In this document: piece after piece, positions 1 to 64,000 of the stretch
How positions within the stretch are numbered: position 1 is the first letter of the stretch
Layout of the letters: each line of letters begins with the position of its first letter
NCBI RefSeq assembly: GCF_057098645.1
Contig: NZ_CM169472.1
Direction: 5' to 3' (one strand)
DNA length: 64,000 nucleotides
The notes under the pieces: model-generated
The model's input: the letters and a program-made list of their open reading frames with translations, nothing else
What the model was told of the DNA's origin: nothing
Databases searched by the model: none
Translations under genes and position numbers: made by a program

Positions 1-1234
1 TTTTTCTAATGGTCATAAGTATCTCGTCAATTTTATTTTGATCAATATTATCTAATTCATGAAGAATAACTATTTTATTCAACTCTTTGTATTGATATGC
101 CAAAGTGGAAGGATACGAAATGACAATATCTACATCAGGGAAATAATCATCATCTGTAATGAAATTCCATTTTGTCTTTTTGGCTTTTTCAGATGCTCTA
201 GCTTTTGGATGTTCTTTATAATAAAGAACAATATTATCTGATAACGTTGAAAGTTGTGACCCAAGACTTAGTTGTCCTCGTTCACACAATGAATGCCCAA
301 TAATTAGAATTGATAATCCTTTATTATTAATTGATGAAACATAAAATGGCTGTTGATAGAAATGAATTTTTATATTGTAATCATTAGCCTGTGAGATTAT
401 ATGCTCTAAAAATAATTCAAGCTCAATTTCGTTAAAGATAGCGAGCTCTGATACAGCTTTCAGTTTATATGAGAGAGAGAAAAATTCATAACCCTTAGTC
501 TTTAACGCCAGTAACGAGCCATGTTGAATTAATATATATCTTTTCCTTTTTATTCTGCATATAAAATCAGTTAAAACAGCCCAACGATCATAATGTTCAC
601 TACTTGCGAGATTGCCTTTAATATTATTCATTCCCATAGCAACCAAAAACCAAGAAGGTGCTGTATAAATATGAAGAAGCCATTTTATACGTGATGGTTT
701 TAAATAATAGATATAACTAAAAATAGATAACAAGAATGCTCTTGCCACATCTAGAAACGATGTTAATTCATATAAATTAATAGCATTAAAGTCACAACTC
801 GTTGGTGTATAATTTACCCATGGTAATTTTATTATAATAAGTTCATCTCGAGATAATTTGTAACTATCATTATCTTTAAAAAAATAGCAAGTTTGCCTCA
901 TTTCTAAATCTGAAAACGAAAAATAGTAAAATTTACCTTCCTTATTATTAGCAACCTTTATTTCTGAAATGGAATTTTTAAATTTAGCCAATATATATTT
1001 AGCAAAAAATAATATAACATATAATAAAAACCCCCCAAAAATAAAGGCAAACATAATCACTGCATAAATAATTTGCAAACTCGATGAACTCCACCTTTCC
1101 CCAGCCCATTTACTTGTCCTGGGAAGTGGTGGCATTTTTTTTGTAATGCTTTTTGATAAAGACTTATCGATATCTATTTCATTTTGTGTTGCGTGTAAAT
1201 AACATTCTATTATTTGCGACATTGATAATTGCAT
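1..1234 (-). CDS. Putative O-antigen glycosyltransferase, possibly a sialyltransferase; partial, 3' end lies beyond the window start
   Basis: Manual minus-strand translation from ATG 1232-1234 (alternative ATG 1220-1222) gives about 411 codons with no stop down to position 1. Absent from the ORF track only because it has no in-window stop. N-terminal hydrophobic helix; EHP motif near residue 350. Start overlaps wzy stop. Family assignment is a guess. Confidence 0.55.
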   Translation of the reverse strand, partial: MQLSMSQIIECYLHATQNEIDIDKSLSKSITKKMPPLPRTSKWAGERWSSSSLQIIYAVIMFAFIFGGFLLYVILFFAKYILAKFKNSISEIKVANNKEGKFYYFSFSDLEMRQTCYFFKDNDSYKLSRDELIIIKLPWVNYTPTSCDFNAINLYELTSFLDVARAFLLSIFSYIYYLKPSRIKWLLHIYTAPSWFLVAMGMNNIKGNLASSEHYDRWAVLTDFICRIKRKRYILIQHGSLLALKTKGYEFFSLSYKLKAVSELAIFNEIELELFLEHIISQANDYNIKIHFYQQPFYVSSINNKGLSILIIGHSLCERGQLSLGSQLSTLSDNIVLYYKEHPKARASEKAKKTKWNFITDDDYFPDVDIVISYPSTLAYQYKELNKIVILHELDNIDQNKIDEILMTIRK

Positions 1235-1236
1235 AT

Positions 1237-2424
1237 TTATCTTCCTATAGAGCTTTTAACTAATTTATATTTATATATATAATATCCGCATGAGATAAAG
1301 AACAATTGATTTACAGGAAAAGAATTTATAAATGAATTTGAAAGCCCGGATATTAGGAAATAAATAAAAACAACTCTCCAAATGGCTATATCTTCAGCCA
1401 TTAACTCATTAAATATTTTAAATTGTATGTTCCAGAAGATAAGCAGCAATAAAATTAATAAAACAATAAAAAAGCCGATTAGACCGGCATAATTAAACAT
1501 TACGAGATAAAAGTTATCTGAAATGAGATTTATATTTTTATCTAAAAAATCAGGTAGCAACATATTCAGATCAACTAAATTTAAATATGTCAGAAAGTTT
1601 TCAACTCGAATTGATGCCGTATACGTATTAAGACCTCGATATTGTGATTCAATACCAGAGATACTGCCCATATAAAATATGGCGTACAATGCACCGCAAA
1701 CAGTGCCAATGCTTGCAAGAGTAAATATTTTTTTTCGCAAGCGAATGCTGGCACTGTCTCTCAATACTACTGTTAATAAAAGTGTCATACCAAGTGATAA
1801 CCATGCTGTGCGCGAACCACTGCTAATTAACGTTATCATCGGCATTATAAGAAATAAAGCTCTTTTAAAAAGACTTTTTATATTTGTCACCAAGGCGATT
1901 AAAATAATAATCGCTGAATAAGCACCACTATTCGTAGGATTCAGAAGAGAAGATATTGACCTAATCCCATCAGTGGCAGCCCAATATGAAACCATATAAT
2001 TATAAAATACCGTTAATTCTAATACAGAAATCGTGCCTACAATAACTCCTGTCCATAAAAGAACTCTATTAACTTTCACCATATTATAAGAAAATAGAGG
2101 AATAATCAGGCAAAAGCTGATCATAGTTGCAATAATCAACATTGTTGTTGCGTAAATTGTTACCGCACCACTGAAAAGGGCTGAAGCAACAGACAGGAAC
2201 AAGAAAAAAAACAATACAAAAAAATAATTAAATTTCTTGTAAATAAATAAGATACTTAGACTTATAACTAAGCAAACTATATATTTTATAATTTTTTGCG
2301 TTAAATCTTCATTATATTTTAATGTGTCAACACCAGAAAAAATAGCATTTAAGTAATATAACGAAGAAATAATTAACCAAAAAAAAAGCACTCCATTTAT
2401 AAACTTATCTTTCTTTATATTCAC
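1237..2424 (-). CDS. wzy: O-antigen polymerase Wzy (polytopic membrane protein)
   Basis: 395 aa, highly hydrophobic multi-TM ORF; GSRTAWLSLG-type motif typical of O-antigen polymerase/ligase-like domain; very low GC; GTG start at 2422-2424. Confidence 0.6.
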   Translation of the reverse strand: MNIKKDKFINGVLFFWLIISSLYYLNAIFSGVDTLKYNEDLTQKIIKYIVCLVISLSILFIYKKFNYFFVLFFFLFLSVASALFSGAVTIYATTMLIIATMISFCLIIPLFSYNMVKVNRVLLWTGVIVGTISVLELTVFYNYMVSYWAATDGIRSISSLLNPTNSGAYSAIIILIALVTNIKSLFKRALFLIMPMITLISSGSRTAWLSLGMTLLLTVVLRDSASIRLRKKIFTLASIGTVCGALYAIFYMGSISGIESQYRGLNTYTASIRVENFLTYLNLVDLNMLLPDFLDKNINLISDNFYLVMFNYAGLIGFFIVLLILLLLIFWNIQFKIFNELMAEDIAIWRVVFIYFLISGLSNSFINSFPVNQLFFISCGYYIYKYKLVKSSIGR

Positions 2425-2431
2425 GTTTATT

Positions 2432-3670
2432 TTAAACCTTTTTTAGAATTTTATATAACGGGATCATTTTTAAGATCAAAAGTAATACAAAACTAGCTAT
2501 CATACCAATTAGCAAGTAATAGATATCACTTTGACATACGCTAAAAAAAACAAATAGTAAAAAAGATAAAAATGATATCAGTTGACTTACTAATATGTAA
2601 CGATCTTCTCTCATCGCGTATAAAGCAATATGTGGAATAAGACTTATACAATAGATATAAGTCGCTGCTATTAATAATATAAATACAGGAAATAATTGTA
2701 TGTAATCTCGTTTATCCAACCACTTAACCAATATAATCCCAGTAAAAAAGCAACAGATGCTCAAGAAAGATAGTAGTAAAATTAATTTATAAGTGAATTT
2801 TCTTAACTCAGATTTAAATTTTATATATTTTTTCCCTGAATATAACAAGGCAAGCTTTGGAAATGAAAAAGATATCAAAATAGTATCCAAAAATGATTGA
2901 ATAGCTGAAGTCATACTAACAAATAATGTATATCCCCCCAAAACTTCTAGGCCCGATATTTTTTCTACCGCGAATCTATCAAACGTGAAAAAGCCTCGTA
3001 GTGCAAGGGCTGCAATTAGCATTGGTACAGACAGCTTTATACCTTTTTTTATCCACGTCCAATCCCAGTTTGTAATATCGCTTTGTTTTTTTTTATTTAA
3101 AATATAAGCCACTCCAAGCACACTCGCGGACACAGTACCACCAAACCAAAAAATAAATACAACTGTTATATTTCTTAAGTTCGGATACACTAGCATCACA
3201 GCTATAGCTAACCAACACCATACACCTTGTCTTACAAAAAGAATAAAACTTGCAATCGATTGGCTTTCTATTGTTATTAGAACTCTATTAATCTCTTGTG
3301 ATAAGTGCTCAAAAAATAAAAGTAGGATAAACCAGTATTCACTTCCAGATGGTAATATTTCTAAATATAATAAAAAAATAAATGCCGGTATACATAGTAT
3401 ATAAGATATAACAGTAAATAGAGCTTGATTTTTTAGTATAAAAAAAAGCCTATTTTTTTGCGAGTTAATTATTTCTCTCGTTGAATACGTATAAAACTCA
3501 AAACCTACAACGAAAATACCATATCCTACAGCTGCATTAATTAATCCATACACTCCTAAATCTGTTGATGGTAAAAGTCGAGCAAGCAAAACAATGAAAA
3601 TAAATTTAGTAAGTAGAGTAATCCCTCTTAATCCAACACTTGAGTAATACTTAAGCATAGTATTAAACAT
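2432..3670 (-). CDS. wzx: O-antigen flippase Wzx
   Basis: 412 aa polytopic membrane protein; N-terminal region (LLARLLPSTDLGVYGL) typical of Wzx/RfbX polysaccharide-transport family; ATG at 3668-3670. Confidence 0.65.
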   Translation of the reverse strand: MFNTMLKYYSSVGLRGITLLTKFIFIVLLARLLPSTDLGVYGLINAAVGYGIFVVGFEFYTYSTREIINSQKNRLFFILKNQALFTVISYILCIPAFIFLLYLEILPSGSEYWFILLLFFEHLSQEINRVLITIESQSIASFILFVRQGVWCWLAIAVMLVYPNLRNITVVFIFWFGGTVSASVLGVAYILNKKKQSDITNWDWTWIKKGIKLSVPMLIAALALRGFFTFDRFAVEKISGLEVLGGYTLFVSMTSAIQSFLDTILISFSFPKLALLYSGKKYIKFKSELRKFTYKLILLLSFLSICCFFTGIILVKWLDKRDYIQLFPVFILLIAATYIYCISLIPHIALYAMREDRYILVSQLISFLSFLLFVFFSVCQSDIYYLLIGMIASFVLLLILKMIPLYKILKKV

Positions 3671-3801
3671 CCAAGGCCAATGTTAAAATCGGAAGTTTTT
3701 AATCTGTGATTATTAAATTTGCAATAATTTAAATATTAATATGAGGTTTTTAAATTTTAAATATCATACAAATAACTTATTAAAAACAATACCCATGTTG
3801 T

Positions 3802-4980
3802 TTATTTTAAATGACTATAGTCATATGCAACATCATAGAAGTCTTTATAATCCAACTTTTCATAAGTTAAAAAATCTTTAATGATTTTAACAATACTATT
3901 CATTACATCATTATTATAGTAAGGATTATGAGCATTTTTTACACGTTCAATGAAACTTTTCTGTTGTGAATAAGCAATGGCACATTCTATACTTTCTTTT
4001 TTACATATGGTATCTATTACCGAATCACCTCTAACCCTTCCTTTTTGGCGATCGCCTATATTAATCGTCGGAACCTTTAAGCTTGGAACCTCAATTAACC
4101 CAGATGACGAATTGCCTATTAAGCCATATGAATATTTTATCAAAGCTAGATATTCTTCAGGTCTCACAGAAATCATATATCGACAGCCATATACTCTACA
4201 AAAATCGAGAGTCATTTCTCTTATTTGTTCTGAACCAGTATCAGCATTTGAGCCAATAAAGATATAATCGTATTCTTCGCTAAAACTAGCTAATGCTTCT
4301 AGTAATTCTAAATACTGCTCTCTAACAGGTAAAGTTGATAACGTTTCAGGATGAAATACGACTACGAAATATTTTCTATTTAACCCACCGTACTTATTTT
4401 CAAGCTCCTTTTTAGAGGGTAATTCTAGTTGCAAACTGTTTTCAGCCCCTAGCGCACCTACATTAAATACACAATTAGGATCTTCACCAAGTTGGATAAC
4501 CCTTTTCCGATATTCATCAGTTGATACTAGATGTAGACGACTCATTTTCGTTATTGAATGTCGTATAAATTCATCATAATTCCCTAACGTTTTCTCTCCA
4601 CCATGAAGATGAATAATAGGTAGGTTATGCATAGAAGCTGCTACTGCCACTGAAAATATTTCGTATCGATCACCTAATATAATGACAGCATCATATTTTT
4701 TCTCTTGGAAATGCTCACCAAATGCTTGTTGGCATATCGACATCGTTTTCAAAACATCTGCGTTGGTTTTATTTTTCAGCTGCAAATCAATTAATTTTTC
4801 AATTAAGAAACCATCATTCTCGATTGTTTTATATGTATAACCATATTCAGAATCGCAATGCATACCTGTTGCAATAATTGATAAATCAATATCAGGATCA
4901 TCTTTTAGACTTTTTAATAGTCGTTTCATAATACCGTACTCAGCTCTTGAGCCGGTGACATAGAGCAATTTTCTTTTCAT
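3802..4980 (-). CDS. neuC: UDP-N-acetylglucosamine 2-epimerase (hydrolysing), NeuC/NnaA
   Basis: 392 aa; N-terminus MKRKLLYVTGSRAEYGI...IATGMHCD matches the NeuC family signature; ATG 4978-4980 overlaps neuA stop. Confidence 0.85.
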   Translation of the reverse strand: MKRKLLYVTGSRAEYGIMKRLLKSLKDDPDIDLSIIATGMHCDSEYGYTYKTIENDGFLIEKLIDLQLKNKTNADVLKTMSICQQAFGEHFQEKKYDAVIILGDRYEIFSVAVAASMHNLPIIHLHGGEKTLGNYDEFIRHSITKMSRLHLVSTDEYRKRVIQLGEDPNCVFNVGALGAENSLQLELPSKKELENKYGGLNRKYFVVVFHPETLSTLPVREQYLELLEALASFSEEYDYIFIGSNADTGSEQIREMTLDFCRVYGCRYMISVRPEEYLALIKYSYGLIGNSSSGLIEVPSLKVPTINIGDRQKGRVRGDSVIDTICKKESIECAIAYSQQKSFIERVKNAHNPYYNNDVMNSIVKIIKDFLTYEKLDYKDFYDVAYDYSHLK

Positions 4981-6242
4981 TTTAAGATACTCGAAATATC
5001 ATTTTCTAACTGTTTGTAAGCTTGTAACGTGAAATGTAAACCATCATAAGTATAATTTTCATTCAGATTGCCGAACTCATCATAAAAAGATGGAGATAAC
5101 GGCATCCAAATAACATTGTCTAATTTACTAAAATATTGTTTCATTGCCAGATTTAATTTATTGATAGTATTATTATCCCTATCAACTCTTCCTCGAACAG
5201 GCGGCACTGCTAGCAGAATGATAGTAACATCAGGATTTATAATTTTTACTCTATTGATCAGATTTTTTGTCCATTTTATAGTGTATTCAATAGTCCAACC
5301 ATCGTTCACAATGTCGTTTGTGCCTGAAATTAATAGCACATACTTACCTATATTGGTGAGCATGTTTTTTTCAATGATGTATTTGTAATATTTTTCGCTA
5401 TCAATGCCAGCAATGCCTAAATTGTTAACCTTAATTCCACATATGTTGCTGAGATCCCAATAATCAAAAATTGAATGTCCAATCAGTGTAATTTGCTCAA
5501 CTTTGTTAAATAAATCTTTTTTATCGACAATTCGTTTGATAATAGCATTATCCAATAAATTTTTTTTATTTTTTTTTGTTTGGATTAGAATTGCCAATTC
5601 AAAATCTAACTGATCATCGATATCAATAGAATCTTCTTTATTCATAATATAGGCTATACTGTCAGCACCAAAGAAATGTTTTTGTCTTAAATAATTAGAA
5701 ACATAACCAATAAAAATCGCACCATTTGGACAGTATTCTTTTTTATTTTGTCTACGATATGTACTAAAATCACAGTCAAAGTTCCTTAATGACAGTGAAT
5801 TATCAATTGGTTTAATTAACGCCGAACTTTTATCACTTTCTACCACAGACACCAAAAATTTTGCTTCGTGATTATTTTCAAATTGCTCAACAGCATTCTT
5901 AATATGCTTATAATTACGAAATGGTGATGTTGGTTGTAGAAGCACAAAATAATCATATCCTGGACATTTTTCAAGCACATCTTGAACTACCATAAAAGAT
6001 GTTGCCGAATCCGACGATAATTCTTTTGTGCGTAATATTACTTCCGCGCCATATTTCTCTGCAATATATTTATATTCTAATGAATCTGTTGAAACAATAA
6101 TTTTATCAAATATATTAGAGCTAATCGCTGCTTCGATAGTATAAGCAATTAATGGGCGATCCAATAACATTAGTATATTTTTATTTCGTAAGCCCTTAGA
6201 TCCAGACCGAGCAGGTATAATGGCAATTTTTTTTAATGACAC
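4977..6242 (-). CDS. neuA: CMP-N-acetylneuraminate synthetase with C-terminal SGNH/GDSL-like esterase domain, NeuA/NnaC
   Basis: 421 aa; N-terminus IAIIPARSGSKGLRNKN is the CMP-sugar cytidylyltransferase signature; C-terminal about 170 aa (LLISGTNDI...DGLHF) resembles the SGNH hydrolase domain of bifunctional NeuA; GTG start. Confidence 0.85.
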   Translation of the reverse strand: MSLKKIAIIPARSGSKGLRNKNILMLLDRPLIAYTIEAAISSNIFDKIIVSTDSLEYKYIAEKYGAEVILRTKELSSDSATSFMVVQDVLEKCPGYDYFVLLQPTSPFRNYKHIKNAVEQFENNHEAKFLVSVVESDKSSALIKPIDNSLSLRNFDCDFSTYRRQNKKEYCPNGAIFIGYVSNYLRQKHFFGADSIAYIMNKEDSIDIDDQLDFELAILIQTKKNKKNLLDNAIIKRIVDKKDLFNKVEQITLIGHSIFDYWDLSNICGIKVNNLGIAGIDSEKYYKYIIEKNMLTNIGKYVLLISGTNDIVNDGWTIEYTIKWTKNLINRVKIINPDVTIILLAVPPVRGRVDRDNNTINKLNLAMKQYFSKLDNVIWMPLSPSFYDEFGNLNENYTYDGLHFTLQAYKQLENDISSILK

Positions 6243-6245
6243 AAC

Positions 6246-7286
6246 TCAAACCTCTTGTTTACTAAAATCAGAGTGCTCAATTAGTTGATCCTCATCAAAA
6301 TCCTTTTCAGCTATTTTACCTAAGACCTCATACCAGTACATTGGACTAATTCCGTTTCCTGGTCGCTTTGTCGTAATATTTTCCGTCGTAAAAATATCTC
6401 CTTTTTTTATTGCACATTTAGCAACAATTGATTTTCGAGCTACTACTTTATTCTTTCGTTCTGAATTTGTTACTAACTTTTCATAGCTACCAAGTGAAAT
6501 TTCTACTGCACGTATTCCTTCGCATAGTAATTTAAGTTCCTCAGGTGTAACTGATGCTTTATGATCTGGACCTTCAAAATTTTTATCCAGTGTAAAATGT
6601 TTCTCAATAAAAGTGATCCCATAAGGCACTGATGCAATACCAGCAAAATAACCTGGAGAATGATCAGAAAATCCAATATTATATTGACTAAATATTTTTT
6701 TGAATCCAGAAATTGTATTTAGATTTACATCTTCAAATGGCGTTGGATACTCTGTATTACAATGTAATATTGTTATATTTCTATGTGTAATGCCATTATC
6801 AATAAAAACCTTTAATGCCAAATTGATTTCATCAACTGTTGCCATACCAGTTGATAGTACAATTTTTTTATCTTCGATTGGCAATTTGGCTATTTTCTCT
6901 AAATATGGTAAATTTAATAATTCGCCTGATGGAATCTTCCAAACTTTTTGATTTCTGGATGCAAGAAAATCGATTGAATCAAAATCAAATGGTGTTGAGA
7001 AGACATCCAACCCAAGTTCTTTTGCATATTCTTCCAGCTTGATAAACTCATCATATGGCAACTCTAACTTACGAGTCATCTCTAATTGAGTCTCTTCATT
7101 ACCGGTAACTTTTATTTGATATTCTGCTTTAGGAGCATATTTTGAGATAAGTTGCTCAGCTTTAAAAGTTTGGAATTTTACTGCATCTACCCCGGCAGAT
7201 TTTGCCTCTTTTACCATTTTCTTAGCTAACTCGAAATCTCCGTTATGATTACAACCAATTTCAGCAACAATATAAATTCTCGACAT
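6246..7286 (-). CDS. neuB: N-acetylneuraminate synthase, NeuB/NnaB
   Basis: N-terminus MSRIYIVAEIGCNHNGDFELAKKM...VDAVKFQTF is the NeuB signature; ATG at 7284-7286 preceded by AGGTGA; the track ORF begins 4 codons upstream at a GTG. Confidence 0.88.
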   Translation of the reverse strand: MSRIYIVAEIGCNHNGDFELAKKMVKEAKSAGVDAVKFQTFKAEQLISKYAPKAEYQIKVTGNEETQLEMTRKLELPYDEFIKLEEYAKELGLDVFSTPFDFDSIDFLASRNQKVWKIPSGELLNLPYLEKIAKLPIEDKKIVLSTGMATVDEINLALKVFIDNGITHRNITILHCNTEYPTPFEDVNLNTISGFKKIFSQYNIGFSDHSPGYFAGIASVPYGITFIEKHFTLDKNFEGPDHKASVTPEELKLLCEGIRAVEISLGSYEKLVTNSERKNKVVARKSIVAKCAIKKGDIFTTENITTKRPGNGISPMYWYEVLGKIAEKDFDEDQLIEHSDFSKQEV

Positions 7287-7294
7287 AATAAAAA

Positions 7295-7921
7295 TCACCT
7301 TGCTCTAATAAACTTTGTAGGAGCCCCGGCCACTACTACATTGTCAGGAACATCACGAATAACTACAGAACCAGAACCAATAATTGATGAATTACCTATC
7401 TTTAGTTGCCCATTAACAACGGTACAACTTCCTATAAAGGATTTTTCCCCAACGAATACATCACCATTAAGAACAACATTAGTAGAGATATTTGTACAAT
7501 ATGATATATAATTCCCATGCTCTACTAATGCTCTTGTGTTTATCACCACTCCATCTTCTAGTTCTGAATCACAGTTAATGATAGCCATTTTCCCTATATA
7601 AATGCAGGTACCAAGCCTAGAATGTTCAGAAATTATAGATGTTCTGTCAATTACATTGATAGTTGAAAGTTTCATTTCTTCTATTAACTTCATCCATAAG
7701 GCTCTGTAATCGGGATCTCCAATTGCAATAAAGTATAGGTATTGGTTAGGTTCGTCTATGACACCTAAAGTATCACCTAAAATAGGGTATCCTTGATGCT
7801 CACCTGTTTTAAATGTATCAATGAACCCTTCTATTTCATACTTTTCATGATCCAAACTGTCAATTACAGTTTTAGCAAAACCACCAGCACCAATAATTAT
7901 TAATTTTTGCTTCATATTCAT
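7295..7921 (-). CDS. neuD: Hexapeptide-repeat acetyltransferase of the sialic-acid pathway, NeuD/NnaD
   Basis: 208 aa; N-terminal Rossmann-like KLIIIGAGGFAK then left-handed beta-helix hexapeptide repeats; first gene after the JUMPstart region. Confidence 0.8.
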   Translation of the reverse strand: MNMKQKLIIIGAGGFAKTVIDSLDHEKYEIEGFIDTFKTGEHQGYPILGDTLGVIDEPNQYLYFIAIGDPDYRALWMKLIEEMKLSTINVIDRTSIISEHSRLGTCIYIGKMAIINCDSELEDGVVINTRALVEHGNYISYCTNISTNVVLNGDVFVGEKSFIGSCTVVNGQLKIGNSSIIGSGSVVIRDVPDNVVVAGAPTKFIRAR

Positions 7922-7996
7922 ACCATCTAATGGTTTGATTAGATCACATTAACTTTGTTGTTACTTGTATTCATGACAACGATAATACATAAATAT

Positions 7997-8035
7997 CTCA
8001 AAAACACACGCTACCGCCCCTGGCTTTACAGCAAC
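7997..8035 (-). promoter_or_regulatory. JUMPstart element with ops (GGCGGTAGCGTG on minus strand at 8007-8018) upstream of the O-antigen operon
   Basis: Exact ops 12-mer read on the minus strand; flanking bases acacgctaccgcccctggcttt are shared with the wza upstream copy at 33061-33082. Confidence 0.85.
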
Positions 8036-8245
8036 CAGAGCACTATCTGAATAACAAAGTTATAACCTGCCTCACCAGCCATAGCAAAGCATTATAATTT
8101 CAACTCTCAATTGTCTTACTAAATACTGGCAGAAACAAGGAAAATCCGACAAAAAATCGGAGTAACATTTTTTACTTAGTGTAATAACCGCAGAGACGTT
8201 AGCTGGCGTTGTTCTTTCTAACATGTGACTGCTAATGCTCGAAAT

Positions 8246-9151
8246 CTACTTCTCTAGTAACATCTCAATACTTTTACGGAACTTCGTCCCTTCTTTCAGG
8301 TTGCGTAGCCCATACTTCACAAACGCCTGCATGTAGCCCATTTTTTTGCCGCAGTCGTAGCTGTCACCAGTCATCAGCATTGCATCAACAGACTGTTTTT
8401 TCGCCAGTTCAGCAATAGCATCAGTCAGTTGGATACGTCCCCATGCACCTGGCTGAGTGCGTTCAAGTTCCGGCCAAATATCGGCAGAAAGCACATAACG
8501 GCCCACGGCCATGATGTCTGAGTCCAGCGTCTGCGGCTGATCCGGTTTTTCGATAAATTCAACAATGCGGCTGACTTTACCTTCGCGATCCAGCGTTTCT
8601 TTGGTCTGAATAACAGAGTATTCAGAGAGGTCACCCGGCATACGTTTTGCCAGCACCAGGCTGCGGCCCGTTTCGTTGAAGCGCGCAATCATGGCTGCAA
8701 GGTTGTAACGCAGCGGGTCGGCGCTGGCGTCGTCGATCACAACGTCTGGCAGCACCACGACAAATGGATTGTCACCAATGGCGGGTCGTGCACATAAAAT
8801 GGAGTGGCCCAAACCTAAAGGTTCGCCCTGACGCACGTTCATAATTGTCACGCCTGGCGGGCAAATGGACTGTACTCCCGCCAGTAGTTGACGCTTCACG
8901 CGCTGCTCAAGGAGAGATTCTAATTCATAAGAGGTGTCGAAGTGGTTTTCGACCGCGTTCTTGGACGCGTGAGTTACCAGGAGGATCTCTTTGATCCCTG
9001 CAGCCACAATCTCGTCAACAATGTACTGAATCATTGGCTTGTCGACGATCGGTAGCATCTCTTTGGGAATCGCCTTAGTGGCAGGCAACATATGCATCCC
9101 AAGACCCGCTACAGGAATAACTGCTTTTAAATTCGTCATTATTTCATCCAC
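8246..9151 (-). CDS. galF: UTP--glucose-1-phosphate uridylyltransferase paralogue GalF
   Basis: 301 aa; [44 protein letters not shown] matches GalF/GalU family; conserved position between colanic-acid and O-antigen clusters. Confidence 0.93.
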
Positions 9152-9412
9152 CTGTAAAATGGTTGCTGAATTATAGCTTGTTCGATTTTTTTCGCCAGCA
9201 TCAATTACCCTGAATTGATTACTGAATTACTTGTGATGTTACGCCGCTTCGTTGTGGATTGCAGTAGCATTGTTCCTAAGTATGGCTCCATTTTTCCAGG
9301 AATGGTCGCAAATCTACTCCCTCCGTTCCGGCAATCTAAAGTTAATCTTTTCCACATTAACAATATGGTGATTAATCCTGTCGATATCGACGGAGCTTTG
9401 TCCTTTTTCATT

Positions 9413-9421
9413 CACCGCATG
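9413..9421. repeat. IS1 target-site duplication, left copy (caccgcatg)
   Basis: 9-bp direct repeat identical to 10190-10198, immediately flanking the IS1 ends. Confidence 0.9.
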
Positions 9422-9476
9422 GGTGATGCTGCCAACTTACTGATTTAGTGTATGATGGTGTTTTTGAGGTGCTCCA

Positions 9477-9752
9477 GTGGCTTCTGTTTCTATCAGCTGT
9501 CCCTCCTGTTCAGCTACTGACGGGGTGGTGCGTAACGGCAAAAGCACTGCCGGACATCAGCGCTATCTCTGCTCTCACTGCCGTAAAACATGGCAACTGC
9601 AGTTCACTTACACCGCTTCTCAACCCGGTACGCACCAGAAAATCATTGATATGGCCATGAATGGCGTTGGATGCCGGGCAACCGCCCGCATTATGGGCGT
9701 TGGCCTCAACACGATTTTCCGCCATTTAAAAAACTCAGGCCGCAGTCGGTAA
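9477..9752 (+). CDS. insA: IS1 InsA (transposition inhibitor / N-terminal part of InsAB' transposase)
   Basis: 91 aa [43 protein letters not shown]... recognised as IS1 InsA. Confidence 0.95.
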
Positions 9753-21299: not shown

Positions 21300-21778
21300 A
21301 ATCCGGGTACTCCGGTACGCTTCTCAGCGAGAAAATAGGCGCGGCTGTTAGCATGAACATTATCACTGGCGAGCAGCGCGTCCGACGTCAGCCAGCGGTA
21401 ATCGTCATGCTGCTCATCCGGCAGTAACAGCTCTTCTTCCGCTACCGTGAAGCGAAAACCGAGCACCACATAGTGAGTGGTGAAATCCGTGCCAGAGAAG
21501 TTATCGTCATAAAAGTGCTGCCAGACACCGTAAAACTGGCCTGCTGTTATCGGCAGACGCAGCCCCAGTTCCGCCATCGTCAGCCGCTCAAATGCGGCCT
21601 CCAGCGTTTCGTCTTTCTGCACGCGCCCTCCCGGCACAAACCAGTAACCCTGCGCCGGGCGGTTGGTTCTTTTGCCAAGCAGAAACTCGCCGCGACTGTT
21701 CTCGACAATAAAGTCGAGAGAGACAAGCGGGGTGGAGCGCACTACCGTGGCAAAGTCTTCCTGACGTAAAAACATCAT
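21296..21778 (-). CDS. gmm: GDP-mannose mannosyl hydrolase (Nudix), Gmm/WcaH
   Basis: 160 aa; Nudix box [22 protein letters not shown]. Confidence 0.9.
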
Positions 21779-22743
21779 TACCCCCGAAAGCGGTCTTGAT
21801 TCTCAAGGAACCACTGGTAAGTGCTGGCAAGCCCCGCTTCCAGTGAGATTTCGTGATACCAGCCAAGCTGATGCAGGCGCGTCACATCCAGCAGTTTGCG
21901 CGGCGTACCATCCGGTTTGCTGGCATCAAAAACCACCCGACCTTTGTAACCCACCACTTTGGCGATGGTTTGCGCCAGCTCGCGGATAGTGCAGTCAACG
22001 CCCGTACCAACGTTAATGTGCGACAGCATCGGCTGGGTGTTCTCCAGCCAGACTTCATGCGCCAGCTCCATCACATGAATGCTCGCCGCCGCCATGTCAT
22101 CGACGTGCAGGAATTCACGCATCGGTGTACCGCTGCCCCATACCACCACGTCCGGCGCATTCTGTGCCGTCGCCTCGTGGAAGCGACGCAGCAATGCTGG
22201 GATCACATGCGAGTTACTCGGGTGGAAGTTGTCATGCGGCCCGTACAGGTTGGTCGGCATGACAGAGCGGTAATCGCGTCCATACTGGCGGTTGTATGAT
22301 TCGCACAGTTTGATCCCGGCGATTTTGGCAATGGCGTAAGACTCGTTGGTCGGCTCCAGCGTGCCCTGCAATAACTCGCTTTCTGCCATCGGCTGTTTTG
22401 CCAGTTTCGGGTAGATACAGGACGATCCAAGAAACAGCAGTTTGTTCACGTCGTTCTGATGCGCGGCGTGAATGATGTTGCTCTCAATCATCATGTTCTG
22501 GTAGATGAAATCCGCCGGATAGGTGTTGTTGGCAACAATGCCGCCCACTTTCGCCGCCGCCAGATAGACCTGGTCAATGCGTTCGCTGGCAAAGAAATCA
22601 TGCACCGCGCGGCTGTCCAGCAGGTTCAGCTCGTCGCGGGTGCGTAATACCAGTTCCACATCACCGCGCTGTTCGAGCTGCCGCGTGATGGCGGAACCGA
22701 CCATTCCGCGATGGCCAGCGATAAAAATGCGTTGTCTACTCAT
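21778..22743 (-). CDS. fcl: GDP-L-fucose synthase Fcl (WcaG)
   Basis: 321 aa; SDR-fold NAD(P)-binding N-terminus [14 protein letters not shown]. Confidence 0.93.
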
Positions 22744-22745
22744 GC

Positions 22746-23867
22746 TTATGACTCCAGCGCGATCGCCACGTCGTAGCCGTGAGATTTCAGCAGAGAGTGT
22801 TTTTTCGCCGCTTCGAGGTCATTAGCCACCATTTCAGACACCATCTCTCTGAGGGTGATTTCCGGTTTCCAGCCCAGTTTTTCGTGCGCTTTGGTCGGGT
22901 CGCCGAGCAGCGTTTCAACTTCCGCCGGACGGAAGTAACGCGGGTCAACGGCGATAATCACATCGCCCGGTTTAACGCCCGGCGCGTCATGCCCGGTGAC
23001 GGAAACCACAATGCCCTTCTCTTCAACGCCCGTGCCTTCAAAGCGCAGTTTGATGCCCAGCTGTGCTGCCGCCATTTCCACGAACTGACGTACGGAGTAC
23101 TGAACGCCGGTCGCGATAACGAAATCTTCTGGCTGTTCCTGTTGCAGCATCATCCACTGCATTTTTACGTAGTCTTTGGCGTGGCCCCAGTCACGCAGGG
23201 AATCCATATTGCCGAGGTACAGACACGACTCCAGCCCCTGGGCGATGTTGGCGATTGCGCGGGTGATTTTGCGGGTAACGAAGGTTTCGCCGCGGCGCGG
23301 GGATTCATGGTTGAAGAGAATACCGTTACAGGCGTACATGCCGTAGGATTCGCGGTAGTTAACGGTGATCCAGTAGGCATACAGTTTGGCGACCGCATAC
23401 GGAGATCGCGGGTAGAACGGCGTGGTTTCTTTCTGCGGAATTTCCTGCACCAGACCGTACAGTTCAGAGGTGGAAGCCTGATAGAAACGGGTTTTCTTTT
23501 CCAGACCGAGGAAGCGGATCGCCTCCAGCAGGCGCAGCGTACCCATCGCGTCGACGTCAGCGGTATATTCCGGTGACTCAAAAGAAACCGCAACGTGGCT
23601 CATTGCGCCCAGGTTGTACACTTCATCCGGCTGCACTTCACGCAAAATGCGCGTCAGGTTGGAGGTATCACTCAGGTCGCCATAATGCAGATGGAATTTC
23701 GGGTTGCAGGTGTGCGGATCCTGATAAATGTGATCCACGCGCTCGGTGTTGAATGACGATGCACGACGCTTAATACCATGCACCTCGTAACCTTTTTCCA
23801 GCAGAAACTCTGCCAGGTAAGAACCGTCTTGTCCGGTTACACCGGTGATGAGAGCGACTTTTGACAT
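22746..23867 (-). CDS. gmd: GDP-mannose 4,6-dehydratase Gmd
   Basis: 373 aa; [27 protein letters not shown]. Confidence 0.95.
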
Positions 23868-23894
23868 GTCTTATTCCTCTGTATTTTTTTGAAT

Positions 23895-24443
23895 TTATTT
23901 AGTTTCAACGCGTTCGCGTATCACCACTGCGGGATTCCCCCGGCAAACCACATTTGCCGGAAGCGATTTAAAAACACTGCTTCGTGCACCCACGACGGTG
24001 CCGTCGCCAATCGTGACGCCAGGGGCAACAAAAACATCGGTTGCCAGCCAGCATTTCTCGCCAATCACAATAGGCGTGGCATTAATGGTGAAATGTTGAC
24101 TTGCATGGTCGTGGCTACCGGTGCATAAATAACTTTTTTGCGATATCACCGAATGTGCGCCAATGGTTATTTCACCGAGGGTATATAAATTGACGTCATC
24201 GCCGACCCACGCGTAATCACCTAAGGTTAATTTCCACGGATAGGTAATTTTTACTGACGGACGAATAACTACGTTTTTTCCTATTTTTGCGCCGAATAAA
24301 CGTAATAAAAAAGCCCGCCAGCGATACAATACTTGTGGCGACCAGGCAAATATTGTTGCCTGTACTGCCCACCATAATTGCACTTTAATAGCGTTGCCGC
24401 CCCGGAACCCTTTCGGCACCGAGAAACCGCTTAAATCTTGCAT
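23895..24443 (-). CDS. wcaF: Colanic-acid acetyltransferase WcaF (hexapeptide repeat)
   Basis: 182 aa; left-handed beta-helix repeats; conserved position. Confidence 0.88.
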   Translation of the reverse strand: MQDLSGFSVPKGFRGGNAIKVQLWWAVQATIFAWSPQVLYRWRAFLLRLFGAKIGKNVVIRPSVKITYPWKLTLGDYAWVGDDVNLYTLGEITIGAHSVISQKSYLCTGSHDHASQHFTINATPIVIGEKCWLATDVFVAPGVTIGDGTVVGARSSVFKSLPANVVCRGNPAVVIRERVETK

Positions 24444-24458
24444 CGTTTTCCCTTATAT

Positions 24459-25205
24459 TCAGCTTTTGTTATATAAGGCTTTCGTCTTTGAGGTAGTACG
24501 TTGGCGTAAATGCCAGGATAATTCTGCCCAGAAGCCAGGCACATGTAATATTTGCCGTTGGACTTTTTTCGCGTCAGCACACAATTCCATATTATTGGTG
24601 GTAGATACCCCACCCATAGAAAATTCAGACACCAGGCCATTGAGTTTTTTAAATGCATAACCTGCTTTATACATTTTGGCTGCCAGCGCGTAATCAGAAG
24701 AAACTTTATATTCCAGGTCATAACGCCATTTTTTCAAACCGGATACCGGGAAAAATATCGCCTGATGACTGGCGGGCAGGCTGTGATAAATATACCAACC
24801 CGGTTTGGCGCTACGTTTAATTTTATGCCCGTCGCCAAAATCCAGCAGCGCATCGCCGGTGATCATCACGTTATCTTTTTGCATTTTTAACTTACGGACA
24901 AAATATGCGGCATCCTGATGAAAAATATCGCCCGAGTTGAGAAACAACGCGAACTTGCCTTGTGCCATCGCAATGCCCTTGTTCATGGCGTCGTAGATAC
25001 CGTTATCTGGCTCGCTGACAAAGCGTAGGTTATAGATACCATTGAGATTTTCCAGATACTCACGGGTGCCGTCATTGGAGCCGCCATCGACAACAATCCA
25101 TTCGAAGCTGATATCGTCCGCCTGCGCCAGATGCGCCAGCGAGGCATGTGTTTTGACTATCCCTTCGAGGTTACGAAACGCGACAGTGATTATGCTAAGC
25201 AACAT
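24459..25205 (-). CDS. wcaE: Colanic-acid glycosyltransferase WcaE (GT2)
   Basis: 248 aa; GT2-like with DxD region ([10 protein letters not shown]). Confidence 0.88.
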
Positions 25206-25215
25206 GTTCTTATTC

Positions 25216-26433
25216 TTACCTCGTAATATTTAACGCTTTTCGCAAAATAAACGGACAGACGATTAAAAATGCATATTCCGGGCTAAATATCGAACCGGTA
25301 AAAAACAGCGATACCGGAGTAAAAAGATATAATTGCACGCGAAAATTGCGGTTATCACCAAAAGCGTTGATCATCATTTTTATCACTTTCCCCATGTACC
25401 ACAGCGATAAAAACACCGCGAACCAGGAAAAATAAATAATCAGCAGATACAAACCATTGTCTATGGTTTTTCCGACATCCGCACCGTTAAATATTCCGAA
25501 TGATGCGACATATTCATAAAGTGAGCCAAATCTGACTACACCGTCAATATGGGTCAAAGAATAACCGACCATCACCAGCGGACCGACAATACGATAATAC
25601 GATGACGATCCTTCCGTACCTAAATCGCCCAGACGGGTGGAAATATAAGGAAACGCGATTACCACACCAACCAGGAATACAGCCAGAGAAATCAATGCTA
25701 ACGGTAACCTTTTCTTAATCGCCTCTTTATTCAGATATTGGAATGCCCACTCCAGCAAATAAAACAGGATAAAGGTCATAACCCCTGAAAACGATCCGGA
25801 TAATATTATCCCTGCGAGAATCATAGCATCGGTTTTAGGCGTTTTGATACCAAACTGTTTGATGCTGAGCCAAATTGAGATTAATGCCAGAGCGAAAAAT
25901 GCCGGTTCGAAATAAAGTGCTGTCGTGCGCTTGCCGCCGAATTTAATGAAATTCAGTACATAGCTGTTGCTGTAAATCAGATATTTCGAAATCGACTCCA
26001 TAATACTGCTGCCACCGGTGAGGATAATTTGCGCCATCTCCACCGCCGCCAGCGCCACCACCAGCCCGACCACCAGATAAAAGAAACGTAATATCTTGCG
26101 ATGGTTGTGTGGCGAAATCGTTTTAAAGCGAATACTCCACACCATGCCAATAATGATCACAATATAGACAAACAGCATGGTTGAAGTGACGTATTTACTG
26201 GCATCCAACGACTGACCAAACAGGTAGTTAAACGCCGTGAGTCCCGCACCAATCCCTAAGGCAATAATCAATTTTTTAACGCTGATGCGTTCTAAAAACA
26301 GCAGTAATAAGACAGGTAAAAAAGTGACGATGGTGATGGGGAAACTTTCGCCAAGCTGGGCGATTTTGACGTTAACCAGCAGGTAGATCAGCGGCAGCAG
26401 CAGGTAGCTACAGATTCTGATAGAAGTTGACAT
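25216..26433 (-). CDS. wcaD: Colanic-acid polymerase WcaD
   Basis: 405 aa polytopic membrane protein from ATG 26431-26433; track ORF extends 24 codons upstream into wcaC. Confidence 0.88.
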
Positions 26434-27625
26434 ACTCCTCCAGCATCTGTTGTCCACTGTAGGCGGCGCGGCTGCGTTGGCTGAACTCAGCCAGCGTGGT
26501 ACCAAATATCGCCTGCGCGATTTCCGGTTTGCTTAACTGCACCAGTTGCAGCACGTCTTCTTCGCTGACGGTTTTACCGCCGGATTTTTGCAGCACTTCC
26601 CGCGCCGCGTCGCTATGGGTGGCAATCACCGGCACGCCAATCGATAGCGCCTCACACAAAATCAGCGGGTAGTTATCGACGCGAGAACTGAACACCAGCG
26701 CATCCATCTGATTGAGCGCGCTCATCAACTTGCGCTTGTCAGTTTCAAAGCCGTGATTAACCACGTTGCCAGCGGTGAACGGCGAGAACTTACCAAAGGT
26801 ATGCAGTTCGATTTTATCGCCCAGCGCCATCATCTCACGCACCAGTTGCTGGTTAGTCTTGCCGTCGTAACGCAGGTCATGCGCCACCACCGCGATTTTC
26901 GGCTTGCCCTGGGTTTCGCGTACCGGAGGCAAGTCCGCCAGAATCGCTTCTGTTGCCACATCAATACCATTATTGATAATCCGGCAACGCCCTGGACCGT
27001 ACAGACTATTGAAAGCGTCAGCCACATGCTGGCTGGGGGAAATAAACTGACAGCCCAGTGCCAGCATCTCGCGGAATAACTGGCGTTTGCCCGCCACCAG
27101 CTGGTGCGCCCGATCAATCTTCACCGGCGGATAGTTATTTAAGGTCGGGCATTTCTGGCAGCCCGTTTTCCAGCCTTCGCAACCGTCGGTAAAGGCGCAG
27201 CGTCCGGTAACGCTCCAGTGATCGTGCAGCGTCCAGACCAGAGTGGCGTCCGGTTTATGGTTTTTCACCTTTTCGCAAAAGCGCACCACGCTGTTAAGAT
27301 TCAACCAGTAGCTGTGCAGCACATGAAAATGCAGGACCACCGGACCCGGTGTGCGAGTAATGGTGCGATATAACTCATTGAAATTGCCGAACAGATCGCG
27401 ATTAAACAGACGAAACAGGGCAATATTCGCCATCGCGGTCATCCGCGGCGTATGTTTGATGACCTGCGGATAGTTCTGATGGCTGACGCTCTCTTTGCCG
27501 CCTTTGCCGTAGCCATAGACAAAATGTGACGCCAGCCCCTGTTGCAGCGCACGCTGGTGGAGATCTAACGCCACACCTGCTGCCCCGCCTTCCGCCAGTC
27601 GCACATTAAATTGCAAAATATTCAT
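26408..27625 (-). CDS. wcaC: Colanic-acid glycosyltransferase WcaC (GT4)
   Basis: 405 aa; conserved position. Confidence 0.9.
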   Translation of the reverse strand: MNILQFNVRLAEGGAAGVALDLHQRALQQGLASHFVYGYGKGGKESVSHQNYPQVIKHTPRMTAMANIALFRLFNRDLFGNFNELYRTITRTPGPVVLHFHVLHSYWLNLNSVVRFCEKVKNHKPDATLVWTLHDHWSVTGRCAFTDGCEGWKTGCQKCPTLNNYPPVKIDRAHQLVAGKRQLFREMLALGCQFISPSQHVADAFNSLYGPGRCRIINNGIDVATEAILADLPPVRETQGKPKIAVVAHDLRYDGKTNQQLVREMMALGDKIELHTFGKFSPFTAGNVVNHGFETDKRKLMSALNQMDALVFSSRVDNYPLILCEALSIGVPVIATHSDAAREVLQKSGGKTVSEEDVLQLVQLSKPEIAQAIFGTTLAEFSQRSRAAYSGQQMLEEYVNFYQNL

Positions 27626-28110
27626 TTAATTACCTTCACTCGCGCTTTTTCTCCCACCACCAGCGCGTTGTCCGGGACAGAGTCGAGCACCACGCTGCCC
27701 GCGCCCACGGTGACGTTGTTACCAAGCGTGATATCACCAAGAATAATGACGTTGGCACCGAGTTCGACGCCGTTGCCAATGTGTGGACATGCCATGTTAT
27801 CGGCACCACGATTGCCGATAGTGACGCCGTGGCGAATGGTGAAATCATCCCCCGCTACCACGTTTTTATTGATCACTACGGCGTAACCGTGATGGATAGT
27901 AAAGCGGCGGCCAATGGTCGCGGCTGCCTGGATTTCATAACCGAAAAAGCATTCGGTGATAATGCGATACAGCACCAGCAGCGGGGCCGCCCACAGATTG
28001 TTGAGGACGTTCTTTTTGCGCCACACCGAACAAAAATGAGCGACGCGATAGGCAAGAACCATGCAGCACGGGCGTAAACTCCAGCTGTTGGCGCGTAGAT
28101 CTTCCAGCAT
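27622..28110 (-). CDS. wcaB: Colanic-acid acetyltransferase WcaB (serine acetyltransferase-like)
   Basis: 162 aa hexapeptide-repeat protein. Confidence 0.9.
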   Translation of the reverse strand: MLEDLRANSWSLRPCCMVLAYRVAHFCSVWRKKNVLNNLWAAPLLVLYRIITECFFGYEIQAAATIGRRFTIHHGYAVVINKNVVAGDDFTIRHGVTIGNRGADNMACPHIGNGVELGANVIILGDITLGNNVTVGAGSVVLDSVPDNALVVGEKARVKVIK

Positions 28111-28112
28111 CT

Positions 28113-28952
28113 TTAGCGCCCCCGAATACCATCAGCCAGACGTTTGCCGTTACGCACCGACAGCAGCGTCAGCAAAGTGCGCCAGGTCATACGTTTATTG
28201 CGGATCTGGTAGAGGGTAAACAGCTGATATTTTTTACTGGCACGGTCGAATTTGTCTTTGTGCTTGCGGTAAAAGTGGAAGTATCCGGAGAATTTTTTCG
28301 GTGACGAGGTGATCTGCATTTCACCGTGATTGATATGCAGGATCTGCGTCGCCTCTTCCACTTTCCACGGTTCGCCGTACTCCACCACCATCCGCAGGAA
28401 GATGTCGTAATCCTGTGCTGCTTTCAGTTCGGTATCGAACAAACACTCTTTGAAACGCCATGCCCAGGTAAAGACCTGATTGCCAATGATATTGCGTTTA
28501 TAGAACAGGCGGCGTGAGTACGGCGATTTGGGATACAGTGGTAAGCTTGCCGGTTGGGAATAAACTTCTCCCTGGCAAACGTAGTCGTTAGCGTACAAAA
28601 AGGCGTGTGTGACCAGTTGCTGTTTATGGGCGAGGAAGACGCTCAGGCGGTTGGGCGTCCATTCATCATCATCATCGATCCCGGTGATGTATTCCCCTTG
28701 CGCCAGCATAATCGCCTGGTTACGTACCGCGCACGCCCCGCTGTTAATGTCGTTGTGAATGTAGGTGATACGCGGATCGTTGAGGGCGGTGACGTACTGT
28801 TGCAGCTGTTCCCAGGAGGTGGAGCAATCATCCACGATGATCATCTCCCAGTTGCTGTAGTCCTGGCGCAAGACCGATTTTATCGCCCGAATCGCCAGTT
28901 GTTGGCGGTTCCAGGTCGGCATATAGATTGAGATCAGCGGATTGTCTTTCAT
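28113..28952 (-). CDS. wcaA: Colanic-acid glycosyltransferase WcaA (GT2)
   Basis: 279 aa; GT2 fold with DDxxxxxD (IIVDDCS...DDDDEW). Confidence 0.9.
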   Translation of the reverse strand: MKDNPLISIYMPTWNRQQLAIRAIKSVLRQDYSNWEMIIVDDCSTSWEQLQQYVTALNDPRITYIHNDINSGACAVRNQAIMLAQGEYITGIDDDDEWTPNRLSVFLAHKQQLVTHAFLYANDYVCQGEVYSQPASLPLYPKSPYSRRLFYKRNIIGNQVFTWAWRFKECLFDTELKAAQDYDIFLRMVVEYGEPWKVEEATQILHINHGEMQITSSPKKFSGYFHFYRKHKDKFDRASKKYQLFTLYQIRNKRMTWRTLLTLLSVRNGKRLADGIRGR

Positions 28953-29014
28953 AGGTTGTTCTCCCGGAGTGTCGAGATGTTCTGCCGGTTTATAAGCTTG
29001 TTTACGGGTTCTGT

Positions 29015-29120
29015 TGCCGGATGCGGCGTGAGCGCCTTATCCGGCCTACGGAGCTGGTTTGCTTGCCGGATGCGGCGTGAGCGTAGGTCGGATAAGATGC
29101 GTCAGCATCGCATCCGACAG
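29015..29120. repeat. REP/BIME elements between wcaA and wzc
   Basis: Two copies of tgccggatgcggcgtgagcg with the ccttatccggcctac / taggtcggataag REP cores. Confidence 0.8.
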
Positions 29121-29129
29121 CGGATGTCG

Positions 29130-31292
29130 TTATTTCGCATCCGACTTATATTCGTATTCGTAATAGCCATAATCCTGATACGCGCTGGCGCGGCGGAAGA
29201 TGGAGTTCAGAATCACCCCTTTCACCGGAATACCGTTTTGCTCAAAGCGGCTCAGACTGGTTTCCACTTCTTTCAATGTGTTGACCGCATAACGCGCCAC
29301 CATTAACGTGGTTCCAACATGACGACCAACAATTGCCGCATCGGTCACTGCCAGAATCGGCGGCGTATCAATCAACACCAGGTTATAGTTTTTACTCGCC
29401 CAGTTCACCAGTTCGGCAAAGCGTTCGCTCATCAACAGTTCAGAAGGATTTGGCGGTACCTGACCGCGCGGGATCAGGTCAAATTTGGCAATAGAGGTCG
29501 GTTTAGCAGCGGTAGTAATATCGCCCTGACCAATCAGAATTTCCGACAGGCCATTGACGTTATTAGTGCCCAACAGCTCGTGGGTGTAGCCTTTGCGCAT
29601 ATCGCAGTCGATCAACAACACCCGTTTATTGGTCTGACTGATCACCGCCGCCAGGTTGGCGCAGACAAAGGTTTTACCGATTGACGGGCTAACCCCTGTC
29701 ATCATCAACACATTGTTCTGCGCCTGCATCATCGCGAAGTGCAGACTGGTACGCAGACTGCGGATGGCTTCAATCGCCAGATCGGTTGGATTCCCCAACG
29801 CCAGTAGCTGGCTCTGCTTATAGCGTTTAACCCCTTTGATGGTTTTGACGCTATCGCGCGCTTTCTGCCACTCCGACAGCGGGATGCTGGCATAGACGCT
29901 GATACCGTGTTCTTCCAGCACCTGCGGGCTTTCGATGCCGCGATTAAACAACGAGCGCAGCAGCACACCCACGATAGAGAGCATCAGGCCAAGGATAATC
30001 GCGCCGAGGATAATCAGCCCTTTCTTCGGTTTTAGCACGCCAGGCTGGGTGATTGCCGGGTCAACAATGCGCACATCGCCGACGGTGCTGGCTTCGGTGA
30101 TTTTCAGCTCCTGCTCTTTATTCAGCAGTTGCATATAGACCTGCTGACCAGACTCGACATCGCGGGTCAGACGGACAATTTCCTGCTGGGTTTTCGGCAT
30201 CGCCGTTACGCGACCGTTAAGTTTGGCTTTTTCGTCTTCCAGCGCCTGCCGTTTCTCCAGCAGCGTGCGATACGCCGGGTGAACTTTGGTGTACAGCTTG
30301 GAGATTTCCGCTTCTTTAAAGGTCAGTTCGTTCAATTGTGCGTCGATGTTCACCATCGAATCGAGCACCGCTTTCGCTTCCAGCGGCAGATCAACAGAAT
30401 CTTGATCCTGACGGAAGGCATTCAGTTTGTTTTCGGCAACATCGAGGCGGCTACGTACTTCCGGTAACTGTTGCGCGAGGAAAGCGAGGCTTTTCGACGC
30501 TTCCGCCGATTTGCGCTCAATATTTTGTTCCTGATAGTTACGGGCGATGCTGTTAAGAATGTCGCGGATCTGTTCGCGATCTTCACCGGTATAAGTCAGG
30601 CTCAAAACGCCTGCGTCTTTGCCGTTCTCCGTTACCGTCAGGCTGTTTTGCAGTTGGTTGATCATCCCCAGCGTGGAGTATTTGGTGACGGTAAACTCAC
30701 TGCCCGGGCGGGCGTGAATAGCTTCAACCATCAGCGTGACGCCTTCTTTTGTCAGCATCTGGCCCGCTTGCCCACGGGCGCTAAAGCCGCCATCACTGCT
30801 CAGAGTGTAGTTTTTGTCATCCAGCACATTAAGCGTAAACACCTGGTCCGCCATCTCTTTCGGGCGGTTAAAGGTGGTCACTTTCACCGTCTCGTTCTGA
30901 CGTCCCATCAGGCGATCCCAACCCGCACCGAAAATCGGGAACGTGTTTTTGCTCACCGCAATATCGAGGTCTAGATCGTCCACCGTTTTACCAAGCACCA
31001 GACGCGAACGAATCAACTGGATCTCGGCATCCGATGCTGGCGGTTTATTGGCTAATGCCGATCCGATATCCTGCACTAACGAATTGCCGCTGCTTTGCTC
31101 GATTTGTACCAGTGCGTCGGCACTGTATATCGGCGTGGCGAAGAAGGTGTAAACCACAGCACAGAGGGCGAATACGGCGGTGATGCCAATCACCCACCAG
31201 CGCGCTTCAATGACGGTGCCGACCAGGCGACCAATATCGATTTCATCACTGCCCGTTACCGGAGCGGCATGTTGTTTTACTTTTTCTGTCAT
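29130..31292 (-). CDS. wzc: Tyrosine autokinase / polysaccharide co-polymerase Wzc
   Basis: 720 aa from ATG 31290-31292 (MTEKVKQHAAPVTG...); Walker A (GVSPSIGKT) and C-terminal tyrosine-rich tail YQDYGYYEYEYKSDAK. Confidence 0.93.
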   Translation of the reverse strand: MTEKVKQHAAPVTGSDEIDIGRLVGTVIEARWWVIGITAVFALCAVVYTFFATPIYSADALVQIEQSSGNSLVQDIGSALANKPPASDAEIQLIRSRLVLGKTVDDLDLDIAVSKNTFPIFGAGWDRLMGRQNETVKVTTFNRPKEMADQVFTLNVLDDKNYTLSSDGGFSARGQAGQMLTKEGVTLMVEAIHARPGSEFTVTKYSTLGMINQLQNSLTVTENGKDAGVLSLTYTGEDREQIRDILNSIARNYQEQNIERKSAEASKSLAFLAQQLPEVRSRLDVAENKLNAFRQDQDSVDLPLEAKAVLDSMVNIDAQLNELTFKEAEISKLYTKVHPAYRTLLEKRQALEDEKAKLNGRVTAMPKTQQEIVRLTRDVESGQQVYMQLLNKEQELKITEASTVGDVRIVDPAITQPGVLKPKKGLIILGAIILGLMLSIVGVLLRSLFNRGIESPQVLEEHGISVYASIPLSEWQKARDSVKTIKGVKRYKQSQLLALGNPTDLAIEAIRSLRTSLHFAMMQAQNNVLMMTGVSPSIGKTFVCANLAAVISQTNKRVLLIDCDMRKGYTHELLGTNNVNGLSEILIGQGDITTAAKPTSIAKFDLIPRGQVPPNPSELLMSERFAELVNWASKNYNLVLIDTPPILAVTDAAIVGRHVGTTLMVARYAVNTLKEVETSLSRFEQNGIPVKGVILNSIFRRASAYQDYGYYEYEYKSDAK

Positions 31293-31294
31293 TC

Positions 31295-31738
31295 TTATAC
31301 CTGCTCTGCGTTCAATGCCTGCGCCCACTGGCGGGCAGACCGTTCAAGTAATGTGTACACCGCTGCAAACGTTTCCCGGCTTTTGCGATACGGATCGGGG
31401 ATTTCACATTCGTTATCCCAGTGACCAAACAGCATCACTTTGCCGCGCATCTCAGGTGCCATCTCGCATAAGCGTTCGATATGGCGCTTTTCCATGGTCA
31501 AAATCAGGTCATAGTTGCGACACAGGCGGCGGCTGATTTGCCGTGCACAGTGACCTTCCAGAGACAGTTGATGTTCTGCGGCGACGCTGATAGCGGTAGG
31601 ATCAGCGCCCTTACCGACCAGCGCGCCGAGTCCAGCGGACTCCACTTTCAGTTCCGGGTGATAACGTTGCAGTAAGCGTTCCGCCGTCGGGGAACGGCAA
31701 ATATTGCCGACACAGACAACTAAGATGTTGTTAAACAT
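31295..31738 (-). CDS. wzb: Low-molecular-weight protein-tyrosine phosphatase Wzb
   Basis: 147 aa; CX5R motif VCVGNICRS at N-terminus. Confidence 0.93.
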   Translation of the reverse strand: MFNNILVVCVGNICRSPTAERLLQRYHPELKVESAGLGALVGKGADPTAISVAAEHQLSLEGHCARQISRRLCRNYDLILTMEKRHIERLCEMAPEMRGKVMLFGHWDNECEIPDPYRKSRETFAAVYTLLERSARQWAQALNAEQV

Positions 31739-31743
31739 GACGA

Positions 31744-32883
31744 TTACCAGTTATGAATGTCGCTGGCTGTATCCGTCATGTAACGGACACCGCTAATAGT
31801 TGGCAGCAACTGATTGATCAGACGGTTCCAGCGGGAAACCGGGGCGGTGGTGACATACACCACGTCATAAGGTTGCAGGCGGAATTCTGTCGCCATCACC
31901 AGCGACGTCGCATCGGACATATCCAGCTGGTAGATATTGGCAATCTTGCCATTACGCCCGCCCTCGCCTTTCAGCGGACGAATGACAAAGATGCCGCTGG
32001 CGTTGGAGGTGGTCATGTCGATGCCTTCAGCATTACCCAGGGCTTCAGTCAGGGTCATGCCGCTAAAGTCCATTTTCAGGGTGCTCTGTTTCTTCACTTC
32101 ACCCATCACAAATACTTTCAGATCATCATTACGCGGCACGTAGAGAATATCGCCGGGATAAAGCAGTCGGTTCTGATTGAGGTCGCCGTTTTGCATCAGC
32201 GCCTGCAAAGAAATGCGTTCTTCACGACCATTGTGTGTTAGCACCACGTTGCGCCAGTCAGCGGTGTCGGTCAGGCCACCTGCGGCGTTGATGGCGTCGA
32301 GAATAGTCAGTGGTACGTTGGTGATCGCCTGTTGACCGGATTTATTCACCTGACCTGAGATATAGGCCTTTTGTGAGCGGAAGGCGGCGATATTAACGTC
32401 CACCTGCGGGTCAGCGATGTACGTCGCTAAGCGCCCGGTAATATCACTGCGGATTTCAGCGAGCGTTTTCCCGACTACGTGAACCTTGCCGATATACGGG
32501 TAGAACATGGTGCCGTCAGGCTGTACCCAGTTGCCGGTGTCACTGGAGCTGCGGTACTGACCGGCTGGCGTGGTGAGTTCCGGGTGATCCCAGACGGTGA
32601 CATTAAGAACGTCCCCCGGCCCGACGCGATACTGGTAATTCGCGATCTCGCTTTCCAGCGTCATATTGGGGCGCGCTACGTTGGGTCGTGGACGTAATTG
32701 GTCAATCAGGCGCGGGGTCAACGGATAAACATTCACCATTTTGTCGAGATCGAAATCAGCGTCCTGCTGTTTGATGACGTCTTTGCCCATCGTCGACATA
32801 TTGCTGCCCGGAAGTACTGTGCAACCGCTTATCAAGGTTACTGACACCAATAATGGCATCAATTTCATTTTGGATTTCATCAT
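31744..32883 (-). CDS. wza: Outer-membrane polysaccharide export lipoprotein Wza
   Basis: 379 aa; lipoprotein signal (LISGC); conserved first gene of colanic-acid operon. Confidence 0.93.
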
Positions 32884-33051
32884 TGTTTATTTATCACTTT
32901 GGCAGAGTAATTATCCTGTGCACTATTAATAGCAATGTCGCCATGCACATTTACCTTGCAGTTAATTGAATACAAATTTAACTGGCATCAGTCCTAAAAA
33001 AATTGATTTCATCCGCAGGCTATTGACAGAATAATTCAGACTGGTCTTTCA

Positions 33052-33090
33052 GGCATCCAGACACGCTACCGCCCCTGGCTTTTTAGCTAC
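33052..33090 (-). promoter_or_regulatory. JUMPstart element with ops (GGCGGTAGCGTG on minus strand at 33062-33073) upstream of wza
   Basis: Exact ops 12-mer; about 180 bp upstream of the wza start. Confidence 0.85.
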
Positions 33091-33541
33091 CAATACACTG
33101 ATTTAGCTTAATTTTTCAAACCCTCTCTGCATACAATCGTTGATGAGAAAGGGTTATTGCGGAAATTAACTTCCGAATATAAGGTGACATTATGGTAATT
33201 GAATATTGGCTCTCCAATAATGCAGGAGGAAGTGTTACAGCTAACGGAATAGCAGGCAAGGTAACAATTCGGCAATTGGCTATTTTTAAGAATTATATTA
33301 AGTGTCATTCAATATGGTTTTTAGGAGTTTCTTTAGGTTGACAATATTTAATATTGCGTCTCCACATGCGATATTTCTTAAATAATGTTTTATTATTACC
33401 ACTTTTAATTCAGGGATAATGTGAGGTTATTACCCTCAAATAATATGAGATAAATAGTGCTGCAACATTGCATTTTTGCCCCGATTTATCCATGATCGAA
33501 TTGTGACATTTGTCATACAACGAATAGGTTTTGTACTTACT

Positions 33542-35125
33542 ATGGAATGGATTGCCGATCCGTCTATCTGGGCCGGGTTAATCACGCTGATTGTGATCGA
33601 ACTGGTCCTCGGCATTGATAACCTGGTCTTTATTGCCATCCTCGCCGAAAAACTACCGCCGAAGCAGCGCGACCGCGCACGGGTTACCGGGCTGCTGCTG
33701 GCGATGTTAATGCGCCTGTTACTGCTGGCGTCAATCTCCTGGCTGGTCACCCTGACTCAACCGCTGTTCAGCTTCCGCTCGTTTACCTTTAGCGCCCGCG
33801 ACTTAATCATGCTGTTTGGTGGTTTCTTCCTGTTGTTCAAAGCCACGATGGAGCTGAACGAACGGCTGGAAGGGAAAGACAGCAATAATCCCACACAACG
33901 CAAAGGTGCGAAGTTCTGGGGCGTGGTGACGCAAATTGTGGTACTGGACGCCATTTTCTCACTCGACTCAGTGATTACCGCCGTCGGGATGGTCGACCAT
34001 TTACTGGTCATGATGGCCGCCGTGGTTATCGCTATCAGCCTGATGTTGATGGCCAGCAAGCCGTTAACGCAATTTGTTAACAGTCACCCGACGATCGTTA
34101 TTCTCTGCTTAAGCTTCCTGTTGATGATTGGCTTTAGCCTGGTGGCAGAAGGTTTCGGCTTCGTCATTCCGAAAGGCTACCTGTACGCTGCCATTGGTTT
34201 CTCGGTGATGATCGAGGCGCTCAATCAGTTGGCTATCTTTAACCGGCGACGTTTTCTTTCCGCTAACCAGACGCTGCGCCAGCGGACTACCGAAGCGGTA
34301 ATGCGCCTGCTTAGCGGGCAAAAAGAAGATGCGGAACTGGACGCCGAAACCGCGTCCATGCTGGTGGATCATGGTAACCAGCAGATCTTTAATCCGCAGG
34401 AACGGCGGATGATTGAGCGGGTACTAAATCTTAACCAGCGTACCGTCAGCAGCATTATGACGTCGCGCCACGATATTGAGCATATCGATCTCAACGCGCC
34501 GGAAGACGAGATCCGCCAGTTGCTGGAGCGAAATCAGCATACGCGGCTGGTGGTTACCGACGGTGATGACGCAGAAGATTTGCTCGGTGTTGTTCACGTT
34601 ATCGACCTGCTACAACAGTCTCTGCGCGGCGAACCGCTCAACCTGCGGGTGTTGATTCGCCAGCCGCTGGTGTTCCCGGAAACCTTGCCGTTGTTACCTG
34701 CCCTGGAGCAGTTCCGTAATGCCCGCACGCACTTTGCTTTTGTGGTGGATGAGTTTGGCTCGGTGGAAGGGATTGTGACATTAAGTGACGTCACTGAAAC
34801 CATTGCCGGTAACTTACCGAACGAAGTGGAAGAGATCGACGCCCGCCATGATATTCAGAAGAATGCGGACGGTTCCTGGACGGCGAATGGTCATATGCCG
34901 CTGGAGGATCTGGTGCAATATGTGCCGCTGCCGCTGGATGAAAAACGTGAATATCACACCATTGCCGGGCTGTTGATGGAGTATTTGCAGCGTATTCCAA
35001 AACCTGGCGAAGAAGTTCAGGTGGGGGATTATTTGCTTAAAACGTTGCAGGTAGAAAGCCATCGCGTGCAGAAGGTGCAGATTATACCGCTGCGTAAGGA
35101 TGGCGAGATGGAGTACGAGGTGTGA
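33542..35125 (+). CDS. yegH: Inner-membrane protein YegH (TerC-like membrane domain plus CBS pair plus CorC/HlyC C-terminal domain)
   Basis: 527 aa from ATG 33542; track ORF begins 22 codons upstream. Confidence 0.85.
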
Positions 35126-35360
35126 TGGTATCGGTCATTTTACCCGATGCTGCGTAACGCCTTATAACTTCAGCAATGAAGCGTTGTCTGTGGTACATGG
35201 ACATCACAGCGGGGGTGTGGGCCCGGGTTGCCAGGGTGGTGGCGATTGAGCCACCCTGGCACGTTCACCGGCTTGAGCGTTCCATAGTAACGAGGAACAT
35301 CAAGTGAACGGAACAGCCTTCGATCTTACATATTCAGAATATAATGATGCCGCCACGAAC

Positions 35361-35397
35361 GCCTGATGCGACGCTTTACGCGTCTTATCAGGCCTAC
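35361..35397. repeat. REP element in the yegH-asmA intergenic region
   Basis: gcctgatgcgacgctttacgcgtcttatcaggcctac. Confidence 0.75.
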
Positions 35398-35417
35398 AGG
35401 ACTGGTCACCTAGTAAC

Positions 35418-37271
35418 CTACATCTTCTCAAGCAACTTCTTCACATCTTTGCCATTACGGGAATCTTTATTCCGCTCGGCCCAGTCATTCAGGCGACGTT
35501 TCGCTTCGTCCTGTAGATGTTTGCGCAGTAACTGATCCACTTGCAGGCTGTAATTGAGTTGCTGCCAGTTGCCATAAACCCGCAGCGGTACTGGCGTTTC
35601 TTTCAGGAAATCAATCAGTTTGCTTTCCCCGTTCCAGCCACCCACGACCCGAATATCAAACTGGGTGTCGCAGGTTTGATCTGCCAGATTCAACATGCCT
35701 TCCCCTGTCAGCGCCAGCACAGGCGATTGACCTTGCATGTCGTTTAACGTCACGACGCCATCCTTCAACGTCAAATCGGTGGTAAAGCGGTCAAGCCGCG
35801 TCACGTTATCAAAGTTTTCAGCGGCCTTCACATCACCGCCATTACGCTCTACCGCTTGCTGAATCATCTGCTGGAAGTTCATCCCTTCCATGCGCGTGTC
35901 GGTCATTTCGACATGTGCCTGTCCTTGCCAGTTGTGGCGGAATGCGTCGGCATCTATGTCAGCACCGGAGAAATCACCAGCCAGTGACATTTTTCCGGTC
36001 AACGAAATCGGATAGTTAAACGCCTTCAGAATGGTACCAATCTCAACGTTTTCCAGCCGTGGCTGGAAGTTTATCCGCGGATTTATTGATGTCGCGTCCA
36101 GCGTGCCCGGCAGTGAAACCTGTCCACCGTTAAGCTTGCCCTGCAGTTGAGTAATTTCCAGCAAACCCGACTTGTTGGTCATTTGCGTGGCAACATCTGT
36201 AAAATTCATTCCGCGCCAGCGCACGTTACTGACCTGCAACAAAATATCAGCCGTAAAGCCTTGCAGTCCCTGATAGGCCGGTTCATCAATACGCGAAGAA
36301 ATAACCGGGCGCGGCAACGTTGATTGGCTCTGCCCCTGCTGCGCGGCACCGTTTTCACCATTCGCTGTTTCATTAAGCGGGATGAGGTTGTCAAGATTCA
36401 GTTGCGGGAATTGCAGCCTCAGCTGCCATTCCGGTTTCTCTGTCAGCGTAACCTGTGCTTGCCCGCTCAGCGTACTGTCATTGGCGGTCAAGCTGATTTG
36501 GTTAAATGAAAGGCGTTTATGTGACTCCTGCCACTGGGCCTGGAAACTCCCCTGCCCCTGAATACCTTGTTTTGGTAAATCGGCACCCTGCAACTGCCAG
36601 TTAATTTGTTCAATAGCCGCCGTTAAATCATGCGGATAATCAGAAGCATCTACCGTACCGTTAAGGGATATCGTGAGATCGCGCTGATCGCGATTAACCC
36701 GCCCGGAAAACTCAAATGAGCCACGATGTTGGGGATCTTGTTCCATTTGCAGGCGGATATTGCGGATTGTCACCTGCTCGTCATCTTCATGCTGGAACAC
36801 CAGAACGCTGTCCGCCACCTTAAGACTGGATATATCAAACGACCATCCGCGATCGTCTGACAGATCCGGCAAGGTATTGTCGCGCGGTGCAACCGGAGCG
36901 TCTTCACTGCGCACCGCTTCCGTCTGCGGCGTCAGTTGGATCACTGCCCCTTTTAGCATCACCTGCTTAACGCTCAGTTGATGACTCAGTAGTGGTAAAA
37001 GCGCCACGTCCAGACGCATGTTGTCGGCGCGAACCAGTGGCTGGCTTGCGCCCTGGGCGGTGAGAGACATTCGCCCGGAGAGGATACTAAGCTGCGGCCA
37101 GACGTGCCAACGCAGTGGCCCGTCGAGCTGCAATTGATAACCGCTACGTGCAGCAACTTGCTTGACCATATAGTCGCGGAAATCATTCGGATTCACCAGC
37201 AACACTAACGCAGATAACCCGGCCACCAGCACGACCAGGAGTATCATCAGCGTCGTCAGAAATCGTCTCAT
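35418..37271 (-). CDS. asmA: Outer-membrane assembly protein AsmA
   Basis: 617 aa; N-terminal signal/anchor (MRRFLTTLMILLVVLVAGLSALVLL); recognised as AsmA. Confidence 0.9.
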   Translation of the reverse strand: MRRFLTTLMILLVVLVAGLSALVLLVNPNDFRDYMVKQVAARSGYQLQLDGPLRWHVWPQLSILSGRMSLTAQGASQPLVRADNMRLDVALLPLLSHQLSVKQVMLKGAVIQLTPQTEAVRSEDAPVAPRDNTLPDLSDDRGWSFDISSLKVADSVLVFQHEDDEQVTIRNIRLQMEQDPQHRGSFEFSGRVNRDQRDLTISLNGTVDASDYPHDLTAAIEQINWQLQGADLPKQGIQGQGSFQAQWQESHKRLSFNQISLTANDSTLSGQAQVTLTEKPEWQLRLQFPQLNLDNLIPLNETANGENGAAQQGQSQSTLPRPVISSRIDEPAYQGLQGFTADILLQVSNVRWRGMNFTDVATQMTNKSGLLEITQLQGKLNGGQVSLPGTLDATSINPRINFQPRLENVEIGTILKAFNYPISLTGKMSLAGDFSGADIDADAFRHNWQGQAHVEMTDTRMEGMNFQQMIQQAVERNGGDVKAAENFDNVTRLDRFTTDLTLKDGVVTLNDMQGQSPVLALTGEGMLNLADQTCDTQFDIRVVGGWNGESKLIDFLKETPVPLRVYGNWQQLNYSLQVDQLLRKHLQDEAKRRLNDWAERNKDSRNGKDVKKLLEKM

Positions 37272-37292
37272 GGTATCCTCAATGGGCCTGAA

Positions 37293-37874
37293 TTAGTCTT
37301 TATCGATTCGGCTGGCTACCGCGCCCTGCTGGTTGCGATATTTCGCATCTTCACGGCGGTTGTAAGGTCGCGCCGCCGGGCCGGAAAGCGGCTCAAAGCT
37401 CAGCGCACCAATTAACATGCCCGGACGCAGCGCCAGCGGCAGCTTACCGGAGTTGTAGAACTCCAGCACAATGCAACCAGACCAGCCCGGATCGATGCGG
37501 TGCGCGGTGACGTGCACCATCAGCCCCAGACGCGCCAGTGAGGAACGCCCGTCCAGCCAGCCCACCAGATCGGCTGGCAGCGTCACCGACTCCAGCGTCA
37601 CCGCCAGCGCCAGCTCTCCTGGGTGAAGATAGAACGCCTCGCCCTCGTCGAGAACGATCTCATCGCTCATCACGCGGTCAAGCGCGGCGCTCACTTCATC
37701 TTTGGGACCGCTCAGATCGATAAACGCTGCCGTGTGACCACGGAAGGTACGAAATTTATTGCCCAGGCGTACATCCACCGTCGCGCCGTTAATACGCTCC
37801 ACTGGCGGACGTGGGTTGATCGACAAACGGCCTTCATCAAGCCAGGCTTCAATATCTCGGTCACACAGACGCAT
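37293..37874 (-). CDS. dcd: dCTP deaminase
   Basis: 193 aa; [23 protein letters not shown] recognised as Dcd. Confidence 0.93.
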
Positions 37875-37965
37875 GGCATTTTCTCCTTTCGCGCATCACT
37901 CCCTTAACGCCAATTACGTCAAGGGCATACCAGGTTATCACTGAACGGTACACAATTTATCAAGC

Positions 37966-38607
37966 TTATTCAAAGAACTGACTTATTTTCGCTTTCAATA
38001 TATCGATCGCGATGCGGTTTTTCCCGCCGCGCGGCACGATAATGTCCGCATATTGTTTAGAAGGCTCAATGAATTGCAGGAACATCGGGCGCACGGTTTT
38101 TTGATATTGCGCCATCACTGAATCCATTGAACGCCCACGCTCGTTAACGTCACGCTTGATGCGGCGCATCAGGCAGATATCCAGCGGGGTATCAACGAAA
38201 ATGGAGAAGTTAAGTTCGTCACGCAAACGCGCATCCGTCAGCAACAAAATGCCTTCGAGAATGATGACCTTCTTCGGCTCAACCGTCACCGTTTCTTTCA
38301 TACGCGTATGTTCAACATAGCTGTAAACCGGCAGGTCAATTGCCGAGCCGCGTTTCAACGCTTGTAAATGCTCAAGCAGCAGACTGTGATCCATCGCGCT
38401 GGGATGGTCGTAGTTGGTCTTAACGCGTTCTTCCATCGACAGATGGCTTTGATCTTTGTAATAGCAGTCTTCGGGAATTACGCCGATGTGTTCATCACCG
38501 ACTTGCTCACGCAATTCACGATAAAGGGTACTGGCAATAAGACTCTTGCCGGAAGCCGATGCGCCAGCGATACCGATAATGACGCACTGATGAGACTGAT
38601 CAGTCAT
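37966..38607 (-). CDS. udk: Uridine/cytidine kinase
   Basis: 213 aa from ATG 38605-38607; P-loop [11 protein letters not shown]; track ORF extends 21 codons upstream. Confidence 0.93.
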
Positions 38608-38924
38608 ATATTTAGCGACCTGATTAACCTGGATGTTAGGAAGGGGGCGACGAAGCGCCAAACGCGGCAATTATAGGGATTTCATCCGTCTGATACCAGT
38701 CGAATAGCGTTGCCGCGCGCTCAGAGTTAATTGTTGACAAAGAATTCCCGGGGGCAAATTACGTTGATCAGTTTTATGTAAGGTAAAAAATGTTATACGC
38801 AGTTGCGCAAATTATCCGCCTTTACGTCACTTTATGAGCAATTCGCATATAAAATGTAAAACTTTTGTACTAGCATAAACACAGAAACGAATACTGGCGA
38901 CCAGGTCTTGCGGATAAAGCGGTA

Positions 38925-41900
38925 ATGAGCAAACAATCACAGCATGTATTAATTGCCCTGCCCCACCCGCTGCTTCACCTGGTCAGTTTAGGTTTAGTCT
39001 CGTTTATCTTTACCCTTTTCTCGCTTGAGCTTTCGCAGTTTGGCACCCAACTCGCCCCACTGTGGTTCCCGACGTCCATCATGATGGTGGCGTTTTATCG
39101 CCATGCCGGGCGCATGTGGCCGGGAATTGCGCTGAGCTGTTCGCTGGGAAATATCGCCGCATCCATCCTGCTTTTTTCCACCAGCTCGCTGAACATGACC
39201 TGGACGACCATCAATATTGTTGAAGCCGTGGTCGGGGCAGTGCTGCTACGTAAATTGCTGCCGTGGTATAACCCCTTGCAAAATCTGGCTGACTGGCTGC
39301 GTCTGGCACTCGGCAGCGCCATTGTTCCGCCTCTGTTGGGGGGTGTTCTGGTTGTCCTGCTGACGCCCGGAGACGATCCTCTCAGGGCATTTTTGATATG
39401 GGTACTGTCAGAATCCATCGGCGCTCTGGCACTGGTGCCGCTGGGATTGTTATTTAAACCACACTATCTGCTGCGCCATCGCAACCCACGGTTGCTTTTT
39501 GAGTCGCTGCTCACGTTAGCCATCACACTGACGTTAAGCTGGCTTTCGATGCTGTATCTGCCGTGGCCTTTTACTTTCATTATTGTGCTGTTGATGTGGA
39601 GCGCCGTGCGTCTGCCACGAATGGAAGCCTTTTTGATCTTCCTTACCACGGTGATGATGGTGTCGCTGATGATGGCCGCGGATCCCTCCCTGCTTGCTAC
39701 GCCGCGTACGTACCTGATGAGCCATATGCCGTGGCTACCGTTTTTGCTGATCCTGCTGCCCGCCAACATCATGACCATGGTGATGTATGCCTTTCGTGCG
39801 GAACGCAAACACATTTCCGAAAGCGAAACCCACTTTCGGAACGCGATGGAATATTCCGCTATCGGTATGGCGTTAGTGGGCACCGAGGGACAATGGCTGC
39901 AAACCAACAAAGCGCTCTGCCAGTTTCTCGGGTACAGTCAGGAAGAGCTGCGCGGACTCACCTTTCAGCAACTGACCTGGCCGGAGGATCTCAATAAAGA
40001 TCTCCAACAGGTTGAAAAGCTGATAAGCGGTGAAATAAACACCTATTCAATGGAAAAACGCTACTACAACCGCAATGGCGATGTTGTCTGGGCGTTGCTT
40101 GCCGTCTCACTGGTGCGCCACACGGATGGCACGCCGCTCTATTTTATCGCTCAGATTGAAGACATTAACGAGCTAAAACGCACCGAACAGGTCAATCAGC
40201 AACTGATGGAGCGCATCACGCTGGCTAACGAAGCGGGCGGGATTGGCATCTGGGAGTGGGAGTTGAAGCCGAATATTTTTAGCTGGGATAAGCGGATGTT
40301 CGAGCTGTATGAAATTCCTCCGCATATCAAACCGAACTGGCAGGTGTGGTACGAGTGTGTATTGCCGGAAGATCGCCAACACGCCGAAAAAGTGATTCGT
40401 GATTCGTTGCAATCACGCTCGCCCTTTAAGCTGGAATTTCGCATTGCCGTGAAAGATGGCATCCGCCATATCCGCGCCCTCGCCAACCGGGTACTGAATA
40501 AAGAAGGCGAAGTCGAACGCCTGCTCGGCATTAATATGGATATGACTGAGGTTAAACAGCTTAACGAGGCATTGTTTCAGGAAAAAGAGCGCCTGCACAT
40601 TACGCTTGATTCCATCGGTGAAGCCGTGGTCTGTATTGATATGGCGATGAAAATTACCTTTATGAATCCAGTGGCGGAGAAGATGAGCGGCTGGACGCAG
40701 GAAGAAGCGTTAGGTGTTCCGCTCCTGACGGTGTTGCATATTACTTTTGGCGACAACGGACCATTAATGGAGAACATTTACAGTGCCGACACCTCACGTT
40801 CCGCGATCGAGCAAGATGTGGTGTTGCACTGTCGGAGCGGCGGCAGTTACGACGTGCATTACTGTATTACGCCGTTAAGTACTCTGGACGGCAGCAATAT
40901 TGGTTCGGTTCTGGTGATTCAGGACGTTACCGAATCACGCAAAATGCTGCGCCAGCTGAGCTACAGCGCCTCCCATGATGCACTGACGCATCTCGCCAAC
41001 CGCGCCAGTTTTGAGAAACAACTGCGTATCCTGCTGCAAACGGTAAACAGTACACATCAGCGACATGCCCTGGTGTTTATCGATCTTGATCGCTTTAAAG
41101 CGGTGAATGACAGCGCCGGGCATGCGGCGGGTGACGCTTTGCTGCGCGAACTGGCGTCGTTAATGCTGAGTATGCTGCGTTCCAGCGACGTGCTGGCGCG
41201 ACTCGGTGGGGATGAATTTGGTCTGCTGCTACCAGACTGTAATGTTGAAAGCGCGCGTTTTATCGCTACACGCATTATCAGTGCCGTGAATGACTATCAC
41301 TTTATATGGGAAGGCCGTGTGCATCGGGTAGGTGCCAGTGCCGGGATTACCTTGATTGATGACAACAATCATCAGGCGGCAGAAGTGATGTCGCAGGCTG
41401 ATATCGCCTGTTATGCCTCCAAAAATGGTGGCCGGGGCCGGGTGACGGTTTACGAACCGCAGCAAGCTGCCGCACATAGCGAACGGGCGGCGATGTCGCT
41501 TGATGAACAGTGGCGGATGATTAAAGAGAATCAGTTGATGATGCTCGCCCACGGTGTCGCTTCGCCACGGATCCCGGAAGCGCGTAATTTGTGGCTGATT
41601 TCACTTAAGCTCTGGAGTTGCGAAGGCGAGATTATTGATGAACAAACATTTCGTCGTAGCTTCAGCGATCCGGCGCTTAGCCATGCTCTTGACCGCCGGG
41701 TATTCCACGAATTTTTCCAGCAGGCCGCAAAAGCGGTTGCCAGTAAAGGCATAAGCATCTCCCTCCCCCTTTCCGTTGCCGGTTTGAGTAGCGCCACGCT
41801 GGTGAATGATCTGCTTGAGCAGCTGGAAAATAGCCCTCTACCACCACGGTTATTACATCTGATTATTCCGGCTGAAGCGATTTTAGATCACGCAGAAAGC

Positions 41901-42242
41901 GTGCAAAAACTGCGGCTGGCGGGATGTCGGATAGTGCTCAGCCAGGTGGGCCGCGATCTGCAAATCTTCAACTCGCTGAAAGCGAATATGGCAGATTACC
42001 TGCTACTTGATGGTGAGTTATGCGCCAACGTGCAGGGTAATTTGATGGATGAGATGCTGATTACGATTATTCAGGGGCACGCTCAGCGACTCGGGATGAA
42101 AACCATCGCCGGGCCAGTCGTTTTACCCTTAGTGATGGATACGCTTTCTGGCATCGGCGTCGATCTGATTTATGGTGAGGTGATTGCCGATGCCCAACCG
42201 CTGGATTTGCTGGTGAATAGCAGTTATTTCGCGATTAACTGA
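38925..42242 (+). CDS. dgcE: Diguanylate cyclase DgcE (YegE): MASE1 membrane domain, PAS repeats, GGDEF, degenerate EAL
   Basis: 1105 aa; hydrophobic N-terminal third; GGDEF motif RLGGDEFGLLL present; C-terminal EAL-like region. Confidence 0.9.
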   Translation: MSKQSQHVLIALPHPLLHLVSLGLVSFIFTLFSLELSQFGTQLAPLWFPTSIMMVAFYRHAGRMWPGIALSCSLGNIAASILLFSTSSLNMTWTTINIVEAVVGAVLLRKLLPWYNPLQNLADWLRLALGSAIVPPLLGGVLVVLLTPGDDPLRAFLIWVLSESIGALALVPLGLLFKPHYLLRHRNPRLLFESLLTLAITLTLSWLSMLYLPWPFTFIIVLLMWSAVRLPRMEAFLIFLTTVMMVSLMMAADPSLLATPRTYLMSHMPWLPFLLILLPANIMTMVMYAFRAERKHISESETHFRNAMEYSAIGMALVGTEGQWLQTNKALCQFLGYSQEELRGLTFQQLTWPEDLNKDLQQVEKLISGEINTYSMEKRYYNRNGDVVWALLAVSLVRHTDGTPLYFIAQIEDINELKRTEQVNQQLMERITLANEAGGIGIWEWELKPNIFSWDKRMFELYEIPPHIKPNWQVWYECVLPEDRQHAEKVIRDSLQSRSPFKLEFRIAVKDGIRHIRALANRVLNKEGEVERLLGINMDMTEVKQLNEALFQEKERLHITLDSIGEAVVCIDMAMKITFMNPVAEKMSGWTQEEALGVPLLTVLHITFGDNGPLMENIYSADTSRSAIEQDVVLHCRSGGSYDVHYCITPLSTLDGSNIGSVLVIQDVTESRKMLRQLSYSASHDALTHLANRASFEKQLRILLQTVNSTHQRHALVFIDLDRFKAVNDSAGHAAGDALLRELASLMLSMLRSSDVLARLGGDEFGLLLPDCNVESARFIATRIISAVNDYHFIWEGRVHRVGASAGITLIDDNNHQAAEVMSQADIACYASKNGGRGRVTVYEPQQAAAHSERAAMSLDEQWRMIKENQLMMLAHGVASPRIPEARNLWLISLKLWSCEGEIIDEQTFRRSFSDPALSHALDRRVFHEFFQQAAKAVASKGISISLPLSVAGLSSATLVNDLLEQLENSPLPPRLLHLIIPAEAILDHAESVQKLRLAGCRIVLSQVGRDLQIFNSLKANMADYLLLDGELCANVQGNLMDEMLITIIQGHAQRLGMKTIAGPVVLPLVMDTLSGIGVDLIYGEVIADAQPLDLLVNSSYFAIN

Positions 42243-42259
42243 GGGAGCGTTTGCCCATT

Positions 42260-42295
42260 GCCTGATGCGACGCTAACGCGTCTTATCAGGCCTAC
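42260..42295. repeat. REP element between dgcE and alkA
   Basis: gcctgatgcgacgctaacgcgtcttatcaggcctac. Confidence 0.75.
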
Positions 42296-42342
42296 AAATC
42301 GCTCATTCCGCAAGGCGCTCGCACCGCTTCCGGCGACCAACG

Positions 42343-43191
42343 TCATGCTTCGTCTGGCTGCCAGCCTTCCGTATACCAGATATGCAACAGCGCATAAGAA
42401 CGCCAGGGCTTCCAGCGCTCGGCATAACGGCGGATTTGCGCCGGTGTCATTCCCGGAAATCGCTGTTTAATCAGATAATCATCCGGCAGGAAAACATCTT
42501 TCGCCTGCCAGCCACGCAAAGCAAAATAATTCGCCGTCCAGCTCCCGATACCCGGAAAAGTTTGCAGCGTTTTCATCGCCTGCTCCACATCGCCCGGTAT
42601 TGTCATTGGTAAGGTGCCCTCCAGCGCCGCATTTGCCAGATGAATCAGCGCCTCTGCCCGTTTCAACGGCATACCTAACGCTTTTAATGCCTGCGGGTCT
42701 GCTGCTGCCAGCCGCTGAGGCGTGGGGAAGCAGATATACTCCGGAAAATCATCCAGCCGTTCGCCATAAAGCTGTGCCACTCTGGCGGTCAATTTTGCCG
42801 CCATCGCCACGCTCACCAGTTGGCCTAAAATCGCCCGCACGCCCTGCTCAAAAGCATCAACACTGCCGGGTAAACGCAATCCGGGCCGCGCCGCGCCTAA
42901 CTTGCCCAACGCACCGTTAACAATCTGCGGGTTACATTGCAGATCAAGCAGGCGGCTCATTTTCGCCAGACACTCAGCGGCAACGGGTTCTAAACCTACA
43001 CTTAAATTTATGTGCAGAGTATGGCGGGCTATATCCGGAACAGCAGTCACCACGCCGCGATATTCGCCCACCGCCAGACTACGGGCATAATAACTGTCCG
43101 CGACCGTTTCCACACCGCTCACCGCACGGGCGGCGAGAAATCCCAACATCCACGACCAGTCATACGGCGGCTGCCAGTTCAGGGTATACAT
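42343..43191 (-). CDS. alkA: DNA-3-methyladenine glycosylase II
   Basis: 282 aa; MYTLNWQPPYDWSWMLGFLAARAV recognised as AlkA; HhH-GPD region. Confidence 0.92.
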   Translation of the reverse strand: MYTLNWQPPYDWSWMLGFLAARAVSGVETVADSYYARSLAVGEYRGVVTAVPDIARHTLHINLSVGLEPVAAECLAKMSRLLDLQCNPQIVNGALGKLGAARPGLRLPGSVDAFEQGVRAILGQLVSVAMAAKLTARVAQLYGERLDDFPEYICFPTPQRLAAADPQALKALGMPLKRAEALIHLANAALEGTLPMTIPGDVEQAMKTLQTFPGIGSWTANYFALRGWQAKDVFLPDDYLIKQRFPGMTPAQIRRYAERWKPWRSYALLHIWYTEGWQPDEA

Positions 43192-43240
43192 CGCATCTCC
43201 TTATTCATCCGCTTTCAGCATAAACGTTATTCAGACGCTA

Positions 43241-43258
43241 CGCTTTGCTTTCATATTC
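43241..43258 (-). promoter_or_regulatory. Candidate Ada box (AAT-N6-GCAA) in the alkA promoter
   Basis: Minus strand reads aatatgaaagcaaagcg 50-65 bp upstream of the alkA ATG; matches the Ada box A/B spacing (AATnnnnnnGCAA). Confidence 0.55.
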
Positions 43259-43324
43259 CGGTTGTCGCGACGGCAACATTTCGCTAAAGTCACGCCCCTT
43301 CTTCACCGGCATGGGGATTAATTC

Positions 43325-44677
43325 GTGTTTATTGGTTTTGATTACGGTACAGCAAACTGTTCAGTGGCGGTCATGCGTGACGGTAAACCGCAATTACTGA
43401 AAATGGAAAACGACAGCACGCTGCTGCCTTCAATGCTTTGCGCGCCAACGCGTGAAGCAGTAAGTGAATGGCTGTACCGCCATCATGATGTTCCGGCAGA
43501 CGACGATGAAACGCAGGCGCTGTTATGTCGGGCGATTCGTTATAACCGCGAAGAAGATATCGATGTTACGGCGAAAAGCGTGCAGTTCGGTCTTTCCTCA
43601 CTGGCACAGTACATTGATGATCCAGAAGAAGTGTGGTTTGTGAAATCACCAAAATCGTTCCTCGGTGCCAGCGGCTTAAAACCGCAGCAGGTAGCGCTGT
43701 TTGAGGATCTGGTCTGCGCAATGATGTTGCACATTCGCCAGCAGGCGCAGGCGCAGCTGCCAGAAGCGATTACTCAGGCGGTGATTGGTCGCCCGATCAA
43801 CTTCCAGGGGCTGGGCGGCGATGAAGCAAACGCCCAGGCGCAAGGGATTCTGGAACGCGCGGCGAAGCGTGCCGGATTCAGGGACGTGGTATTCCAGTAC
43901 GAGCCGGTCGCGGCTGGGCTGGATTACGAAGCCACCTTGCAGGAAGAAAAACGGGTGCTGGTGGTGGATATCGGCGGTGGTACGACTGACTGTTCATTGC
44001 TGCTGATGGGACCGCAGTGGCGTTCGCGTCTCGATCGTGAAGCCAGCCTGCTGGGTCACAGTGGTTGTCGTATTGGCGGTAACGATCTGGATATCGCCCT
44101 GGCGTTTAAAAACCTGATGCCACTGCTGGGTATGGGTGGCGAAACCGAAAAAGGCATCGCCCTGCCGATCCTGCCGTGGTGGAATGCGGTTGCCATCAAC
44201 GACGTACCTGCGCAGAGTGATTTCTACAGTAGTGCCAACGGTCGTCTGCTTAACGATCTGGTACGCGATGCCCGCGAACCGGAAAAAGTGGCCCTGTTAC
44301 AGAAAGTCTGGCGTCAGCGTTTAAGCTATCGCCTGGTGCGTAGCGCAGAAGAGTGCAAAATTGCTCTTTCAAGCGTAGCGGAAACCCGCGCCTCACTGCC
44401 GTTTATCAGCAATGAACTGGCTACGCTGATTAGCCAGCGAGGGCTGGAAAGCGCCCTCAGCCAGCCACTGACGCGGATTCTGGAACAGGTGCAACTGGCC
44501 CTGGATAACGCCCAGGAAAAACCGGACGTTATCTACCTGACCGGCGGTAGCGCCCGTTCTCCGCTGATTAAAAAAGCGCTGGCAGAACAGTTGCCGGGCA
44601 TTCCGATTGCAGGCGGCGATGACTTTGGCTCCGTCACCGCCGGGCTGGCACGCTGGGCGGAAGTGGTGTTTCGTTAA
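43325..44677 (+). CDS. yegD: Hsp70-family (actin-like ATPase) protein YegD
   Basis: 450 aa; MFIGFDYGTANCSVAV and DIGGGTTDCSLL motifs of the Hsp70/sugar-kinase fold. Confidence 0.88.
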   Translation: MFIGFDYGTANCSVAVMRDGKPQLLKMENDSTLLPSMLCAPTREAVSEWLYRHHDVPADDDETQALLCRAIRYNREEDIDVTAKSVQFGLSSLAQYIDDPEEVWFVKSPKSFLGASGLKPQQVALFEDLVCAMMLHIRQQAQAQLPEAITQAVIGRPINFQGLGGDEANAQAQGILERAAKRAGFRDVVFQYEPVAAGLDYEATLQEEKRVLVVDIGGGTTDCSLLLMGPQWRSRLDREASLLGHSGCRIGGNDLDIALAFKNLMPLLGMGGETEKGIALPILPWWNAVAINDVPAQSDFYSSANGRLLNDLVRDAREPEKVALLQKVWRQRLSYRLVRSAEECKIALSSVAETRASLPFISNELATLISQRGLESALSQPLTRILEQVQLALDNAQEKPDVIYLTGGSARSPLIKKALAEQLPGIPIAGGDDFGSVTAGLARWAEVVFR

Positions 44678-44689
44678 TTGAAAAATGGC

Positions 44690-46639
44690 TCAGCAGCGGC
44701 TTAAATCTGCCTGCGCCTGAGCCAGTTTTTCTGCTGCCTGACGTAACGGTTCCATCAACGGCATGGTCCGTGCTGGAGCATGAAGGCGGAATCGCTGCAA
44801 CTCTGTCGCGCCGACTGTCAACGCCGATTCCAGCCGATGTCGTTTGGCGGTCATTTTCGCCATTACCGCTTGTCTGTCTGCTGGCGTTATCGCTTCATTC
44901 GGCCTGAACACAAAACGGCGTTCACAGCTCGCTTTCCAGTCGATAACCGCCTGGGTCAGATGGTCGCCAAACCCTTTCACTTGCTTAACGCCACGACGGG
45001 TAACATCTGCGGCTGTTTCAATACCAAAAGACCGTAACGCCGCTTTACGCGCAGGGCCAACGCCGGGAATAGAGGCAACATCAATAAAAAATCCCTCCAG
45101 AAACTTCTGCTTCTGCCGTTCCCTTGCAGTGTCATGAAGTGCTGCCAGAGCGCGTTTCTCTTCTTCCGGTAACCCGAGAATTTCGTCCTTCATTTTTTCG
45201 AGCATCGTCCGTTTGGCGATAAAACCTTCCAGGCCGCCTACCTGCTGGATCTGGCGGACTAAATGGTCATAGTCCATTTTCGCACGATTAAATGCCTCAC
45301 GGCGTTGCTGAACTTCTGCTTTGTACGCTTTGCTTGTCAGACTGCCAATAATCCAGATAGCCGCCAGCACAGGAACCAAAATAATATAACGCGGTTCTGC
45401 CTGAAGGCCGCAAAGCAGCAGCGATAATGCTGACAGTGCGATCTCAAGCAGAATGATGTATTCGCGCCGTAACAGGCCTAAAGGAAGCGGCCTGCCAGTC
45501 GGTTGGAAATGATCGGGTAATGGCAGTTGCAATGCTGGCGGTGCTACTGACGCCATCACCATCGCCCAGACTTTCGCCAGCACAAAATTCCCGCCGGTGG
45601 TAATGACCTCTTCGCCGAGATCAATAAAATAGATAACGCCTTGATTATCCAGCGTACACCACGGGCAGTCGGTCAAATGAGCGGGATAAACATGCATTGC
45701 CGAAACGGTACATTTCTTTAACTGTTGGCGTAGAGAATCCAGTGCTGCTACCCACGCTTTAGCCGTCGGACGCCCGGTTGCTACACCACTTTCCGTAAAC
45801 GCCTGCTGAAACATGGCTTCAACATCGCCCGGTAACATCGACAGCGGAATCGATCGTGGCGGCGGTTTTAAACCACGTCGCTGATTATCTGACGCGTAGG
45901 CATAACGGAAATGGGCAATATCCGTCTCCAGCGCATTACCCGCATCAGAGATAAGCGGCACACCAGAATAAGGATGCCGCCCACCAAACAAGACGTGAAA
46001 AATAAGCAACGCAAGGCCAAAATTATCGTGATTCGCGGTACGTTCAAAACCGACAAATGATGGCAAGGTTTGTAGCTCTGGCGGCGTAAAATGCGACACG
46101 CCGACTTCGCATAAATGCAGTGTGCCATTGGCGTTAATCTGAAAGGAGTCACTATCGATCAACACCACTTTGCTGTCGCGACCTACCATAAAGCTGTTCT
46201 GGTTTACGTCCCCCACGACGTGCCCGTGCTCGTGAACCGTAGCAAAAGATGAAGCAATATTGCGCGCAACATAGAGTAGAAAATCCCACGCACAATGAGG
46301 GTAACTCTGGCGACGATGTGCCGGGCTATAGATCATATGAATCGGTTCTTTACCAGAAACTTTTGGCATCATAAAACCGATAACTTTTCCGCCTCGCCCA
46401 CCGTGAAGCGTTGCCTGCGGCCAGGCGACATAATTCAACAACTGCGCGTCAGCTGTCGCAGCCATAAAGGCAAGTTTGTCCTGTTTTAAGGCGGGTGGCG
46501 GCGTGTGATAAATCTTGGCGACGCTATCGGCAAACTCCTCGATATCATAAACCGCACCTTCACCGCCTTTGCCCAGTTCACGGCCTGGCGTAACGCACTC
46601 ACCAGTAGCAGTATATAAAGTGGGTTTCATGGTAACCAC
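44690..46639 (-). CDS. yegI: Eukaryotic-like Ser/Thr protein kinase YegI (kinase domain, two central hydrophobic helices, C-terminal HhH-like segment)
   Basis: 649 aa; glycine-rich loop LGKGGEGAVYD; hydrophobic stretch near residues 390-430; IPGVGPARKAAL helix-hairpin-helix-like motif; start overlaps pphC stop. Confidence 0.85.
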   Translation of the reverse strand: MVTMKPTLYTATGECVTPGRELGKGGEGAVYDIEEFADSVAKIYHTPPPALKQDKLAFMAATADAQLLNYVAWPQATLHGGRGGKVIGFMMPKVSGKEPIHMIYSPAHRRQSYPHCAWDFLLYVARNIASSFATVHEHGHVVGDVNQNSFMVGRDSKVVLIDSDSFQINANGTLHLCEVGVSHFTPPELQTLPSFVGFERTANHDNFGLALLIFHVLFGGRHPYSGVPLISDAGNALETDIAHFRYAYASDNQRRGLKPPPRSIPLSMLPGDVEAMFQQAFTESGVATGRPTAKAWVAALDSLRQQLKKCTVSAMHVYPAHLTDCPWCTLDNQGVIYFIDLGEEVITTGGNFVLAKVWAMVMASVAPPALQLPLPDHFQPTGRPLPLGLLRREYIILLEIALSALSLLLCGLQAEPRYIILVPVLAAIWIIGSLTSKAYKAEVQQRREAFNRAKMDYDHLVRQIQQVGGLEGFIAKRTMLEKMKDEILGLPEEEKRALAALHDTARERQKQKFLEGFFIDVASIPGVGPARKAALRSFGIETAADVTRRGVKQVKGFGDHLTQAVIDWKASCERRFVFRPNEAITPADRQAVMAKMTAKRHRLESALTVGATELQRFRLHAPARTMPLMEPLRQAAEKLAQAQADLSRC

Positions 46640-47388
46640 AGCGCCAGTGCCAACGTTTTATCATCATCGGTACGCTCGTTTACCGCCGGGCTCGACAAAA
46701 ACTGCTTTAACAATTCAGGTAATAAATCGAGTTGTTCCTGCGTTGCTGCCGCCAGTCCATTGAAAAACGGGGTAAAGAAAGGCACATGCGGAGAATTATC
46801 CAGCATATTTAACGCCAGTCGCTGAATACCATCCGTAAATGCTGCAACTTTATGCGCACGCTCAGTGCTGGTGAAAGTTTCCAGTCTGGAAACAGCATCT
46901 TCATCGCTAATGAAATGCGTCATATTGGCATATTCACCCACCATCGGCGTGAGCAGCAGTTCCAGACCACGACCAAAATCCACCACTACACCGCCGTCGC
47001 CAATTTGCATAATCAATGTGCCGTTAGCCGATGAAATCAATCCCAGAAACGTGCAGGCAAAATCGCGAACTGCTAATGCTTTGGCTTCTGCCTCGGCAAA
47101 AAGTCGTTGACGAATGGTCAGTACCATATTTGTGGCGAGGACATCATTAAGCCCCAATTCACCGTCCTGTACTTTTTGCACCATAAACGCCATCGCTTCA
47201 TTGACGGCGAGCTTCGCGCCTTCTCCTCCCTGCGAAACGCTACCTGCGCCATCAGCAAGGAACATCACCAGTAATGGCTGCTGGTCATTTAGCCAGGCAA
47301 CCTGCATCTGGCAGGCATCCTGACAAGGTAAATCAGCGCTAATGTGCGACGTTCCAACAGCGGATGCATAAACCAGACGCCAGCTCAC
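46627..47388 (-). CDS. pphC: PP2C-like Ser/Thr phosphatase PphC (YegK)
   Basis: 253 aa; conserved position between yegL and yegI with overlapping start/stop codons. Confidence 0.82.
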
Positions 47389-48044
47389 ACTGACGTCCAG
47401 CCTTTTGGCGCTTCCAGCACAACTTCCGTTCCCGGCGTGGAGCGGGAAACCGAACGCAGTGAACTGGATAACCAGCTAAACAGTTCGCGGAATTGTAATC
47501 CCTGCAGAGACAAAGGCTGACGGACGCTGATTTGGGCCAGCGTCTTCATATCCGCCCCCTGAACACCGATGGAAAAGAAGGCAAACTTCTTATCTTCTTC
47601 CCCCTGAAACACTTTGTTGGCGGCAGCCTGCCACTCATCGGTTGGAGCGCCATCGGTGATCAGGAAAATCCACGGGCGATAATACGAAATACCATTTGCA
47701 CGATACTCACGTTTCCGCTCCTCTACCATATCCAGGGCTTTGGTAATGGCGGCACCCATTGGTGTATCGCCCTGGGCAAACAGAATGGGCGGGAAAAAAT
47801 TAGCGGCGCTGGTAAAGGGTTGTTCCACATGCACCGGGCCGAACGTCACAATACCAAGTTCCACTCTTTTTAAGGCCAGCGGGTCGGCAAGCAGCTCATC
47901 GCGAAAGGTAACCAATCCGGCGTTAAGTTCATTAATGGGTCTACCGTTCATCGAACCAGAAACATCCAGCAGCAAAATGCAGGGGCAACGTGGTTCCGGG
48001 TTACTGGCAAAATCGCTGGTGGCAAACGTGATTTGTTCGCTCAT
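47385..48044 (-). CDS. yegL: von Willebrand factor A (TerY-like) domain protein YegL
   Basis: 219 aa; MIDAS motif DVSGSM near the N-terminus. Confidence 0.85.
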
Positions 48045-48225
48045 AAGAAATCCTTTCTTAGAGAATTATTGAGGTCCGGTATCATACCGATTGCAATAAT
48101 GAAATAAGAGCAAACGAAGAAACTTTCAGAATTAGGCCCGGCGGCGCAGAAAATTTTGCTATTCGCCTCGCAAGAACGGAGAGCCGTCGATTGACACTAA
48201 GGGCGGAGTGACATAATTACAGGAG

Positions 48226-48376
48226 TGAGGGTTAGGGAGAAGTTTCCCCCTCCCCCTGGTGTTCTTAGTAAGCCTGGAAGCTAATCACTAAGAGTATCAC
48301 CAGTATGATGACGTGCTTCATCATAACCCTTTCCTTATTTAAAAGCCCTCTTCTCCGGGAGAGGGTTCCCCGTTTT
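48226..48376 (+). ncRNA. sibA: Sib antisense sRNA, copy 1 (sibA-like antitoxin RNA); ends approximate
   Basis: Sigma70-like promoter (TTGACA 48191-48196, 17-bp spacer, TAATTA 48214-48219); fully antisense to ibsA; hairpin 48346-48365 followed by a T-rich run. Confidence 0.7.
48265..48324 (-). CDS. ibsA: Type I toxin peptide IbsA (19 aa, MMKHVIILVILLVISFQAY)
   Basis: Translated directly from the minus strand; matches my recollection of K-12 IbsA (from memory, not searched); too short to appear in the ORF track. Confidence 0.85.
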   Translation of the reverse strand: MMKHVIILVILLVISFQAY

Positions 48377-48561
48377 AGCGTCCCGCTGAAATCGTCGGCT
48401 TACCTCCTTTCGCCCTGAATGCAGTCTATCGCTGACTTGCGGATAAAATAGTTTCAAGTGTGATTATTGCGTAACGACTCGCAAAGAATATTTGCTGGCA
48501 GGATCGCAGACTGCAAAGCCTGCAGATTGACAATCTTATCGTGAAGGCATACTTTCAGGAG

Positions 48562-48705
48562 TGAGGGTAGAGCGGGGTTTCCCCCGCCCTGGTAGTCTTA
48601 GTAAGCGGGGAAGCTTATGACTAAGAGCACCACGATGATGAGTAGCTTCATCATGACCCTTTCCTTATTTAAGGCCCCTTCCTCGGGAGGGGCTTTCCCG
48701 TTTCA
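48562..48705 (+). ncRNA. sibB: Sib antisense sRNA, copy 2 (sibB-like); ends approximate
   Basis: Promoter TTGACA 48527-48532 / TACTTT 48550-48555; antisense to ibsB; terminator hairpin about 48674-48693 then T-rich run. Confidence 0.7.
48598..48654 (-). CDS. ibsB: Type I toxin peptide IbsB (18 aa, MMKLLIIVVLLVISFPAY)
   Basis: Translated directly from the minus strand; matches my recollection of K-12 IbsB (from memory, not searched). Confidence 0.85.
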   Translation of the reverse strand: MMKLLIIVVLLVISFPAY

Positions 48706-48889
48706 GCGTCCCGCTGAAATCTTCGGCTTACCTCCTTTCGCCCTGTATGCAGTCTATCGCTGACTTGCGGATAAAATAGTTTCAAGTGTGATTATTGCGT
48801 AACGACTCGCAAAGAATATTTGCTGGCAGGATCGCAGACTGCAAAGCCTGCAGATTGACAATCTTATCGTGAAGGCATACTTTCAGGAG

Positions 48890-49033
48890 TGAGGGTAGAG
48901 CGGGGTTTCCCCCGCCCTGGTAGTCTTAGTATGCTGGGTAGCTAATCACTAAGAGCACCACGATGATGAGTATCTTCATCATGACCCTTTCCTTATTTAT
49001 GGCCCCTTCCTCGGGAGGGGCTTTCCCGTTTCA
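48890..49033 (+). ncRNA. Sib antisense sRNA, copy 3 (third tandem module); ends approximate
   Basis: Promoter TTGACA 48855-48860 / TACTTT 48878-48883, identical to copy 2; terminator hairpin about 49003-49022. Confidence 0.65.
48926..48982 (-). CDS. Ibs-family type I toxin peptide, third copy (18 aa, MMKILIIVVLLVISYPAY)
   Basis: Translated directly; differs from the copy-2 peptide at positions 4 and 15 (L to I, F to Y). Confidence 0.75.
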   Translation of the reverse strand: MMKILIIVVLLVISYPAY

Positions 49034-49189
49034 GCGTCCCGCTGAAATCGTCGGCTTACCTCCTTTCGCCATGCAAGCAGTCTATCGCTAACGCGTAGAT
49101 AAAATAGTTTCCTGTGTTATTACTGGATGCGTGCTCGCAAATGTGCCCGCCATTCAGACGATTCCCGATAGTGTTTCATAATTCCTCCA

Positions 49190-49207
49190 TTTTTCTCCCT
49201 TATTGGC
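49190..49207 (+). promoter_or_regulatory. BaeR box upstream of mdtA
   Basis: tttttctcccttattggc matches 17 of 18 positions of the BaeR consensus TTTTTCTCCATDATTGGC as I remember it; about 55 bp upstream of the mdtA ATG. Confidence 0.7.
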
Positions 49208-49260
49208 TGGCTACACTAGTATCATTCCGCGAAACGTTTCAGGAAGAGAAACTCTTAACG

Positions 49261-50508
49261 ATGAAAGGCAGTTATAAATCCCGTTGGGTAATCGTAATCG
49301 TGGTGGTTATCGCCGCCATCGCCGCATTCTGGTTCTGGCAAGGCCGCAATGACTCCCAGAGTGCAGCCCCAGGGGCGACGAAACAAGCGCAGCAATCGCC
49401 AGCGGGTGGTCGCCGTGGTATGCGTTCCGGCCCATTAGCCCCGGTTCAGGCGGCGACCGCCGTAGAACAGGCAGTTCCGCGTTACCTCACCGGGCTTGGC
49501 ACCATTACCGCTGCTAACACCGTTACGGTGCGCAGCCGCGTAGATGGTCAGTTGATGGCGTTACATTTCCAGGAAGGCCAGCAGGTCAAAGCAGGCGATT
49601 TACTGGCAGAAATTGACCCCAGCCAGTTCAAAGTTGCATTAGCACAAGCCCAGGGCCAACTGGCAAAAGATAAAGCCACGCTTGCCAACGCCCGCCGTGA
49701 CCTGGCGCGTTATCAACAACTGGTAAAAACCAATCTCGTATCTCGTCAGGAACTGGATGCCCAACAAGCGCTGGTCAGTGAAACCGAAGGCACCATTAAG
49801 GCTGATGAAGCAAGCGTCGCCAGCGCACAGCTGCAACTCGACTGGAGCCGCATCACCGCACCAGTCGATGGTCGCGTTGGTCTCAAGCAGGTTGATGTTG
49901 GTAACCAAATCTCCAGTGGTGATACCACCGGAATTGTGGTGATCACCCAGACGCATCCTATCGATTTGCTCTTTACCCTGCCGGAAAGCGATATCGCTAC
50001 CGTTGTGCAGGCGCAAAAAGCCGGAAAACCGCTGGTGGTAGAAGCCTGGGATCGCACCAACTCGAAGAAATTAAGTGAAGGCACGCTGTTAAGTCTCGAT
50101 AACCAAATCGATGCCACTACCGGTACGATTAAAGTGAAAGCACGCTTTAATAATCAGGATGATGCGCTGTTTCCCAATCAGTTTGTTAACGCGCGCATGT
50201 TAGTCGACACCGAACAAAACGCCGTAGTGATCCCAACAGCCGCCCTGCAAATGGGCAATGAAGGCCATTTTGTCTGGGTGCTGAATAGCGAAAACAAGGT
50301 CAGCAAACATCTGGTGACGCCGGGCATTCAGGACAGTCAGAAAGTGGTGATCCGCGCAGGTATTTCTGCGGGCGATCGCGTGGTGACAGACGGCATTGAT
50401 CGCCTGACCGAAGGGGCGAAAGTGGAAGTGGTGGAAGCCCAGAGCGCCACCACTCCGGAAGAGAAAGCCACCAGCCGCGAATACGCGAAAAAAGGAGCAC
50501 GCTCCTGA
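49261..50508 (+). CDS. mdtA: Multidrug efflux RND membrane-fusion protein MdtA
   Basis: 415 aa from ATG 49261 ([16 protein letters not shown]...); the track ORF is an in-frame upstream extension. Confidence 0.95.
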
Positions 50509-53500
50509 TGCAGGTGTTACCCCCGAGCAGCACAGGCGGCCCGTCGCGCCTGTTTATTATGCGTCCTGTGGCCACCACGCTGCTGATGGTGGCGATCTTA
50601 CTCGCCGGGATTATCGGTTATCGCGCCCTGCCCGTTTCGGCGCTGCCGGAAGTGGACTATCCGACCATTCAGGTGGTCACGCTCTACCCAGGTGCGAGCC
50701 CGGATGTCATGACCTCTGCCGTTACCGCGCCGCTCGAACGCCAGTTCGGGCAGATGTCTGGTCTGAAACAGATGTCGTCGCAAAGTTCCGGCGGTGCGTC
50801 AGTTATCACTTTGCAGTTCCAGCTAACATTACCGCTGGATGTCGCCGAGCAGGAAGTACAGGCCGCGATTAACGCTGCGACCAACTTGTTGCCGAGCGAT
50901 CTGCCTAACCCGCCGGTTTACAGCAAAGTGAACCCGGCAGATCCGCCGATCATGACGCTCGCCGTCACCTCAACAGCCATGCCGATGACGCAAGTGGAAG
51001 ATATGGTGGAAACCCGCGTCGCGCAGAAAATCTCGCAGATTTCCGGCGTCGGCCTGGTGTCGCTTTCCGGCGGCCAGCGTCCGGCTGTTCGCGTCAAACT
51101 TAACGCTCAGGCGATTGCCGCCCTCGGCCTGACCAGCGAAACCGTGCGCACCGCCATTACCGGCGCTAACGTTAACTCGGCAAAAGGTAGCCTCGACGGC
51201 CCTTCCCGCGCGGTTACGCTTTCCGCGAACGACCAGATGCAATCCGCCGAAGAGTATCGCCAGTTGATTATCGCCTACCAGAACGGCGCGCCGATTCGTC
51301 TGGGCGATGTCGCAACTGTAGAGCAAGGTGCAGAAAACAGCTGGCTCGGCGCATGGGCGAACAAAGAACAGGCCATTGTGATGAATGTTCAGCGCCAGCC
51401 CGGTGCTAACATTATCTCCACCGCCGACAGCATCCGGCAGATGCTGCCACAGCTCACCGAGAGTTTGCCGAAATCGGTGAAGGTGACGGTACTTTCTGAC
51501 CGTACCACCAATATCCGCGCATCTGTCGATGATACTCAGTTTGAATTGATGATGGCTATCGCGCTGGTAGTCATGATTATCTACCTGTTTTTGCGCAATA
51601 TTCCGGCGACCATCATTCCCGGTGTTGCCGTGCCGCTGTCGTTAATCGGCACTTTTGCGGTTATGGTGTTTCTCGATTTTTCAATCAATAACCTGACACT
51701 GATGGCGTTAACTATCGCCACCGGATTCGTGGTCGATGACGCCATCGTGGTGATCGAAAACATTTCCCGCTATATCGAAAAAGGCGAAAAACCGTTGGCG
51801 GCGGCGCTCAAGGGCGCAGGTGAAATCGGCTTTACCATTATCTCGCTGACCTTCTCACTGATTGCGGTGTTGATCCCACTGCTGTTTATGGGCGATATCG
51901 TCGGGCGACTGTTCCGCGAATTTGCTATTACCCTGGCGGTAGCGATTTTGATCTCAGCGGTGGTGTCGCTGACCCTGACACCGATGATGTGCGCGCGGAT
52001 GCTCAGCCAGGAGTCGTTGCGTAAACAGAACCGCTTCTCCCGTGCCTCGGAAAAAATGTTCGACAGGATAATCGCCGCCTATGGTCGTGGACTGGCGAAA
52101 GTGCTGAATCATCCGTGGCTGACCTTAAGCGTGGCACTCAGCACGCTGCTGCTTAGCGTGCTGCTGTGGGTGTTCATTCCGAAAGGTTTCTTCCCGGTAC
52201 AGGACAATGGCATTATTCAGGGCACTTTGCAGGCACCGCAATCCAGCTCCTTTGCCAATATGGCCCAGCGACAACGCCAGGTCGCGGACGTGATTTTGCA
52301 GGATCCGGCAGTGCAAAGCCTGACCTCATTTGTTGGCGTTGATGGCACTAACCCGTCGCTGAACAGTGCACGTTTACAAATCAACCTCAAACCGTTGGAT
52401 GAACGTGATGATCGGGTGCAAAAAGTCATCGCCCGTCTGCAAACGGCGGTAGATAAAGTGCCGGGCGTCGATCTCTTCCTGCAACCAACGCAGGATCTGA
52501 CTATTGATACTCAGGTCAGCCGCACCCAGTACCAGTTTACCTTGCAGGCCACGTCACTGGATGCGCTCAGTACCTGGGTGCCACAGTTGATGGAAAAACT
52601 CCAGCAACTGCCACAGCTTTCTGATGTCTCCAGCGACTGGCAGGACAAAGGGCTGGTGGCGTATGTCAATGTTGATCGCGACAGCGCCAGCCGTCTGGGG
52701 ATCAGCATGGCGGATGTCGATAACGCCCTGTACAACGCGTTTGGTCAGCGGCTGATTTCCACTATTTATACTCAGGCCAACCAGTATCGCGTGGTGCTGG
52801 AGCACAACACCGAAAATACCCCAGGCCTCGCGGCGCTGGATACCATTCGCCTGACCAGCAGCGACGGCGGCGTGGTGCCGCTAAGCTCAATTGCCAAAAT
52901 TGAGCAGCGTTTTGCGCCGCTCTCCATCAACCATCTGGATCAGTTCCCGGTAACGACCATCTCCTTTAACGTGCCGGATAACTATTCGCTGGGCGATGCG
53001 GTGCAGGCGATTATGGACACCGAAAAGACGCTGAATCTGCCGGTGGATATCACCACGCAGTTCCAGGGCAGCACCCTCGCCTTCCAGTCGGCGCTGGGCA
53101 GCACTGTCTGGCTGATTGTCGCGGCGGTGGTGGCGATGTATATCGTGCTCGGCATTCTGTACGAGAGCTTTATTCACCCGATCACCATTCTCTCGACGCT
53201 ACCCACCGCAGGGGTTGGCGCACTGCTGGCGTTGCTGATTGCTGGTAGCGAACTGGATGTGATTGCGATTATCGGCATTATTTTGCTGATCGGTATCGTG
53301 AAGAAGAACGCCATCATGATGATCGACTTCGCGCTGGCTGCCGAGCGCGAGCAAGGCATGTCGCCGCGCGAGGCAATCTACCAGGCTTGTCTGTTGCGTT
53401 TTCGTCCGATCCTGATGACCACCCTGGCGGCTCTGCTTGGCGCGCTGCCGCTGATGTTGAGTACCGGGGTCGGCGCGGAACTGCGTCGTCCGTTAGGTAT

Positions 53501-53630
53501 CGGCATGGTCGGCGGCCTGATTGTCAGCCAGGTGCTGACGCTGTTCACCACGCCGGTGATTTATCTGCTGTTCGACCGCCTGGCATTGTGGACCAAAAGC
53601 CGCTTTGCCCGTCATGAAGAGGAGGCGTAA
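50508..53630 (+). CDS. mdtB: Multidrug efflux RND transporter MdtB
   Basis: 1040 aa; 12-TM RND permease; start overlaps mdtA stop. Confidence 0.95.
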
Positions 53631-56600
53631 GTGAAGTTTTTTGCCCTCTTCATTTACCGTCCGGTGGCGACGATTTTACTGTCGGTTGCCATTACCCTGT
53701 GCGGCATACTGGGCTTCCGTATGCTGCCGGTCGCCCCGCTGCCGCAGGTCGATTTTCCGGTGATTATGGTCAGCGCCTCGCTGCCCGGTGCGTCACCAGA
53801 AACAATGGCGTCTTCCGTTGCCACGCCGCTGGAGCGCTCACTTGGGCGCATTGCCGGAGTCAGTGAAATGACCTCCAGCAGTTCGCTCGGCAGCACGCGT
53901 ATTATTTTGCAGTTTGATTTTGACCGGGATATCAACGGCGCAGCGCGTGATGTGCAGGCGGCGATCAACGCTGCACAAAGTTTGCTGCCCAGTGGGATGC
54001 CCAGCCGCCCGACCTATCGCAAAGCGAACCCGTCGGATGCGCCAATTATGATCCTCACGCTGACGTCCGATACTTATTCGCAGGGTGAACTGTACGATTT
54101 CGCCTCGACGCAGCTGGCTCCGACGATTTCGCAAATCGACGGTGTTGGTGATGTCGATGTCGGAGGCAGCTCACTGCCCGCCGTACGCGTCGGGCTGAAT
54201 CCGCAGGCGCTGTTTAATCAGGGCGTGTCGCTGGACGACGTACGCACCGCCGTCAGCAATGCCAACGTGCGTAAACCGCAGGGCGCGCTGGAAGATGGCA
54301 CTCACCGCTGGCAGATCCAGACCAATGATGAGCTAAAAACCGCCGCTGAATATCAGCCGTTGATTATTCATTACAACAACGGCGGCGCGGTTCGTCTGGG
54401 CGATGTGGCGACGGTGACCGACTCAGTGCAGGATGTGCGCAACGCCGGGATGACCAACGCCAAACCGGCTATTTTACTGATGATCCGCAAACTGCCGGAA
54501 GCCAATATTATCCAGACGGTTGACAGCATCCGGGCAAAATTACCGGAGTTGCAGGAAACCATTCCGGCGGCGATTGATCTGCAAATTGCCCAGGATCGCT
54601 CCCCCACCATTCGCGCCTCGCTGGAAGAAGTCGAGCAAACGCTGATTATCTCGGTGGCGCTGGTGATTCTGGTGGTGTTTTTATTCCTGCGCTCGGGTCG
54701 CGCCACTATTATTCCCGCCGTTTCGGTGCCGGTTTCGCTGATTGGTACGTTTGCGGCGATGTACCTGTGCGGATTCAGTCTCAATAACCTTTCGTTAATG
54801 GCGCTCACCATCGCTACTGGTTTCGTGGTGGATGACGCCATCGTGGTGCTGGAAAACATTGCACGTCATCTGGAAGCGGGAATGAAACCGTTGCAAGCCG
54901 CACTGCAAGGTACTCGCGAAGTCGGTTTTACGGTGCTGTCGATGAGTCTGTCACTGGTGGCGGTGTTCCTGCCGCTGCTGTTGATGGGCGGATTGCCGGG
55001 CCGACTGTTACGCGAGTTTGCCGTGACGCTTTCTGTCGCCATTGGTATTTCGTTGCTGGTTTCTCTGACATTAACGCCAATGATGTGTGGCTGGATGCTG
55101 AAAGCCAGCAAGCCGCGCGAGCAAAAGCGACTGCGTGGTTTTGGTCGCATGTTGGTAGCCCTGCAACAAGGCTACGGCAAGTCACTGAAATGGGTGCTCA
55201 ATCATACCCGTCTGGTGGGCGTGGTGCTGCTTGGCACCATTGCGCTGAATATCTGGCTGTATATCTCGATCCCGAAAACCTTCTTCCCGGAGCAGGACAC
55301 TGGCGTGTTGATGGGCGGGATTCAGGCGGATCAGAGTATTTCGTTTCAGGCGATGCGCGGTAAGTTGCAGGATTTCATGAAAATTATCCGTGACGATCCG
55401 GCAGTGGATAATGTCACCGGCTTTACAGGCGGTTCGCGAGTGAACAGCGGGATGATGTTTATCACCCTCAAGCCACGCGACGAACGCAGCGAAACGGCGC
55501 AGCAAATTATCGACCGTCTGCGCGTAAAACTGGCGAAAGAACCGGGGGCGAATCTGTTCCTGATGGCGGTACAGGATATTCGCGTTGGTGGGCGTCAGTC
55601 GAACGCCAGCTACCAGTACACGTTGTTATCCGACGACCTGGCGGCACTGCGCGAATGGGAGCCGAAAATCCGCAAAAAACTGGCGACGTTGCCGGAACTG
55701 GCGGACGTGAACTCCGATCAGCAGGATAACGGCGCGGAGATGAATCTGGTTTACGACCGTGACACCATGGCACGGCTGGGAATCGACGTACAAGCCGCCA
55801 ACAGTCTGTTAAATAACGCCTTCGGTCAGCGGCAAATCTCGACCATTTACCAGCCGATGAACCAGTATAAAGTGGTGATGGAAGTGGATCCGCGCTATAC
55901 CCAGGACATCAGTGCGCTGGAAAAAATGTTCGTTATCAATAACGAAGGCAAAGCGATCCCGCTGTCGTATTTCGCTAAATGGCAACCGGCGAATGCCCCA
56001 CTATCGGTGAATCATCAGGGATTATCGGCGGCCTCGACCATTTCGTTCAACCTGCCGACCGGAAAATCGCTCTCGGACGCCAGTGCGGCGATCGATCGCG
56101 CAATGACCCAGCTTGGTGTGCCTTCGACGGTGCGCGGCAGTTTTGCCGGAACAGCGCAGGTGTTCCAGGAGACGATGAACTCACAGGTGATCCTGATTAT
56201 CGCCGCCATCGCCACGGTGTATATCGTGCTGGGTATCCTTTACGAGAGTTATGTGCACCCGCTGACGATTCTCTCCACCCTGCCCTCGGCGGGTGTTGGA
56301 GCGCTGCTGGCGCTGGAGCTGTTCAATGCCCCGTTCAGCCTAATCGCCCTGATAGGGATCATGCTATTAATCGGCATCGTGAAGAAAAACGCCATTATGA
56401 TGGTCGATTTTGCGCTTGAAGCCCAACGGCACGGTAACCTGACGCCGCAGGAAGCTATTTTCCAGGCCTGTCTGCTGCGTTTTCGCCCGATTATGATGAC
56501 TACCCTGGCGGCGCTGTTTGGCGCGCTGCCGCTGGTGTTGTCGGGCGGCGACGGCTCGGAGCTGCGGCAACCCCTGGGGATCACCATTGTCGGCGGACTG

Positions 56601-56708
56601 GTAATGAGCCAGCTCCTTACGCTGTATACCACGCCGGTGGTGTATCTCTTTTTCGACCGTCTGCGGCTGCGTTTTTCGCGTAAACCTAAACAAACGGTAA
56701 CCGAGTAA
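53631..56708 (+). CDS. mdtC: Multidrug efflux RND transporter MdtC
   Basis: 1025 aa; GTG start immediately after the mdtB stop. Confidence 0.95.
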
Positions 56709-58124
56709 ATGACAGATCTTCCCGACAGCACCCGTTGGCAATTGTGGATTGTGGCTTTCGGCTTCTTTATGCAGTCGCTGGACACCACCATCGTAAACAC
56801 CGCCCTTCCCTCAATGGCGCAAAGCCTCGGGGAAAGTCCGTTGCATATGCACATGGTCATTGTCTCTTATGTGCTGACCGTGGCGGTGATGCTGCCCGCC
56901 AGCGGCTGGCTGGCGGACAAAGTCGGCGTGCGCAATATTTTCTTTACCGCCATCGTGCTGTTTACTCTCGGTTCACTGTTTTGCGCGCTTTCCGGCACGC
57001 TGAACGAACTGTTGCTGGCACGCGCGTTACAGGGCGTTGGCGGCGCGATGATGGTGCCGGTCGGCAGATTGACGGTGATGAAAATCGTACCGCGCGAGCA
57101 ATATATGGCGGCGATGACCTTTGTCACGTTACCCGGTCAGGTCGGTCCGCTGCTCGGTCCGGCGCTCGGCGGTCTGCTGGTGGAGTACGCATCGTGGCAC
57201 TGGATCTTTTTGATCAACATTCCGGTGGGGATTATCGGTGCGATCGCCACATTGCTGTTAATGCCAAACTACACCATGCAGACGCGGCGCTTTGATCTCT
57301 CCGGATTTTTATTGCTGGCGGTTGGCATGGCGGTATTAACCCTGGCGCTGGACGGCAGTAAAGGTACAGGTTTATCGCCGCTGACGATTGCAGGCCTGGT
57401 CGCAGTTGGCGTGGTGGCACTGGTGCTTTATCTGCTGCACGCCAGAAATAACAACCGTGCCCTGTTCAGTCTGAAACTGTTCCGTACTCGTACCTTTTCG
57501 CTGGGCCTGGCGGGGAGCTTTGCCGGACGTATTGGCAGTGGCATGTTGCCCTTTATGACACCGGTTTTCCTGCAAATTGGCCTCGGTTTCTCGCCGTTTC
57601 ATGCCGGACTGATGATGATCCCGATGGTGCTTGGCAGCATGGGAATGAAGCGAATTGTGGTACAGGTGGTGAATCGCTTTGGTTATCGTCGGGTACTGGT
57701 AGCGACCACGCTGGGTCTGTCGCTGGTCACCCTGTTGTTTATGACTACCGCCCTGCTGGGCTGGTACTACGTTTTGCCGTTCGTCCTGTTTTTACAAGGG
57801 ATGGTCAACTCGACGCGTTTCTCCTCCATGAACACCCTGACGCTGAAAGATCTCCCGGACAATCTGGCGAGCAGCGGCAACAGCCTGCTGTCGATGATTA
57901 TGCAATTGTCGATGAGTATCGGCGTCACTATCGCCGGGCTGTTGCTGGGACTTTTTGGTTCACAGCATGTCAGCGTCGACAGCGGCACCACACAAACCGT
58001 CTTTATGTACACCTGGCTTAGCATGGCGTTGATCATCGCCCTTCCGGCGTTCATCTTTGCCAGAGTGCCGAACGATACGCATCAAAATGTAGCTATTTCG
58101 CGGCGAAAAAGGAGCGCGCAATGA
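56709..58124 (+). CDS. mdtD: MFS transporter MdtD
   Basis: 471 aa; 14-TM MFS-like. Confidence 0.93.
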
Positions 58125-59524
58125 AGTTCTGGCGACCCGGTATTACCGGCAAACTGTTTCTGGCGATTTTCGCCACCTGCATTGTCTTGCTGATCAGTAT
58201 GCACTGGGCGGTGCGTATCAGTTTTGAGCGTGGCTTTATTGATTACATCAAGCATGGTAATGAACAGCGATTACAACTGTTAAGTGATGCGCTTGGCGAG
58301 CAGTATGCGCAGCATGGCAACTGGCGCTTCCTGCGCAACAATGATCGCTTTGTCTTTCAGATCCTGCGTTCATTTGAACACGATAATTCGGAAGATAAAC
58401 CCGGCCCGGGTATGCCACCGCACGGCTGGCGTACCCAGTTCTGGGTGGTTGATCAAAACAACAAAGTGCTGGTTGGTCCGCGAGCGCCGATTCCACCTGA
58501 CGGTACACGGCGACCCATTCTGGTCAACGGTGCGGAAGTTGGCGCGGTGATCGCCTCCCCCGTTGAGCGGTTAACGCGCAATACTGATATCAATTTCGAT
58601 AAACAACAGCGGCAAACCAGCTGGTTGATTGTCGCCCTGGCAACGTTACTCGCGGCACTTGCCACTTTTCTGCTGGCGCGCGGTTTACTGGCACCGGTAA
58701 AACGACTTGTCGATGGCACGCACAAACTGGCGGCGGGCGATTTCACTACCCGCGTAACGCCCACCAGTGAAGATGAACTGGGCAAACTGGCGCAAGACTT
58801 CAACCAGCTTGCCAGCACACTGGAGAAAAACCAGCAAATGCGGCGCGATTTTATGGCCGATATTTCTCACGAACTGCGTACGCCATTAGCGGTGCTGCGC
58901 GGTGAACTGGAAGCCATTCAGGATGGCGTGCGTAAATTCACGCCGGAGACGGTGGCGTCTTTACAGGCGGAGGTCGGTACACTGACCAAACTGGTTGACG
59001 ATCTCCATCAGTTGTCGATGTCTGATGAAGGCGCTCTCGCCTATCAAAAAGCACCGGTAGATTTGATCCCACTGCTGGAAGTGGCGGGCGGCGCATTTCG
59101 CGAACGATTCGCCAGTCGTGGCCTGAAACTGCAATTTTCCCTGCCAGACAGTATTACCGTATTTGGCGATCGCGACCGTTTAATGCAGTTATTCAATAAC
59201 TTACTGGAAAACAGCCTGCGCTACACTGACAGCGGCGGCAGCCTGCAAATCTCTGCCGGGCAGCGCGACAAAACGGTGCGCCTGACCTTTGCCGACAGTG
59301 CGCCAGGTGTCAGTGACGATCAGCTACAAAAATTGTTTGAACGTTTTTATCGCACCGAAGGTTCCCGCAACCGTGCCAGCGGCGGTTCCGGGCTGGGGCT
59401 GGCGATTTGCCTGAACATTGTTGAAGCACATAATGGTCGCATTATTGCTGCCCATTCGCCTTTTGGCGGGGTAAGCATTACAGTAGAGTTACCGCTGGAA
59501 CGGGATTTACAGAGAGAAGTATGA
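58121..59524 (+). CDS. baeS: Envelope-stress sensor histidine kinase BaeS
   Basis: 467 aa; H-box SHELRTPL; HATPase region; 4-nt overlap with mdtD. Confidence 0.95.
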
Positions 59525-60243
59525 CCGAGTTACCAATCGACGAAAACACACCGCGTATTTTGATCGTGGAAGATGAACCGAAGCTGGGGCAGTTGCTCAT
59601 TGATTATCTGCGTGCTGCGAGCTATGCGCCGACGCTTATCAGCCACGGCGATCAGGTACTGCCGTATGTGCGCCAGACACCACCGGATCTGATCCTGTTA
59701 GATCTGATGCTCCCTGGCACCGATGGCCTGACGCTGTGCCGGGAAATTCGTCGTTTTTCTGACATTCCGATCGTGATGGTGACGGCAAAAATCGAAGAGA
59801 TCGATCGCCTGCTGGGGCTGGAGATTGGCGCAGATGATTATATCTGTAAGCCGTACAGCCCACGGGAAGTGGTAGCGCGCGTCAAAACCATTTTGCGCCG
59901 TTGCAAACCGCAGCGCGAGTTGCAGCAACAGGATGCTGAAAGCCCGTTGATTATCGACGAAGGTCGTTTTCAGGCTTCATGGCGCGGTAAAATGCTTGAC
60001 CTGACGCCTGCGGAATTTCGTCTGCTGAAAACGCTCTCTCACGAACCAGGAAAAGTGTTCTCCCGCGAGCAATTGCTCAATCATCTTTATGACGACTACC
60101 GCGTAGTAACCGACCGCACCATCGACAGCCACATTAAAAACCTGCGCCGCAAGCTGGAATCTCTCGACGCCGAACAGTCATTTATCCGCGCCGTTTATGG
60201 CGTCGGTTACCGCTGGGAAGCCGACGCCTGCCGCATCGTTTAG
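59521..60243 (+). CDS. baeR: OmpR-family response regulator BaeR
   Basis: 240 aa; receiver domain plus winged-helix; 4-nt overlap with baeS. Confidence 0.95.
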
Positions 60244-60433
60244 TTTTAGCGACATTATTTTGTTAGCCGGAGATGGCGTTCAGACCAGATCCGGCAACAT
60301 TATCCCACGCATGGTCAGCAAACTGACATTATCTCTCCGCCCTGGCAGGCATCAGAAAATCGCTCATACTTTAATCGGTAAACAGCACCTTTAGATGCTG
60401 TTTTCGATACACAATTTCAATCAAGGAGTCATT

Positions 60434-60766
60434 ATGGCTGGTTGGTTTGAACTCAGTAAGAGCAGTGATAATCAGTTCCGGTTTGTGCTAAAAGCGGGCA
60501 ATGGTGAGACTATCCTCACCAGCGAGCTTTATACCTCAAAAGCCTCTGCGGAAAAGGGCATCGCGTCGGTGCGTAGCAACAGCCCGCAAGAAGAACGCTA
60601 TGAGAAAAAAACGGCAAGTAACGGCAAATTCTATTTCAATCTGAAAGCCGCTAATCATCAAATTATCGGCTCCAGCCAGATGTACGCCACCGCGCAATCT
60701 CGTGAAACCGGAATTGCCTCCGTTAAAGCCAATGGCACAAGCCAGACGGTGAAAGACAATACGTAA
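60434..60766 (+). CDS. yegP: UPF0339 (DUF1508) tandem-repeat protein YegP
   Basis: 110 aa from ATG 60434 (MAGWFELSK...) with AAGGAG RBS; two internal about 50-aa repeats. Confidence 0.85.
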   Translation: MAGWFELSKSSDNQFRFVLKAGNGETILTSELYTSKASAEKGIASVRSNSPQEERYEKKTASNGKFYFNLKAANHQIIGSSQMYATAQSRETGIASVKANGTSQTVKDNT

Positions 60767-60912
60767 TTACGATGCCGGGCGTGGGTTGTTGGCGTCCGGC
60801 GCTTTACCAGATCCCCCCACAGCGCTACAATGCCCGCCCTTAAAGTGGAGGCACTCCCCTAACCGCTTCATCAGGTGAAGCGGATCTGACCTGTCATCAG
60901 AACGAGAGAATT

Positions 60913-62274
60913 ATGTTTAAACCGGAACTCCTTTCCCCGGCGGGAACGCTGAAAAATATGCGTTACGCTTTCGCTTATGGCGCAGATGCTGTTTATGCGG
61001 GCCAGCCGCGTTACTCCCTGCGTGTGCGCAACAACGAATTCAACCACGAAAATCTTCAGCTCGGCATCAATGAAGCCCACGCGCTGGGGAAAAAGTTTTA
61101 TGTCGTGGTCAACATTGCACCGCACAACGCCAAGCTGAAAACCTTTATCCGTGACCTGAAACCGGTGGTGGAAATGGGGCCGGATGCGCTGATTATGTCC
61201 GATCCAGGGCTGATTATGCTGGTGCGTGAGCACTTCCCTGAAATGCCGATCCACCTCTCGGTGCAGGCTAACGCCGTAAACTGGGCGACGGTGAAATTCT
61301 GGCAGCAAATGGGCCTGACCCGCGTGATCCTCTCTCGCGAGCTGTCGCTGGAAGAGATTGAAGAGATCCGCAATCAGGTGCCGGATATGGAGATCGAGAT
61401 CTTCGTTCACGGCGCACTGTGCATGGCCTACTCCGGTCGCTGCCTGCTCTCTGGCTATATCAACAAGCGCGATCCGAACCAGGGTACCTGCACCAACGCC
61501 TGCCGCTGGGAGTACAACGTCCAGGAAGGGAAAGAAGATGACGTTGGCAACATCGTACACAAGTACGAGCCGATTCCGGTGCAAAATGTTGAGCCGACGC
61601 TGGGTATCGGCGCGCCAACCGACAAAGTGTTTATGATCGAAGAAGCCCAGCGTCCGGGCGAGTATATGACCGCGTTTGAAGATGAGCACGGCACTTACAT
61701 CATGAACTCGAAAGATCTGCGCGCCATCGCCCATGTAGAACGCCTGACCAAAATGGGCGTGCATTCGCTGAAAATCGAAGGCCGTACTAAATCTTTCTAC
61801 TATTGCGCACGCACCGCACAGGTTTACCGTAAAGCTATCGATGACGCCGCTGCGGGCAAACCGTTCGATACCAGCCTGCTGGAAACTCTGGAAGGTCTGG
61901 CGCATCGTGGCTATACCGAAGGTTTCCTGCGTCGTCATACTCACGACGATTATCAGAACTACGAATACGGTTATTCAGTTTCTGACCGCCAGCAGTTTGT
62001 TGGTGAGTTTACCGGTGAGCGCAAGGGGGACCTCGCGGCGGTAGCGGTGAAAAATAAATTCTCCGTTGGCGACAGCCTTGAGCTGATGACGCCGCAAGGC
62101 AACATTAACTTTACCCTTGAGCACATGGAAAACGCCAAAGGTGAAGCGATGCCGGTCGCACCAGGCGATGGTTATACTGTGTGGCTCCCGGTCCCGCAGG
62201 ATCTTGAGCTCAATTACGCTCTGCTGATGCGTAATTTCTCCGGGGAAACCACGCGTAACCCACACGGTAAGTGA
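60913..62274 (+). CDS. yegQ: Peptidase U32-family protein YegQ (TrhP-like)
   Basis: 453 aa; MFKPELLSPAGTLKNMRYAFAYGADAVYAG typical of U32 family. Confidence 0.92.
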   Translation: MFKPELLSPAGTLKNMRYAFAYGADAVYAGQPRYSLRVRNNEFNHENLQLGINEAHALGKKFYVVVNIAPHNAKLKTFIRDLKPVVEMGPDALIMSDPGLIMLVREHFPEMPIHLSVQANAVNWATVKFWQQMGLTRVILSRELSLEEIEEIRNQVPDMEIEIFVHGALCMAYSGRCLLSGYINKRDPNQGTCTNACRWEYNVQEGKEDDVGNIVHKYEPIPVQNVEPTLGIGAPTDKVFMIEEAQRPGEYMTAFEDEHGTYIMNSKDLRAIAHVERLTKMGVHSLKIEGRTKSFYYCARTAQVYRKAIDDAAAGKPFDTSLLETLEGLAHRGYTEGFLRRHTHDDYQNYEYGYSVSDRQQFVGEFTGERKGDLAAVAVKNKFSVGDSLELMTPQGNINFTLEHMENAKGEAMPVAPGDGYTVWLPVPQDLELNYALLMRNFSGETTRNPHGK

Positions 62275-62358
62275 TTAATTTCGATTATTTTTCCCGGATG
62301 GAAAATTCTTAGAAACCGATCACATACAGCTGCATTTATTAAGGTTATCATCCGTTTC

Positions 62359-62446
62359 GCTGAAAAACATAACCCATAAAATGCTAGCTGTACCAGGAAC
62401 CACCTCCTTAGCCTGTGTAATCTCCCTTACACGGGCTTATTTTTTT
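62359..62446 (+). ncRNA. cyaR: CyaR (RyeE) Hfq-dependent sRNA
   Basis: gctgaaaaacataacccataaaatgctagctgtaccaggaaccacctccttagcctgtgtaatctcccttacacgggcttatttttt matches my recollection of CyaR (from memory, not searched); terminator hairpin plus T-run. Confidence 0.85.
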
Positions 62447-62604
62447 ATGCATAAGCCCTATCTCTGGTAACCGTCTTCCATTGACCACATCGATAGAATC
62501 CTCCTTCATAGCACGATGCCTTTCACTTATCGGCATCGTGCTCCCACAGGTTCCGGCTACGCACAGCCAGAACGCGCATATTTGACGCTTACCAAAAAAT
62601 ATTC

Positions 62605-62922
62605 TCACTCTCCACATTTGAATGTCAGACGAGCGACACCATGTAATCCTACACCTTCTGTCTTCAGCTCAACTATTTGCATTTTTTTGCCCTGAGTAAC
62701 ACAGAAATGAGTTGCATCATTTTTTACTATATTTTCTGCACCAGATATTCTACCCCTGGCTAAAGAAGCTTCGGCTTCGGTGTAGTATTGGTTATCGAGT
62801 TTACGCTGAATATTACTTTTATATGCAAGACCAAATTTACCGATACTTGTCTCATCATTATGCACAGCACAACCAGACATAATAAAAATACTAATTAATG
62901 ATATAGCAGCTATCTTTTTCAT
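62605..62922 (-). CDS. yegR: Small lipoprotein YegR
   Basis: 105 aa from ATG 62920-62922 (MKKIAAISLISIFIMSGCAV, lipobox MSGC); low-GC gene; track ORF extends 20 codons upstream. Confidence 0.8.
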   Translation of the reverse strand: MKKIAAISLISIFIMSGCAVHNDETSIGKFGLAYKSNIQRKLDNQYYTEAEASLARGRISGAENIVKNDATHFCVTQGKKMQIVELKTEGVGLHGVARLTFKCGE

Positions 62923-63327
62923 CTCACCTTCCCCCATTAAATACCAACGACACTCTCTAGTGTTTAAATATAATAATGGCATGATTATTATAATTGAATA
63001 GGATTATAATAAATGTTCTGTACAACATTTCCTACATAAGTAGGAATTACGGACATTGAGGCCCTTCAGGGTAACTCCATGGGGGCTTTAATATATTATA
63101 TTGAAGATGCCACTGTTTAGTTGAATATTAGGTATATGCTCTTTTTTGAAATTTATCGGTGGCAGCCGTTAGTATTCGCTGTCCCCATTGCAAGCTCCTG
63201 GTGGTAACCACTGAATCCTCCATACTTGAACTGACTTTTTATCCTCCGACTTTCATCCTGTTCTGACTCCACCTTTTGTTTTCTGCTCTACACTATCTAC
63301 AGACCAATCATAAAGGCACATACGATC

Positions 63328-64000
63328 ATGGCAGAATTTCCCGCCAGCTTACTGATTCTTAATGGCAAAAGTACTGACAATTTACCCTTGCGCGAAGCAA
63401 TTATGCTGTTGCGTGAGGAAGGAATGACGATCCATGTGCGGGTCACCTGGGAGAAAGGCGATGCCGCACGATATGTAGAGGAGGCCCGGAAGTTGGGCGT
63501 CGCAACGGTGATTGCTGGTGGTGGCGATGGCACCATTAATGAAGTTTCTACGGCGTTGATTCAGTGTGAGGGGGATGACATACCCGCGCTGGGAATTTTG
63601 CTATTAGGAACCGCCAATGATTTTGCCACCAGTGTAGGGATTCCTGAGGCACTGGATAAGGCGCTGAAACTGGCAATTGCCGGTGACGCCATTGCGATAG
63701 ATATGGCGCAGGTCAACAAACAAACCTGTTTTATTAATATGGCGACAGGCGGATTTGGGACGCGTATTACCACAGAAACGCCGGAAAAATTAAAAGCCGC
63801 GCTGGGTAGCGTCTCTTACATCATTCATGGCTTAATGCGTATGGATACTCTGCAACCGGACCGTTGTGAAATCCGCGGTGAAAACTTTCACTGGCAAGGT
63901 GACGCCCTGGTCATTGGTATTGGTAACGGGCGTCAGGCCGGTGGCGGTCAGCAATTGTGTCCGAACGCGTTAATTAACGATGGCTTGCTGCAACTGCGCA
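63328..64000 (+). CDS. yegS: Lipid kinase YegS (DAGK-catalytic family); partial, continues beyond window end
   Basis: ATG at 63328 opens [41 protein letters not shown]...[11 protein letters not shown]; no stop before the window end, so absent from the ORF track. Confidence 0.88.

Follow-up and report, generated by a model that had tools for sequence, protein, structure and literature searches.

What surface polysaccharide is encoded by the AT-rich block beside galF in this genome, and which of its genes would transfer the sialic acid? The window, a 64,000-nucleotide stretch of contig NZ_CM169472.1 (RefSeq assembly GCF_057098645.1), begins inside this block. From galF leftwards, we found the following features.

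8246..9151, minus strand: galF, above the cut-off of TIGR01105 (674 bits) and annotated as galF in two compared loci (L001 and L015); RefSeq start at 9139.
8007-8045, minus strand: JUMPstart, 39 nt, read from the sequence, with the ops site GGCGGTAG at 8011-8018.
7295..7921, minus strand: neuD, a hexapeptide-repeat sugar acetyltransferase of the NeuD family; RefSeq start at 7915.
6246..7298, minus strand: neuB, N-acetylneuraminate synthase; RefSeq start at 7286, with the open reading frame reaching 7298.
4977..6242, minus strand: neuA, two domains, a CMP-Neu5Ac synthetase and a C-terminal GDSL/SGNH esterase.
3802..4980, minus strand: neuC, a hydrolysing UDP-GlcNAc 2-epimerase, which makes ManNAc.
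2432..3670, minus strand: wzx, the O145 O-unit flippase, 412 aa.
1237..2424, minus strand: wzy, the O145 O-antigen polymerase, 395 aa.
1..1234, minus strand: the seventh gene, encoding a 418-aa membrane-anchored protein (WP_001177241) annotated as "hypothetical protein."
Beyond the window start, in order, in matching genomes such as L001: an N-acetyl sugar amidotransferase, a hisH-like gene, a hisF-like gene, fnlA, fnlB (annotated wbjC), fnlC (annotated wecB), a GT4 transferase, wbuC, and then gnd.

The initial annotation described positions 1 to 8245 as a sialic acid-type O-antigen cluster (neuD, neuB, neuA, neuC, wzx, wzy, and a transferase) beside galF and the JUMPstart, and these features were all recovered at the coordinates listed above. 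It also held that the serogroup could not be assigned from the sequence, which proved too cautious. The block matches an O-antigen reference along its whole length: it occurs with 99.9% nucleotide identity and 100% coverage in 37 of 5,426 complete E. coli genomes, of which those examined are O145 strains, and in the matching genomes wzx and wzy bear the RefSeq names "O145 family O-antigen flippase" and "O145 family O-antigen polymerase," so that the serogroup can be assigned as O145. We are close to certain, with no evidence to the contrary, that the window holds the promoter-proximal (galF-side) half of the O-antigen gene cluster of E. coli O145 and that this cluster is Wzx/Wzy dependent. The cluster continues for about 7.4 kb leftwards past the window start in matching genomes, and gnd, which the initial annotation sought on that side, lies outside the window and comes after the cluster in collinear genomes. 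Every matching genome that we examined had the second half (wbuXYZ-fnlABC-wbuB-wbuC), which is also outside the window.

O145 belongs to the "big six" non-O157 serogroups of Shiga toxin-producing E. coli, and its wzx and wzy genes serve as standard typing targets. The O145 cluster is already known: Feng et al. reportedly described it in 2005, and the abstract of that paper is said to give the trisaccharide composition that we use, in part, here. Two later papers (PMC7685785 and PMC10607449) cite Feng et al. 2005 (J Bacteriol 187:758) for the cluster, and O145 is listed as one of five Neu5Ac-containing E. coli O antigens carrying nnaABCD (PMC7685785). The two sets of module names are synonymous, with NeuD/NeuB/NeuA/NeuC corresponding to NnaD/B/C/A.

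Position and base composition agree with this identification. The O-antigen locus is bordered on its left by galF, a conserved marker of that flank, and the ops site is a loading site for RfaH, which leads to antitermination through the O-antigen operon. The 12-mer GGCGGTAGCGTG at 8007-8018 had two exact matches in the window versus none expected by chance, and positions 8000-8044 were 97.6 to 97.8% identical in non-O145 genomes among the matches listed (66 records fell in the 95 to 99% band). The placement of the cluster directly downstream of galF and the JUMPstart thus stands, as does the description of the block as AT rich, since GC content was 0.306 over 1-7921 versus 0.528 over 8246-64000, with the step between 8000 and 8500. 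O-antigen clusters are typically GC poor. The earlier suggestion of horizontal acquisition gains independent support from a fully syntenic cluster in Photorhabdus and from homologues in Salmonella and Citrobacter. In Photorhabdus thracensis the entire cluster is present in the same order as in O145 (wzx 44% and wzy 43% identical), and the clusters of other genera, namely Salmonella enterica O48 (serovar Toucra), Citrobacter, Photorhabdus, and Xenorhabdus, showed 35 to 81% protein identity to O145. O48 and O145 differ in O-acetylation. The O48 O antigen contains Neu5Ac substituted at C-4 by GlcNAc (PMC9631793).

The membrane proteins that follow the neu genes had been called Wzx- and Wzy-like, and both calls agree with the RefSeq O145-family names. 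Wzx matched Pfam Polysacc_synt (PF01943, E = 1.2e-9, residues 16-273), and Wzy, which is assigned as a polymerase from its RefSeq name and its position, gave a weak match to Wzy_C (E = 0.0048). No match was found for Wzx, Wzy, or the seventh protein in the NCBIfam profile search.

The O145 cluster has only two candidates for a cytoplasmic transferase, namely the GT4 gene and the seventh gene, and WbuB of O145 has been assigned to the L-FucNAm-(α1-3)-GlcNAc linkage (PMC7685785). Because the seventh gene is the only transferase in the cluster without an assigned role, it most likely encodes the enzyme that transfers Neu5Ac to L-FucNAm; its product is most likely a CMP-Neu5Ac:L-FucNAm sialyltransferase, a candidate for which we infer both activity and acceptor. 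The initial annotation had described a glycosyltransferase running off the window. The gene does run off the start, losing 23 nt (the last seven codons and the stop, by comparison with L001), and its in-window part is identical to L001:11978-13234. The transferase label is favored by a predicted GT-B fold, gene context, and one motif, but the protein is not recognizable as a transferase by sequence: it had no Pfam, NCBIfam, or PDB sequence match, including by phmmer and by profile hmmsearch of PDB sequences. We take the name of this gene to be WbuW, under which a literature search returned only an unrelated paper, and in the searchable literature we found no biochemical or genetic characterization of the O145 or O48 sialyltransferase or of the seventh protein.

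Relatives of the seventh protein form 721 representative clusters at 50% identity, with no Pfam model. Homologues were 60% identical in Salmonella, 43% in Citrobacter, and 35% in Photorhabdus and Xenorhabdus, and a fragment from an O48-bearing Salmonella serovar was 68% identical. Among relatives from Photorhabdus and from marine and other metagenomes, the gene adjoins a module of NeuB plus a CMP-sugar synthetase, of the Neu5Ac or the legionaminic acid type, in every locus with enough flank; this count left out one relative with too little upstream flank and two on contigs that were too short.

The O118/O151 cluster is informative about the role of the gene. It has its 3' half (wbuX-hisH-hisF-fnlA-fnlB-fnlC-wbuB-wbuC) in common with O145, with 84.6% nucleotide identity across the stretch compared (wbuX-hisH-hisF), and both antigens contain L-FucNAm. 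Its 5' half has no neu genes but carries those for ribitol-phosphate functions (LicD and a cytidylyltransferase/SDR fusion) and for a GT4 transferase; it also lacks a homologue of the seventh gene, at whose position the GT4 gene and LicD are found. Since O118/O151 has the FucNAm/GT4 half without the seventh gene, this gene is not needed for FucNAm and fills a second-transferase slot.

An alternative hypothesis, which we consider improbable, is that the seventh protein is an accessory of the formation or handling of L-FucNAm, an acetamidino sugar, together with the adjacent amidotransferase, and that Neu5Ac is added by the GT4 enzyme or by an enzyme encoded elsewhere. In O145, 11 nt are shared between the seventh gene and the N-acetyl sugar amidotransferase gene, in most relatives the former lies directly upstream of the latter, and no sialyltransferase family gives a significant sequence match to the protein. 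However, L-FucNAm is made in O118/O151 by the same wbuXYZ-fnlABC-wbuB-wbuC module in the absence of the gene, and in two relatives (loci L012 and L013) the gene is apart from the amidotransferase gene yet still inside a nonulosonic acid module. The GT4 enzyme, WbuB, already has the FucNAm-GlcNAc linkage assigned to it, and the predicted fold is that of a GT-B glycosyltransferase with an HP motif. WbuX of O145 is itself cited in the literature as the FucNAm amidotransferase.

The fold and the HP motif are consistent with a sialyltransferase. The predicted structure of the seventh protein (pLDDT 88.3) is a GT-B fold with about 90 extra N-terminal residues that include a long hydrophobic helix, and some of its AFDB structural neighbors carry a GT52 label. 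GT-B is also the fold of GT52 (Neisseria NST/Lst and O104 WbwA), GT38 (K1 NeuS), and GT80 (PmST1), and like these families the seventh protein has an invariant HP after a β-strand in the C-terminal domain. In bacterial sialyltransferases the histidine of this motif contacts the CMP phosphate (PMC5420450, PMC4202792). H342-P343 was invariant in sets of 19 and of 47 diverse relatives, with S376 invariant and T377 nearly so. The HP was in register with that of GT52 (hhalign probability 54%, E = 1.3e-4) and also with that of GT38/NeuS, both matches being local, the second also short, and neither decisive.

Unlike GT38, GT52, and GT80, the seventh protein lacks the D/E-D/E-G motif that holds their catalytic base (E163-E164-G165 in the GT38 and E111-D112-G113 in the GT52 alignment), there being no conserved acidic-acidic-Gly triplet in it or in its 47 relatives, and its probable acceptor is L-FucNAm rather than Gal or sialic acid. 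The invariants of its N-terminal half across the 47 relatives are H214, D216-R217-W218-A219, and Q237-H238-G239; the invariant Q-H-G is the nearest triplet ending in G, a candidate at most for the position of D/E-D/E-G. Any roles of D216 and H342 are putative. Matches to single sequences by hhalign were not significant (O104 WbwA, E = 0.19; K1 NeuE, E = 0.42). The seventh protein had no Pfam match to PF07922, PF07388, or PF11477, and none of the 47 relatives matched a sialyltransferase Pfam model at E ≤ 0.001, one relative giving a faint PF07388 signal at E = 0.011. We postulate, as an evenly balanced proposition, that the seventh protein founds, as its first characterizable member, a family of membrane-anchored GT-B nonulosonic acid transferases that is widespread but unannotated. 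Its members would use Neu5Ac or legionaminic-type donors, often with L-FucNAm as the acceptor, and would carry the HP motif but have H-x-D-R-W and Q-H-G in place of the D/E-D/E-G of GT38, GT52, and GT80. Such a group could be a sialyltransferase family of its own or a branch of GT52 that has diverged strongly.

The four neu genes, as first annotated, encode NeuD, NeuB, NeuA, and NeuC. All four proteins aligned end to end with those of E. coli K1, at 60, 71, 52, and 61% identity, respectively (NeuA at 52% over 421/418 residues). Three were above curated cut-offs: NeuD with TIGR03570 (188.5 bits, cut-off 160.8, profile 1-202 of 202), NeuB with TIGR03569 (467 bits, cut-off 399.65, profile 2-329 of 329), and NeuC with TIGR03568 (445 bits, cut-off 235.9, profile 1-365 of 365). 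NeuA matched Pfam CTP_transf_3 at residues 6-193 (2e-33) and Lipase_GDSL_2 at residues 272-410 (1.6e-10) and had no NCBIfam equivalog match.

A pseudaminic or legionaminic type of nonulosonic acid in place of Neu5Ac could be argued from the best NCBIfam model for NeuA, PseF, though this was below its cut-off, and from the legionaminic-type modules beside distant relatives of the seventh gene. We rejected it as scarcely credible on the family cut-offs and the published chemistry: NeuB and NeuC exceed those of Neu5Ac-specific equivalogs, with the PseI model below cut-off for NeuB, the cluster has no aminotransferase, 4,6-dehydratase, or PtmE/F-type genes, and Neu5Ac is part of the published O145 structure (PMC7685785). 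A sialic acid capsule (K antigen) or another non-O-antigen polysaccharide is equally implausible and was rejected, for although the neuDBAC order is that of the K1 locus, with 52 to 71% protein identity, the block sits between galF/JUMPstart and gnd, has wzx and wzy rather than kps ABC transporter genes and a polysialyltransferase, and matches the O-antigen locus of serotyped O145 strains at 99.9% identity; the K1 locus occupies another genomic position, next to gsp genes.

Among O-antigen clusters, E. coli O104 (also O24, O56, and O171) likewise has neuD-neuB-neuA-neuC directly 3' of galF/JUMPstart and is Wzx/Wzy dependent, and in O104-type clusters NeuD and NeuB are 75 to 81% identical to those of O145. 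The wzx, wzy, and other transferase genes of O104 are different, and it is without the FucNAm module. O104 encodes a recognizable GT52 sialyltransferase, WbwA, with Gal as the acceptor, whereas O145 has no GT52 gene and instead encodes the unclassified GT-B protein.

The pathway for the O unit reads as follows. As is established for such loci, transcription comes in from the galF side, and RfaH recruited at ops in the JUMPstart carries it through the AT-rich operon. NeuC turns UDP-GlcNAc into ManNAc, NeuB condenses ManNAc and PEP to Neu5Ac, and the N-terminal domain of NeuA makes CMP-Neu5Ac from it. The NeuD acetyltransferase and the C-terminal esterase of NeuA are the O-acetylation/de-O-acetylation pair that is known from K1 and group B Streptococcus. 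The repeat unit is built on undecaprenyl pyrophosphate: WecA, encoded elsewhere, provides GlcNAc-1-P, and WbuB (GT4), just beyond the window, would add L-FucNAm in α1-3 linkage. The 418-aa GT-B protein would then, most probably, move Neu5Ac from CMP-Neu5Ac onto L-FucNAm, after which Wzx would flip the trisaccharide and Wzy would polymerize it. The linkages given here for the O145 O unit are presumed ones, taken from the literature.

Recognition of the O145 block adds no new biology; the point of practical value is the uncharacterized probable sialyltransferase. If our reading of it is correct, an enzyme that attaches Neu5Ac (in relatives, legionaminic-type sugars) to a 6-deoxy-amino sugar would be a useful addition to the tools of glycan synthesis, and an annotation gap would be filled for several hundred protein clusters.

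The O145:H28 genomes RM9872, RM12761, and RM13516 have the gene order and content of the window, with 99.9% identity over 1-8245, and the closest genomes differ from it by 7 to 8 scattered substitutions in 8.2 kb. The window has a wcaM::IS1 junction in common with RM12761 and RM13516, and the source is an O145 strain, apparently in the same lineage as the isolates from the Belgian ice-cream outbreak. Relative to RM9872 there are three nucleotide differences in wzx and one, synonymous, in wzy, and three amino acid changes in the window: C379 in wzx (Y in the reference), D377 in neuC (G), and R19 in neuA (P).

The O-antigen-type gene block lies next to galF, and eight ORFs, all on the minus strand and in the same orientation, are spread across 1-9151, listed here together with the ops core:

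8246-9151, minus strand: galF, 301 aa
8011-8018, within the JUMPstart: ops core GGCGGTAG
7295-7921, minus strand: neuD, 208 aa
6246-7298, minus strand: neuB, 350 aa
4977-6242, minus strand: neuA, 421 aa
3802-4980, minus strand: neuC, 392 aa
2432-3670, minus strand: wzx, 412 aa
1237-2424, minus strand: wzy, 395 aa
1-1234, minus strand: seventh ORF of the block, continuing past the window start; 418 aa when complete

The 324-nt spacer between galF and neuD contains a 39-nt JUMPstart (8007-8045, minus strand). The 12-mer GGCGGTAGCGTG is present in 2 copies in the 64-kb window, versus 0 expected by chance; the second, an exact ops/JUMPstart core, lies at 33062-33073 (minus strand), at the start of the colanic-acid operon, upstream of wza. 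GC content is 0.306 over 1-7921 and rises to 0.528 over 8246-64000; the change occurs within 8000-8500. The ORF layout, the JUMPstart, and the GC step therefore confirm in all respects the initial annotation, which had described a sharply low-GC, O-antigen-type block beside galF and the JUMPstart.

The family assignments substantiate the NeuD, NeuB, NeuA, and NeuC signatures reported earlier. When NCBIfam curated cut-offs were applied to the Neu proteins, three of the four passed across the full profile length: NeuD (TIGR03570, 188.5 bits versus a cut-off of 160.8), NeuB (TIGR03569, 467.1 versus 399.65), and NeuC (TIGR03568, 445 versus 235.9). The pseudaminate synthase model scored under its own cut-off on NeuB. 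NeuA had no equivalog match in NCBIfam; in Pfam it comprises CTP_transf_3 (residues 6-193) and Lipase_GDSL_2 (residues 272-410), the same two-domain synthetase/esterase architecture as K1 NeuA; the two proteins align over their full length with 52% identity. Identity to the corresponding K1 proteins is 71% for NeuB, 61% for NeuC, and 60% for NeuD. Wzx matches Polysacc_synt and Wzy weakly matches Wzy_C (E = 0.0048) in Pfam, and NCBIfam assigns GalF unambiguously.

In a megablast search of 5,426 complete E. coli genomes with 1-8245 as the query, 37 genomes matched at 100% coverage and 99.7 to 99.9% identity. The members of this set that were listed and inspected belong to O145 (many are O145:H28 STEC), and RefSeq names their wzx an O145-family O-antigen flippase and their wzy an O145-family O-antigen polymerase. 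Among the partial matches listed, O104-type genomes aligned over neuD-neuB only (~75% identity) and the remainder over the JUMPstart only. The view that the serogroup cannot be assigned from the sequence is thus overturned, since the block matches O145 genomes over its full length. In the collinear O145 reference genome RM9872, the genes past the window start encode an N-acetyl sugar amidotransferase (WbuX), HisH- and HisF-like proteins, FnlA, FnlB, FnlC (fnlB and fnlC are labeled wbjC and wecB in that annotation), a GT4 glycosyltransferase (WbuB), and WbuC. These are followed by gnd, ugd, and wzzB; gnd, which the initial annotation had proposed to look for beyond the window start, is therefore present after the cluster in that genome. 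Judged from this collinearity, the window would cover about half of a 15-gene cluster.

By every test available, the locus belongs to the O145 cluster family. Its interpretation as a sialic-acid O-antigen cluster finds support and can be narrowed to O145. The O unit that Feng et al. reportedly described in 2005 consists of three sugars, GlcNAc, L-FucNAm, and Neu5Ac, and is said to be a close relative of that of Salmonella O48, in which C-4 of Neu5Ac carries a GlcNAc substituent according to a separate source (PMC9631793). The O145 cluster is already known, having been published by Feng et al. in 2005, as cited in PMC7685785 and PMC10607449, and O145 is among five Neu5Ac-containing E. coli O antigens with nnaABCD (PMC7685785).

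The seventh gene does run off the window start, as first described; its designation as a glycosyltransferase found no family match by sequence in Pfam (even at E ≤ 10), NCBIfam, or the PDB, profile search included. The product (WP_001177241, A0A9Q6UZZ7) is named "hypothetical protein" in RefSeq and "Uncharacterized protein" in UniProt/AFDB. A word-indexed search recovered 24 unnamed homologue clusters from Salmonella, Citrobacter, Xenorhabdus, Photorhabdus, and Campylobacterales, and an exhaustive profile search recovered 721 representative clusters (384 at E ≤ 1e-30), nearly all full-length at 390 to 450 aa. None of 47 diverse members matched any Pfam family at E ≤ 0.001. Invariant in these 47 sequences are H214, D216-R217-W218-A219, Q237-H238-G239, H342-P343, P366, Y374, S376, Y382, and H392. 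Bacterial sialyltransferases have two signature motifs, one of which is HP (PMC5420450, PMC4202792); the other, D/E-D/E-G, is absent. In profile-profile alignments, the sole aligning region was a beta-alpha-beta unit ending in HP, which matched GT52 (probability 54%, E = 1.3e-4, 60 columns) and GT38/NeuS (E = 0.0014 to 0.0056). These matches are suggestive rather than conclusive.

Gene context provides the strongest functional evidence on this protein. Photorhabdus thracensis CP011104 (locus L002, 2405-18284) carries a complete O145-like cluster in identical order: neuD-B-A-C, wzx, wzy, the seventh-gene homologue, amidotransferase, hisH, hisF, fnlABC, and GT4. Its proteins are 35% to 81% identical to those of O145, and because even wzx and wzy are 43 to 44% identical, this likeness suggests a similar repeat unit and whole-cluster transfer between genera. 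The cluster of this insect-pathogenic species has an IS (DDE transposase) immediately downstream.

Marine and other metagenomic contigs place the homologue between a legionaminic-acid-type module (aminotransferase, NeuC-like epimerase, NeuB, PglD-like, and PtmE/F/A-like proteins, and a CMP-sugar synthetase) and a FucNAm module of the O145 kind; further contigs place it directly after the legionaminic-type module, and one inside a different nonulosonic-acid module with no fnl genes in view. All loci with enough flank carry NeuB, a CMP-sugar synthetase, or both. Because in four contigs (L004, L009, L011, and L012) the legionaminic-type module replaces neuDBAC beside the homologue, often with the FucNAm module downstream, these pairings suggest a conserved "nonulosonic acid on L-FucNAm" glycan motif far beyond Enterobacterales.

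A role in FucNAm synthesis is unlikely: O118/O151 shares the FucNAm/GT4/wbuC half with O145 (84.6% nucleotide identity over the wbuX-hisH-hisF segment compared) but lacks the homologue, with GT4 and LicD in the corresponding position. The seventh gene appears, from its position, to fill the slot of a transferase acting on a FucNAm acceptor. By elimination, and from its predicted fold, motif, and context, we consider it quite likely that the product is the CMP-Neu5Ac:L-FucNAm sialyltransferase. We found no experimental characterization of it in the searchable literature, and this uncharacterized putative nonulosonic-acid transferase family is the only, mildly novel lead here.

The operon is transcribed from the JUMPstart in an RfaH-dependent manner. 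NeuC, NeuB, and NeuA synthesize CMP-Neu5Ac. In K1 and group B Streptococcus, NeuD and the esterase domain of NeuA are known as an acetylation/de-acetylation pair, and NeuD would acetylate and the esterase domain de-acetylate here as well. The O unit would be assembled on Und-PP-GlcNAc, the product of WecA; WbuB, assigned in O145 to the L-FucNAm-(alpha1-3)-GlcNAc linkage (PMC7685785), would add L-FucNAm, a second transferase would be required to add Neu5Ac, and the unit would be flipped by Wzx and then polymerized by Wzy.

Other sialylated E. coli O antigens, notably O104, share the neuDBAC cassette and its position with O145, but O104 has a GT52 enzyme where O145 has the unclassified protein with a predicted GT-B fold, and the combination of Neu5Ac with L-FucNAm is a feature of O145, unlike O104. 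The K1 capsule locus shares the neuDBAC order; however, it lies at a different chromosomal site, and its neuE, neuS, and kps genes are missing from the window cluster.

The window is identical to no complete genome searched. Within 1-8245, it differs by 7 substitutions from RM9872 and by 8 from RM12761; five (1618, 2535, 3758, 3851, and 6187) are in neither reference, and through one of them NeuA residue 19 is Arg, as in K1 NeuA, versus Pro in RM9872 and RM12761. A 768-bp IS1 (9422-10189; 9413-10198 with its 9-bp target-site duplications, CACCGCATG) splits wcaM, the last colanic-acid gene, 108 nt before its stop:

9477-9752, plus strand: IS1 insA
9671-10174, plus strand: IS1 insB

The exact wcaM::IS1 junction was found in only 2 of the 5,426 genomes, RM12761 (O145:H28, ice cream, Belgium) and RM13516, both Belgian ice-cream outbreak isolates. 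Relative to these two, the window has ~1 substitution per kb scattered over its first 17 kb, and near 17061, between wcaJ and cpsG, the alignment falls out of step with RM12761 at what is taken to be an indel. The RM12761 annotation also includes four tandem Ibs type I toxin genes (ibsA and three paralogues) in the yegL-mdtA interval, collinear with about 48200-49400 of the window, a position known from that annotation.

Follow-up and report, generated by a model that had tools for sequence, protein, structure and literature searches.

A probable CMP-Neu5Ac:L-FucNAm sialyltransferase of a new sequence family in the E. coli O145 O-antigen cluster

Sialyltransferases of the families GT38, GT52 and GT80 have a GT-B fold of two Rossmann domains and carry two shared motifs: D/E-D/E-G, which bears the general base, in the N-terminal domain, and HP in the C-terminal domain. 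This HP motif binds CMP-Neu5Ac (PMC2169525). GT38 enzymes (PF07388), such as NeuS of E. coli K1, SiaD of N. meningitidis B and the Mannheimia PST 5wc6, build a polymer. GT52 enzymes, such as Neisseria Lst and WbwA of E. coli O104, combine the GT-B fold with the HP motif (PMC4202792). WbwA is about 316 aa long and acts on a Gal-beta1,3-GalNAc-PP-lipid acceptor (PMC4202792). GT80 includes Pasteurella PmST1 and the Photobacterium enzymes, and GT42 has a GT-A fold (PMC4202792). GT52 genes occur in five of the six E. coli O-antigen clusters that contain nnaDBCA (O24, O56, O104, O131 and O171; Iguchi 2015, PMC4379981), and their presence was confirmed in the O104 and O131 loci. O145 is the sixth cluster, and it alone among the sialylated E. 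coli clusters lacks a GT52 enzyme. Feng et al. (2005) reportedly described its repeat unit as a trisaccharide in which Neu5Ac is linked alpha2->3 to FucNAm. Neu5Ac is listed for O145, and the L-FucNAm-(alpha1->3)-GlcNAc linkage is assigned to the O145 WbuB (PMC7685785). O-antigen catalogues list the accession AY647260.

The window analyzed here is a 64-kb stretch of DNA that carries the E. coli O145 O-antigen locus. The target CDS occupies positions 1..1234 on the minus strand and encodes codons 1-411 of the 418 codons of WP_001177241.1, a "hypothetical protein" in RefSeq. A first-pass annotation had pointed out that the six-frame list holds no minus-strand entry at the start of the window, and that an uninterrupted frame of about 411 codons nevertheless runs from the ATG at 1234 to position 1. 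Both observations hold: the list is empty on the minus strand for 1-1236, and direct translation from 1234 to 1 gives 411 codons with no stop. Since the list omits open reading frames that run off the end of the source, the missing entry is an artefact of the tool and no sign of a non-gene. The full-length CDS in strain RM13514 is 1257 nt (418 aa), so the window misses just the last seven codons and the stop. Positions 1-1234 are 100% identical in 37 complete E. coli O145 genomes. A Shine-Dalgarno sequence, AGGAAG (1241..1246, minus strand), lies 6 nt upstream of the ATG (1234-1232). This ATG is 2 nt past the TAA stop of wzy (1237-1239), so that the two genes are tightly coupled. The unlisted frame represents a genuine gene of the O145 O-antigen cluster, almost complete in the window, and this gene is intact and conserved.

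The neighboring genes lie on the same minus strand. They are wzy, the O145 O-antigen polymerase gene (1237..2424); wzx, the flippase gene (2432..3670); neuC/nnaA, encoding a hydrolysing UDP-GlcNAc 2-epimerase (3802..4980); neuA/nnaC, encoding the CMP-Neu5Ac synthetase with a C-terminal GDSL domain, the source of the proposed donor (4977..6242); neuB/nnaB, the N-acetylneuraminate synthase gene (6246..7298 as a mechanical ORF, with a later start in RefSeq); neuD/nnaD, an acetyltransferase gene (7295..7921); and galF (8246..9151), the upstream boundary of the cluster. The O145 cluster of RM13514 has 15 genes between galF and gnd. The suggestion that the target is the last gene after wzy did not survive comparison with this strain, in which eight more cluster genes follow past the window edge, among them FucNAm synthesis genes: wbuX (amidotransferase), a hisH-like and a hisF-like gene, fnlA, fnlB, fnlC, wbuB (GT4) and wbuC, and then gnd. 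The impression arose because the window edge cuts the cluster. Each galF-gnd gene other than the target has an assigned non-transferase role or is wbuB, and the target is therefore the sole candidate for the sialyl linkage.

Genomic context is the strongest line of evidence for a sialyltransferase. Among 26 loci longer than 10 kb that contain a member of the target's family, a NeuB-family synthase gene is found within 10 kb of that member in 25, and a CMP-nonulosonate synthetase gene likewise in 25. The associated nonulosonic-acid genes are of the Neu5Ac or legionaminic type, and the family tracks the NeuB and CMP-synthetase genes across phyla, whichever acceptor-sugar genes are present. One such locus is that of P. 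aeruginosa PA7, which belongs to serotype O12 (PMC4600120). The O12 O-antigen contains a sialic-acid-type residue and an acetamidino group (PMC11637443). The PA7 locus has the gene order of O145 and, besides the initiating enzyme, encodes only one GT4 enzyme and the family member. Gene context thus supports transfer of sialic acid from CMP-Neu5Ac by the target, and we infer the identity of both donor and acceptor.

The architecture of the protein is consistent with this role. A confident AlphaFold model depicts a membrane-anchored glycosyltransferase of the GT-B fold, with the two Rossmann domains of GT38, GT52 and GT80; a Foldseek search against the PDB returned generic GT-B structures at a TM of about 0.45 and no specific family. 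The N-terminal membrane helix noted in the first reading of the sequence is real as a hydrophobic helix. Its position is different: it spans residues 53-82 (LQIIYAVIMFAFIFGGFLLYVILFFAKYIL; 989..1078, minus strand), behind a conserved N-terminal segment of 50 residues. It is flanked by basic residues at both ends and reaches a 19-residue Kyte-Doolittle maximum of 2.72. Conservation was counted over 147 diverse homologues with a mean column identity of 27%. In the N-terminal segment before the membrane helix (1118..1189, minus strand), the conserved residues are N18 (145/147), D23 (133/147), P38 (147/147) and R39 (142/147), and a helix is predicted at residues 5-29 with a pLDDT of 93-97.

Four motifs, all encoded on the minus strand, stand out in the remainder of the protein. 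The H-Y-D-R-W-A motif (residues 214-219; 578..595) is placed by the model between strand 208-211 and helix 217-229 of the N-terminal Rossmann-like domain; H214 and R217 are conserved in 146 homologues, D216 in all 147 and W218 in 145, and it is a candidate acceptor or catalytic site. The Q-H-G motif (residues 237-239; 518..526) follows directly on strand 233-236 and is invariant at each position (147/147). The HP motif recognized by the first-pass annotation near the C-terminal region, YKEHPKA, was borne out: it occupies residues 339-345 (200..220) directly past strand 335-340 of the modeled C-terminal domain, with H342 and P343 invariant (147/147), Y339 in 144 and K340 in 146. The segment aligns with the HP motifs of NeuS (IKPHPKE) and WbwA, and by analogy the HP pair is proposed to contact the phosphate or carboxylate of CMP-Neu5Ac. 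The S-Y-P-S-T-L motif (residues 373-378; 101..118) lies in the model at a turn between strand 370-373 and helix 377-384 and co-aligns with GLTSSSL of GT38; Y374 and S376 are invariant (147/147), T377 is found in 145 and L378 in 146. It is proposed, also by analogy, to bind the nucleotide phosphate. Y382 is likewise invariant across the 147 homologues. No conserved acidic-acidic-Gly motif equivalent to D/E-D/E-G was found among them. In a relaxed hhalign alignment, Q-H-G pairs with the GT38 general-base motif by position (LIQHGS versus LIEEGT), a low-confidence equivalence.

Searches with the target against Pfam and NCBIfam gave no matches, and Pfam remained empty at E<=10. A sequence search of the PDB, with the single protein and with the family profile, was also negative. 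Comparison with GT38, GT52, GT80 and GT42, proposed as a check on the original reading, thus found no match to the target among Pfam models, NCBIfam and PDB sequences. The Pfam and NCBIfam scans likewise returned no confident match to a non-sialyltransferase family, for example a glycerophosphotransferase, which had been named as a result that would speak against that reading. Among 5.8 billion proteins, a word-indexed profile search retrieved family members only, none with a Pfam domain. At 50% identity, the family comprises no fewer than 384 clusters. GT52 (PF07922) gave no Pfam match, and hhalign against WbwA scored 16.4 (P 0.18, probability 0.3%). GT80 (PF11477) and GT42 (PF06002) did not match the target or any of 19 homologues in Pfam, and neither has a PDB sequence match to the target, though structures of both are deposited. 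The GT-A fold of GT42 also sets it apart from the GT-B model of the target. For GT4 (Glycos_transf_1), no Pfam match was found and the hhalign score against WbuB (14.3) was at background.

GT38 polysialyltransferases are the sole family with any sequence signal to the target, and this signal is weak. The PF07388 profile matches one of the 19 homologues, at E 0.005. Comparison of the target family with NeuS by hhalign scored 31.9 (P 0.0012), the only score above background among the families compared (14-17 for WbwA, KpsS, NeuE and WbuB); the hhalign probability against GT38 is low, at 4.5-19%, and is 4.5% against the GT38 alignment. A relaxed hhalign alignment brought four motifs into register in the same order. 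It scored 28.3, higher than any of 30 column shuffles (11.5-18.3) or either of the two reversed controls (about 21). HMM cross-searches with GT38 stayed below 10 bits, with matches restricted to the HP segment. The hhalign alignments against GT52, and against GT38 both as a single sequence and as an alignment, also covered the HP segment alone at low probability, and global hhalign against GT38 gave a meaningless alignment.

The target differs from each of the described systems it resembles. In contrast to GT38, with which it has no significant HMM or profile-profile match, it carries QHG in place of EEG, an internal membrane helix and the conserved 50-residue N-terminal segment, and it would add one residue to an L-FucNAm acceptor instead of building a polymer. 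In the remaining sialylated O-antigen clusters of E. coli, the role proposed for the target falls to GT52 enzymes, but they have no detectable sequence relationship to the target, and WbwA lacks a comparable membrane segment. The target differs from GT80 in its motif spacing and in a His that would take the place of the acidic general base. WbuB, an L-FucNAc/FucNAm transferase of the GT4 type in the same cluster, is also GT-B and works in the same pathway on the same lipid-linked intermediate; however, it matches GT4 Pfam models and forms the FucNAm-GlcNAc bond.

Together, these features make it likely that the target is the CMP-Neu5Ac:L-FucNAm sialyltransferase of the O145 O-unit, from a new sequence family. 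The original proposal of a Neu5Ac transferase stands on the membrane anchor, the invariant HP motif, the lack of any other unassigned transferase candidate in this CMP-Neu5Ac-producing cluster, and the association of the family with nonulosonic-acid genes; its last-gene argument does not stand, there is no match to known sialyltransferase families, and an invariant Q-H-G stands where D/E-D/E-G would be expected. In the pathway that we envisage, the products of the adjacent neuD, neuB, neuA and neuC genes would make the CMP-Neu5Ac donor, and WecA and WbuB would build the L-FucNAm-(alpha1->3)-GlcNAc-PP-undecaprenol acceptor. The target, a putative membrane-anchored GT-B enzyme at the cytoplasmic face of the inner membrane, would then transfer Neu5Ac from CMP-Neu5Ac to the L-FucNAm residue. 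This addition would complete the trisaccharide, which Wzx would flip and Wzy polymerize. As in GT38, GT52 and GT80, H342/P343 and S376/T377 may hold the CMP phosphate and the sialate carboxylate, and the part of general base, usually played by Asp or Glu, may fall to H238 (or D216). No biochemical or genetic test of the target or any homologue was found in the accessible literature.

The position of the family gene can also be read in another way. It lies immediately upstream of an amidotransferase gene in 20 of the 26 loci, from enterobacteria, pseudomonads, Campylobacterales and marine metagenomes, with an overlap of 8-20 nt between the two genes in several of these 20. WbuX/LfnA is membrane-associated, according to the title of King 2008 as cited in PMC11637443. 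The target might thus be an accessory or scaffold of the acetamidino (FucNAm) module, for instance a membrane partner of WbuX/LfnA, and no nonulosonic-acid transferase. This appears very improbable, since E. coli O118/O151, taken as a negative control, makes FucNAm by the same module (its amidotransferase is 82% identical) without neu genes and without a family member, an ordinary GT4 gene filling the corresponding slot; a requirement of the target for FucNAm synthesis was rejected on this ground. Furthermore, the amidotransferase is missing in four family loci whose 10-kb flanks are complete (L024, L025, L034 and L035) and was not seen in two with a short downstream flank (L014 and L033), and all six keep their nonulosonic-acid genes. 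Agrobacterium and Mesorhizobium have the family member in compact legionaminic-type clusters that contain neither Fnl nor amidotransferase genes, and these loci point to independence of the family from the FucNAm module. Invariant His, Asp and Ser/Thr residues at the strand ends of a GT-B fold are typical of a catalytic site and also argue against a scaffold.

A GT-B enzyme could instead perform another chemistry, as a NeuC-like epimerase or hydrolase, a CDP-alditol phosphotransferase like TagF/TarL, or a Kdo transferase like KpsS/KpsC. We regard this as very unlikely as well: Pfam and NCBIfam gave no match to Epimerase_2, Glyphos_transf or Capsule_synth, hhalign against KpsS was at background (17.1, P 0.17), and NeuC and FnlC are already encoded in the cluster. 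TagF-like, Kdo transferase and NeuE-like identities were rejected for lack of a profile signal. The combination that would mark a TagF-like enzyme, a Glyphos_transf profile with a supply of CDP-alditol, is absent from the target and its cluster; O145 lacks genes for CDP-glycerol or CDP-ribitol, whereas O118/O151 carries LicD along with a cytidylyltransferase/SDR gene. Neither an alditol phosphate nor Kdo is known as part of the O145 repeat unit. The weak similarity to GT38, the missing canonical D/E-D/E-G and the indirect link to the donor would also fit a glycosyltransferase for another residue or modification, with a gene at another place in the genome supplying the enzyme that adds sialic acid. 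Such an arrangement is highly unlikely given the association of the family with NeuB and CMP-synthetase genes next to any acceptor-sugar genes. In the Agrobacterium locus, the initiating phosphotransferase is the sole other transferase among flanking ORFs of at least 150 aa, and no other transferase was found among ten nearby ORFs, part of those of the locus, scanned in Mesorhizobium. With the FucNAm-GlcNAc bond assigned to WbuB, no further sugar of the O145 unit is known to need a transferase.

Assignment of the target as the O145 sialyltransferase would have consequences beyond this cluster. The target falls into a separate, unannotated sequence family; according to the cluster in which they lie, its members probably transfer Neu5Ac or acids of the legionaminic type. 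With somewhat less assurance, we lean toward the view that it founds a CAZy-level family of membrane-anchored GT-B CMP-nonulosonate transferases with an invariant Q-H-G (His in place of the Asp/Glu base), HP and SYPSTL. Their donors would be Neu5Ac, legionaminic or 8-epilegionaminic acid, mostly transferred onto L-FucNAm or L-FucNAc, and the family would include the nonulosonic-acid transferase of the O12 O-antigen of P. aeruginosa (ST111 high-risk clone). The proposed enzyme for the defining sialyl linkage of O145 is still a "hypothetical protein" in RefSeq and lacks relatives in Pfam, in NCBIfam and among solved structures. Should the assignment be true, it would fill the last gap in the O145 pathway, and the same gap in clusters of Salmonella, Citrobacter, Xenorhabdus/Photorhabdus and P. 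aeruginosa O12. The 384 or more clusters would then make up a family that transfers nonulosonic acids by way of an unusual catalytic motif. As glycoengineering tools, its members would serve to make Neu5Ac- or Leg-capped glycans on 6-deoxy-amino-sugar acceptors. A profile of the family would also allow annotation pipelines to recognize sialic-acid-like surface decoration that is now missed.

Translation confirms the uninterrupted minus-strand reading frame that the first-pass annotation had traced from window position 1234 to 1, with 411 sense codons. The frame is absent from the ORF listing because the lister omits ORFs that run off the end of the source. The start codon has good support: a Shine-Dalgarno sequence, AGGAAG (1241-1246), precedes ATG-1234 at 6 nt, and the wzy stop codon lies 2 nt before this ATG. 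Over its first 2.5 kb, the window matches 37 complete E. coli O145 chromosomes at 100% identity. The counterpart in O145:H28 RM13514 is a 418-codon CDS (WP_001177241.1) labelled "hypothetical protein", so only 7 codons are absent from the window. One of the 37 genomes, strain 99-3311 (NZ_CP101310.1), has lost one A from an A5 run at window ~181, gene nt 1054 (L036:3785-4888, the locus of this strain). The frame shifts after codon ~351, giving a 367-aa protein without the invariant SYPSTL motif. Either a natural null allele, with a defective O-antigen, or a sequencing error in the homopolymer may explain this deletion; wzy of the same strain shows a 1-nt difference.

By Pfam and NCBIfam, the gene order is galF, neuD, neuB, neuA, neuC, wzx, wzy and then the target gene. 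Past the window edge lie an acetamidino module of wbuX (N-acetyl-sugar amidotransferase), a HisH-like gene and a HisF-like gene, followed by fnlA, fnlB, fnlC, wbuB (GT4) and wbuC, then gnd; the O145 cluster totals 15 genes. The earlier placement of the target as the last gene after wzy was an artefact of the window edge, since wbuX through wbuC follow it. Through its 3' end, the target shares 11 nt with the start of wbuX (window 1-11 and beyond; L001:11978-11988 in the O145 cluster). Overlaps of similar size (8-20 nt) are seen in Xenorhabdus (L002), in Citrobacter (L037), in a Salmonella-like contig (L038) and in a Campylobacterales MAG (L003), which suggests conserved translational coupling. 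NeuA (window 4977-6242) joins a CMP-sialate synthetase to a C-terminal GDSL-type esterase domain, an architecture also present in the O104, O131, K1, Xenorhabdus and Citrobacter loci. The G+C content is 0.29 at the target and 0.29-0.31 over the O-antigen genes (window 1-8000), as opposed to 0.53 at 9000-64000, which holds the colanic-acid genes and beyond. Low G+C is usual in O-antigen clusters, and the contrast is consistent with a horizontal origin of the O145 cluster. The JUMPStart/promoter region is expected in the non-coding gaps at 3671-3801 and 7922-8245.

The target matches no Pfam or NCBIfam family, even at E<=10, and no PDB sequence when queried by single sequence or by family profile. 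A word-indexed search returned 24 homologues, none of them named or carrying a Pfam domain; their sources are Salmonella, Citrobacter, Xenorhabdus, Photorhabdus, Campylobacterales and metagenomes. An exhaustive HMMER search over 1.84 billion cluster representatives gave 384 hits at E<=1e-3, of which 220 reach E<=1e-10; almost all are 400-440 aa long. In an alignment of 147 sequences (mean column identity 27%), P38, D216, Q237-H238-G239, H342-P343, Y374, S376 and Y382 are invariant, and the near-invariant residues include N18, R39, H214, R217, W218, G313, K340, T377, L378 and H392.

AlphaFold2 with the family alignment gave a confident model (pLDDT 88.3, pTM 0.87) with an N-terminal helix (5-29), a long hydrophobic helix and two alpha/beta domains. 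The motifs lie at the ends of strands: QHG comes directly after strand 233-236, HP after strand 335-340, and SYPSTL at the turn between strand 370-373 and helix 377-384. Fold matches include NeuC (5zlr) and PglA (8dqd), each scoring 12.8, a polysialyltransferase (5wc6, 12.6), TarL/TagF (about 11) and GT80 (2zwi, 9.2); Foldseek is concordant, with a low TM of about 0.45. As modelled, the target is a divergent GT-B protein, and the fold alone does not settle its chemistry. Its hydropathy peaks at residues 53-82. A conserved N-terminal segment (N18, D23, P38, R39; helix 5-29, pLDDT 93-97) precedes this single 30-residue hydrophobic stretch (together window 989-1189, residues 16-82), which is flanked on both sides by basic residues and keeps its central GG in about half of the family. 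If the N-terminal helix packs on a cytoplasmic catalytic domain, the stretch would have to be re-entrant and not membrane-spanning.

Two motifs are common to the sialyltransferase families GT38, GT52 and GT80: D/E-D/E-G, which holds the general base, and HP, which binds CMP-Neu5Ac (Freiberger et al., PMC2169525). NeuS (GT38), WbwA (GT52) and the O131 GT52 enzyme were taken from E. coli genomes as references, and a GT38 alignment was built. Profile comparison aligns the HP segment only (target YYKEHPKA, NeuS FIKPHPKE, WbwA IRQHPRE), at low probabilities (NeuS 19%, GT38 alignment 4.5%, WbwA 0.3%), and HMM cross-searches between the target family and GT38 stay at <10 bits. NeuS is the sole reference above background (score 31.9, P 0.0012); WbwA, KpsS, NeuE and WbuB lie at 14-17. 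At a relaxed threshold, four motifs of the target family fall in register and in the same order as those of GT38: EHY..AVL with HYAIF, LIQHGS with LIEEGT, YYKEHPKA with FIKPHPKE, and ISYPSTLAY with IGLTSSSLVY. This alignment scores 28.3, higher than any of 30 column shuffles (range 11.5-18.3) or either reversed control (each about 21). The target family appears to share the HP-type CMP-sugar site of GT38, GT52 and GT80, but it has His238 where those families have an acidic base. By sequence, the target cannot be filed under GT38, GT52, GT80 or GT42; we read its family as a separate one that may be very remotely related to GT38.

The strongest evidence for function is genomic association. Marker genes were scored by tblastn at 30 family loci besides O145, and counted over the 26 loci >10 kb. 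A NeuB-family synthase of nonulosonic acid (NulO; Neu5Ac or legionaminic type) lies within 10 kb in 25 of 26, as does a CMP-NulO synthetase (25/26); the amidotransferase/HisH/HisF module is found in 20/26 and FnlA-type genes in 22/26. The enterobacterial members (Xenorhabdus, Photorhabdus, Citrobacter and the Salmonella-like contig) share the arrangement of O145, neuDBAC included wherever the flank is long enough. Many other loci carry legionaminic-type sets in place of neuDBAC (DegT, hydrolysing epimerase, NeuB, PglD-like acetyltransferase, CBS-nucleotidyltransferase, GFO/IDH/MocA, CMP synthetase and PtmA-like SDR), with the downstream module unchanged. A 39%-identical homologue (L039) is among them; its cluster also has a small MaoC-dehydratase-like gene (L039:3997-4422), a possible sign of an N-acyl-modified legionaminic acid donor.

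Gene adjacency and overlap would also suit a partner of the amidotransferase. Against this, Agrobacterium albertimagni and Mesorhizobium loti carry a family member inside compact legionaminic-type clusters without Fnl genes or amidotransferase, and at two loci FnlABC directly follows the family member, again without amidotransferase. Conversely, the same FucNAm (acetamidino sugar) module occurs in E. coli O118/O151, which has neither neu genes nor a family member; its amidotransferase, the only part compared of the FucNAm-WbuB-WbuC block, is 82% identical to that of O145. An ordinary GT4 (L008:12134-13243) sits between wzy and the amidotransferase in O118/O151, the slot of the target in O145, and the comparison suggests modular exchange of the cluster's 5' half. 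The family therefore follows NulO and not the amidino sugar. A role in transferring anything but sialic acid is likewise disfavored, because family members accompany NulO genes regardless of the acceptor genes at the locus. In Agrobacterium, the sole other transferase among flanking ORFs >=150 aa is the initiating phosphotransferase, and in Mesorhizobium ten nearby ORFs, part of those at the locus, contain no other transferase. The fold matches would allow a different GT-B chemistry, such as that of a NeuC-like or TagF-like enzyme or a Kdo transferase, but the profiles give no signal, the substrates are not supplied, and the antigen is not known to contain such a residue. Taken jointly, these alternatives are improbable.

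Feng et al. in 2005 reportedly described the O145 unit as a trisaccharide of GlcNAc, L-FucNAm and Neu5Ac. WecA, whose gene lies elsewhere in the genome, initiates the O-unit, and Wzy makes the inter-unit bond. A review assigns O145 WbuB to L-FucNAm-(a1->3)-GlcNAc and lists Neu5Ac as an O145 component (PMC7685785). O145 is also the exception among nnaDBCA-containing E. coli clusters, the other five having GT52 (Iguchi et al., PMC4379981). With the WbuB, WecA and Wzy linkages accounted for, the sialyl linkage falls to the lone unassigned protein, the target.

The O12 unit of P. aeruginosa consists of 8-epilegionaminic acid, L-FucNAm and D-QuiNAc. Strain PA7 is of serotype O12 (PMC4600120), whose O-antigen contains a sialic-acid-type residue and an acetamidino group (PMC11637443). 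The PA7 locus has the gene order of O145 and, besides a WecA/MraY-type initiating enzyme, just one GT4 and a family member.

The first-pass candidacy of the target as a sialyltransferase gains from its HP motif and its association with NulO genes; the proposed check against GT38, GT52, GT80 and GT42 gave no match for the target. Judged from sequence and gene context, the target is likely the sialyltransferase of the O145 O-unit. Anchored in the inner membrane, it would use CMP-Neu5Ac from NeuA as donor and attach Neu5Ac to the L-FucNAm O-3 of the disaccharide carried by Und-PP, thereby completing the O-unit for Wzx and Wzy. The GT38 and GT80 enzymes suggest by analogy that H342/P343 and S376/T377 would bind the CMP phosphate and sialate carboxylate, and that H238, or D216 of the HYDRWA motif, would deprotonate the acceptor hydroxyl.

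The O145 cluster was reportedly published in 2005, and the target was very probably proposed there as the sialyltransferase by elimination, so the bare idea is not new. The resources searched hold no family assignment (RefSeq "hypothetical protein"; no Pfam, NCBIfam or PDB relative), and in them we found no account of the family's breadth, its link to legionaminic-type clusters and P. aeruginosa O12, or its variant catalytic motif. We class the target family as HP-motif GT-B nonulosonate transferases, a new sequence family.

What the first reader, a model, noticed from the sequence alone, without database searches (positions are those of the whole stretch)
4977..7921. NeuA carries a C-terminal SGNH-like esterase domain alongside a NeuD acetyltransferase: possible O-acetylated sialic acid
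The 421-aa NeuA is about 170 aa longer than a stand-alone CMP-sialic acid synthetase, and the extension looks like a GDSL/SGNH hydrolase. Bifunctional NeuA enzymes of this type de-O-acetylate sialic acid, and NeuD-type proteins acetylate it. Their co-occurrence suggests the O-antigen sialic acid is O-acetylated and that the level is tuned enzymatically.
Basis: inference. Interest (0 to 1): 0.4.

Follow-up and report, generated by a model that had tools for sequence, protein, structure and literature searches.

The report
Known two-domain NeuA in O145 cluster
The E. coli O145 O-antigen locus carries the standard four-gene sialic-acid cassette, whose NeuA has an intact C-terminal acetyl-esterase domain next to a NeuD acetyltransferase; this pairing is well known and present in every related cassette examined, so it does not show that the O145 sugar ends up O-acetylated.

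Summary
The window is the E. coli O145:H28 rfb region. On the minus strand, neuD (7295-7921), neuB (6246-7298), neuA (4977-6242) and neuC (3802-4980) form one overlapping gene block. NeuA is 421 aa: a CMP-sialic acid synthetase domain (residues 6-193) plus a GDSL/SGNH domain that passes Pfam's threshold. Ser257, Gly279, Asn309, Asp400 and His403 are invariant in 124 homologues. An AlphaFold model (pLDDT 95.9) matches PAF-acetylhydrolase-type hydrolases and Bacteroides sialate O-acetylesterases (TM 0.83-0.87).

The same neuD-neuB-long neuA-neuC cassette occurs in all 11 loci examined: seven E. coli loci (O145, O104, O24, O131, K1 and two others) plus Citrobacter, Aliivibrio, Aeromonas and Cetobacterium. 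The pairing is therefore a constant of the cassette, not a marker of O-acetylated product. In E. coli K1, published work describes NeuD acetylating free Neu5Ac and NeuA activating it and then removing the acetyl group, leaving only 2-4% O-acetylation.

The most likely reading is a transient acetylation/deacetylation cycle inside CMP-Neu5Ac synthesis. Residual O-acetylation of O145 is possible but untested. The feature is already known and of low interest.

The parts
4977..6242 (-). neuA (nnaC): bifunctional CMP-Neu5Ac synthetase plus SGNH esterase, 421 aa
   Evidence: ORF. Pfam PF02348 and PF13472. 100% match to O145 genomes, annotated 'cytidylyltransferase domain-containing protein'.
5580..6242 (-). 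NeuA N-terminal cytidylyltransferase domain (about residues 1-221)
   Evidence: Aligns to N. meningitidis CMP-NeuAc synthetase 1eyr over residues 3-220, E=3.3e-32. The ARxGSKGLxxKN, LLQPTSP and DSIDID motifs are conserved in the printed alignment.
4980..5507 (-). NeuA C-terminal SGNH / PAF-AH-like esterase domain (about residues 246-421): Ser257 (GHS), Gly279, Asn309 (GTND), Asp400 and His403 (DGLH)
   Evidence: Alignments. AF2 model pLDDT 95.9. Foldseek top hits are 2hsj, PAF-AH 1wab and sialate O-acetylesterases 6njc/7pzh.
6246..7298 (-). neuB (nnaB): N-acetylneuraminate synthase. RefSeq start is at 7286; the longest ORF overlaps the end of neuD by 4 nt.
   Evidence: TIGR03569, 467 bits, cut-off 399.65. 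Pfam NeuB plus SAF. RefSeq annotation.
7295..7921 (-). neuD (nnaD): left-handed beta-helix acetyltransferase of the NeuD/PglB/VioB family. RefSeq start is at 7915.
   Evidence: TIGR03570, 188.5 bits, cut-off 160.8. PglD_N plus Hexapep. His135 (208-aa numbering) aligns with the position mutated in the PerB H141N/H141A entries 4eaa and 4eab. It is 60% identical to K1 NeuD.
3802..4980 (-). neuC (nnaA): hydrolysing UDP-GlcNAc 2-epimerase. Its start overlaps the neuA stop by 4 nt.
   Evidence: TIGR03568, 445 bits, cut-off 235.9. Coordinates.
8007..8018 (-). ops element (GGCGGTAGCGTG) of the JUMPStart sequence in the galF-neuD intergenic region, upstream of the operon
   Evidence: Sequence read. Pattern search. 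Its role as an RfaH-dependent antitermination site is from general knowledge.

Best explanation
This is the conserved neuD-neuB-neuA-neuC cassette that supplies CMP-Neu5Ac for the E. coli O145 O unit. NeuC makes ManNAc from UDP-GlcNAc, and NeuB condenses it with PEP to give Neu5Ac. NeuD uses acetyl-CoA to O-acetylate free Neu5Ac on the glycerol side chain. The N-terminal domain of NeuA activates the sugar with CTP. The C-terminal SGNH domain of NeuA (nucleophile Ser257, oxyanion hole Gly279/Asn309, Asp400-His403) then hydrolyses the O-acetyl ester. The main product is therefore CMP-Neu5Ac, with at most a minority of O-acetylated donor escaping into the polymer. The domain architecture, catalytic residues, fold and cassette conservation are shown here. 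The enzyme activities and their order are inferred by homology to the characterised E. coli K1, S. suis and GBS enzymes. The amount of O-acetyl that survives in O145 LPS is unknown.
For: Domain calls and family scores. The N-domain aligns to solved CMP-NeuAc synthetases with motifs conserved. SGNH blocks I, II, III and V are present and invariant across 7 E. coli NeuAs, including K1, and across 124 homologues. The high-confidence model matches PAF-AH-type hydrolases and sialate O-acetylesterases. NeuD keeps the histidine aligned with PerB His141. Overlapping gene ends and a single upstream ops element fit one operon. The cassette has identical order in 11 of 11 loci from five genera. The cycle, the 2-4% residual O-acetylation and the acapsular neuD mutant in K1 come from PMC8653822. 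The GBS NeuD/NeuA interplay comes from PMC8319020. No other acetyltransferase is annotated in the O145 cluster.
Against: No experiment on the O145 proteins was found. The obligate-cycle model comes mainly from one group's work on K1 and S. suis. In GBS the esterase is described as a modulator, and substantial O-acetylation can persist. O104 has the same module, and a review names Neu5Ac,7Ac,9Ac among E. coli O-antigen sialic acids, so near-complete removal is not universal. The closest solved relatives of NeuD are N-acetyltransferases of nucleotide-linked amino sugars, so its substrate cannot be read from sequence.
Confidence: 0.8

Rival explanations
1. One reading: the O145 O antigen carries a substantial, enzymatically tuned level of O-acetylated Neu5Ac, because NeuD acetylation outruns or balances NeuA de-acetylation, as in GBS capsules.
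For: The same enzyme pair sets capsule O-acetylation in GBS. O104 has the same cassette and no other acetyltransferase in its cluster, and a review lists Neu5Ac,7Ac,9Ac among the sialic acids of the five sialylated E. coli O antigens. In the related Salmonella O48 antigen the sialic acid is substituted at C-4, which would leave positions 7 to 9 free. That O145 has the same linkage is my recollection and was not verified here.
Against: The pairing is present in every cassette examined, whatever the serogroup, so it is not diagnostic. In K1 only 2-4% O-acetylation comes from this route, and the bulk needs the separate enzyme NeuO. The esterase catalytic residues are fully intact in O145. I found no report of O-acetyl-Neu5Ac in O145. 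The O145 structure paper could not be read.
Confidence: 0.25
2. The C-terminal domain is not a sialate esterase in vivo. It acts on another ester, for example PAF-like lipids as suggested by the in-vitro PAF-acetylhydrolase activity reported for K1 NeuA, or it serves mainly a structural or oligomerisation role for the synthetase.
For: The best structural matches include PAF-acetylhydrolases and uncharacterised GDSL proteins. The title of Liu et al. 2004, cited, reports PAF-AH activity for K1 NeuA.
Against: The catalytic residues are invariant in 124 homologues, which argues for catalysis. The domain is always fused to a sialic-acid-activating enzyme and always sits next to neuD. Sialate O-acetylesterases match equally well structurally (TM 0.83-0.86). 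K1 and GBS NeuA are described as sialate O-acetylesterases.
Confidence: 0.05
3. NeuD in this cluster is not a sialic acid O-acetyltransferase. It supports Neu5Ac synthesis in another way, for example by stabilising NeuB or acting on another substrate, so no acetylation cycle exists in O145.
For: The nearest solved relatives are N-acetyltransferases: PerB, PglD and VioB. A neuD mutant in K1 loses all capsule. The FEMS review lists NnaD simply as 'N-acetylneuraminic acid synthetase'.
Against: NeuD is described as the sialic acid O-acetyltransferase in GBS and K1. O145 NeuD is 60% identical to K1 NeuD, and the aligned active-site His is conserved. Its constant partnership with an esterase-bearing NeuA (11 of 11 loci) is hard to explain otherwise.
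Confidence: 0.07

Closest known systems
E. coli K1 NeuA (kps region 2), bifunctional CMP-Neu5Ac synthetase / O-acetylesterase, with K1 NeuD
   Same: Same two-domain architecture and length (418 vs 421 aa). 56% identity in the N-domain and 50% in the C-domain. Identical GHS, GxxG, GTND and DGLH motifs. Same neuD-neuB-neuA-neuC order. NeuD is 60% identical.
   Different: K1 uses the product for an ABC-exported alpha-2,8 polysialic acid capsule at the kps locus. Here the cassette sits in a Wzx/Wzy O-antigen cluster between galF and gnd. K1 can also carry the phage-borne polymer acetyltransferase NeuO; none is annotated in the O145 cluster.
Group B Streptococcus NeuA/NeuD system
   Same: Described as a bifunctional NeuA (cytidylyltransferase plus esterase) and a NeuD O-acetyltransferase whose interplay sets O-acetyl-CMP-sialic acid levels.
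   Different: No GBS sequence was retrieved here, so identity and residue equivalence (for example the esterase-dead mutant position) were not tested. GBS is Gram-positive, with a terminal alpha-2,3 sialic acid on a capsule.
nnaDBCA modules of E. coli O104, O24 and O131 and of Citrobacter
   Same: Identical gene order immediately downstream of galF and the JUMPStart. NeuA is 419-421 aa with all catalytic residues. Citrobacter portucalensis NeuA is 86% identical and its whole cluster is syntenic with O145.
   Different: Different downstream glycosyltransferases and Wzx/Wzy. Reported O-acetylation differs between serogroups although the module is the same.
PAF-acetylhydrolase Ib catalytic subunits, 2hsj, and Bacteroides/Phocaeicola sialate O-acetylesterases (SGNH, Pfam Lipase_GDSL_2)
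   Same: Same fold (TM 0.77-0.87) and the same catalytic motif positions.
   Different: Those are stand-alone proteins with about 20-26% identity. Here the domain is fused to a nucleotidyltransferase, and block I reads GHS instead of GDS.

Membership tests
Bifunctional NeuA (CMP-Neu5Ac synthetase + sialate O-acetylesterase) | N-terminal CMP-sialic acid synthetase (CTP_transf_3) domain with conserved nucleotide and Mg-binding motifs | tested here: met
   PF02348, E=1.4e-33. Aligns to 1eyr and 6ifd with E about 1e-32, and the motifs are conserved.
Bifunctional NeuA (CMP-Neu5Ac synthetase + sialate O-acetylesterase) | C-terminal SGNH / PAF-AH-like domain with Ser nucleophile, Gly and Asn oxyanion residues, and a DxxH pair | tested here: met
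   Ser257, Gly279, Asn309, Asp400 and His403 are present. Each is invariant in 124 sequences except His403 (123/124). PF13472 scores above its cut-off. Fold confirmed.
Bifunctional NeuA (CMP-Neu5Ac synthetase + sialate O-acetylesterase) | Clear sequence homology to a biochemically characterised member (E. coli K1 NeuA) over both domains | tested here: met
   56% identity in the N-domain and 50% in the C-domain, with a full-length alignment.
Bifunctional NeuA (CMP-Neu5Ac synthetase + sialate O-acetylesterase) | Located in a de novo sialic acid cassette together with neuB, neuC and neuD | tested here: met
   neuD, neuB, neuA and neuC are contiguous with overlapping ends.
Bifunctional NeuA (CMP-Neu5Ac synthetase + sialate O-acetylesterase) | Measured esterase activity on O-acetylated (CMP-)Neu5Ac | not testable with these tools
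   Needs an enzyme assay. No publication on the O145 protein was found.
NeuD/NnaD sialic acid O-acetyltransferase (TIGR03570 NeuD/PglB/VioB subfamily) | PglD_N-type N-terminal domain plus left-handed beta-helix hexapeptide domain, scoring above the family threshold | tested here: met
   TIGR03570, 188.5 bits, cut-off 160.8. PF17836 plus PF00132.
NeuD/NnaD sialic acid O-acetyltransferase (TIGR03570 NeuD/PglB/VioB subfamily) | Conserved catalytic histidine of the PglD/PerB-type active site | tested here: met
   His135 in 'VEHGN' aligns with the residue mutated in the PerB H141N/H141A structures. It is invariant in 7 E. coli NeuDs.
NeuD/NnaD sialic acid O-acetyltransferase (TIGR03570 NeuD/PglB/VioB subfamily) | Acetyl-CoA-dependent O-acetylation of Neu5Ac | not testable with these tools
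   Inferred from 60% identity to K1 NeuD and from literature on K1 and GBS.
   The primary O145 structure paper is not held. Searches found no statement either way.

The most novel reading that the evidence does not exclude
In O145, and perhaps in all Wzy-type sialylated O antigens where the sialic acid is linked through O-4, a significant and condition-dependent fraction of NeuD-acetylated CMP-sialic acid escapes the NeuA esterase and is built into the O antigen. Native EHEC O145 LPS would then be partly 7/9-O-acetylated. This modification could have been lost during alkaline or acid work-up in structural studies. It would affect serology, phage and sialidase recognition, and interplay with the prophage NanS-p esterases of EHEC.
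Probability: 0.15. Interest if true: 0.4.

Novelty: already known. Interest (0 to 1): 0.1.

Why it matters
It matters little beyond correct annotation. RefSeq labels this protein only 'cytidylyltransferase domain-containing protein', which hides the esterase half. The useful point is a caution: NeuD plus a long NeuA is the default form of this sialic-acid cassette and does not predict an O-acetylated surface polysaccharide. If O145 LPS did turn out to be partly O-acetylated, that would bear on O145 serodiagnostics, glycoconjugate antigen design and phage or sialidase susceptibility. That question needs chemistry, not sequence analysis.

Tried and rejected
- **Primary papers.** I tried to read Feng et al. 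2005 (O145 structure), Lewis et al. 2007 (GBS NeuA), Steenbergen et al. 2006 (K1 esterase) and Czuchry et al. 2015 (O104 WbwA). None is held.
- **Literature searches for O145 O-acetylation.** Five searches, the follow-up reads, and the search and reads on the related Salmonella O48 antigen found no statement about O-acetylation of O145 sialic acid. The supplements of the FEMS review are not held.
- **A dedicated O-acetyltransferase in O104.** I expected one that would explain O104's acetylated sialic acid and separate it from O145. None is annotated between galF and gnd, so that distinction was dropped.
- **A sequence signature separating O104 NeuA from the others.** Only minor block II differences were seen (YGVSG vs LGIAG), and these also occur in other homologues. 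They are not diagnostic.
- **Pseudaminic or legionaminic acid pathway.** I considered whether NeuA might belong to one. NeuB scores above the NeuB_NnaB equivalog cut-off and below the PseI cut-off. NeuA's PseF score (146 bits) is far below its cut-off of 205.7. Rejected.
- **GBS NeuD F88C polymorphism.** It could not be mapped because no GBS sequence was retrieved.
Full report
**What is in the sequence.** Window positions 1 to about 8000 have 27-34% G+C, against about 50-56% in the flanking DNA. They carry a run of minus-strand ORFs. The 4.1-kb stretch 3802-7921 matches 37 E. coli genomes at 99% identity or more, and most of those listed are labelled O145 or O145:H28. RefSeq annotation of one of them gives the gene order galF, acetyltransferase, neuB, 'cytidylyltransferase domain-containing protein', neuC, O145 wzx, O145 wzy, a hypothetical protein, an N-acetyl sugar amidotransferase, hisH and hisF homologues, fnlA and wbjC. 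This is followed by wecB, a GT4 glycosyltransferase, a WbuC-family protein and then gnd. The finding therefore lies at the 5' end of the published E. coli O145 O-antigen cluster.

**Operon layout.** An ops/JUMPStart element (GGCGGTAGCGTG) sits at 8007-8018 on the minus strand, upstream of neuD. The ends of neuD/neuB and of neuA/neuC overlap by 4 nt each. This layout fits one operon.

**Checking the observation.** NeuA (4977-6242, 421 aa) has two Pfam domains:
- CTP_transf_3 at residues 6-193, E=1.4e-33.
- Lipase_GDSL_2 at residues 272-410, 42.9 bits against a gathering score of 32.9.

The N-terminal half aligns to the 228-aa N. meningitidis CMP-NeuAc synthetase (1eyr) over residues 3-220, with the nucleotide-binding and DSIDID motifs conserved. 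The Pfam match to the esterase family starts at profile position 36, so I checked separately whether block I, which holds the nucleophile, exists. It does. The alignment to PDB 2hsj pairs I-G-H-S-I with I-G-D-S-I, GTNDI with GTNDI, and DGLH with DGLH.

**Conservation of the catalytic residues.** I aligned the window protein with six other E. coli NeuAs (O104, K1, O24, O131 and two unnamed serogroups). The motifs TL(I/V)GHS, NN(L/Y/F)G(I/V)(A/S)G, GTND and DG(L/I)HF are conserved in all seven. Across 124 full-length homologues, Ser257, Gly279, Asn309 and Asp400 are invariant and His403 is present in 123 of 124.

**Fold.** An AlphaFold2 model of residues 226-421, built on a 26-sequence alignment, has mean pLDDT 95.9. 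Its best PDB matches are:
- 2hsj, E=2.8e-14, TM 0.87.
- Brain PAF-acetylhydrolase Ib subunits, TM 0.77-0.79.
- Sialate O-acetylesterases of Bacteroides/Phocaeicola vulgatus (6njc, 7pzh), TM 0.83-0.86.

A profile of the domain hits the same set by sequence: 2hsj at E=1.6e-24 and 6njc at E=2.6e-15.

**NeuD.** NeuD (7295-7921) scores 188.5 bits on TIGR03570 NeuD_NnaD, whose cut-off is 160.8. It is 60% identical to K1 NeuD. It keeps His135 at the position mutated in the PerB H141N/H141A crystal structures.

**What it is.** The literature held here describes exactly this pair.
- In GBS, NeuD O-acetylates monomeric sialic acid. The bifunctional NeuA activates it and can deacetylate it before or after activation (PMC8319020).
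- In E. coli K1, NeuA is described as bifunctional, citing Liu et al. 2004. The pathway is described as NeuD acetylation of free Neu5Ac, then activation by NeuA, then de-O-acetylation by NeuA. Only 2-4% O-acetylation of the capsule comes from this route, a neuD deletion loses the capsule altogether, and the bulk of O-acetylation needs the phage enzyme NeuO (PMC8653822).
- The O145 NeuA is 56% identical to K1 NeuA in the N-domain and 50% in the C-domain.

**Does co-occurrence predict O-acetylation?** I examined the gene neighbourhood of long NeuA genes in 11 loci:
- Seven E. coli loci: O145, O104, K1, O24, O131 and two other types.
- Four other genera: Aliivibrio, Aeromonas, Cetobacterium and Citrobacter.

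All 11 have neuD-neuB-neuA(about 420 aa)-neuC in the same order. All of the full-length sequences among the 120 best database homologues of NeuA carry both Pfam domains. The pairing is therefore a fixed property of the cassette.

It is also not excluded. Neither the O145 nor the O104 cluster has any other annotated acetyltransferase. A review names Neu5Ac,7Ac,9Ac among the sialic acids found in the five sialylated E. coli O antigens. I recall, but could not verify here, two further points: that the published O145 repeat is described with plain Neu5Ac, and that the related Salmonella O48 antigen is partly O-acetylated. The relevant papers are not in the library.

**Mechanism and confidence.**
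- Shown here: two-domain architecture, intact catalytic residues, SGNH fold, operon context and cassette conservation.
- Inferred by homology: NeuD O-acetylates Neu5Ac, the NeuA C-domain removes the acetyl group from the (CMP-)sugar, and the net product is mostly CMP-Neu5Ac.
- Unknown: the residual O-acetylation of O145 LPS.

I put about 0.8 on the transient-cycle reading. I put about 0.25 on the product carrying a substantial level of O-acetyl; the two overlap, because a leaky cycle would satisfy both.

**Novelty.** The gene cluster was published in 2005 (cited). The bifunctional NeuA has been known since 2004-2007. Some database records already name close homologues 'GDSL-type esterase/lipase family protein'.

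Noticed in passing
window 1-1234 (minus strand); full gene in L001:14009-15265: The 418-aa 'hypothetical protein' after wzy is, by elimination, the candidate sialyltransferase of the O145 cluster. It has no Pfam match at all, even at E<=1. O104, O24 and O131 instead carry a GT52 enzyme. It may be an unclassified sialyltransferase family.
   Followed up: partly
L014 (Citrobacter portucalensis-type contig, Logan ERR163861) 8325-21266: A Citrobacter contig carries a cluster syntenic with O145: neuDBAC, a flippase, three unannotated genes, hisH and hisF homologues, and fnlA-like genes. Its NeuA is 86% identical. Salmonella enterica NeuA fragments are 75-82% identical. Together with the low G+C at window 1-8000, this points to inter-genus transfer of the whole O-antigen cluster.
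   Followed up: partly
L015 (E. coli O145:NM FWSEC0002) 1573-2767: neuA is annotated as a frameshifted pseudogene in this O145:NM clinical strain, with a 1-nt length difference from the window. It could be an assembly error, or a real loss of CMP-Neu5Ac synthesis in a strain still typed O145.
   Followed up: partly
L003 (E. coli M7424 kps locus) 6993-11775: A K1-type capsule locus from a human faecal isolate has a frameshifted neuA, a frameshifted DUF6716 gene and a split polysialyltransferase. It looks like a decaying K1 capsule locus.
   Followed up: no
window 6187 (NeuA codon 19), plus 8638, 3851, 3758, 3263, 2936, 2535 and 1618: The window differs from strain RM9872 at 8 positions in the first 9.2 kb. 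One gives NeuA Arg19 instead of Pro19 in the GSKGLxNKN motif. K1 NeuA also has Arg there, so it is probably neutral. None of the differences lies in the esterase domain or in neuD.
   Followed up: yes
L012 (Aeromonas veronii) 10648-11328: This neuDBAC cluster has an additional hexapeptide-repeat acetyltransferase gene a few genes downstream of neuC. Nothing comparable is in the O145 cluster. It may be a dedicated polysaccharide O-acetyltransferase.
   Followed up: no
window 33066-33073 (minus strand) and six further sites: The 8-mer GGCGGTAG occurs 8 times in the window, against 1.35 expected by chance. The copy at 8011-8018 is the O-antigen ops element. By position, the copy at 33066 may be the colanic-acid JUMPStart. 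The others were not examined.
   Followed up: no
window 7295-7921 and 6246-7298: The longest-ORF starts differ from RefSeq. NeuD is 208 aa here and 206 aa in RefSeq (start at 7915). NeuB is 350 aa here and 346 aa in RefSeq (start at 7286). RefSeq's product name for neuA omits the esterase domain.
   Followed up: yes

Follow-up and report, generated by a model that had tools for sequence, protein, structure and literature searches.

JUMPstart/ops elements in the leaders of the O-antigen and colanic acid operons of Escherichia coli O145

The JUMPstart sequence was reportedly described by Hobbs and Reeves in 1994, and the JUMPstart/ops signal is said to have been described between 1994 and 1997. 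The ops part is the hallmark of the RfaH regulon (hly, tra, kps, waaQ/rfa, and rfb), whose members share the same 12-nucleotide (nt) non-template-strand signal in a 5' leader. These are long operons, horizontally acquired or devoted to the envelope, with first genes preceded by a weak Shine-Dalgarno (SD) sequence, and the two loci considered here do not differ from them in kind. Both the O-antigen and the colanic acid operons are listed members of this regulon in other E. coli strains. Recruitment of RfaH needs the 12-nt ops on the non-template strand of the leader (PMC5995543; PMC8745692). The element is present in the leaders of all RfaH-controlled operons, its residues G4, G5, A7, and G8 being essential for RfaH recruitment and T11-G12 driving the pause (PMC5995543). 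Once activated, RfaH keeps NusG out, counteracts Rho-dependent termination, and brings the 30S subunit to leaders devoid of an SD sequence (PMC5995543; PMC8745692). O-antigen (rfb) transcription requires RfaH via ops/JUMPstart, according to a report citing Wang et al. 1998 (PMC8745692). ChIP-seq in strain CFT073 locates RfaH at eight leader ops sites, including those of the O-antigen (wzx) operon and of wza-wcaM, and detects no RfaH binding at intragenic ops-like sites (PMC9765446). In work on E. coli O-antigen clusters, JUMPstart routinely serves as a primer site and as the 5' landmark (PMC4732683). Outside this family, Bacteroides UpxY and LoaP follow the same logic, a leader signal recruiting a NusG paralogue for the processive transcription of a long polysaccharide operon (PMC11213015). 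However, these proteins and their recognition signals differ from RfaH and ops, and the likeness is one of analogy only, not of membership.

The stretch of DNA analyzed here, hereafter the window, is 64 kb long and comes from E. coli O145: over 2 kb around the O-antigen site it matches many O145:H28 genomes with 100% identity, and its first 36 kb are 99.94% identical to strain RM12761. According to the ORF list and the RefSeq annotation, the O-antigen leader is preceded by the conserved galF gene (8246-9139, minus strand), and the O145 cluster opens with an acetyltransferase gene (7295-7921, minus strand), the start of which is set at 7915 in RefSeq, with an in-frame ATG at 7921. The ensuing genes, also on the minus strand, are neuB, a cytidylyltransferase gene, neuC, wzx, wzy, and a gene cut at the window start. 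The same two sources place wza (31744-32883, minus strand) at the head of the colanic acid operon (wza ... wcaL, wcaM), which is roughly 20 kb long. The GC content of the O145 cluster is 27-34%, as against about 50% in its flanks, values of 27-34% being typical of H-NS/Rho-targeted DNA. In the colanic acid operon it is mostly 52-57%, with a dip to 43-45% at wcaD-wcaE. When 43 ORFs of the window are ranked by the weakness of their anti-SD duplex, wza (-1.6 kcal/mol) stands at the 91st percentile and the first O145 gene (-2.7 to -3.4 kcal/mol) at the 67th-79th percentile, the window median being -5.4 kcal/mol.

Several other features of the window were recorded. As compared with the known wza-wcaM operon, this lineage has its wcaM truncated at the distal end by an IS1 element, annotated as IS1B at 9477-10174 (plus strand). 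The wcaM remnant (10190-11485, minus strand) is a RefSeq pseudogene missing its C-terminus, with a small gene fragment left at 9314-9421; the CFT073 wcaM is intact. Within the colanic acid operon, the cpsB-cpsG spacer holds an algC RNA motif (Rfam RF02929; 18449-18498, minus strand; 78 bits for a cut-off of 33.8) immediately upstream of the phosphomannomutase gene. Further along, Sib antitoxin RNAs (Rfam RF00113, 141-145 bits) occur as a tandem set of three, at 48191-48339, 48527-48669, and 48855-48997 (plus strand), with Ibs toxins encoded opposite. Strain RM12761 has four ibs genes annotated at this locus, the fourth Sib being absent from the window; the Sib/Ibs copy number therefore varies between O145 strains, which shifts the downstream coordinates by about 326 nt. 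The CyaR sRNA (RF00112, 100.7 bits) lies at 62357-62442 (plus strand), just past yegQ, and is followed by P2-like prophage genes (ogrK and late control D) at the window end.

The ops 12-mer GGCGGTAGCGTG occurs in exactly two copies in the window, even when one mismatch is allowed, and both are on the minus strand. The first one (8007-8018) is an exact match located in the leader of the O145 O-antigen operon, and we take it to be an RNA polymerase pause and RfaH recognition site, read on the non-template strand. The second one (33062-33073), also exact, lies in the wza-wcaM (colanic acid) operon leader. An exact-match search thus agrees with the initial annotation, which had reported the 12-mer at these positions on the coding strand of both polysaccharide operons. 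Both sites are intergenic and on the sense (non-template) strand of their minus-strand operons; the distance from ops to the first start codon is 86-92 nt in the O-antigen leader and 179 nt, up to the ATG of wza, in the other. The ops consensus GGCGGTAGnnTG is fully matched in the two cases, including the central G4 G5 T6 A7 G8 and the T11-G12 pause dinucleotide. Rfam analysis reports the JUMPstart family RF01707 over model positions 1-38 out of 38 in each leader, delimited as a 39-nt O145 variant, TAGTGCTCTGGTTGCTGTAAAGCCAGGGGCGGTAGCGTG (8007-8045, minus strand; 52.6 bits), and as the 39-nt wza form, CAGTGTATTGGTAGCTAAAAAGCCAGGGGCGGTAGCGTG (33062-33100, minus strand; 57.3 bits), for a gathering cut-off of 35 bits. 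The common longer block that had been proposed around the 12-mers exists as well: acacgctaccgcccctggcttt is an exact 22-nt repeat, positions 8006-8027 being the same as 33061-33082.

Could such a pair arise by chance? The bare 8-mer GGCGGTAG is indeed common in the window, with 8 copies, 6 of them intragenic. However, an average of 0.31 copies of the 12-mer is expected by chance, two copies are reached in only 3 out of 100 shuffles, about 2e-4 exact 22-nt pairs are expected, the E-values of the two Rfam matches are 1.6e-10 and 3.6e-9, and both copies sit in leaders, on the sense strand. A coincidence is vanishingly improbable, and the statistics together with the conservation detailed below rule it out. 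As to the 8-mer itself, dinucleotide shuffles predict 1.35 copies and none out of 100 reaches 8, while shuffling of synonymous codons gives a mean of 4.1 and reaches 8 in 0.7% of the shuffles. The six extra copies, at 33653 (minus), 44543 (plus), 51935 (plus), 52445 (plus), 57745 (minus), and 62037 (plus), fall in yegH, yegD, mdtB (twice), mdtD, and yegQ. They were rejected as ops sites, all being intragenic, none having TG at positions 11-12, and two being on the template strand. These copies are probably not functional, and the excess of the 8-mer is explained only in part.

The two copies had been called near-identical, which is correct for the 22-nt core but not beyond it. The 39-nt elements share 32 out of 39 positions, and the 100 nt flanking each JUMPstart are 31-39% identical between the two leaders, which is the level of random sequences. 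Likewise, in the alignment of the two whole spacers that the initial annotation had suggested, JUMPstart aligns but the remainder stays at this random level. Near-identical intergenic regions are therefore ruled out, the two spacers being unrelated outside JUMPstart. The interval first assigned to the O-antigen site (7922-8245) is the entire spacer between galF and the first gene, of which JUMPstart proper covers only 8007-8045. The term antiterminator site also calls for a nuance: Rfam does identify a JUMPstart/ops, but ops is not itself an antiterminator structure: it is where the polymerase pauses and the antiterminator is loaded. With these adjustments, both sites are the textbook JUMPstart/ops signal, real, ordinary, and long known.

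In a different reading, the element acts mainly or additionally at the RNA level: the 5' half of JUMPstart would form a transcript stem-loop with an effect on elongation, stability, or translation that does not involve ops and RfaH. Both copies match the Rfam model, which includes a 5-bp stem (CUGGU...GCCAG) that can pair in each of them, and their single difference in a stem arm (C to U; UUGGU/GCCAG at wza) still pairs as G-U. Besides, conservation is 0.89-0.97 over the 27 nt that precede ops, more than the 12-nt ops requires, and a conserved stem-loop among JUMPstart elements has been reported by Weinberg et al. (PMC2864571). However, the folds hardly stand out from those of shuffled sequences (z = -1.1 for O145 and -0.03 for wza), the minimum-energy fold of the wza copy does not contain the Rfam stem, no two-sided compensatory changes occur among the sequences examined, and in the published mechanism recognition takes place on the non-template DNA (PMC5995543). 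We consider this RNA-level role improbable, and retain the loading of RfaH at ops as the preferred reading.

The O145 leader was aligned with six leaders of other serogroups, including those of K-12 and BL21 (O7), and, in a second alignment, with those of CFT073 (O6) and K-12. Its JUMPstart has the same position and strand as in the galF-to-O-antigen spacers of K-12 (rfbB), O7/BL21, and O6/CFT073. The resemblance extends to the 39-nt element ending in the ops 12-mer, to upstream promoter-like blocks, and to the end of the homology at ops. In contrast, the O145 leader carries two substitutions (C1T and A13T), misses ~55 nt of the galF-proximal spacer, and possesses a unique 85-nt leader after ops. 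Over the seven serogroup leaders, three conserved islands are observed at 8140-8131 (0.94), 8120-8111 (0.91), and 8040-8011, the latter being JUMPstart/ops (0.89-1.00), and the column identity is 1.00 throughout ops (8007-8018). In the second alignment, CFT073 shows the same blocks. The last base of ops is precisely where the serogroups cease to resemble one another, the similarity falling right after 8007 to 0.3-0.6 over the AT-rich, serogroup-specific 3' part of the leader that leads to the first start codon (7922-8006, minus strand), for which an Rfam scan did not return any match.

The two top conservation peaks outside JUMPstart correspond to a promoter-like pair, TTGTTT-17 nt-GACAAT (8110-8138, minus strand), which is also invariant in CFT073 and is not a strong consensus match. 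Judged by its conservation only, this pair is the likely O-antigen promoter. If we assume that it is, transcription would start near 8103 and ops would lie about 96 nt into the transcript. Promoter mapping of the O7 leader, attributed to Marolda and Valvano in 1998, reportedly gave a leader of 173 nt, which would fit this assignment. The O145 lineage also has a perfect TATAAT hexamer of its own (8091-8096, minus strand), 46 nt upstream of JUMPstart and without a good -35, where other serogroups have TTTTCG; to regard it as a possible alternative -10, from which transcription would start at about 8084, is speculative. Both candidates, the pair at 8138-8110 and the hexamer at 8096-8091, are upstream of JUMPstart. 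A generic sigma-70 promoter scan of the two leaders reports no more matches than in shuffled sequences, so that its hits are given no weight as evidence, and misses the TTGTTT-17 nt-GACAAT pair, a result that leaves room for promoters located downstream of ops, in which case the elements would be untranscribed and inert. Such an arrangement is highly unlikely: the conserved promoter-like blocks precede JUMPstart, the stretch following ops is serogroup-specific and devoid of any conserved promoter, and ops is no more than 86-92 nt away from the start codon of the first O145 gene. Moreover, in the O-antigen (wzx) operon of CFT073 the sigma-70 ChIP peaks coincide with predicted starts that precede ops, and at wza such peaks are found ahead of the gene (PMC9765446). 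We keep to leaders in which ops is probably transcribed.

On the galF side of the O145 leader, the terminator scan reports a hairpin, TCCGATTTTTTGTCGGA, followed by a U-rich run, UUUUCCUUGUUUC (8145-8161, minus strand), ~85 nt past the galF stop codon. Its fold (-7.4 kcal/mol, z = -3.2) is equalled by 1 out of 200 shuffles, and it is likely the galF intrinsic terminator. Directly next to this hairpin comes the conserved -35-like block of the putative O-antigen promoter, and the hairpin arms are not conserved in K-12-type leaders.

The two substitutions of the O145 JUMPstart, as compared with the common form, leave ops intact, and A13T breaks the upstream GGTAGC half-repeat (GGTTGC in O145). 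In the O7 leader, this upstream GGTAGC has reportedly been termed a second ops element. The O145 allele is found in 37 out of 5,426 complete genomes, and so is the full 324-nt spacer. Among the genomes listed, the carriers have sizes between 4.6 and 5.7 Mb, and their hosts are humans, cattle, dogs, ducks, and pigs. Since these carriers span very different genome sizes and hosts, the leader appears, from its distribution, to be inherited with the O145 cassette. This apparent mobility, along with the abrupt end of serogroup similarity at the last base of ops, is what would be expected if the O-antigen copy were a mere recombination junction, a homology anchor for cassette exchange that hitch-hikes without any regulatory role here. 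We give this possibility very little credit, because the same element is found on the same strand and at the same leader position before wza, within an otherwise unrelated spacer, because an invariant ops amid divergent flanks points to purifying selection, and because RfaH binding and function have been demonstrated at homologous leaders (PMC8745692; PMC9765446). A regulatory element that loads RfaH remains our preferred reading of the O-antigen copy. Regarding the allele, either the upstream repeat may be dispensable, provided that the O145 O-antigen is normal, or the O145 promoter may be shifted or stronger, with a quantitatively different RfaH dependence; we hold this proposal to be doubtful. 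The peculiarities of the O145 leader, namely its two substitutions, its shorter galF-proximal spacer, and its unique post-ops part, are ordinary allelic differences.

The wza leader is core-genome sequence. The 592 nt surrounding it are present in 4,818 out of 5,426 genomes, nearly all with at least 95% identity, and are 97.5-100% identical in 29 out of 30 genomes sampled down the ranking. It is orthologous to the leader of the K-12 and CFT073 wza (colanic acid, cps), from which nothing notable differs: between JUMPstart and the ATG, 236 out of 238 positions are identical to CFT073, JUMPstart itself being identical. In CFT073 (L010, 48192-49776), wza is annotated as frameshifted and wzb with an internal stop, although the leader is conserved to this extent. 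The segment between ops and the wza start codon (32884-33061, minus strand) has no recognisable SD sequence. A consensus search upstream of wza did not return any RcsAB box within 3 mismatches; by eye, the plus strand shows a 10/14 match immediately ahead of the region of the wza promoter. RefSeq also reports a 49-residue hypothetical protein opposite wza (about 33190-33340, plus strand), overlapping the presumed wza promoter region. It is annotated in many but not all genomes, and is probably a spurious call.

The initial annotation expected both operons to depend on RfaH, and this expectation is supported by the full ops/JUMPstart elements, by the homology with CFT073 and its ChIP data, and by the near-universal presence of rfaH. 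This gene lies outside the window and is found in 5,425 out of 5,426 complete E. coli genomes, including the O145 strain RM12522-C8, which carries an identical O145 leader. In the literature searched, no RfaH experiment on O145 was found, and in O145 itself the dependence would follow from homology. The colanic acid operon has a further level of control. In CFT073 grown in rich medium, wza-wcaM is silenced by H-NS, which acts on the promoter: both the sigma-70 peaks upstream of wza and the RfaH signal are observed only in a delta-hns delta-stpA background (PMC9765446). As a consequence, wza also needs promoter activation, and its RfaH dependence is visible only after it. The size of the RfaH effect on the colanic acid operon is uncertain, because most of the operon has a GC content of 52-57% and because binding in CFT073 was seen only after removal of H-NS and StpA.

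Taken as a whole, the two JUMPstart elements and their 3' ops very probably load RfaH in the leaders of both polysaccharide operons. According to this scheme, each JUMPstart, ending with the 12-nt ops, would lie within the transcribed and untranslated leader of a long polysaccharide operon, and the non-template strand would fold into a small hairpin recognised by autoinhibited RfaH. RfaH would then open and displace NusG on the polymerase, suppress pausing, Rho-dependent termination, and H-NS roadblocks, and help to bring the ribosome to a first gene without a good SD sequence. Through this loading and ribosome recruitment, the distal genes of the AT-rich O145 cluster and of the colanic acid operon would be expressed.

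The element and its mechanism are already known, and nothing new on the mechanism emerges from this analysis. Its value lies mainly in a correct annotation, which delimits on its 5' side the O-antigen cassette of O145, a major Shiga-toxin-producing serogroup, and identifies its regulatory leader as well as the leader of the colanic acid operon. The loss of rfaH would be predicted to lower both surface polysaccharides.

Follow-up and report, generated by a model that had tools for sequence, protein, structure and literature searches.

The wza–yegH intergenic region of Escherichia coli

The window, i.e. the whole 64,000-nt stretch of DNA that was analysed, stems from E. coli. It contains the first gene of the colanic-acid (cps/wca) operon, wza, and its divergently oriented neighbour yegH, which encodes a membrane protein of the TerC family (Table 1). 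From the wza end to the annotated yegH ATG at 33542, the spacer between the two genes measures 658 bp (32884..33541). A preliminary description of this DNA had put its length at approximately 590 bp and its end at 33475; the latter position is an upstream in-frame TTG of the maximal open reading frame and not the annotated start codon. A query of 659 bases, consisting of the spacer and the first base of yegH (32884..33542), was 100% identical to the sequence of E. coli O145 strain RM9872 and was found in 4818 of 5426 complete E. coli genomes. Alignment with the corresponding spacer of K-12 MG1655 revealed 12 substitutions but no insertions or deletions; the elements termed A, B and C below, the two promoter hexamers and JUMPstart are all free of substitutions. 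Because no indels separate the two spacers, K-12 coordinates are obtained by adding 2104360 to the window coordinates. In the K-12 RefSeq record, no regulatory features are annotated at the wza–yegH locus.

The control region of the colanic-acid operon is already known and belongs to a textbook system. According to the literature, an RcsAB box is present in the cps promoter upstream of wza, and the general scheme of Rcs activation combined with RfaH acting at ops has been stated. The wza promoter serves as a standard read-out of Rcs envelope stress; mucoidy, biofilm maturation and desiccation resistance are under its control. The window agrees with the view of the preliminary description that the colanic-acid promoter, together with a long leader and JUMPstart/ops, is located in a divergent wza–yegH region.

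Table 1. Genes and sequence elements at the wza–yegH locus (window coordinates).
Feature	Position	Strand	Basis and remarks
wza, coding sequence, gene 1 of the colanic-acid operon	31744..32883	-	ORF list; PGAP in the identical record; K-12 b2062
wza 5' leader, approximately 340 nt	32884..33223	-	5' end predicted from the promoter
JUMPstart, 39 nt with hairpin	33062..33100	-	Rfam RF01707, full-length, 57.3 bits (gathering score 35), E 2.5e-12
ops GGCGGTAG	33066..33073	-	within JUMPstart
PGAP 'hypothetical protein' ORF, 49 aa, WP_162829205.1	33192..33341	+	annotated in the identical record; overlaps B, C and promoter
Putative core promoter	33231..33259	-	-35 TTGCCT (33254..33259), 17-nt spacer, extended -10 TGTAACACT (33231..33239)
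Element C CTTAATATAATTCTTAAAA	33284..33302	-	highest conservation of the upstream blocks; contains the candidate 14-mer 33287..33300
Element B TGTCAACCTAAAGAAACTCCTAAAA	33320..33344	-	14-mer TAAAGAAACTCCTA at 33322..33335 (K-12 2137682..2137695)
Element A TAAGAAATATCGCA	33367..33380	-	best canonical RcsAB/RcsB-type box; K-12 2137727..2137740
Element D CACTATTTATCTCA	33446..33459	-	E. coli copy degenerate, right half only, matrix score below 0 bits
yegH, TerC-family membrane protein, divergent neighbour	33542..35125	+	ORF list; PGAP in the identical record; K-12

Phylogenetic footprint, promoter and leader

Scanning with YegH yielded 80 loci from different species, and in 67 of these wza is located divergently from yegH. 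Together with the window, these loci provided 68 orthologous spacers with lengths of 475–935 bp, and conservation was calculated over the 57 sequences that do not belong to Escherichia. Homologue lists obtained with Wza and RcsA comprised mostly close relatives. A metagenome scan using the 14-mer of Salmonella rcsA resulted in 120 loci, none of which encodes RcsA. The resulting phylogenetic footprint displays, in the direction toward wza, the elements D, A, B and C, followed by a promoter block, JUMPstart and conserved leader blocks extending to the start codon. Hardly any variation is seen among the 68 spacers in C, B, the promoter block and JUMPstart, and the spacings between them are fixed.

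The promoter block has the consensus CCTTGCCTG..TTAGCTG(C/T)AACA(A/C)TTC in the orthologous regions and a majority conservation of 0.915. Judged from its sequence, this block would represent a weak sigma-70 promoter with an extended -10 element, which reads TGCAACAAT in most other genera, and the hexamers given in Table 1 are to be taken as a predicted assignment. Transcription would then start near 33223 (K-12 2137583), 7–8 nt past the extended -10. A consensus promoter scan did not detect a strong promoter at the conserved block; its only match, at 33216..33189, is not conserved, and the conserved weak promoter was missed. Relative to the predicted start, C would be centered at about -70, B at about -105 and A at about -150.

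JUMPstart is present as described before, its position differing by 10 bp from the previously given 33052..33090. It is located on the sense (non-template) strand of wza, 179 nt upstream of the wza ATG (33062 vs 32883) and downstream of the conserved promoter, within the leader of a long polysaccharide operon as delimited by the predicted transcript 5' end. Among the orthologues it is near-invariant (majority conservation of 0.86 over the 57 non-Escherichia sequences). With regard to the full-length match, the hairpin, the ops sequence and the placement in such a leader, it corresponds to the JUMPstart/ops–RfaH leaders described earlier (Hobbs & Reeves 1994; Rfam RF01707) and shows nothing unusual.

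The leader further contains highly conserved non-coding blocks at 33034..32980 and 32925..32884 on the - strand. Its predicted RNA fold was not exceptional (z = -1.13), and an alignment-based fold of the leader displayed no covariation. In the latter fold, ops (GGCGG(U)AG) was paired with CUCUGCC located just 5' of the wza ribosome-binding site; as both sides are invariant, this pairing receives no support from covariation. Downstream of JUMPstart the leader is non-coding, yet its conservation is nearly coding-like. The sequence TGTCAATA occurs in the leader at about 33027 and also in element B. An IS1 insertion between JUMPstart and wza has been reported for a colanic-acid-overproducing strain (PMC8117528).

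A conserved element tied to the wza promoter

The preliminary description had drawn attention to an AT-rich stretch in the spacer and, within it, to the string ttaagaattatattaagt as a loose match to the RcsAB box. The string was found on the + strand at 33286..33303, and the stretch is indeed AT-rich, the GC content being 19% at 33280..33310 compared to 35% in the whole spacer and 50% in the window. The corresponding 14-mer, TAAGAATTATATTA at 33287..33300 (K-12 2137647..2137660), is part of element C. Across the 57 non-Escherichia orthologues, C has a majority conservation of 0.956, the highest value among the upstream blocks, compared to 0.69 for the whole spacer, and it is present in all 68 orthologues with no more than two mismatches. 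The distance between C and the promoter block is 41–42 bp in all 62 of the 68 regions in which the block was matched; that between C and yegH varies from 161 to 423 bp. Since the spacing to the promoter is fixed while the distance to yegH varies, C can be assigned to the wza promoter. By these measures of sequence conservation, the stretch singled out earlier is a real cis-acting element linked to the wza promoter.

In most genera, C reads CTTAATATTA(A/T)TCTTAAAA, and the Escherichia version is that of Table 1; within it, TTAATATTAATC is found in most genera and TTAATATAATTC in Escherichia. Read on the - strand, C is TAAT AT(A/T)A (A/T)TCTTA followed by AAAA. One of its halves, TCTTA (the complement of TAAGA), represents a good RcsB-type half-site. 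The other, TAATA, lacks the G read by RcsB, and this deviating half is itself invariant across the orthologues. Convincing further copies of a C-type motif were not found in the 64-kb window.

The 49-aa ORF overlapping C probably does not represent a gene. In only 22 of the 68 orthologues is C spanned by an ORF of 40 aa or more, with erratic lengths, and the annotated ORF has been ruled out as the source of the conservation of C.

A sequence overlapping C on the - strand, TGAATG-ACACTT-AATATA at 33296..33313, agrees at 11 of 12 positions with TGAATT-n6-AATATA, the binding site of the Rac prophage protein YdaT at rcsA (PMC11879457). The TGAATG part of this sequence is specific to Escherichia.

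Canonical and non-canonical box candidates upstream of wza

The operator termed RcsAB box was reportedly defined as TaAGaatatTCctA by Wehland and Bernhard in 2000. This wording of the consensus is confirmed in PMC4325325. According to structural work, RcsB reads G4 or its partner C11. Whichever strand is read, element C agrees with 10 of the 14 consensus positions and has five of the six core bases; of the five best-conserved bases (T1, A3, G4, T10, C11), one is missing: the + strand reading has A instead of C11, and the - strand reading has T instead of G4. Three matches of at least 10/14 occur in the spacer, i.e. C in both orientations and B. In simulated sequences of the same composition as the spacer, such matches occurred 1.4 times on average, and three or more were obtained with P = 0.19; the resemblance of C to the consensus, taken alone, is therefore not above chance. 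The three best consensus-matching sites coincide with the conserved blocks C, B and A, and an equally conserved triple of random windows was obtained with P = 0.038.

A position weight matrix was constructed from 24 independent boxes, comprising the promoter and 5'UTR rows of Table 2 in PMC7913699 and the galF box of Klebsiella pneumoniae; most of these training boxes had been selected by pattern, and fixed positions of the matrix are thus partly circular. The training boxes scored at least 10.5 bits, and the minimum in leave-one-out analysis was 6.4 bits. With this matrix, the top score in the spacer was that of element A (10.8 bits), which ranked third in the 64-kb window. No sequence of the spacer except A matches the invariant core T.AG.....TC..A; A agrees with TaAGaatatTCctA at nine of 14 positions, yet possesses all six of the capital-letter bases. 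Element C ranked second in the spacer with 7.8 bits on the - strand and reached 5.2 bits on the + strand, the orientation in which it had originally been written. C is thus borderline, below the lowest training score and above the leave-one-out minimum. B scored 3.0 bits. The idea that the AT-rich candidate provides the best RcsAB match did not hold up in the matrix scan, as it remained below threshold in both orientations and was surpassed by A, 80 bases further upstream at 33367..33380. The candidate stands as a conserved, promoter-tied control element; as a canonical RcsAB box it is not supported, given its missing core base and its matrix score.

Element A is retained as TAGGA(A/T)ATATCGCA in 47 of the 68 orthologues at a fixed distance of 76–79 bp from C, and the strict pattern failed in the other 21. 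Its majority conservation over the 57 non-Escherichia sequences is 0.77, below that of C. Element B has the consensus TGTCAA(C/T)AT…AA(A/T)TCCTAAAA across the orthologues and a majority conservation of 0.90; the distance to C amounts to 40–42 bp in 67 regions and to 38 bp in the remaining one. In its right half, AAACTCCTA, all nine bases agree with the RcsB box of Salmonella yciG, TAAGAAAACTCCTA, with the left half being off register.

Similarity to other Rcs-regulated promoters

Like the described RcsAB boxes and RcsB homodimer boxes, TN(G/A)GAN4TC(T/C)NA, the elements at wza are located upstream of an Rcs-activated exopolysaccharide promoter. The RcsAB box is a 14-bp pseudo-palindromic AT-rich sequence; such a sequence likewise occurs at wza, where no core base deviates in element A. 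The agreement of C is limited to a single half-site (TAAGA / TCTTA), which precedes an A-tract in the manner of the rcsA, yjbE and osmC-type boxes. In contrast to these systems, the G4/C11 base is absent from one half of both C and B, the score of C falls short of those of validated or training sites, and wza is preceded by three or four box-like elements in a fixed array instead of a single box.

The best local alignment between the upstream regions of wza and K-12 rcsA falls on C (TATTGAATGACACTTAATATAATTC vs TAGTGAATTGCCATTAATATAATTC), with 20 of 25 positions identical and P = 0.03 by shuffling. Its partner in the rcsA region is box1, which is bound by RcsA/B and overlaps TGAATTGCCATTAATATA (PMC11879457). 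This region shares TTAATATAATTC with wza element C, the borders of box1 being approximate here. The rcsA box2, TAAGGATTATCCGA, and wza element A have 10 of 14 bases in common, and at the rcsA promoter the boxes are also located far upstream, at roughly -140 to -170. The arrangement differs: at rcsA, box1 precedes box2 by 33 bp, whereas at wza, C follows A at a distance of 80 bp. In the rcsA upstream region of Sodalis, the canonical box TAAGAGTTGTCCGAAAAAAAA is kept, and no clear box1-type sequence was seen there. The upstream region of K-12 yjbE, another Rcs-regulated gene, contains TGAGGTTAATCCTAAAATAG and ATTATCCTAAAACG, whose right half TC(C/T)TAAAA also occurs in B and C. According to the literature, little is known about the roles of box1 and box2 in RcsAB binding regions. 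Judged by these similarities, C is most likely not a canonical RcsAB box but an Rcs site of the rcsA box1 kind, auxiliary or non-canonical in nature.

In K. pneumoniae, galF takes the position next to yegH that is occupied by wza in E. coli, and the validated RcsAB box of galF P1, TAAGATTATTCTCA, is located in the yegH–galF spacer, likewise divergent from yegH (ATCC 13883, locus L066, 2409..2422, - strand, galF strand). In contrast to the E. coli spacer, that of K. pneumoniae is GC-rich, and the two cannot be aligned; mapping of the wza box by homology to the validated galF box failed for this reason. Full-text literature searches with the candidate strings returned nothing relevant, and reviews and related papers give the consensus only.

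Putative mechanism and alternative explanations

We regard it as reasonably probable that C is a real and presumably Rcs-related auxiliary element, that A is the canonical box, and that both are part of an Rcs-activated, RfaH-dependent control region. A rigidly spaced upstream module, consisting of A, B and C, would precede the weak sigma-70 promoter. Phosphorylated RcsB together with RcsA would bind to this module, with A as the best full site and C and B each contributing one good half-site composed of TC(C/T)TA and an A-tract, and would recruit RNA polymerase to the weak promoter. The transcript would carry the leader of approximately 340 nt, in which ops inside JUMPstart would load RfaH, enabling transcription through the roughly 20 genes of the operon. 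The assignment of proteins to the single elements, and of the published box to one of them, is our reading of the sequence. The lower conservation of A compared to C (0.77 vs 0.95) speaks against this reading, and the published box could be C or B.

In a rival reading, the 14-mer at 33287..33300 would itself be the published RcsAB box that functions at the wza promoter. C is one of the three joint-top raw consensus matches and the most conserved upstream block, locked at 41–42 bp from the promoter. In most other genera, it reads TAAGA(A/T)TAATATTA on the + strand, with a perfect left half TAAGA, and it is similar to the galF box of K. pneumoniae as well as to the box1 region of rcsA. On the other hand, one of the five most conserved bases is missing in either orientation, and this deviation is conserved; C scores below the lowest training score of an independent matrix, while the full core and the top score are found at A. 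We consider this identification unlikely.

Alternatively, C might be the site of a protein other than RcsA or RcsB, either a DNA-bending architectural or nucleoid protein acting between A and the promoter or an unknown regulator. Such a site would account for the invariance of both halves of C, including the half that is unfit for RcsB, and for the palindrome TTAATATTAA inside C in most genera. In addition, A at about -150 is presumably too distant for simple contact with the promoter, and a bend would help; the aligned rcsA region has also been reported to be bound by H-NS and the prophage protein YdaT (PMC11879457). However, inspection by eye revealed no good match to an IHF or H-NS core in C, nor did B, C or the promoter block compare well with IHF, H-NS or sigma-54 motifs in such an inspection. 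The palindrome is broken in E. coli (TTAATATAAT), where the half TCTTAAAA is kept, and the TC(C/T)TAAAA half recurs in the yjbE and rcsA upstream regions. A different protein at C seems quite improbable to us.

A chance resemblance in AT-rich DNA without function, or conservation arising from the 49-aa ORF annotated by PGAP, would fit the non-significant consensus match taken alone, but is highly improbable given that the ORF is not maintained, and chance is essentially excluded by the conservation of C, with a majority conservation of 0.95 in more than 50 species at a fixed distance from the promoter.

Returning to C as an auxiliary Rcs element next to a canonical box at A, we tentatively propose a more specific form, which we consider possible but less likely than not. 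The Rcs input at wza would be a rigid array conserved in the family, with a canonical box at about -150 and two non-canonical elements, both invariant, located near -105 and -70. Both of the latter would combine a TC(C/T)TAAAA half with a conserved partner half that is not of the RcsB type and may be read by RcsA, and this design would recur at the rcsA promoter. If C and B are indeed contacts of RcsA/RcsB, they would help to define recognition by the RcsA half of the heterodimer. The general picture of wza control is unchanged by the present results, which provide corrected coordinates for the spacer, JUMPstart and ops and a best canonical box at 33367..33380. A possibly under-described aspect is that the strongest upstream constraint falls on the non-canonical elements C and B in a rigid array with A.

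Elements on the yegH side and elsewhere in the window

At the position aligned with element D, Enterobacter, Lelliottia, Trabulsiella and other genera possess a perfect RcsB-type palindrome, TGAGATTTCTCTTA or TGAGATTTATCTCA, approximately 170 bp upstream of C (seen, e.g., in loci L019, L021, L024 and L047). This pattern suggests Rcs control of yegH, or a far-upstream site for wza, in the genera carrying the palindrome, which would have decayed in Escherichia. D adjoins a conserved putative yegH promoter on the + strand, consisting of TTGCAT (33467..33472), a 17-nt spacer and CATGAT (33490..33495).

A conserved inverted repeat, TGTGACATTTGTCATA, is located at 33502..33517 on the + strand, 25 bp before the yegH ATG, and reads TGTGACAATTGTCATA in most orthologues. 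It matches nine of ten positions of the CRP core TGTGA-N6-TCACA. The repeat could be an operator or a hairpin in the 5'UTR; a role as a classical activating site seems unlikely because it appears to be too close to the yegH start codon.

The top match to the RcsB matrix in the whole window, TGAGACTATCCTCA with 15.0 bits, was found at 60505..60518 on the + strand, within the 3' end of baeR and approximately 250 bp upstream of yegP.

Follow-up and report, generated by a model that had tools for sequence, protein, structure and literature searches.

The Ada protein is methylated at Cys38 after it has repaired methylphosphotriesters in DNA, and Ada placed against a promoter without a usable −35 element recruits RNA polymerase. 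The alkA Ada box is a textbook element of the adaptive response of Escherichia coli. According to Booth et al. 2013 and the Mielecki and Grzesiuk review, the definition of the Ada site was changed by structural work (He et al. 2005) to a pair of elements, an A box (AAT) and a B box (GCAA), and both sources place such a pair in the promoters of ada, alkA, and aidB. Reviews report that methylated Ada binds directly at alkA, and alkA is described as being stimulated by both methylated and unmethylated Ada. The ada and aidB sites lie further upstream and require the C-terminal domain of the RNA polymerase α-subunit, whereas the alkA site abuts the −35 position; binding of the α-subunit at the alkA promoter requires Ada (Mielecki and Grzesiuk review). 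The pattern that describes the site, AATNNNNNNGCAA, is stated by Booth et al. 2013 to be equally common genome-wide upstream of responsive and unresponsive genes.

At the locus described here, alkA is transcribed divergently from yegD, which encodes a poorly understood Hsp70 homologue. This arrangement raises the question of whether one asymmetric activator site squeezed in between back-to-back promoters lets regulation leak onto the neighboring gene. Sites that serve two promoters bidirectionally are typically bound by symmetric dimers. A first-pass annotation of this DNA had noted a match to AAT-N6-GCAA upstream of alkA and raised the possibility that Ada binding induced by alkylation also influences yegD. 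If Ada did affect yegD, the alkylation response would be linked to an Hsp70-like protein whose translation is also activated by RyhB, an iron-starvation sRNA, the number of transcription units responsive to Ada would rise to five with yegD, and the locus would offer a simple model for promoter crowding. Here, we used comparative data to obtain a precise map of the alkA–yegD promoter region, which makes the idea about yegD precise as well.

The alkA–yegD intergenic region

The window, i.e., the whole 64,000-nt stretch of DNA that was analyzed, carries alkA and yegD as divergent genes separated by exactly 133 bp (43192–43324; Table 1), and RefSeq also annotates yegI at this locus. A longer N terminus of YegD is ruled out by an in-frame TAA at 43319–43321. 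The RefSeq annotation and the Pfam HSP70 match of YegD bear out the earlier designation of the divergent partner as Hsp70-like. Chromosomes of E. coli O145:H28 are 100% identical to the window over 2.4 kb around the Ada box. The locus was found in 5417 of the 5426 complete E. coli genomes, and the 133-bp region had at least 95% identity in 5411 of the 5426. The arrangement is the same in K-12 MG1655, with 2147540 as the position of the alkA ATG and 2147674 as that of the yegD GTG.

For comparison between species, we collected 80 loci encoding YegD relatives, using one genome per species. The protein homologue search returned close relatives only, and the synteny comparison therefore covers the Enterobacteriaceae. 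The divergent neighbor of yegD was alkA in 79 of the 80 loci. Intergenic regions of normal length (n = 78: the window, K-12, and 76 species) were used for the base-level comparison. An Rfam search of 43100–43500 gave no match at E ≤ 1.

Table 1. Coordinates of genes and regulatory features in and around the alkA–yegD intergenic region (window positions)
Feature	Position	Strand	Remarks
alkA (3-methyladenine DNA glycosylase II)	42343..43191	−	282-aa ORF; RefSeq annotation of identical genomes; Pfam AlkA_N and HhH-GPD
alkA TSS (G)	43210	−	Kim et al. 2012 TSS table, mapped via the alkA ATG (2145564 = 43191)
alkA −10 hexamer TATGCT	43217..43222	−	−12 to −7 of the mapped TSS; conserved across genera
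Ada box AATATGAAAGCAA	43257..43245	−	Single AATNNNNNNGCAA match in the intergenic region
A box AAT	43257..43255	−	Part of the Ada box
B box GCAA	43248..43245	−	Part of the Ada box
yegD −35-like hexamer TTGTCG	43262..43267	+	Separated from the −10 by 17 bp; TTG at this spacing in 73/78
Most strongly conserved intergenic block	43277..43317	+	41 nt; column conservation, 76 distinct sequences
yegD −10 hexamer TAAAGT	43285..43290	+	Exact in 78/78; 8–9 nt upstream of the mapped TSS
yegD TSS	43298 or 43299	+	SMRT-Cappable-seq Supplementary Data 2; 26–27-nt leader
yegD (Hsp70-family protein)	43325..44677	+	450-aa ORF, GTG start; RefSeq; Pfam HSP70

The Ada box and the alkA promoter

The intergenic region contained a single match to the Ada pattern, located on the alkA strand, 53 nt ahead of the ATG of this gene, confirming the first-pass observation. 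The match has the complete grammar of an Ada box at alkA: A box AAT, 6-nt spacer, and B box GCAA. Matches to AATNNNNNNGCAA were not enriched in the window, with 14 found against 18.35 ± 3.61 expected from shuffles, and a match would arise by chance in 133 bp with a frequency of ~3.7% on either strand or ~1.9% in the correct orientation. Three further lines of evidence show that AATATGAAAGCAA is a real site and not a chance match. First, Table 7 of Booth et al. 2013 gives the same 13-mer as the alkA entry, also 53 nt upstream, alongside AATTAAAGCGCAA as the ada box; the same study reports that MNNG induces alkA 2.72 log2. Second, with the published alkA TSS as +1, the 13-mer occupies −47 to −35. 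Third, it is conserved across ~25 enterobacterial genera. AATATGAAAGCAA is thus the canonical, long-known Ada operator of the alkA promoter, and its identification as the alkA Ada box, although correct, reproduces textbook knowledge.

The alkA TSS was reported by Kim et al. 2012 at 2145583 on the minus strand in old coordinates, with 39 reads, a 19-nt 5′ UTR, and the upstream sequence CGGAATATGAAAGCAAAGCGCAGCGTCTGAATAACGTTTATGCTGAAAGCG (−50 to +1). The 19-nt leader carries the Shine–Dalgarno sequence AAGGAG. The promoter lacks a usable −35 element; instead, the B box faces the promoter and abuts the usual site of a −35 hexamer. The alkA promoter is not discussed in Grosvik 2020.

The window shares with the K-12 alkA Ada site (Landini & Volkert 1995; He et al. 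2005) the 13-mer, the 53-nt distance, the −10 hexamer, and the TSS, and the two sequences differ at only 2 positions in 211 bp around the Ada box. One difference changes the K-12 sequence AAAGCGCA to AAAGCGTA at window position 43240 (−30 of alkA), which is outside the A and B boxes. This position varies freely between genera, and the T found here is also present in Escherichia albertii and many Citrobacter species. The other difference lies 4 nt upstream of the yegD GTG. The alkA box has the same A/B grammar as the ada–alkB and aidB boxes, with the 6-nt spacer and the B box pointing toward the promoter.

An exact A/B box was present in 68 of the 78 intergenic regions. The distance from GCAA to the alkA −10 hexamer was 22 nt in 70 of the 73 regions scored, while the sequence in between was highly variable. 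Since the length of this spacer is constant and its sequence is not, the activator site and the alkA core promoter appear to be functionally coupled.

The yegD promoter and its position relative to the Ada box

SMRT-Cappable-seq assigns yegD to a monocistronic operon (b2069) with a forward TSS at 2147647, the GTG at 2147674 corresponding to window position 43325. The TSS may lie 1 nt further downstream, at 43299, if the source is 0-based, since the dgcE TSS in the same dataset is 1 lower than in Kim et al. 2012. The yegD TSS was undetected in the latter study, consistent with low expression. Phylogenetic footprinting revealed a sigma-70-type promoter, TTGTCG-17-TAAAGT, in front of this TSS, with a 17-bp spacer that is constant in length and variable in sequence. 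The hexamers score 8 out of 12, below the cut-off of a generic scan. Accordingly, a generic sigma-70 consensus scan of 43000–43500 returned no promoter; since both real promoters fall below its 9/12 threshold, this empty result says nothing about the absence of promoters.

The alkA and yegD TSSs are arranged back to back, 88 bp apart, and of the 16 bp that separate their −35 positions the Ada box takes up 12. With respect to yegD, the box lies at −53 to −41 and is inverted, the A box being on the yegD side, 4 bp away from the −35 hexamer. The yegD promoter is therefore only marginally outside the Ada-occupied region: no part of its core (43262–43298) falls within the 13-bp box, yet the −35 hexamer starts just 4 bp away.

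The linker that joins the box to the yegD −35 hexamer was 4 bp in 57 species, 5 bp in 8, 3 bp in 2, and 20 bp in 1 (Yokenella), and the two elements overlapped in 5. The 4-bp linker is thus kept in 57 of the 68 species with an exact box. The spacers of 22 bp (alkA) and 17 bp (yegD) were almost never changed, as opposed to linker lengths altered by +1, −1, +16, and ~−20, so that insertions and deletions have accumulated at the junction between the two modules. The register between box and yegD is not fixed across species, nor does the B box point toward the yegD promoter, and AAT-N6-GCAA did not occur on the yegD strand in any of the 78 intergenic regions.

The locus resembles compact divergent promoter pairs with a central regulator site in that the TSSs are 88 bp apart and one activator site fills most of the 16 bp between the −35 positions. 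It differs from such pairs in that the Ada site is an asymmetric monomer site tied by conservation to alkA only, and in that an Ada-dependent response of yegD is not on record.

Natural rearrangements of the region

Several genomes carry rearrangements that separate the elements of the region. In Enterobacteriaceae bacterium UBA5654 (L032, 2280–2500), the only one of the 80 loci without alkA beside yegD, the box is missing, and an unrelated convergent gene end and a terminator-like hairpin are found in place of alkA. The yegD promoter and leader block are intact in this locus, with TTGCAG at the −35 spacing. In Enterobacter sp. Bisph1 (L060, 1309–2500), a 1.2-kb AT-rich insertion lies inside the Ada box. 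Its alkA side keeps GCAA, with a new GAT replacing the A box, and its yegD side keeps TTGTCG-17-TAAAGT, so that each gene is left with its own core promoter.

A different event was observed in five species (L029, L031, L035, L040, and L041), in which yegD has lost its TTGTCG to a ~20-bp deletion and the A box is reduced to GAT or ATT. As a result, TTGC.., the B-box complement, lies 16–17 bp from TAAAGT. This complement would act as the yegD −35 element in these species, and Ada binding would then overlap the yegD promoter.

Two further insertions leave a copy of the box on the yegD side. In Trabulsiella guamensis (L066), a 67-nt direct duplication (1220–1286 and 2410–2476) comprises the Ada box together with the complete yegD promoter and the initial leader bases, and it flanks a ~1.1-kb AT-rich insert with small ORFs only; as a consequence, both alkA and yegD have a copy of the box. 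In E. coli 23CRST001 (L082, NZ_AP045758.1, 1283–2491), an IS4-family ISVsa5 transposase gene is located in the alkA–yegD intergenic region. The insertion point corresponds to window position ~43231, between the alkA −10 hexamer and the Ada box, and presumably uncouples alkA from Ada.

Possible influence of Ada on yegD

Published expression data on the adaptive response were surveyed for yegD. In W3110 treated with MMS (Baek et al. 2009), ada and alkB were upregulated at 0.5, 1.5, and 3.9 h and alkA at 3.9 h, and alkA was not induced in an ada mutant. yegD appeared in 0 of the 6 up and down lists of that study, the arrays of which were insensitive, alkA itself reaching only log2 1.13 at 3.9 h. 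In the MNNG tiling-array study (Booth et al. 2013), yegD is not named in the text, including among the MNNG-repressed genes mentioned there; the 185-gene list of that study is separate from its text and ncRNA tables. A literature search yielded no report on yegD in alkylated cells or ada mutants and no genome-wide Ada ChIP data in E. coli, and papers naming both yegD and alkA did so incidentally.

The next genes downstream of yegD, namely yegI, yegJ, and pphC (b2070–b2072; window 44690–46639 and downstream), were all listed with alkA as upregulated at 3.9 h of MMS treatment, at log2 ~1.0–1.3 (Baek et al. 2009). yegD, located between alkA and these genes, is absent from that list. The rise of b2070–b2072 may be unspecific, since the list holds several hundred genes.

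We consider it likely that AATATGAAAGCAA serves as the Ada operator of alkA while the alkA and yegD promoters are independent modules on a short common spacer, any effect of Ada on yegD being small and incidental. Methylated Ada on the box would recruit RNA polymerase to the alkA promoter, and yegD is transcribed from its own TTGTCG-17-TAAAGT promoter. A selected link between Ada and yegD is argued against by the inverted orientation of the box, its loose spacing from the yegD promoter, the retention of this promoter without alkA or the box, and the absence of yegD from the MMS lists. Thus, the geometry would allow Ada to influence yegD as proposed, but the present analysis lends this idea no support, and a small or null effect is predicted.

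A measurable change in yegD transcription caused by assembly of Ada and RNA polymerase at alkA seems unlikely, with a decrease being likelier than an increase. A decrease could come about by promoter competition, in which Ada bound at −53 to −41 of yegD, together with the α C-terminal domain placed upstream of Ada and atop the yegD −35 hexamer, would crowd or occlude the −35/UP region, so that alkylation modestly lowers yegD transcription. Mild competition is conceivable because the Ada-dependent α-subunit contact known from the alkA promoter would fall on the yegD −35 region when made upstream of the box. The short distances involved, with the end of the box 4 bp from the hexamer and the TSSs only 88 bp apart, are compatible with such interference, and in the five species with the ~20-bp deletion, in which the box complement occupies the yegD −35 site, bound Ada would occlude the promoter. 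However, the variable length of the linker argues against a selected interaction, and back-to-back promoters at such a distance are often occupied independently. In addition, yegD is in none of the MMS down lists and is not among the MNNG-repressed genes that the text of Booth et al. 2013 names. On balance, we regard competition as quite improbable.

The opposite outcome, in which alkylation raises yegD transcription, appears less probable still. Ada could in principle contact RNA polymerase at yegD from −53 to −41, a position within the range of upstream activators, making the box a bidirectional site. Alternatively, negative supercoils generated by divergent alkA transcription could act on the yegD promoter, whose GC-rich discriminator, CACGCCC, could confer supercoil sensitivity. 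The joint appearance of b2070–b2072 and alkA among the several hundred genes upregulated at 3.9 h could be taken to point the same way, but yegD itself is in no MMS up list. Moreover, the Ada monomer is asymmetric, and all known promoters activated by Ada have the B box facing them, whereas yegD has the box in inverted orientation; the spacing between box and yegD is not conserved, and the yegD promoter is kept where the box is missing.

Finally, it is hardly credible that AAT-N6-GCAA is coincidental and that the functional alkA Ada site is instead the older consensus AAANNAAAGCGCA, which partly overlaps it: the bare pattern is indeed no commoner than chance in the window and K-12 carries AAAGCAAAGCGCA, but the window has AAAGCGTA, with one mismatch, AAAGCGCA is kept in only 7 of the 78 intergenic regions as against 68 for the A/B box, which favors the A/B-box definition, and structural work has redefined the Ada site in these terms.

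A conserved block around the yegD start site

The most strongly conserved block of the intergenic region is on the yegD side. It comprises the yegD −10 hexamer, the GC-rich discriminator, the TSS, and the leader CUUCUUCACCGGCAUGGGGA down to a GGGGA Shine–Dalgarno-like sequence. Across ~25 genera, this block is more strongly conserved than the Ada box, and it is kept in UBA5654, Enterobacter sp. Bisph1, and T. guamensis, whatever the alkA context. Readings of the block as a sigma-32, sigma-28, or IscR type-2 site were considered by eye; each had a poor spacing or match and disagreed with the mapped TSS.

In published ribosome profiling, yegD was the top gene translationally activated by RyhB, and lacZ fusions confirmed the effect when they were translational but not when they were transcriptional; no convincing base-pairing between RyhB and yegD has been predicted in the literature. 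In our hands, the predicted RyhB–yegD duplex was no better than with shuffled mRNA, which equaled or surpassed it in fractions of 0.29 and 0.20, so that duplex prediction does not explain the known activation. Likewise, the fold of the yegD leader with the early coding region (−15.2 kcal/mol, z = −0.13) was no better than that of shuffled sequences. yegD is also repressed anaerobically in Shigella. The 43277–43317 block could be the target of another regulator or of RyhB-dependent translational control.

Follow-up and report, generated by a model that had tools for sequence, protein, structure and literature searches.

The analysed window, a stretch of 64,000 nucleotides of contig NZ_CM169472.1 (assembly GCF_057098645.1), is part of the chromosome of an Escherichia coli O145:H28-like strain and carries on its minus strand yegL-pphC-yegI, an already named E. 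coli operon and a member of the known "TerY-P" family. The first gene, yegL (47385–48044), encodes a TerY-like vWA protein of 219 aa whose MIDAS motif is complete; a Shine-Dalgarno-like AAAGGA (48051–48056, minus strand), which the sequence shows 6 nt before the ATG of yegL, is the sole obvious independent ribosome-binding site in the operon. It is followed by pphC (yegK; 46627–47388), encoding a 253-aa PP2C-type Ser/Thr phosphatase, and by yegI (44690–46630, stop codon included), encoding a 646-aa membrane-anchored Ser/Thr kinase, as indicated by RefSeq, the literature and an AlphaFold2 model. On the plus strand, yegD (43325–44677) encodes an Hsp70-family protein (NCBIfam NF008673, 807 bits) and is convergent with yegI, with 12 bp between the two stop codons. 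The neighbours of the triad in E. coli are yegD, the sib/ibs array and mdtA, and the RefSeq annotation of the flanks contains no ter genes or metal-handling genes next to it. Open reading frames and RefSeq annotation agree with the genes and coordinates given in a preliminary description of this DNA. The locus is ordinary and known, and its biochemistry is in part published: the activities of PphC and YegI, the two-pass membrane topology and the presence of yegJ in K-12 had been reported, while the homology of the triad to ter-plasmid proteins, its behaviour in PADLOC, the distribution of the cassette and its core status in E. coli are new here.

The genes overlap at both junctions. The GTG start of pphC shares bases with the TGA stop of yegL in a 4-nt GTGA (47385–47388, minus strand), as described previously; the 13-nt overlap proposed for pphC and yegI requires the most upstream in-frame GTG (46639), and the overlap is most likely also of 4 nt, an ATGA (46627–46630, minus strand), where the ATG start of yegI shares bases with the TGA stop of pphC. 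This ATG (46630) is the start used by Rajagopalan & Dworkin and in RefSeq, giving the 646-aa protein, and it suits the family alignment, in which M1 is aligned across all YegI homologues; whichever start is used, pphC and yegI still overlap. Among 52 related loci, the −4 junction is the commonest, with 32 cases for vWA/PP2C and 17 for PP2C/kinase, and, since the arrangement is kept across phyla, the gene overlap is not due to chance.

YegL matches Pfam VWA (1.6e-9), and its MIDAS motif is intact, with conserved residues D27-x-S29-x-S31, T94 and D130. A BLASTP comparison with TerY1 of the IncHI2 ter operon revealed 31% identity over 181 residues (E 8e-27), and tblastn recovered three TerY paralogues on ter plasmids. 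YegL is the most conserved of the triad proteins, with 57–86% identity across phyla and at least 95% invariance at 31% of its positions. PphC matches Pfam PP2C_2 (4.4e-48), and its full length aligns (E 2e-6) with the C-terminal half of the phosphatase encoded in the ter operon. According to published work, YegI is dephosphorylated by PphC, which removes the phosphates introduced by YegI autophosphorylation.

The order of modules in YegI (AlphaFold2 model, mean pLDDT 90) is kinase, zinc ribbon, membrane hairpin, coiled-coil helices, (HhH)2 domain and long terminal helix. Residues 1–301 (45728–46630, minus strand) constitute a divergent Hanks-type kinase domain, with a P-loop (G20–G25), K39, a catalytic loop VGD141-V-N143, DSD159–161 replacing DFG, and PPE185. 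Pfam Pkinase gave no match in E. coli YegI itself and matched 17/39 YegI homologues; a Foldseek comparison of the model with PknA, PknB and BRAF yielded a probability of 1.00 (TM 0.65–0.71), and a PDB profile search revealed TTK and PknE. The hallmarks of Hanks-type Ser/Thr kinases are all found: the fold is bilobal, and the Lys that binds ATP and the Asp residues for catalysis and metal binding (K39, D141 and D159) are present and invariant. The deviations comprise VGD for HRD, DSD for DFG and, within the E. coli clade, a serine (S146) in place of the Asn of the catalytic loop. The assignment of YegI as a kinase in the preliminary description is thus borne out by the invariant catalytic residues and by published assays, in which the protein was active and either K39D or D141N abolished the activity (Rajagopalan & Dworkin). 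YegI was characterised as a Ser/Thr kinase with a preference for Mn2+; it autophosphorylates on serines of the activation loop, and the kinetics are second-order. The shared bilobal fold, the operon-encoded PP2C that reverses activation-loop autophosphorylation and the dimer-type kinetics resemble the PknB-PstP and PrkC-PrpC pairs; unlike those kinases, YegI has no extracytoplasmic sensor domain and both its termini are cytoplasmic, and it is Pfam Pkinase-negative, prefers Mn2+ and has the atypical VGD, DSD and S146 motifs.

The kinase domain is followed by a putative zinc-ribbon-like module (residues 304–329; 45644–45721, minus strand) with the pattern C307-x5-H313-x8-C322-P-W-C325, modelled as a β-hairpin and a helix. 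The putative ligands C307, H313, C322 and C325 are invariant across 39 YegI homologues, and the segment aligns with the Cys-rich, CPYC-containing part of the ter-operon kinase; this CHCC module is predicted to bind zinc. Further on, the two central hydrophobic helices noticed earlier are supported by the model and by hydropathy (peaks at 389–393 and 413–417) as a membrane hairpin (residues 389–435; 45326–45466, minus strand), with helices at about 389–408 and 413–435; PhoA-LacZ fusions reported in the literature place this two-helix hairpin in the inner membrane, with the N- and C-termini both cytoplasmic. The C-terminal helix-hairpin-helix motif suspected from IPGVGPARKAAL (residues 521–532) turned out to belong to a whole (HhH)2 domain (residues 515–571; 44918–45088, minus strand), in which two h-x-G-h-G hairpins, IPGVGP (521–526) and VKGFGD (551–556), lie within one five-helix domain, which is predicted from its type to contact DNA backbones. 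The model ends with a long C-terminal helix (residues 583–644; 44699–44884, minus strand), which contains the published autophosphorylation sites S602 and S644.

Profile comparisons indicate the relationship of YegI to the kinase of the ter operon (hhalign probability 98.6%, E 5.9e-16, 331 columns), and the match spans the kinase domain and the zinc ribbon, including the CPWC/CPYC motif. As judged by this match and by the YegL and PphC alignments given above, YegL, PphC and YegI each have a homologue in the canonical TerY-P triad of ter plasmids, which upholds the earlier assignment. The features of TerY-P systems in the sense of Anantharaman et al. 2012 were found at the locus, namely a TerY-like vWA protein, an adjacent PP2C-like phosphatase, and a Ser/Thr kinase of the triad family with a putative zinc ribbon after the kinase domain, encoded by contiguous, co-directional genes of one operon with stop/start overlaps at both junctions. 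A linkage to ter, DNA-processing or restriction genes does not occur in E. coli; elsewhere, homologous cassettes lie near McrBC, type I RM, GmrSD and Wadjet genes. The search with defence-system models suggested in the preliminary description was formally negative, as PADLOC assigns neither PphC nor YegI to TerY-P: with PADLOC-DB v2, YegL had a marginal match to TerY (E 0.0095, 13.5 bits), PphC matched no model even at E ≤ 10, and YegI matched no TerY-P model and gave just weak, generic kinase-core matches to PD-T4-6 and MkoA. The canonical ter-plasmid TerY1–3 and PP2C, used as a control, likewise matched no PADLOC model, and the ter-plasmid kinase received weak generic kinase matches alone. 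Since the canonical proteins are missed, the PADLOC models are narrow and this search is uninformative.

The TerY-P triad of the ter operons of IncHI2-type plasmids, as described by Anantharaman, Iyer & Aravind (2012), has the same three families in the same order (vWA, PP2C, kinase). The ter version comprises three TerY paralogues and TerX, a 545-aa phosphatase and a 499-aa soluble kinase, whereas the E. coli triad has one vWA protein and a minimal 253-aa PP2C with no ter genes nearby, and its kinase is extended by the membrane hairpin, the coiled coil and the (HhH)2 domain. A related TerY-P triad was reported by Gao et al. 2020 to be active against T7-like phages; as presented there, it is a three-gene vWA/PP2C/Ser-Thr kinase cassette acting alone, like the yeg triad. 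Its kinase reportedly ends in an OB fold, while YegI ends in the membrane hairpin and (HhH)2; no OB fold or β-barrel is present at the C-terminus of the YegI model, which thus departs from the Gao-type kinase, and it is the HMMs for the Gao-type TerY-P that leave PphC and YegI unrecognised and YegL marginal. The TerY-P modules of Type II/III-A CoCoNuT systems (Bell et al., eLife 2024) contain a kinase followed by a zinc ribbon, as in YegI, and go with McrBC-type restriction genes. Unlike them, the E. coli triad has no McrBC, helicase or HEPN partner, and YegI adds the membrane and HhH modules.

The cassette order is kept in about ten phyla; across 49 GTDB species loci, neither gene order nor strand changes. 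In taxa other than Escherichia, the cassette occurs patchily, on plasmids and in the company of defence and mobile genes: 83 plasmid records contain it, among them Pseudomonas megaplasmids and plasmids of Agrobacterium/Rhizobium, and its neighbours include an integrase, Tn7-like genes and IS elements. PADLOC-confirmed defence neighbours are JetB, PifA, AbiH, GmrSD-like, type I REase, PDC-S36 and PDC-S06, and in Georgenia, McrB and McrC (McrBC by Pfam alone) are encoded 2.4 kb away from a YegI-type triad, recalling the CoCoNuT association; these observations concern about a dozen sampled loci, with no background control. One cassette locus is surrounded by housekeeping genes. The Hsp70-like gene pointed out next to the triad does adjoin it, but in Escherichia loci alone, and does not belong to the conserved cassette. 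A four-gene module of YegD and the triad might be imagined from the adjacency and the convergent arrangement, from the listing of yegD-yegI as an excludon (overlapping-transcript) pair, and from the strong increase in yegD mRNA on yegJ overexpression in K-12, all of the latter taken from the literature. Such a module seems highly improbable: no yegD homologue was found in the flanks of roughly 50 loci outside Escherichia, and neither a fourth universal gene nor a recurrent fourth family accompanies the cassette.

Within E. coli, the locus is core, being present in 5416 of 5426 complete genomes (99.8%) at a fixed position between yegD and the sib/ibs array. The dN/dS values in Escherichia (0.02–0.18 for the three genes, 0.02–0.08 for YegL) indicate that the triad genes are under purifying selection and functional in this genus. 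Several features would also suit the remains of an element acquired horizontally long ago, now silent, decaying and useless to present-day E. coli. According to the literature, expression of the triad was undetected under laboratory conditions. The earlier suggestion that K-12 carries yegJ, which this window does not, was right, and the yegJ segment, found in 36% of complete genomes, breaks the coupling between pphC and yegI and gives each of them a rewritten end. Moreover, yegI is truncated upstream of the HhH domain in two Escherichia species representatives, and the protein database contains many shorter YegI clusters, which may be assembly fragments. This explanation is nevertheless improbable, given dN/dS well under 1 in all three genes, the near-universal retention of the locus, the published in vitro activity of both PphC and YegI, and the fact that the K-12 replacement leaves both reading frames open.

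Taken as a self-contained, translationally coupled phosphorylation switch of the TerY-P type, triggered by DNA and leading to a conflict or stress output, the triad can be described by a model to which we assign a probability of roughly 0.55. In the resting state, membrane-tethered YegI would be held off by PphC. When the (HhH)2 tails bind DNA near the membrane, either incoming or damaged, YegI molecules would be gathered, and trans-autophosphorylation would then exceed the removal of phosphates by PphC. Active YegI may phosphorylate cellular or foreign targets, with YegL acting as a MIDAS-dependent adaptor or as a substrate. This would result in a conflict or stress response in which growth is arrested or DNA transactions are interfered with; nuclease attack is not expected, because the cassette encodes no further effector. 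The PD-T4-6 abortive infection system, in which a Ser/Thr kinase is the effector, as in the proposed yeg response, has no vWA or PP2C partners, and the similarity of its models to YegI is weak and limited to the generic kinase core (E 2e-4). In the staphylococcal Stk2 defence, likewise of the abortive-infection kind, the Ser/Thr kinase is itself the effector and is not known to have vWA or PP2C partners.

A defence role of the yeg cassette, possibly against foreign DNA, is plausible from the genomic context in other taxa. Perhaps the Escherichia triad is instead a stress switch that has been domesticated for housekeeping and plays no part in countering phages or plasmids; its input might be DNA damage, the envelope state, or stress of the metal, oxidative or tellurite type that has been proposed for ter operons. 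This explanation is possible, if the less probable one; it agrees with the core locus at its fixed position, with the strong purifying selection, above all on YegL, and with the kinship to the ter-operon triad. A genome-wide screen, in which separate overproduction of YegL or YegI raised DNA damage, and the repeated appearance of yegI mutations in the long-term evolution experiment, a sign that the gene affects fitness in the absence of phage, also speak for it. The screen result equally links the triad to DNA, in keeping with the DNA-triggered switch. The patchy, plasmid-borne occurrence of the cassette amid defence and mobile genes outside Escherichia is atypical for a housekeeping pathway, however, and the E. 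coli triad has no adjoining ter or metal-handling genes. Counted against the DNA-triggered switch and its defence role are the fixed core position, unlike that of a typical variable defence island, and also the undetected laboratory expression, the lack of a significant PADLOC match, the one locus among housekeeping genes and the two truncated yegI genes. Also counted against a defence role are E. coli B strains, which presumably have an intact operon, yet on which the classical T phages plate.

The assignment of the yegL-pphC-yegI operon (yegL, 47385-48044; pphC, also called yegK, 46627-47388; yegI, 44690-46630; all on the minus strand) to the TerY-P triads, made in the preliminary description from the domain composition, is supported by direct comparison with a canonical tellurite-resistance (ter) operon of an IncHI2 plasmid, which served as a control and encodes TerY1, TerX, TerY2, TerY3 (with a TerY-C domain), a 545-aa PP2C phosphatase and a 499-aa kinase. 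YegL aligned with TerY1 over 181 residues (31% identity, E 8e-27), PphC matched the C-terminal half of the ter PP2C end to end (E 2e-6), and an hhalign comparison of the YegI family with the ter kinase extended over 331 columns, including the whole kinase and a Cys-rich motif (probability 98.6%, E 5.9e-16). Since all three components gave positive results and the Cys-rich motif is shared, the operon truly belongs to the TerY-P family. The proposed search against defence-system models had a different outcome: using PADLOC, YegL resembled TerY only at E 0.0095, PphC matched nothing and YegI showed weak, generic kinase matches. PADLOC was nevertheless rejected as a decisive test of membership, because the canonical TerY1-3 and PP2C proteins of the ter plasmid equally matched no model, the ter kinase giving generic kinase matches only; its TerY-P model is thus narrow and its silence says little. 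In practice, this model misses the TerY proteins and phosphatase of the canonical ter plasmid, as well as the large YegI-type family. The kinase of PADLOC's TerY-P subtype is said to end in an OB fold, and the yeg operon does not belong to that subtype.

Searches with the individual proteins are consistent with this assignment. YegL contains a vWA domain (Pfam, 1.6e-9) with all MIDAS metal-site residues conserved, and PphC clearly matches PP2C_2 (Pfam, 4.4e-48). YegI itself has no kinase match in Pfam, where 17 of 39 homologues do; a PDB search with the family profile retrieved TTK and PknE, and the AlphaFold 2 model (mean pLDDT 90) superposes on PknA, PknB and BRAF with a probability of 1.00. 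A kinase without catalytic residues had been named as grounds for abandoning the assignment; K39, D141 and D159 are present in the window protein, as are N143, D161, S162 and P184-E185, all of them invariant among 39 YegI sequences from many phyla. The same 39 homologues share, without exception, the putative zinc ribbon C307-x5-H313-x8-C322-P-W-C325, predicted as a small β-hairpin and a helix, which is the counterpart of the zinc ribbon reported from TerY-P kinases; the linker that follows is poorly conserved. The two central hydrophobic helices noticed earlier were located by hydropathy and modelling at about 389-408 and 413-435, followed by long helices and a compact domain (515-571). This domain contains two glycine hairpins, IPGVGP and VKGFGD, and its predicted structure supports an (HhH)2 fold, in agreement with the helix-hairpin-helix-like motif first suggested for the C-terminus. 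The protein ends with a 60-residue helix, within which two autophosphorylation sites have been published.

The ORF list contains the same genes at the same positions as the preliminary description, and the RefSeq order of the region is dgcE, alkA, yegD (plus strand), yegI/pphC/yegL (all minus strand), the ibs/sib toxin-antitoxin array and mdtA; the segment 44400-47700 is a 100% match to an E. coli O145:H28 chromosome. Overlaps of 4 and 13 nt had been proposed for the two junctions of the triad. Both junctions do overlap, and the 4-nt one between the yegL stop and the GTG start of pphC can be read directly from the sequence (GTGA, 47385-47388, minus strand), but the 13-nt value is obtained only if yegI starts at an upstream GTG (46639). 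RefSeq and the experimental papers place the start at the ATG at 46630 on the minus strand, giving a 646-aa protein and a 4-nt ATGA overlap with the pphC stop, an arrangement also reported for the B and O157 strains (Rajagopalan and Dworkin). This start is favoured because M1 is aligned in all homologues, the three extra residues of the GTG start being unconserved in the family alignment, and because a -4 junction is more frequent than any other arrangement among 52 related loci (vWA/PP2C, 32/52; PP2C/kinase, 17/52; most others within 20 nt). As such junctions recur in these loci, the coupling is real and its conservation goes well beyond chance. A simple promoter and terminator scan found nothing exceeding shuffled expectation.

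The earlier suggestion that K-12 carries yegJ between pphC and yegI, and that the coupled operon of the window does not, proved correct, and this location in K-12 has been published (Rajagopalan and Dworkin). Comparison with K-12 BW25113 (its locus coordinates 6238-6962 against window 46575-46632) indicates a replacement rather than a simple insertion: an AT-rich segment of about 790 bp takes the place of 56 bp of the pphC/yegI junction, changing the last two residues of PphC (C-terminus LP* to AE*) and giving YegI about 18 different, but family-like, first residues (MKTNIKVFTSTGELTTLGR). Of 5426 complete E. coli genomes, 1934 carry the segment, a wider distribution than the 'K strains only' of the literature, and the window represents the majority type with the intact coupled operon. 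YegJ belongs to no NCBIfam or PHROG family; a suspected relationship with the 153-aa ORF downstream of the pQBR103 kinase was rejected, the two showing no similarity. Between the window and K-12, dS reaches 0.28 in pphC and 0.17 in yegL, far above the values for yegI (0.08) and yegD (0.03), which suggests a recombined tract.

Full-length YegI homologues with 55-63% identity were found in Klebsiella, Piscinibacter, Chromobacterium and many metagenomes, and a profile search of 1.84 billion representatives yielded 6446 clusters (50% identity) at E <= 1e-30; most of the best 150 clusters are 636-672 aa long and match the profile over its full length. When each GTDB species was represented by a single genome, 49 loci were detected, in Proteobacteria, Actinobacteria, Acidobacteria, Cyanobacteria, Planctomycetota, Nitrospira, Myxococcota, Chloroflexota and others, and in nearly every locus with enough flanking sequence, homologues of YegL and PphC precede the kinase on the same strand. 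In the few exceptions, an insertion interrupts the locus or the contig is incomplete; in an actinomycetotal MAG (locus L043, 7687-9929), about 2.2 kb with other ORFs separates the PP2C and kinase genes, at the same junction as yegJ in K-12. Of the three proteins, YegL has diverged least, being mostly 57-86% identical to the E. coli protein (about 50% in three Planctomycetota loci), compared with 31-65% for PphC and 30-62% for YegI; an invariance of at least 95% is reached at about 31% of the positions in YegL and at 14% in PphC. All-against-all clustering of flanking ORFs revealed no fourth recurrent gene, the extra clusters being antisense shadow ORFs in GC-rich genomes or confined to close relatives. 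The Hsp70-like gene yegD (43325-44677, plus strand), presented earlier together with the triad, lies outside the module, since it adjoins the triad only in Escherichia, and a functional link was rejected on the same ground. The stop codons of the convergent yegD and yegI genes (44675-44692) are separated by 12 bp that contain no terminator, and the pair is listed as an E. coli overlapping-transcript (excludon) candidate.

Outside E. coli, the cassette is often found near defence genes. Its neighbours include an SLFN-type helicase, MazG-like and McrA-N/NOV_C proteins, a WYL/BrxR regulator and Wadjet JetB in Piscinibacter; AbiH, a PifA-like KAP NTPase and Tn7-like genes in Chromobacterium; GmrSD, SymE and a type I RM system, all within 8 kb, in Klebsiella spallanzanii; directly adjacent type I RM and Mrr genes on a metagenomic contig; McrB and McrC in Georgenia; an integrase island with SbcCD-like genes and a PDC-S06 protein in Paraburkholderia; three transposases in Singulisphaera; and a ParE/Phd pair with a caspase-like protease in Nitrospira. 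One contig contained only housekeeping genes nearby. Nine of the ten neighbours submitted to PADLOC matched defence families at E < 1e-5. The cassette also occurs on plasmids (83 records), among them Pseudomonas megaplasmids such as pQBR103 and numerous plasmids of Agrobacterium and Rhizobium, and no close match was found among 50,697 phage records. PHROGs v4 does contain near-identical full-length entries for YegL, PphC and YegI (phrog_28389, 37072 and 37888; 486-1530 bits); as sequenced phages have no close homologue, these entries are probably an artefact of a predicted prophage overrunning its boundary and not a sign of phage origin. The pattern, in a small sample without a background control, is that of a mobile, conflict-associated cassette.

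Some cassettes in distant taxa have a 69-aa ORF directly upstream of the vWA gene (L003, 5719-5928 and 5932-6474; also L009, L010, L016, L032, L058 and L060); the versions from Burkholderiales and Planctomycetota are 73-87% identical, and those from Burkholderiales precede an SNase-like nuclease gene. This ORF has no family in Pfam or NCBIfam, its N-terminal module matches several PHROGs of unassigned function, and it may be an accessory part of these cassettes. DUF4236 proteins recur near YegI-type triads (L010, 1962-3182; L061, 8589-8753; L063, 6838-8046; L065, 2813-4021), and the IncHI2 ter operon has one beside terW.

Rajagopalan and Dworkin showed that PphC is an active PP2C that dephosphorylates YegI, and that YegI is an active kinase which prefers Mn2+, loses activity upon K39D, D141N and DSD-motif changes, and spans the inner membrane twice with both termini in the cytoplasm. 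Published work also shows second-order kinetics of YegI autophosphorylation, which PphC reverses; published data report no detectable expression of the triad under laboratory conditions, and a genome-wide screen identified YegL and YegI as each promoting DNA damage when overproduced, consistent with an output that involves DNA. Previous publications cover the genes and their coupling, the activities of the enzymes, the membrane topology and the yegJ polymorphism; the kinase-HhH architecture is echoed in the database names 'DNA-binding helix-hairpin-helix protein with protein kinase domain' and 'helix-hairpin-helix domain-containing protein', and the triad concept dates from 2012 (Anantharaman 2012). 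Zinc, HhH and TerY go unmentioned in the Rajagopalan and Dworkin papers, and among the open-access papers searched none contains both 'yegI' and 'TerY'. The present analysis adds the explicit homology of yegL-pphC-yegI to TerY-P, the conserved putative zinc ribbon, model-based support for the (HhH)2 fold, the conservation of the cassette across phyla, its defence-island context, the exclusion of yegD and the broader occurrence of yegJ.

Three results bear on the physiological role of the E. coli eukaryotic-like kinase/phosphatase pair YegI/PphC: the operon is a true TerY-P triad, its kinase has a conserved candidate zinc ribbon and a predicted (HhH)2 tail of the DNA-binding type, and the same cassette has defence-gene neighbours in unrelated bacteria. 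We slightly favour, with a probability of roughly 55%, a DNA-triggered YegI switch restrained by PphC. PphC would hold YegI off until the (HhH)2 tails bind DNA close to the membrane, concentrating the kinase and driving trans-autophosphorylation; active YegI would then phosphorylate its targets, with YegL as a MIDAS-dependent adaptor or a substrate. As the cassette contains no nuclease or other effector, the kinase itself would be the output. That such a switch defends against phages or plasmids is plausible, though less likely than not. Similarly doubtful is the stronger proposal of a stand-alone anti-phage or anti-plasmid immune module, whose (HhH)2 tail would sense DNA entering at the inner membrane and elicit a kinase-driven abortive or interference response. 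If this is true, almost all E. coli would carry the module, and it may have been overlooked, being silent in culture, unmatched by defence-finder models and split in K-12 by the yegJ segment.

Among 5426 complete E. coli genomes, 5416 carry the triad locus, in every case at this position, and all three genes are under purifying selection within Escherichia (dN/dS: yegL, 0.02-0.08; yegI, about 0.09-0.14; pphC, 0.14-0.18). These data speak for the main rival reading, less probable than the model favoured here, in which the triad is a domesticated stress switch; the mobile, conflict-associated setting of the cassette elsewhere speaks against it. An outlying yegI dN/dS of 0.46 was rejected as a sign of generally relaxed selection, as yegI of that genome is cut short by a premature stop. 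Two representatives of Escherichia species, sp. MOD1-EC7003 and sp. E1V33, have a yegI interrupted ahead of the HhH domain (L013, 8680-10620; L014, 4509-6460), either by a premature stop (codon 460) or by a frameshift beyond about residue 514, so that the HhH tail is lost while the kinase and the membrane hairpin are retained; comparable alleles, or mere assembly fragments, may account for the many YegI clusters of 400-550 aa in the protein database. Between yegL and mdtA, the window contains ibs toxin genes and three tandem SIB antitoxin RNAs (48191-48339, 48527-48669 and 48855-48997, plus strand; Rfam, 141-145 bits). With four ibs genes in the closest RefSeq genome and two in K-12 BW25113, strains differ in the copy number of this sib/ibs unit of about 330 bp.
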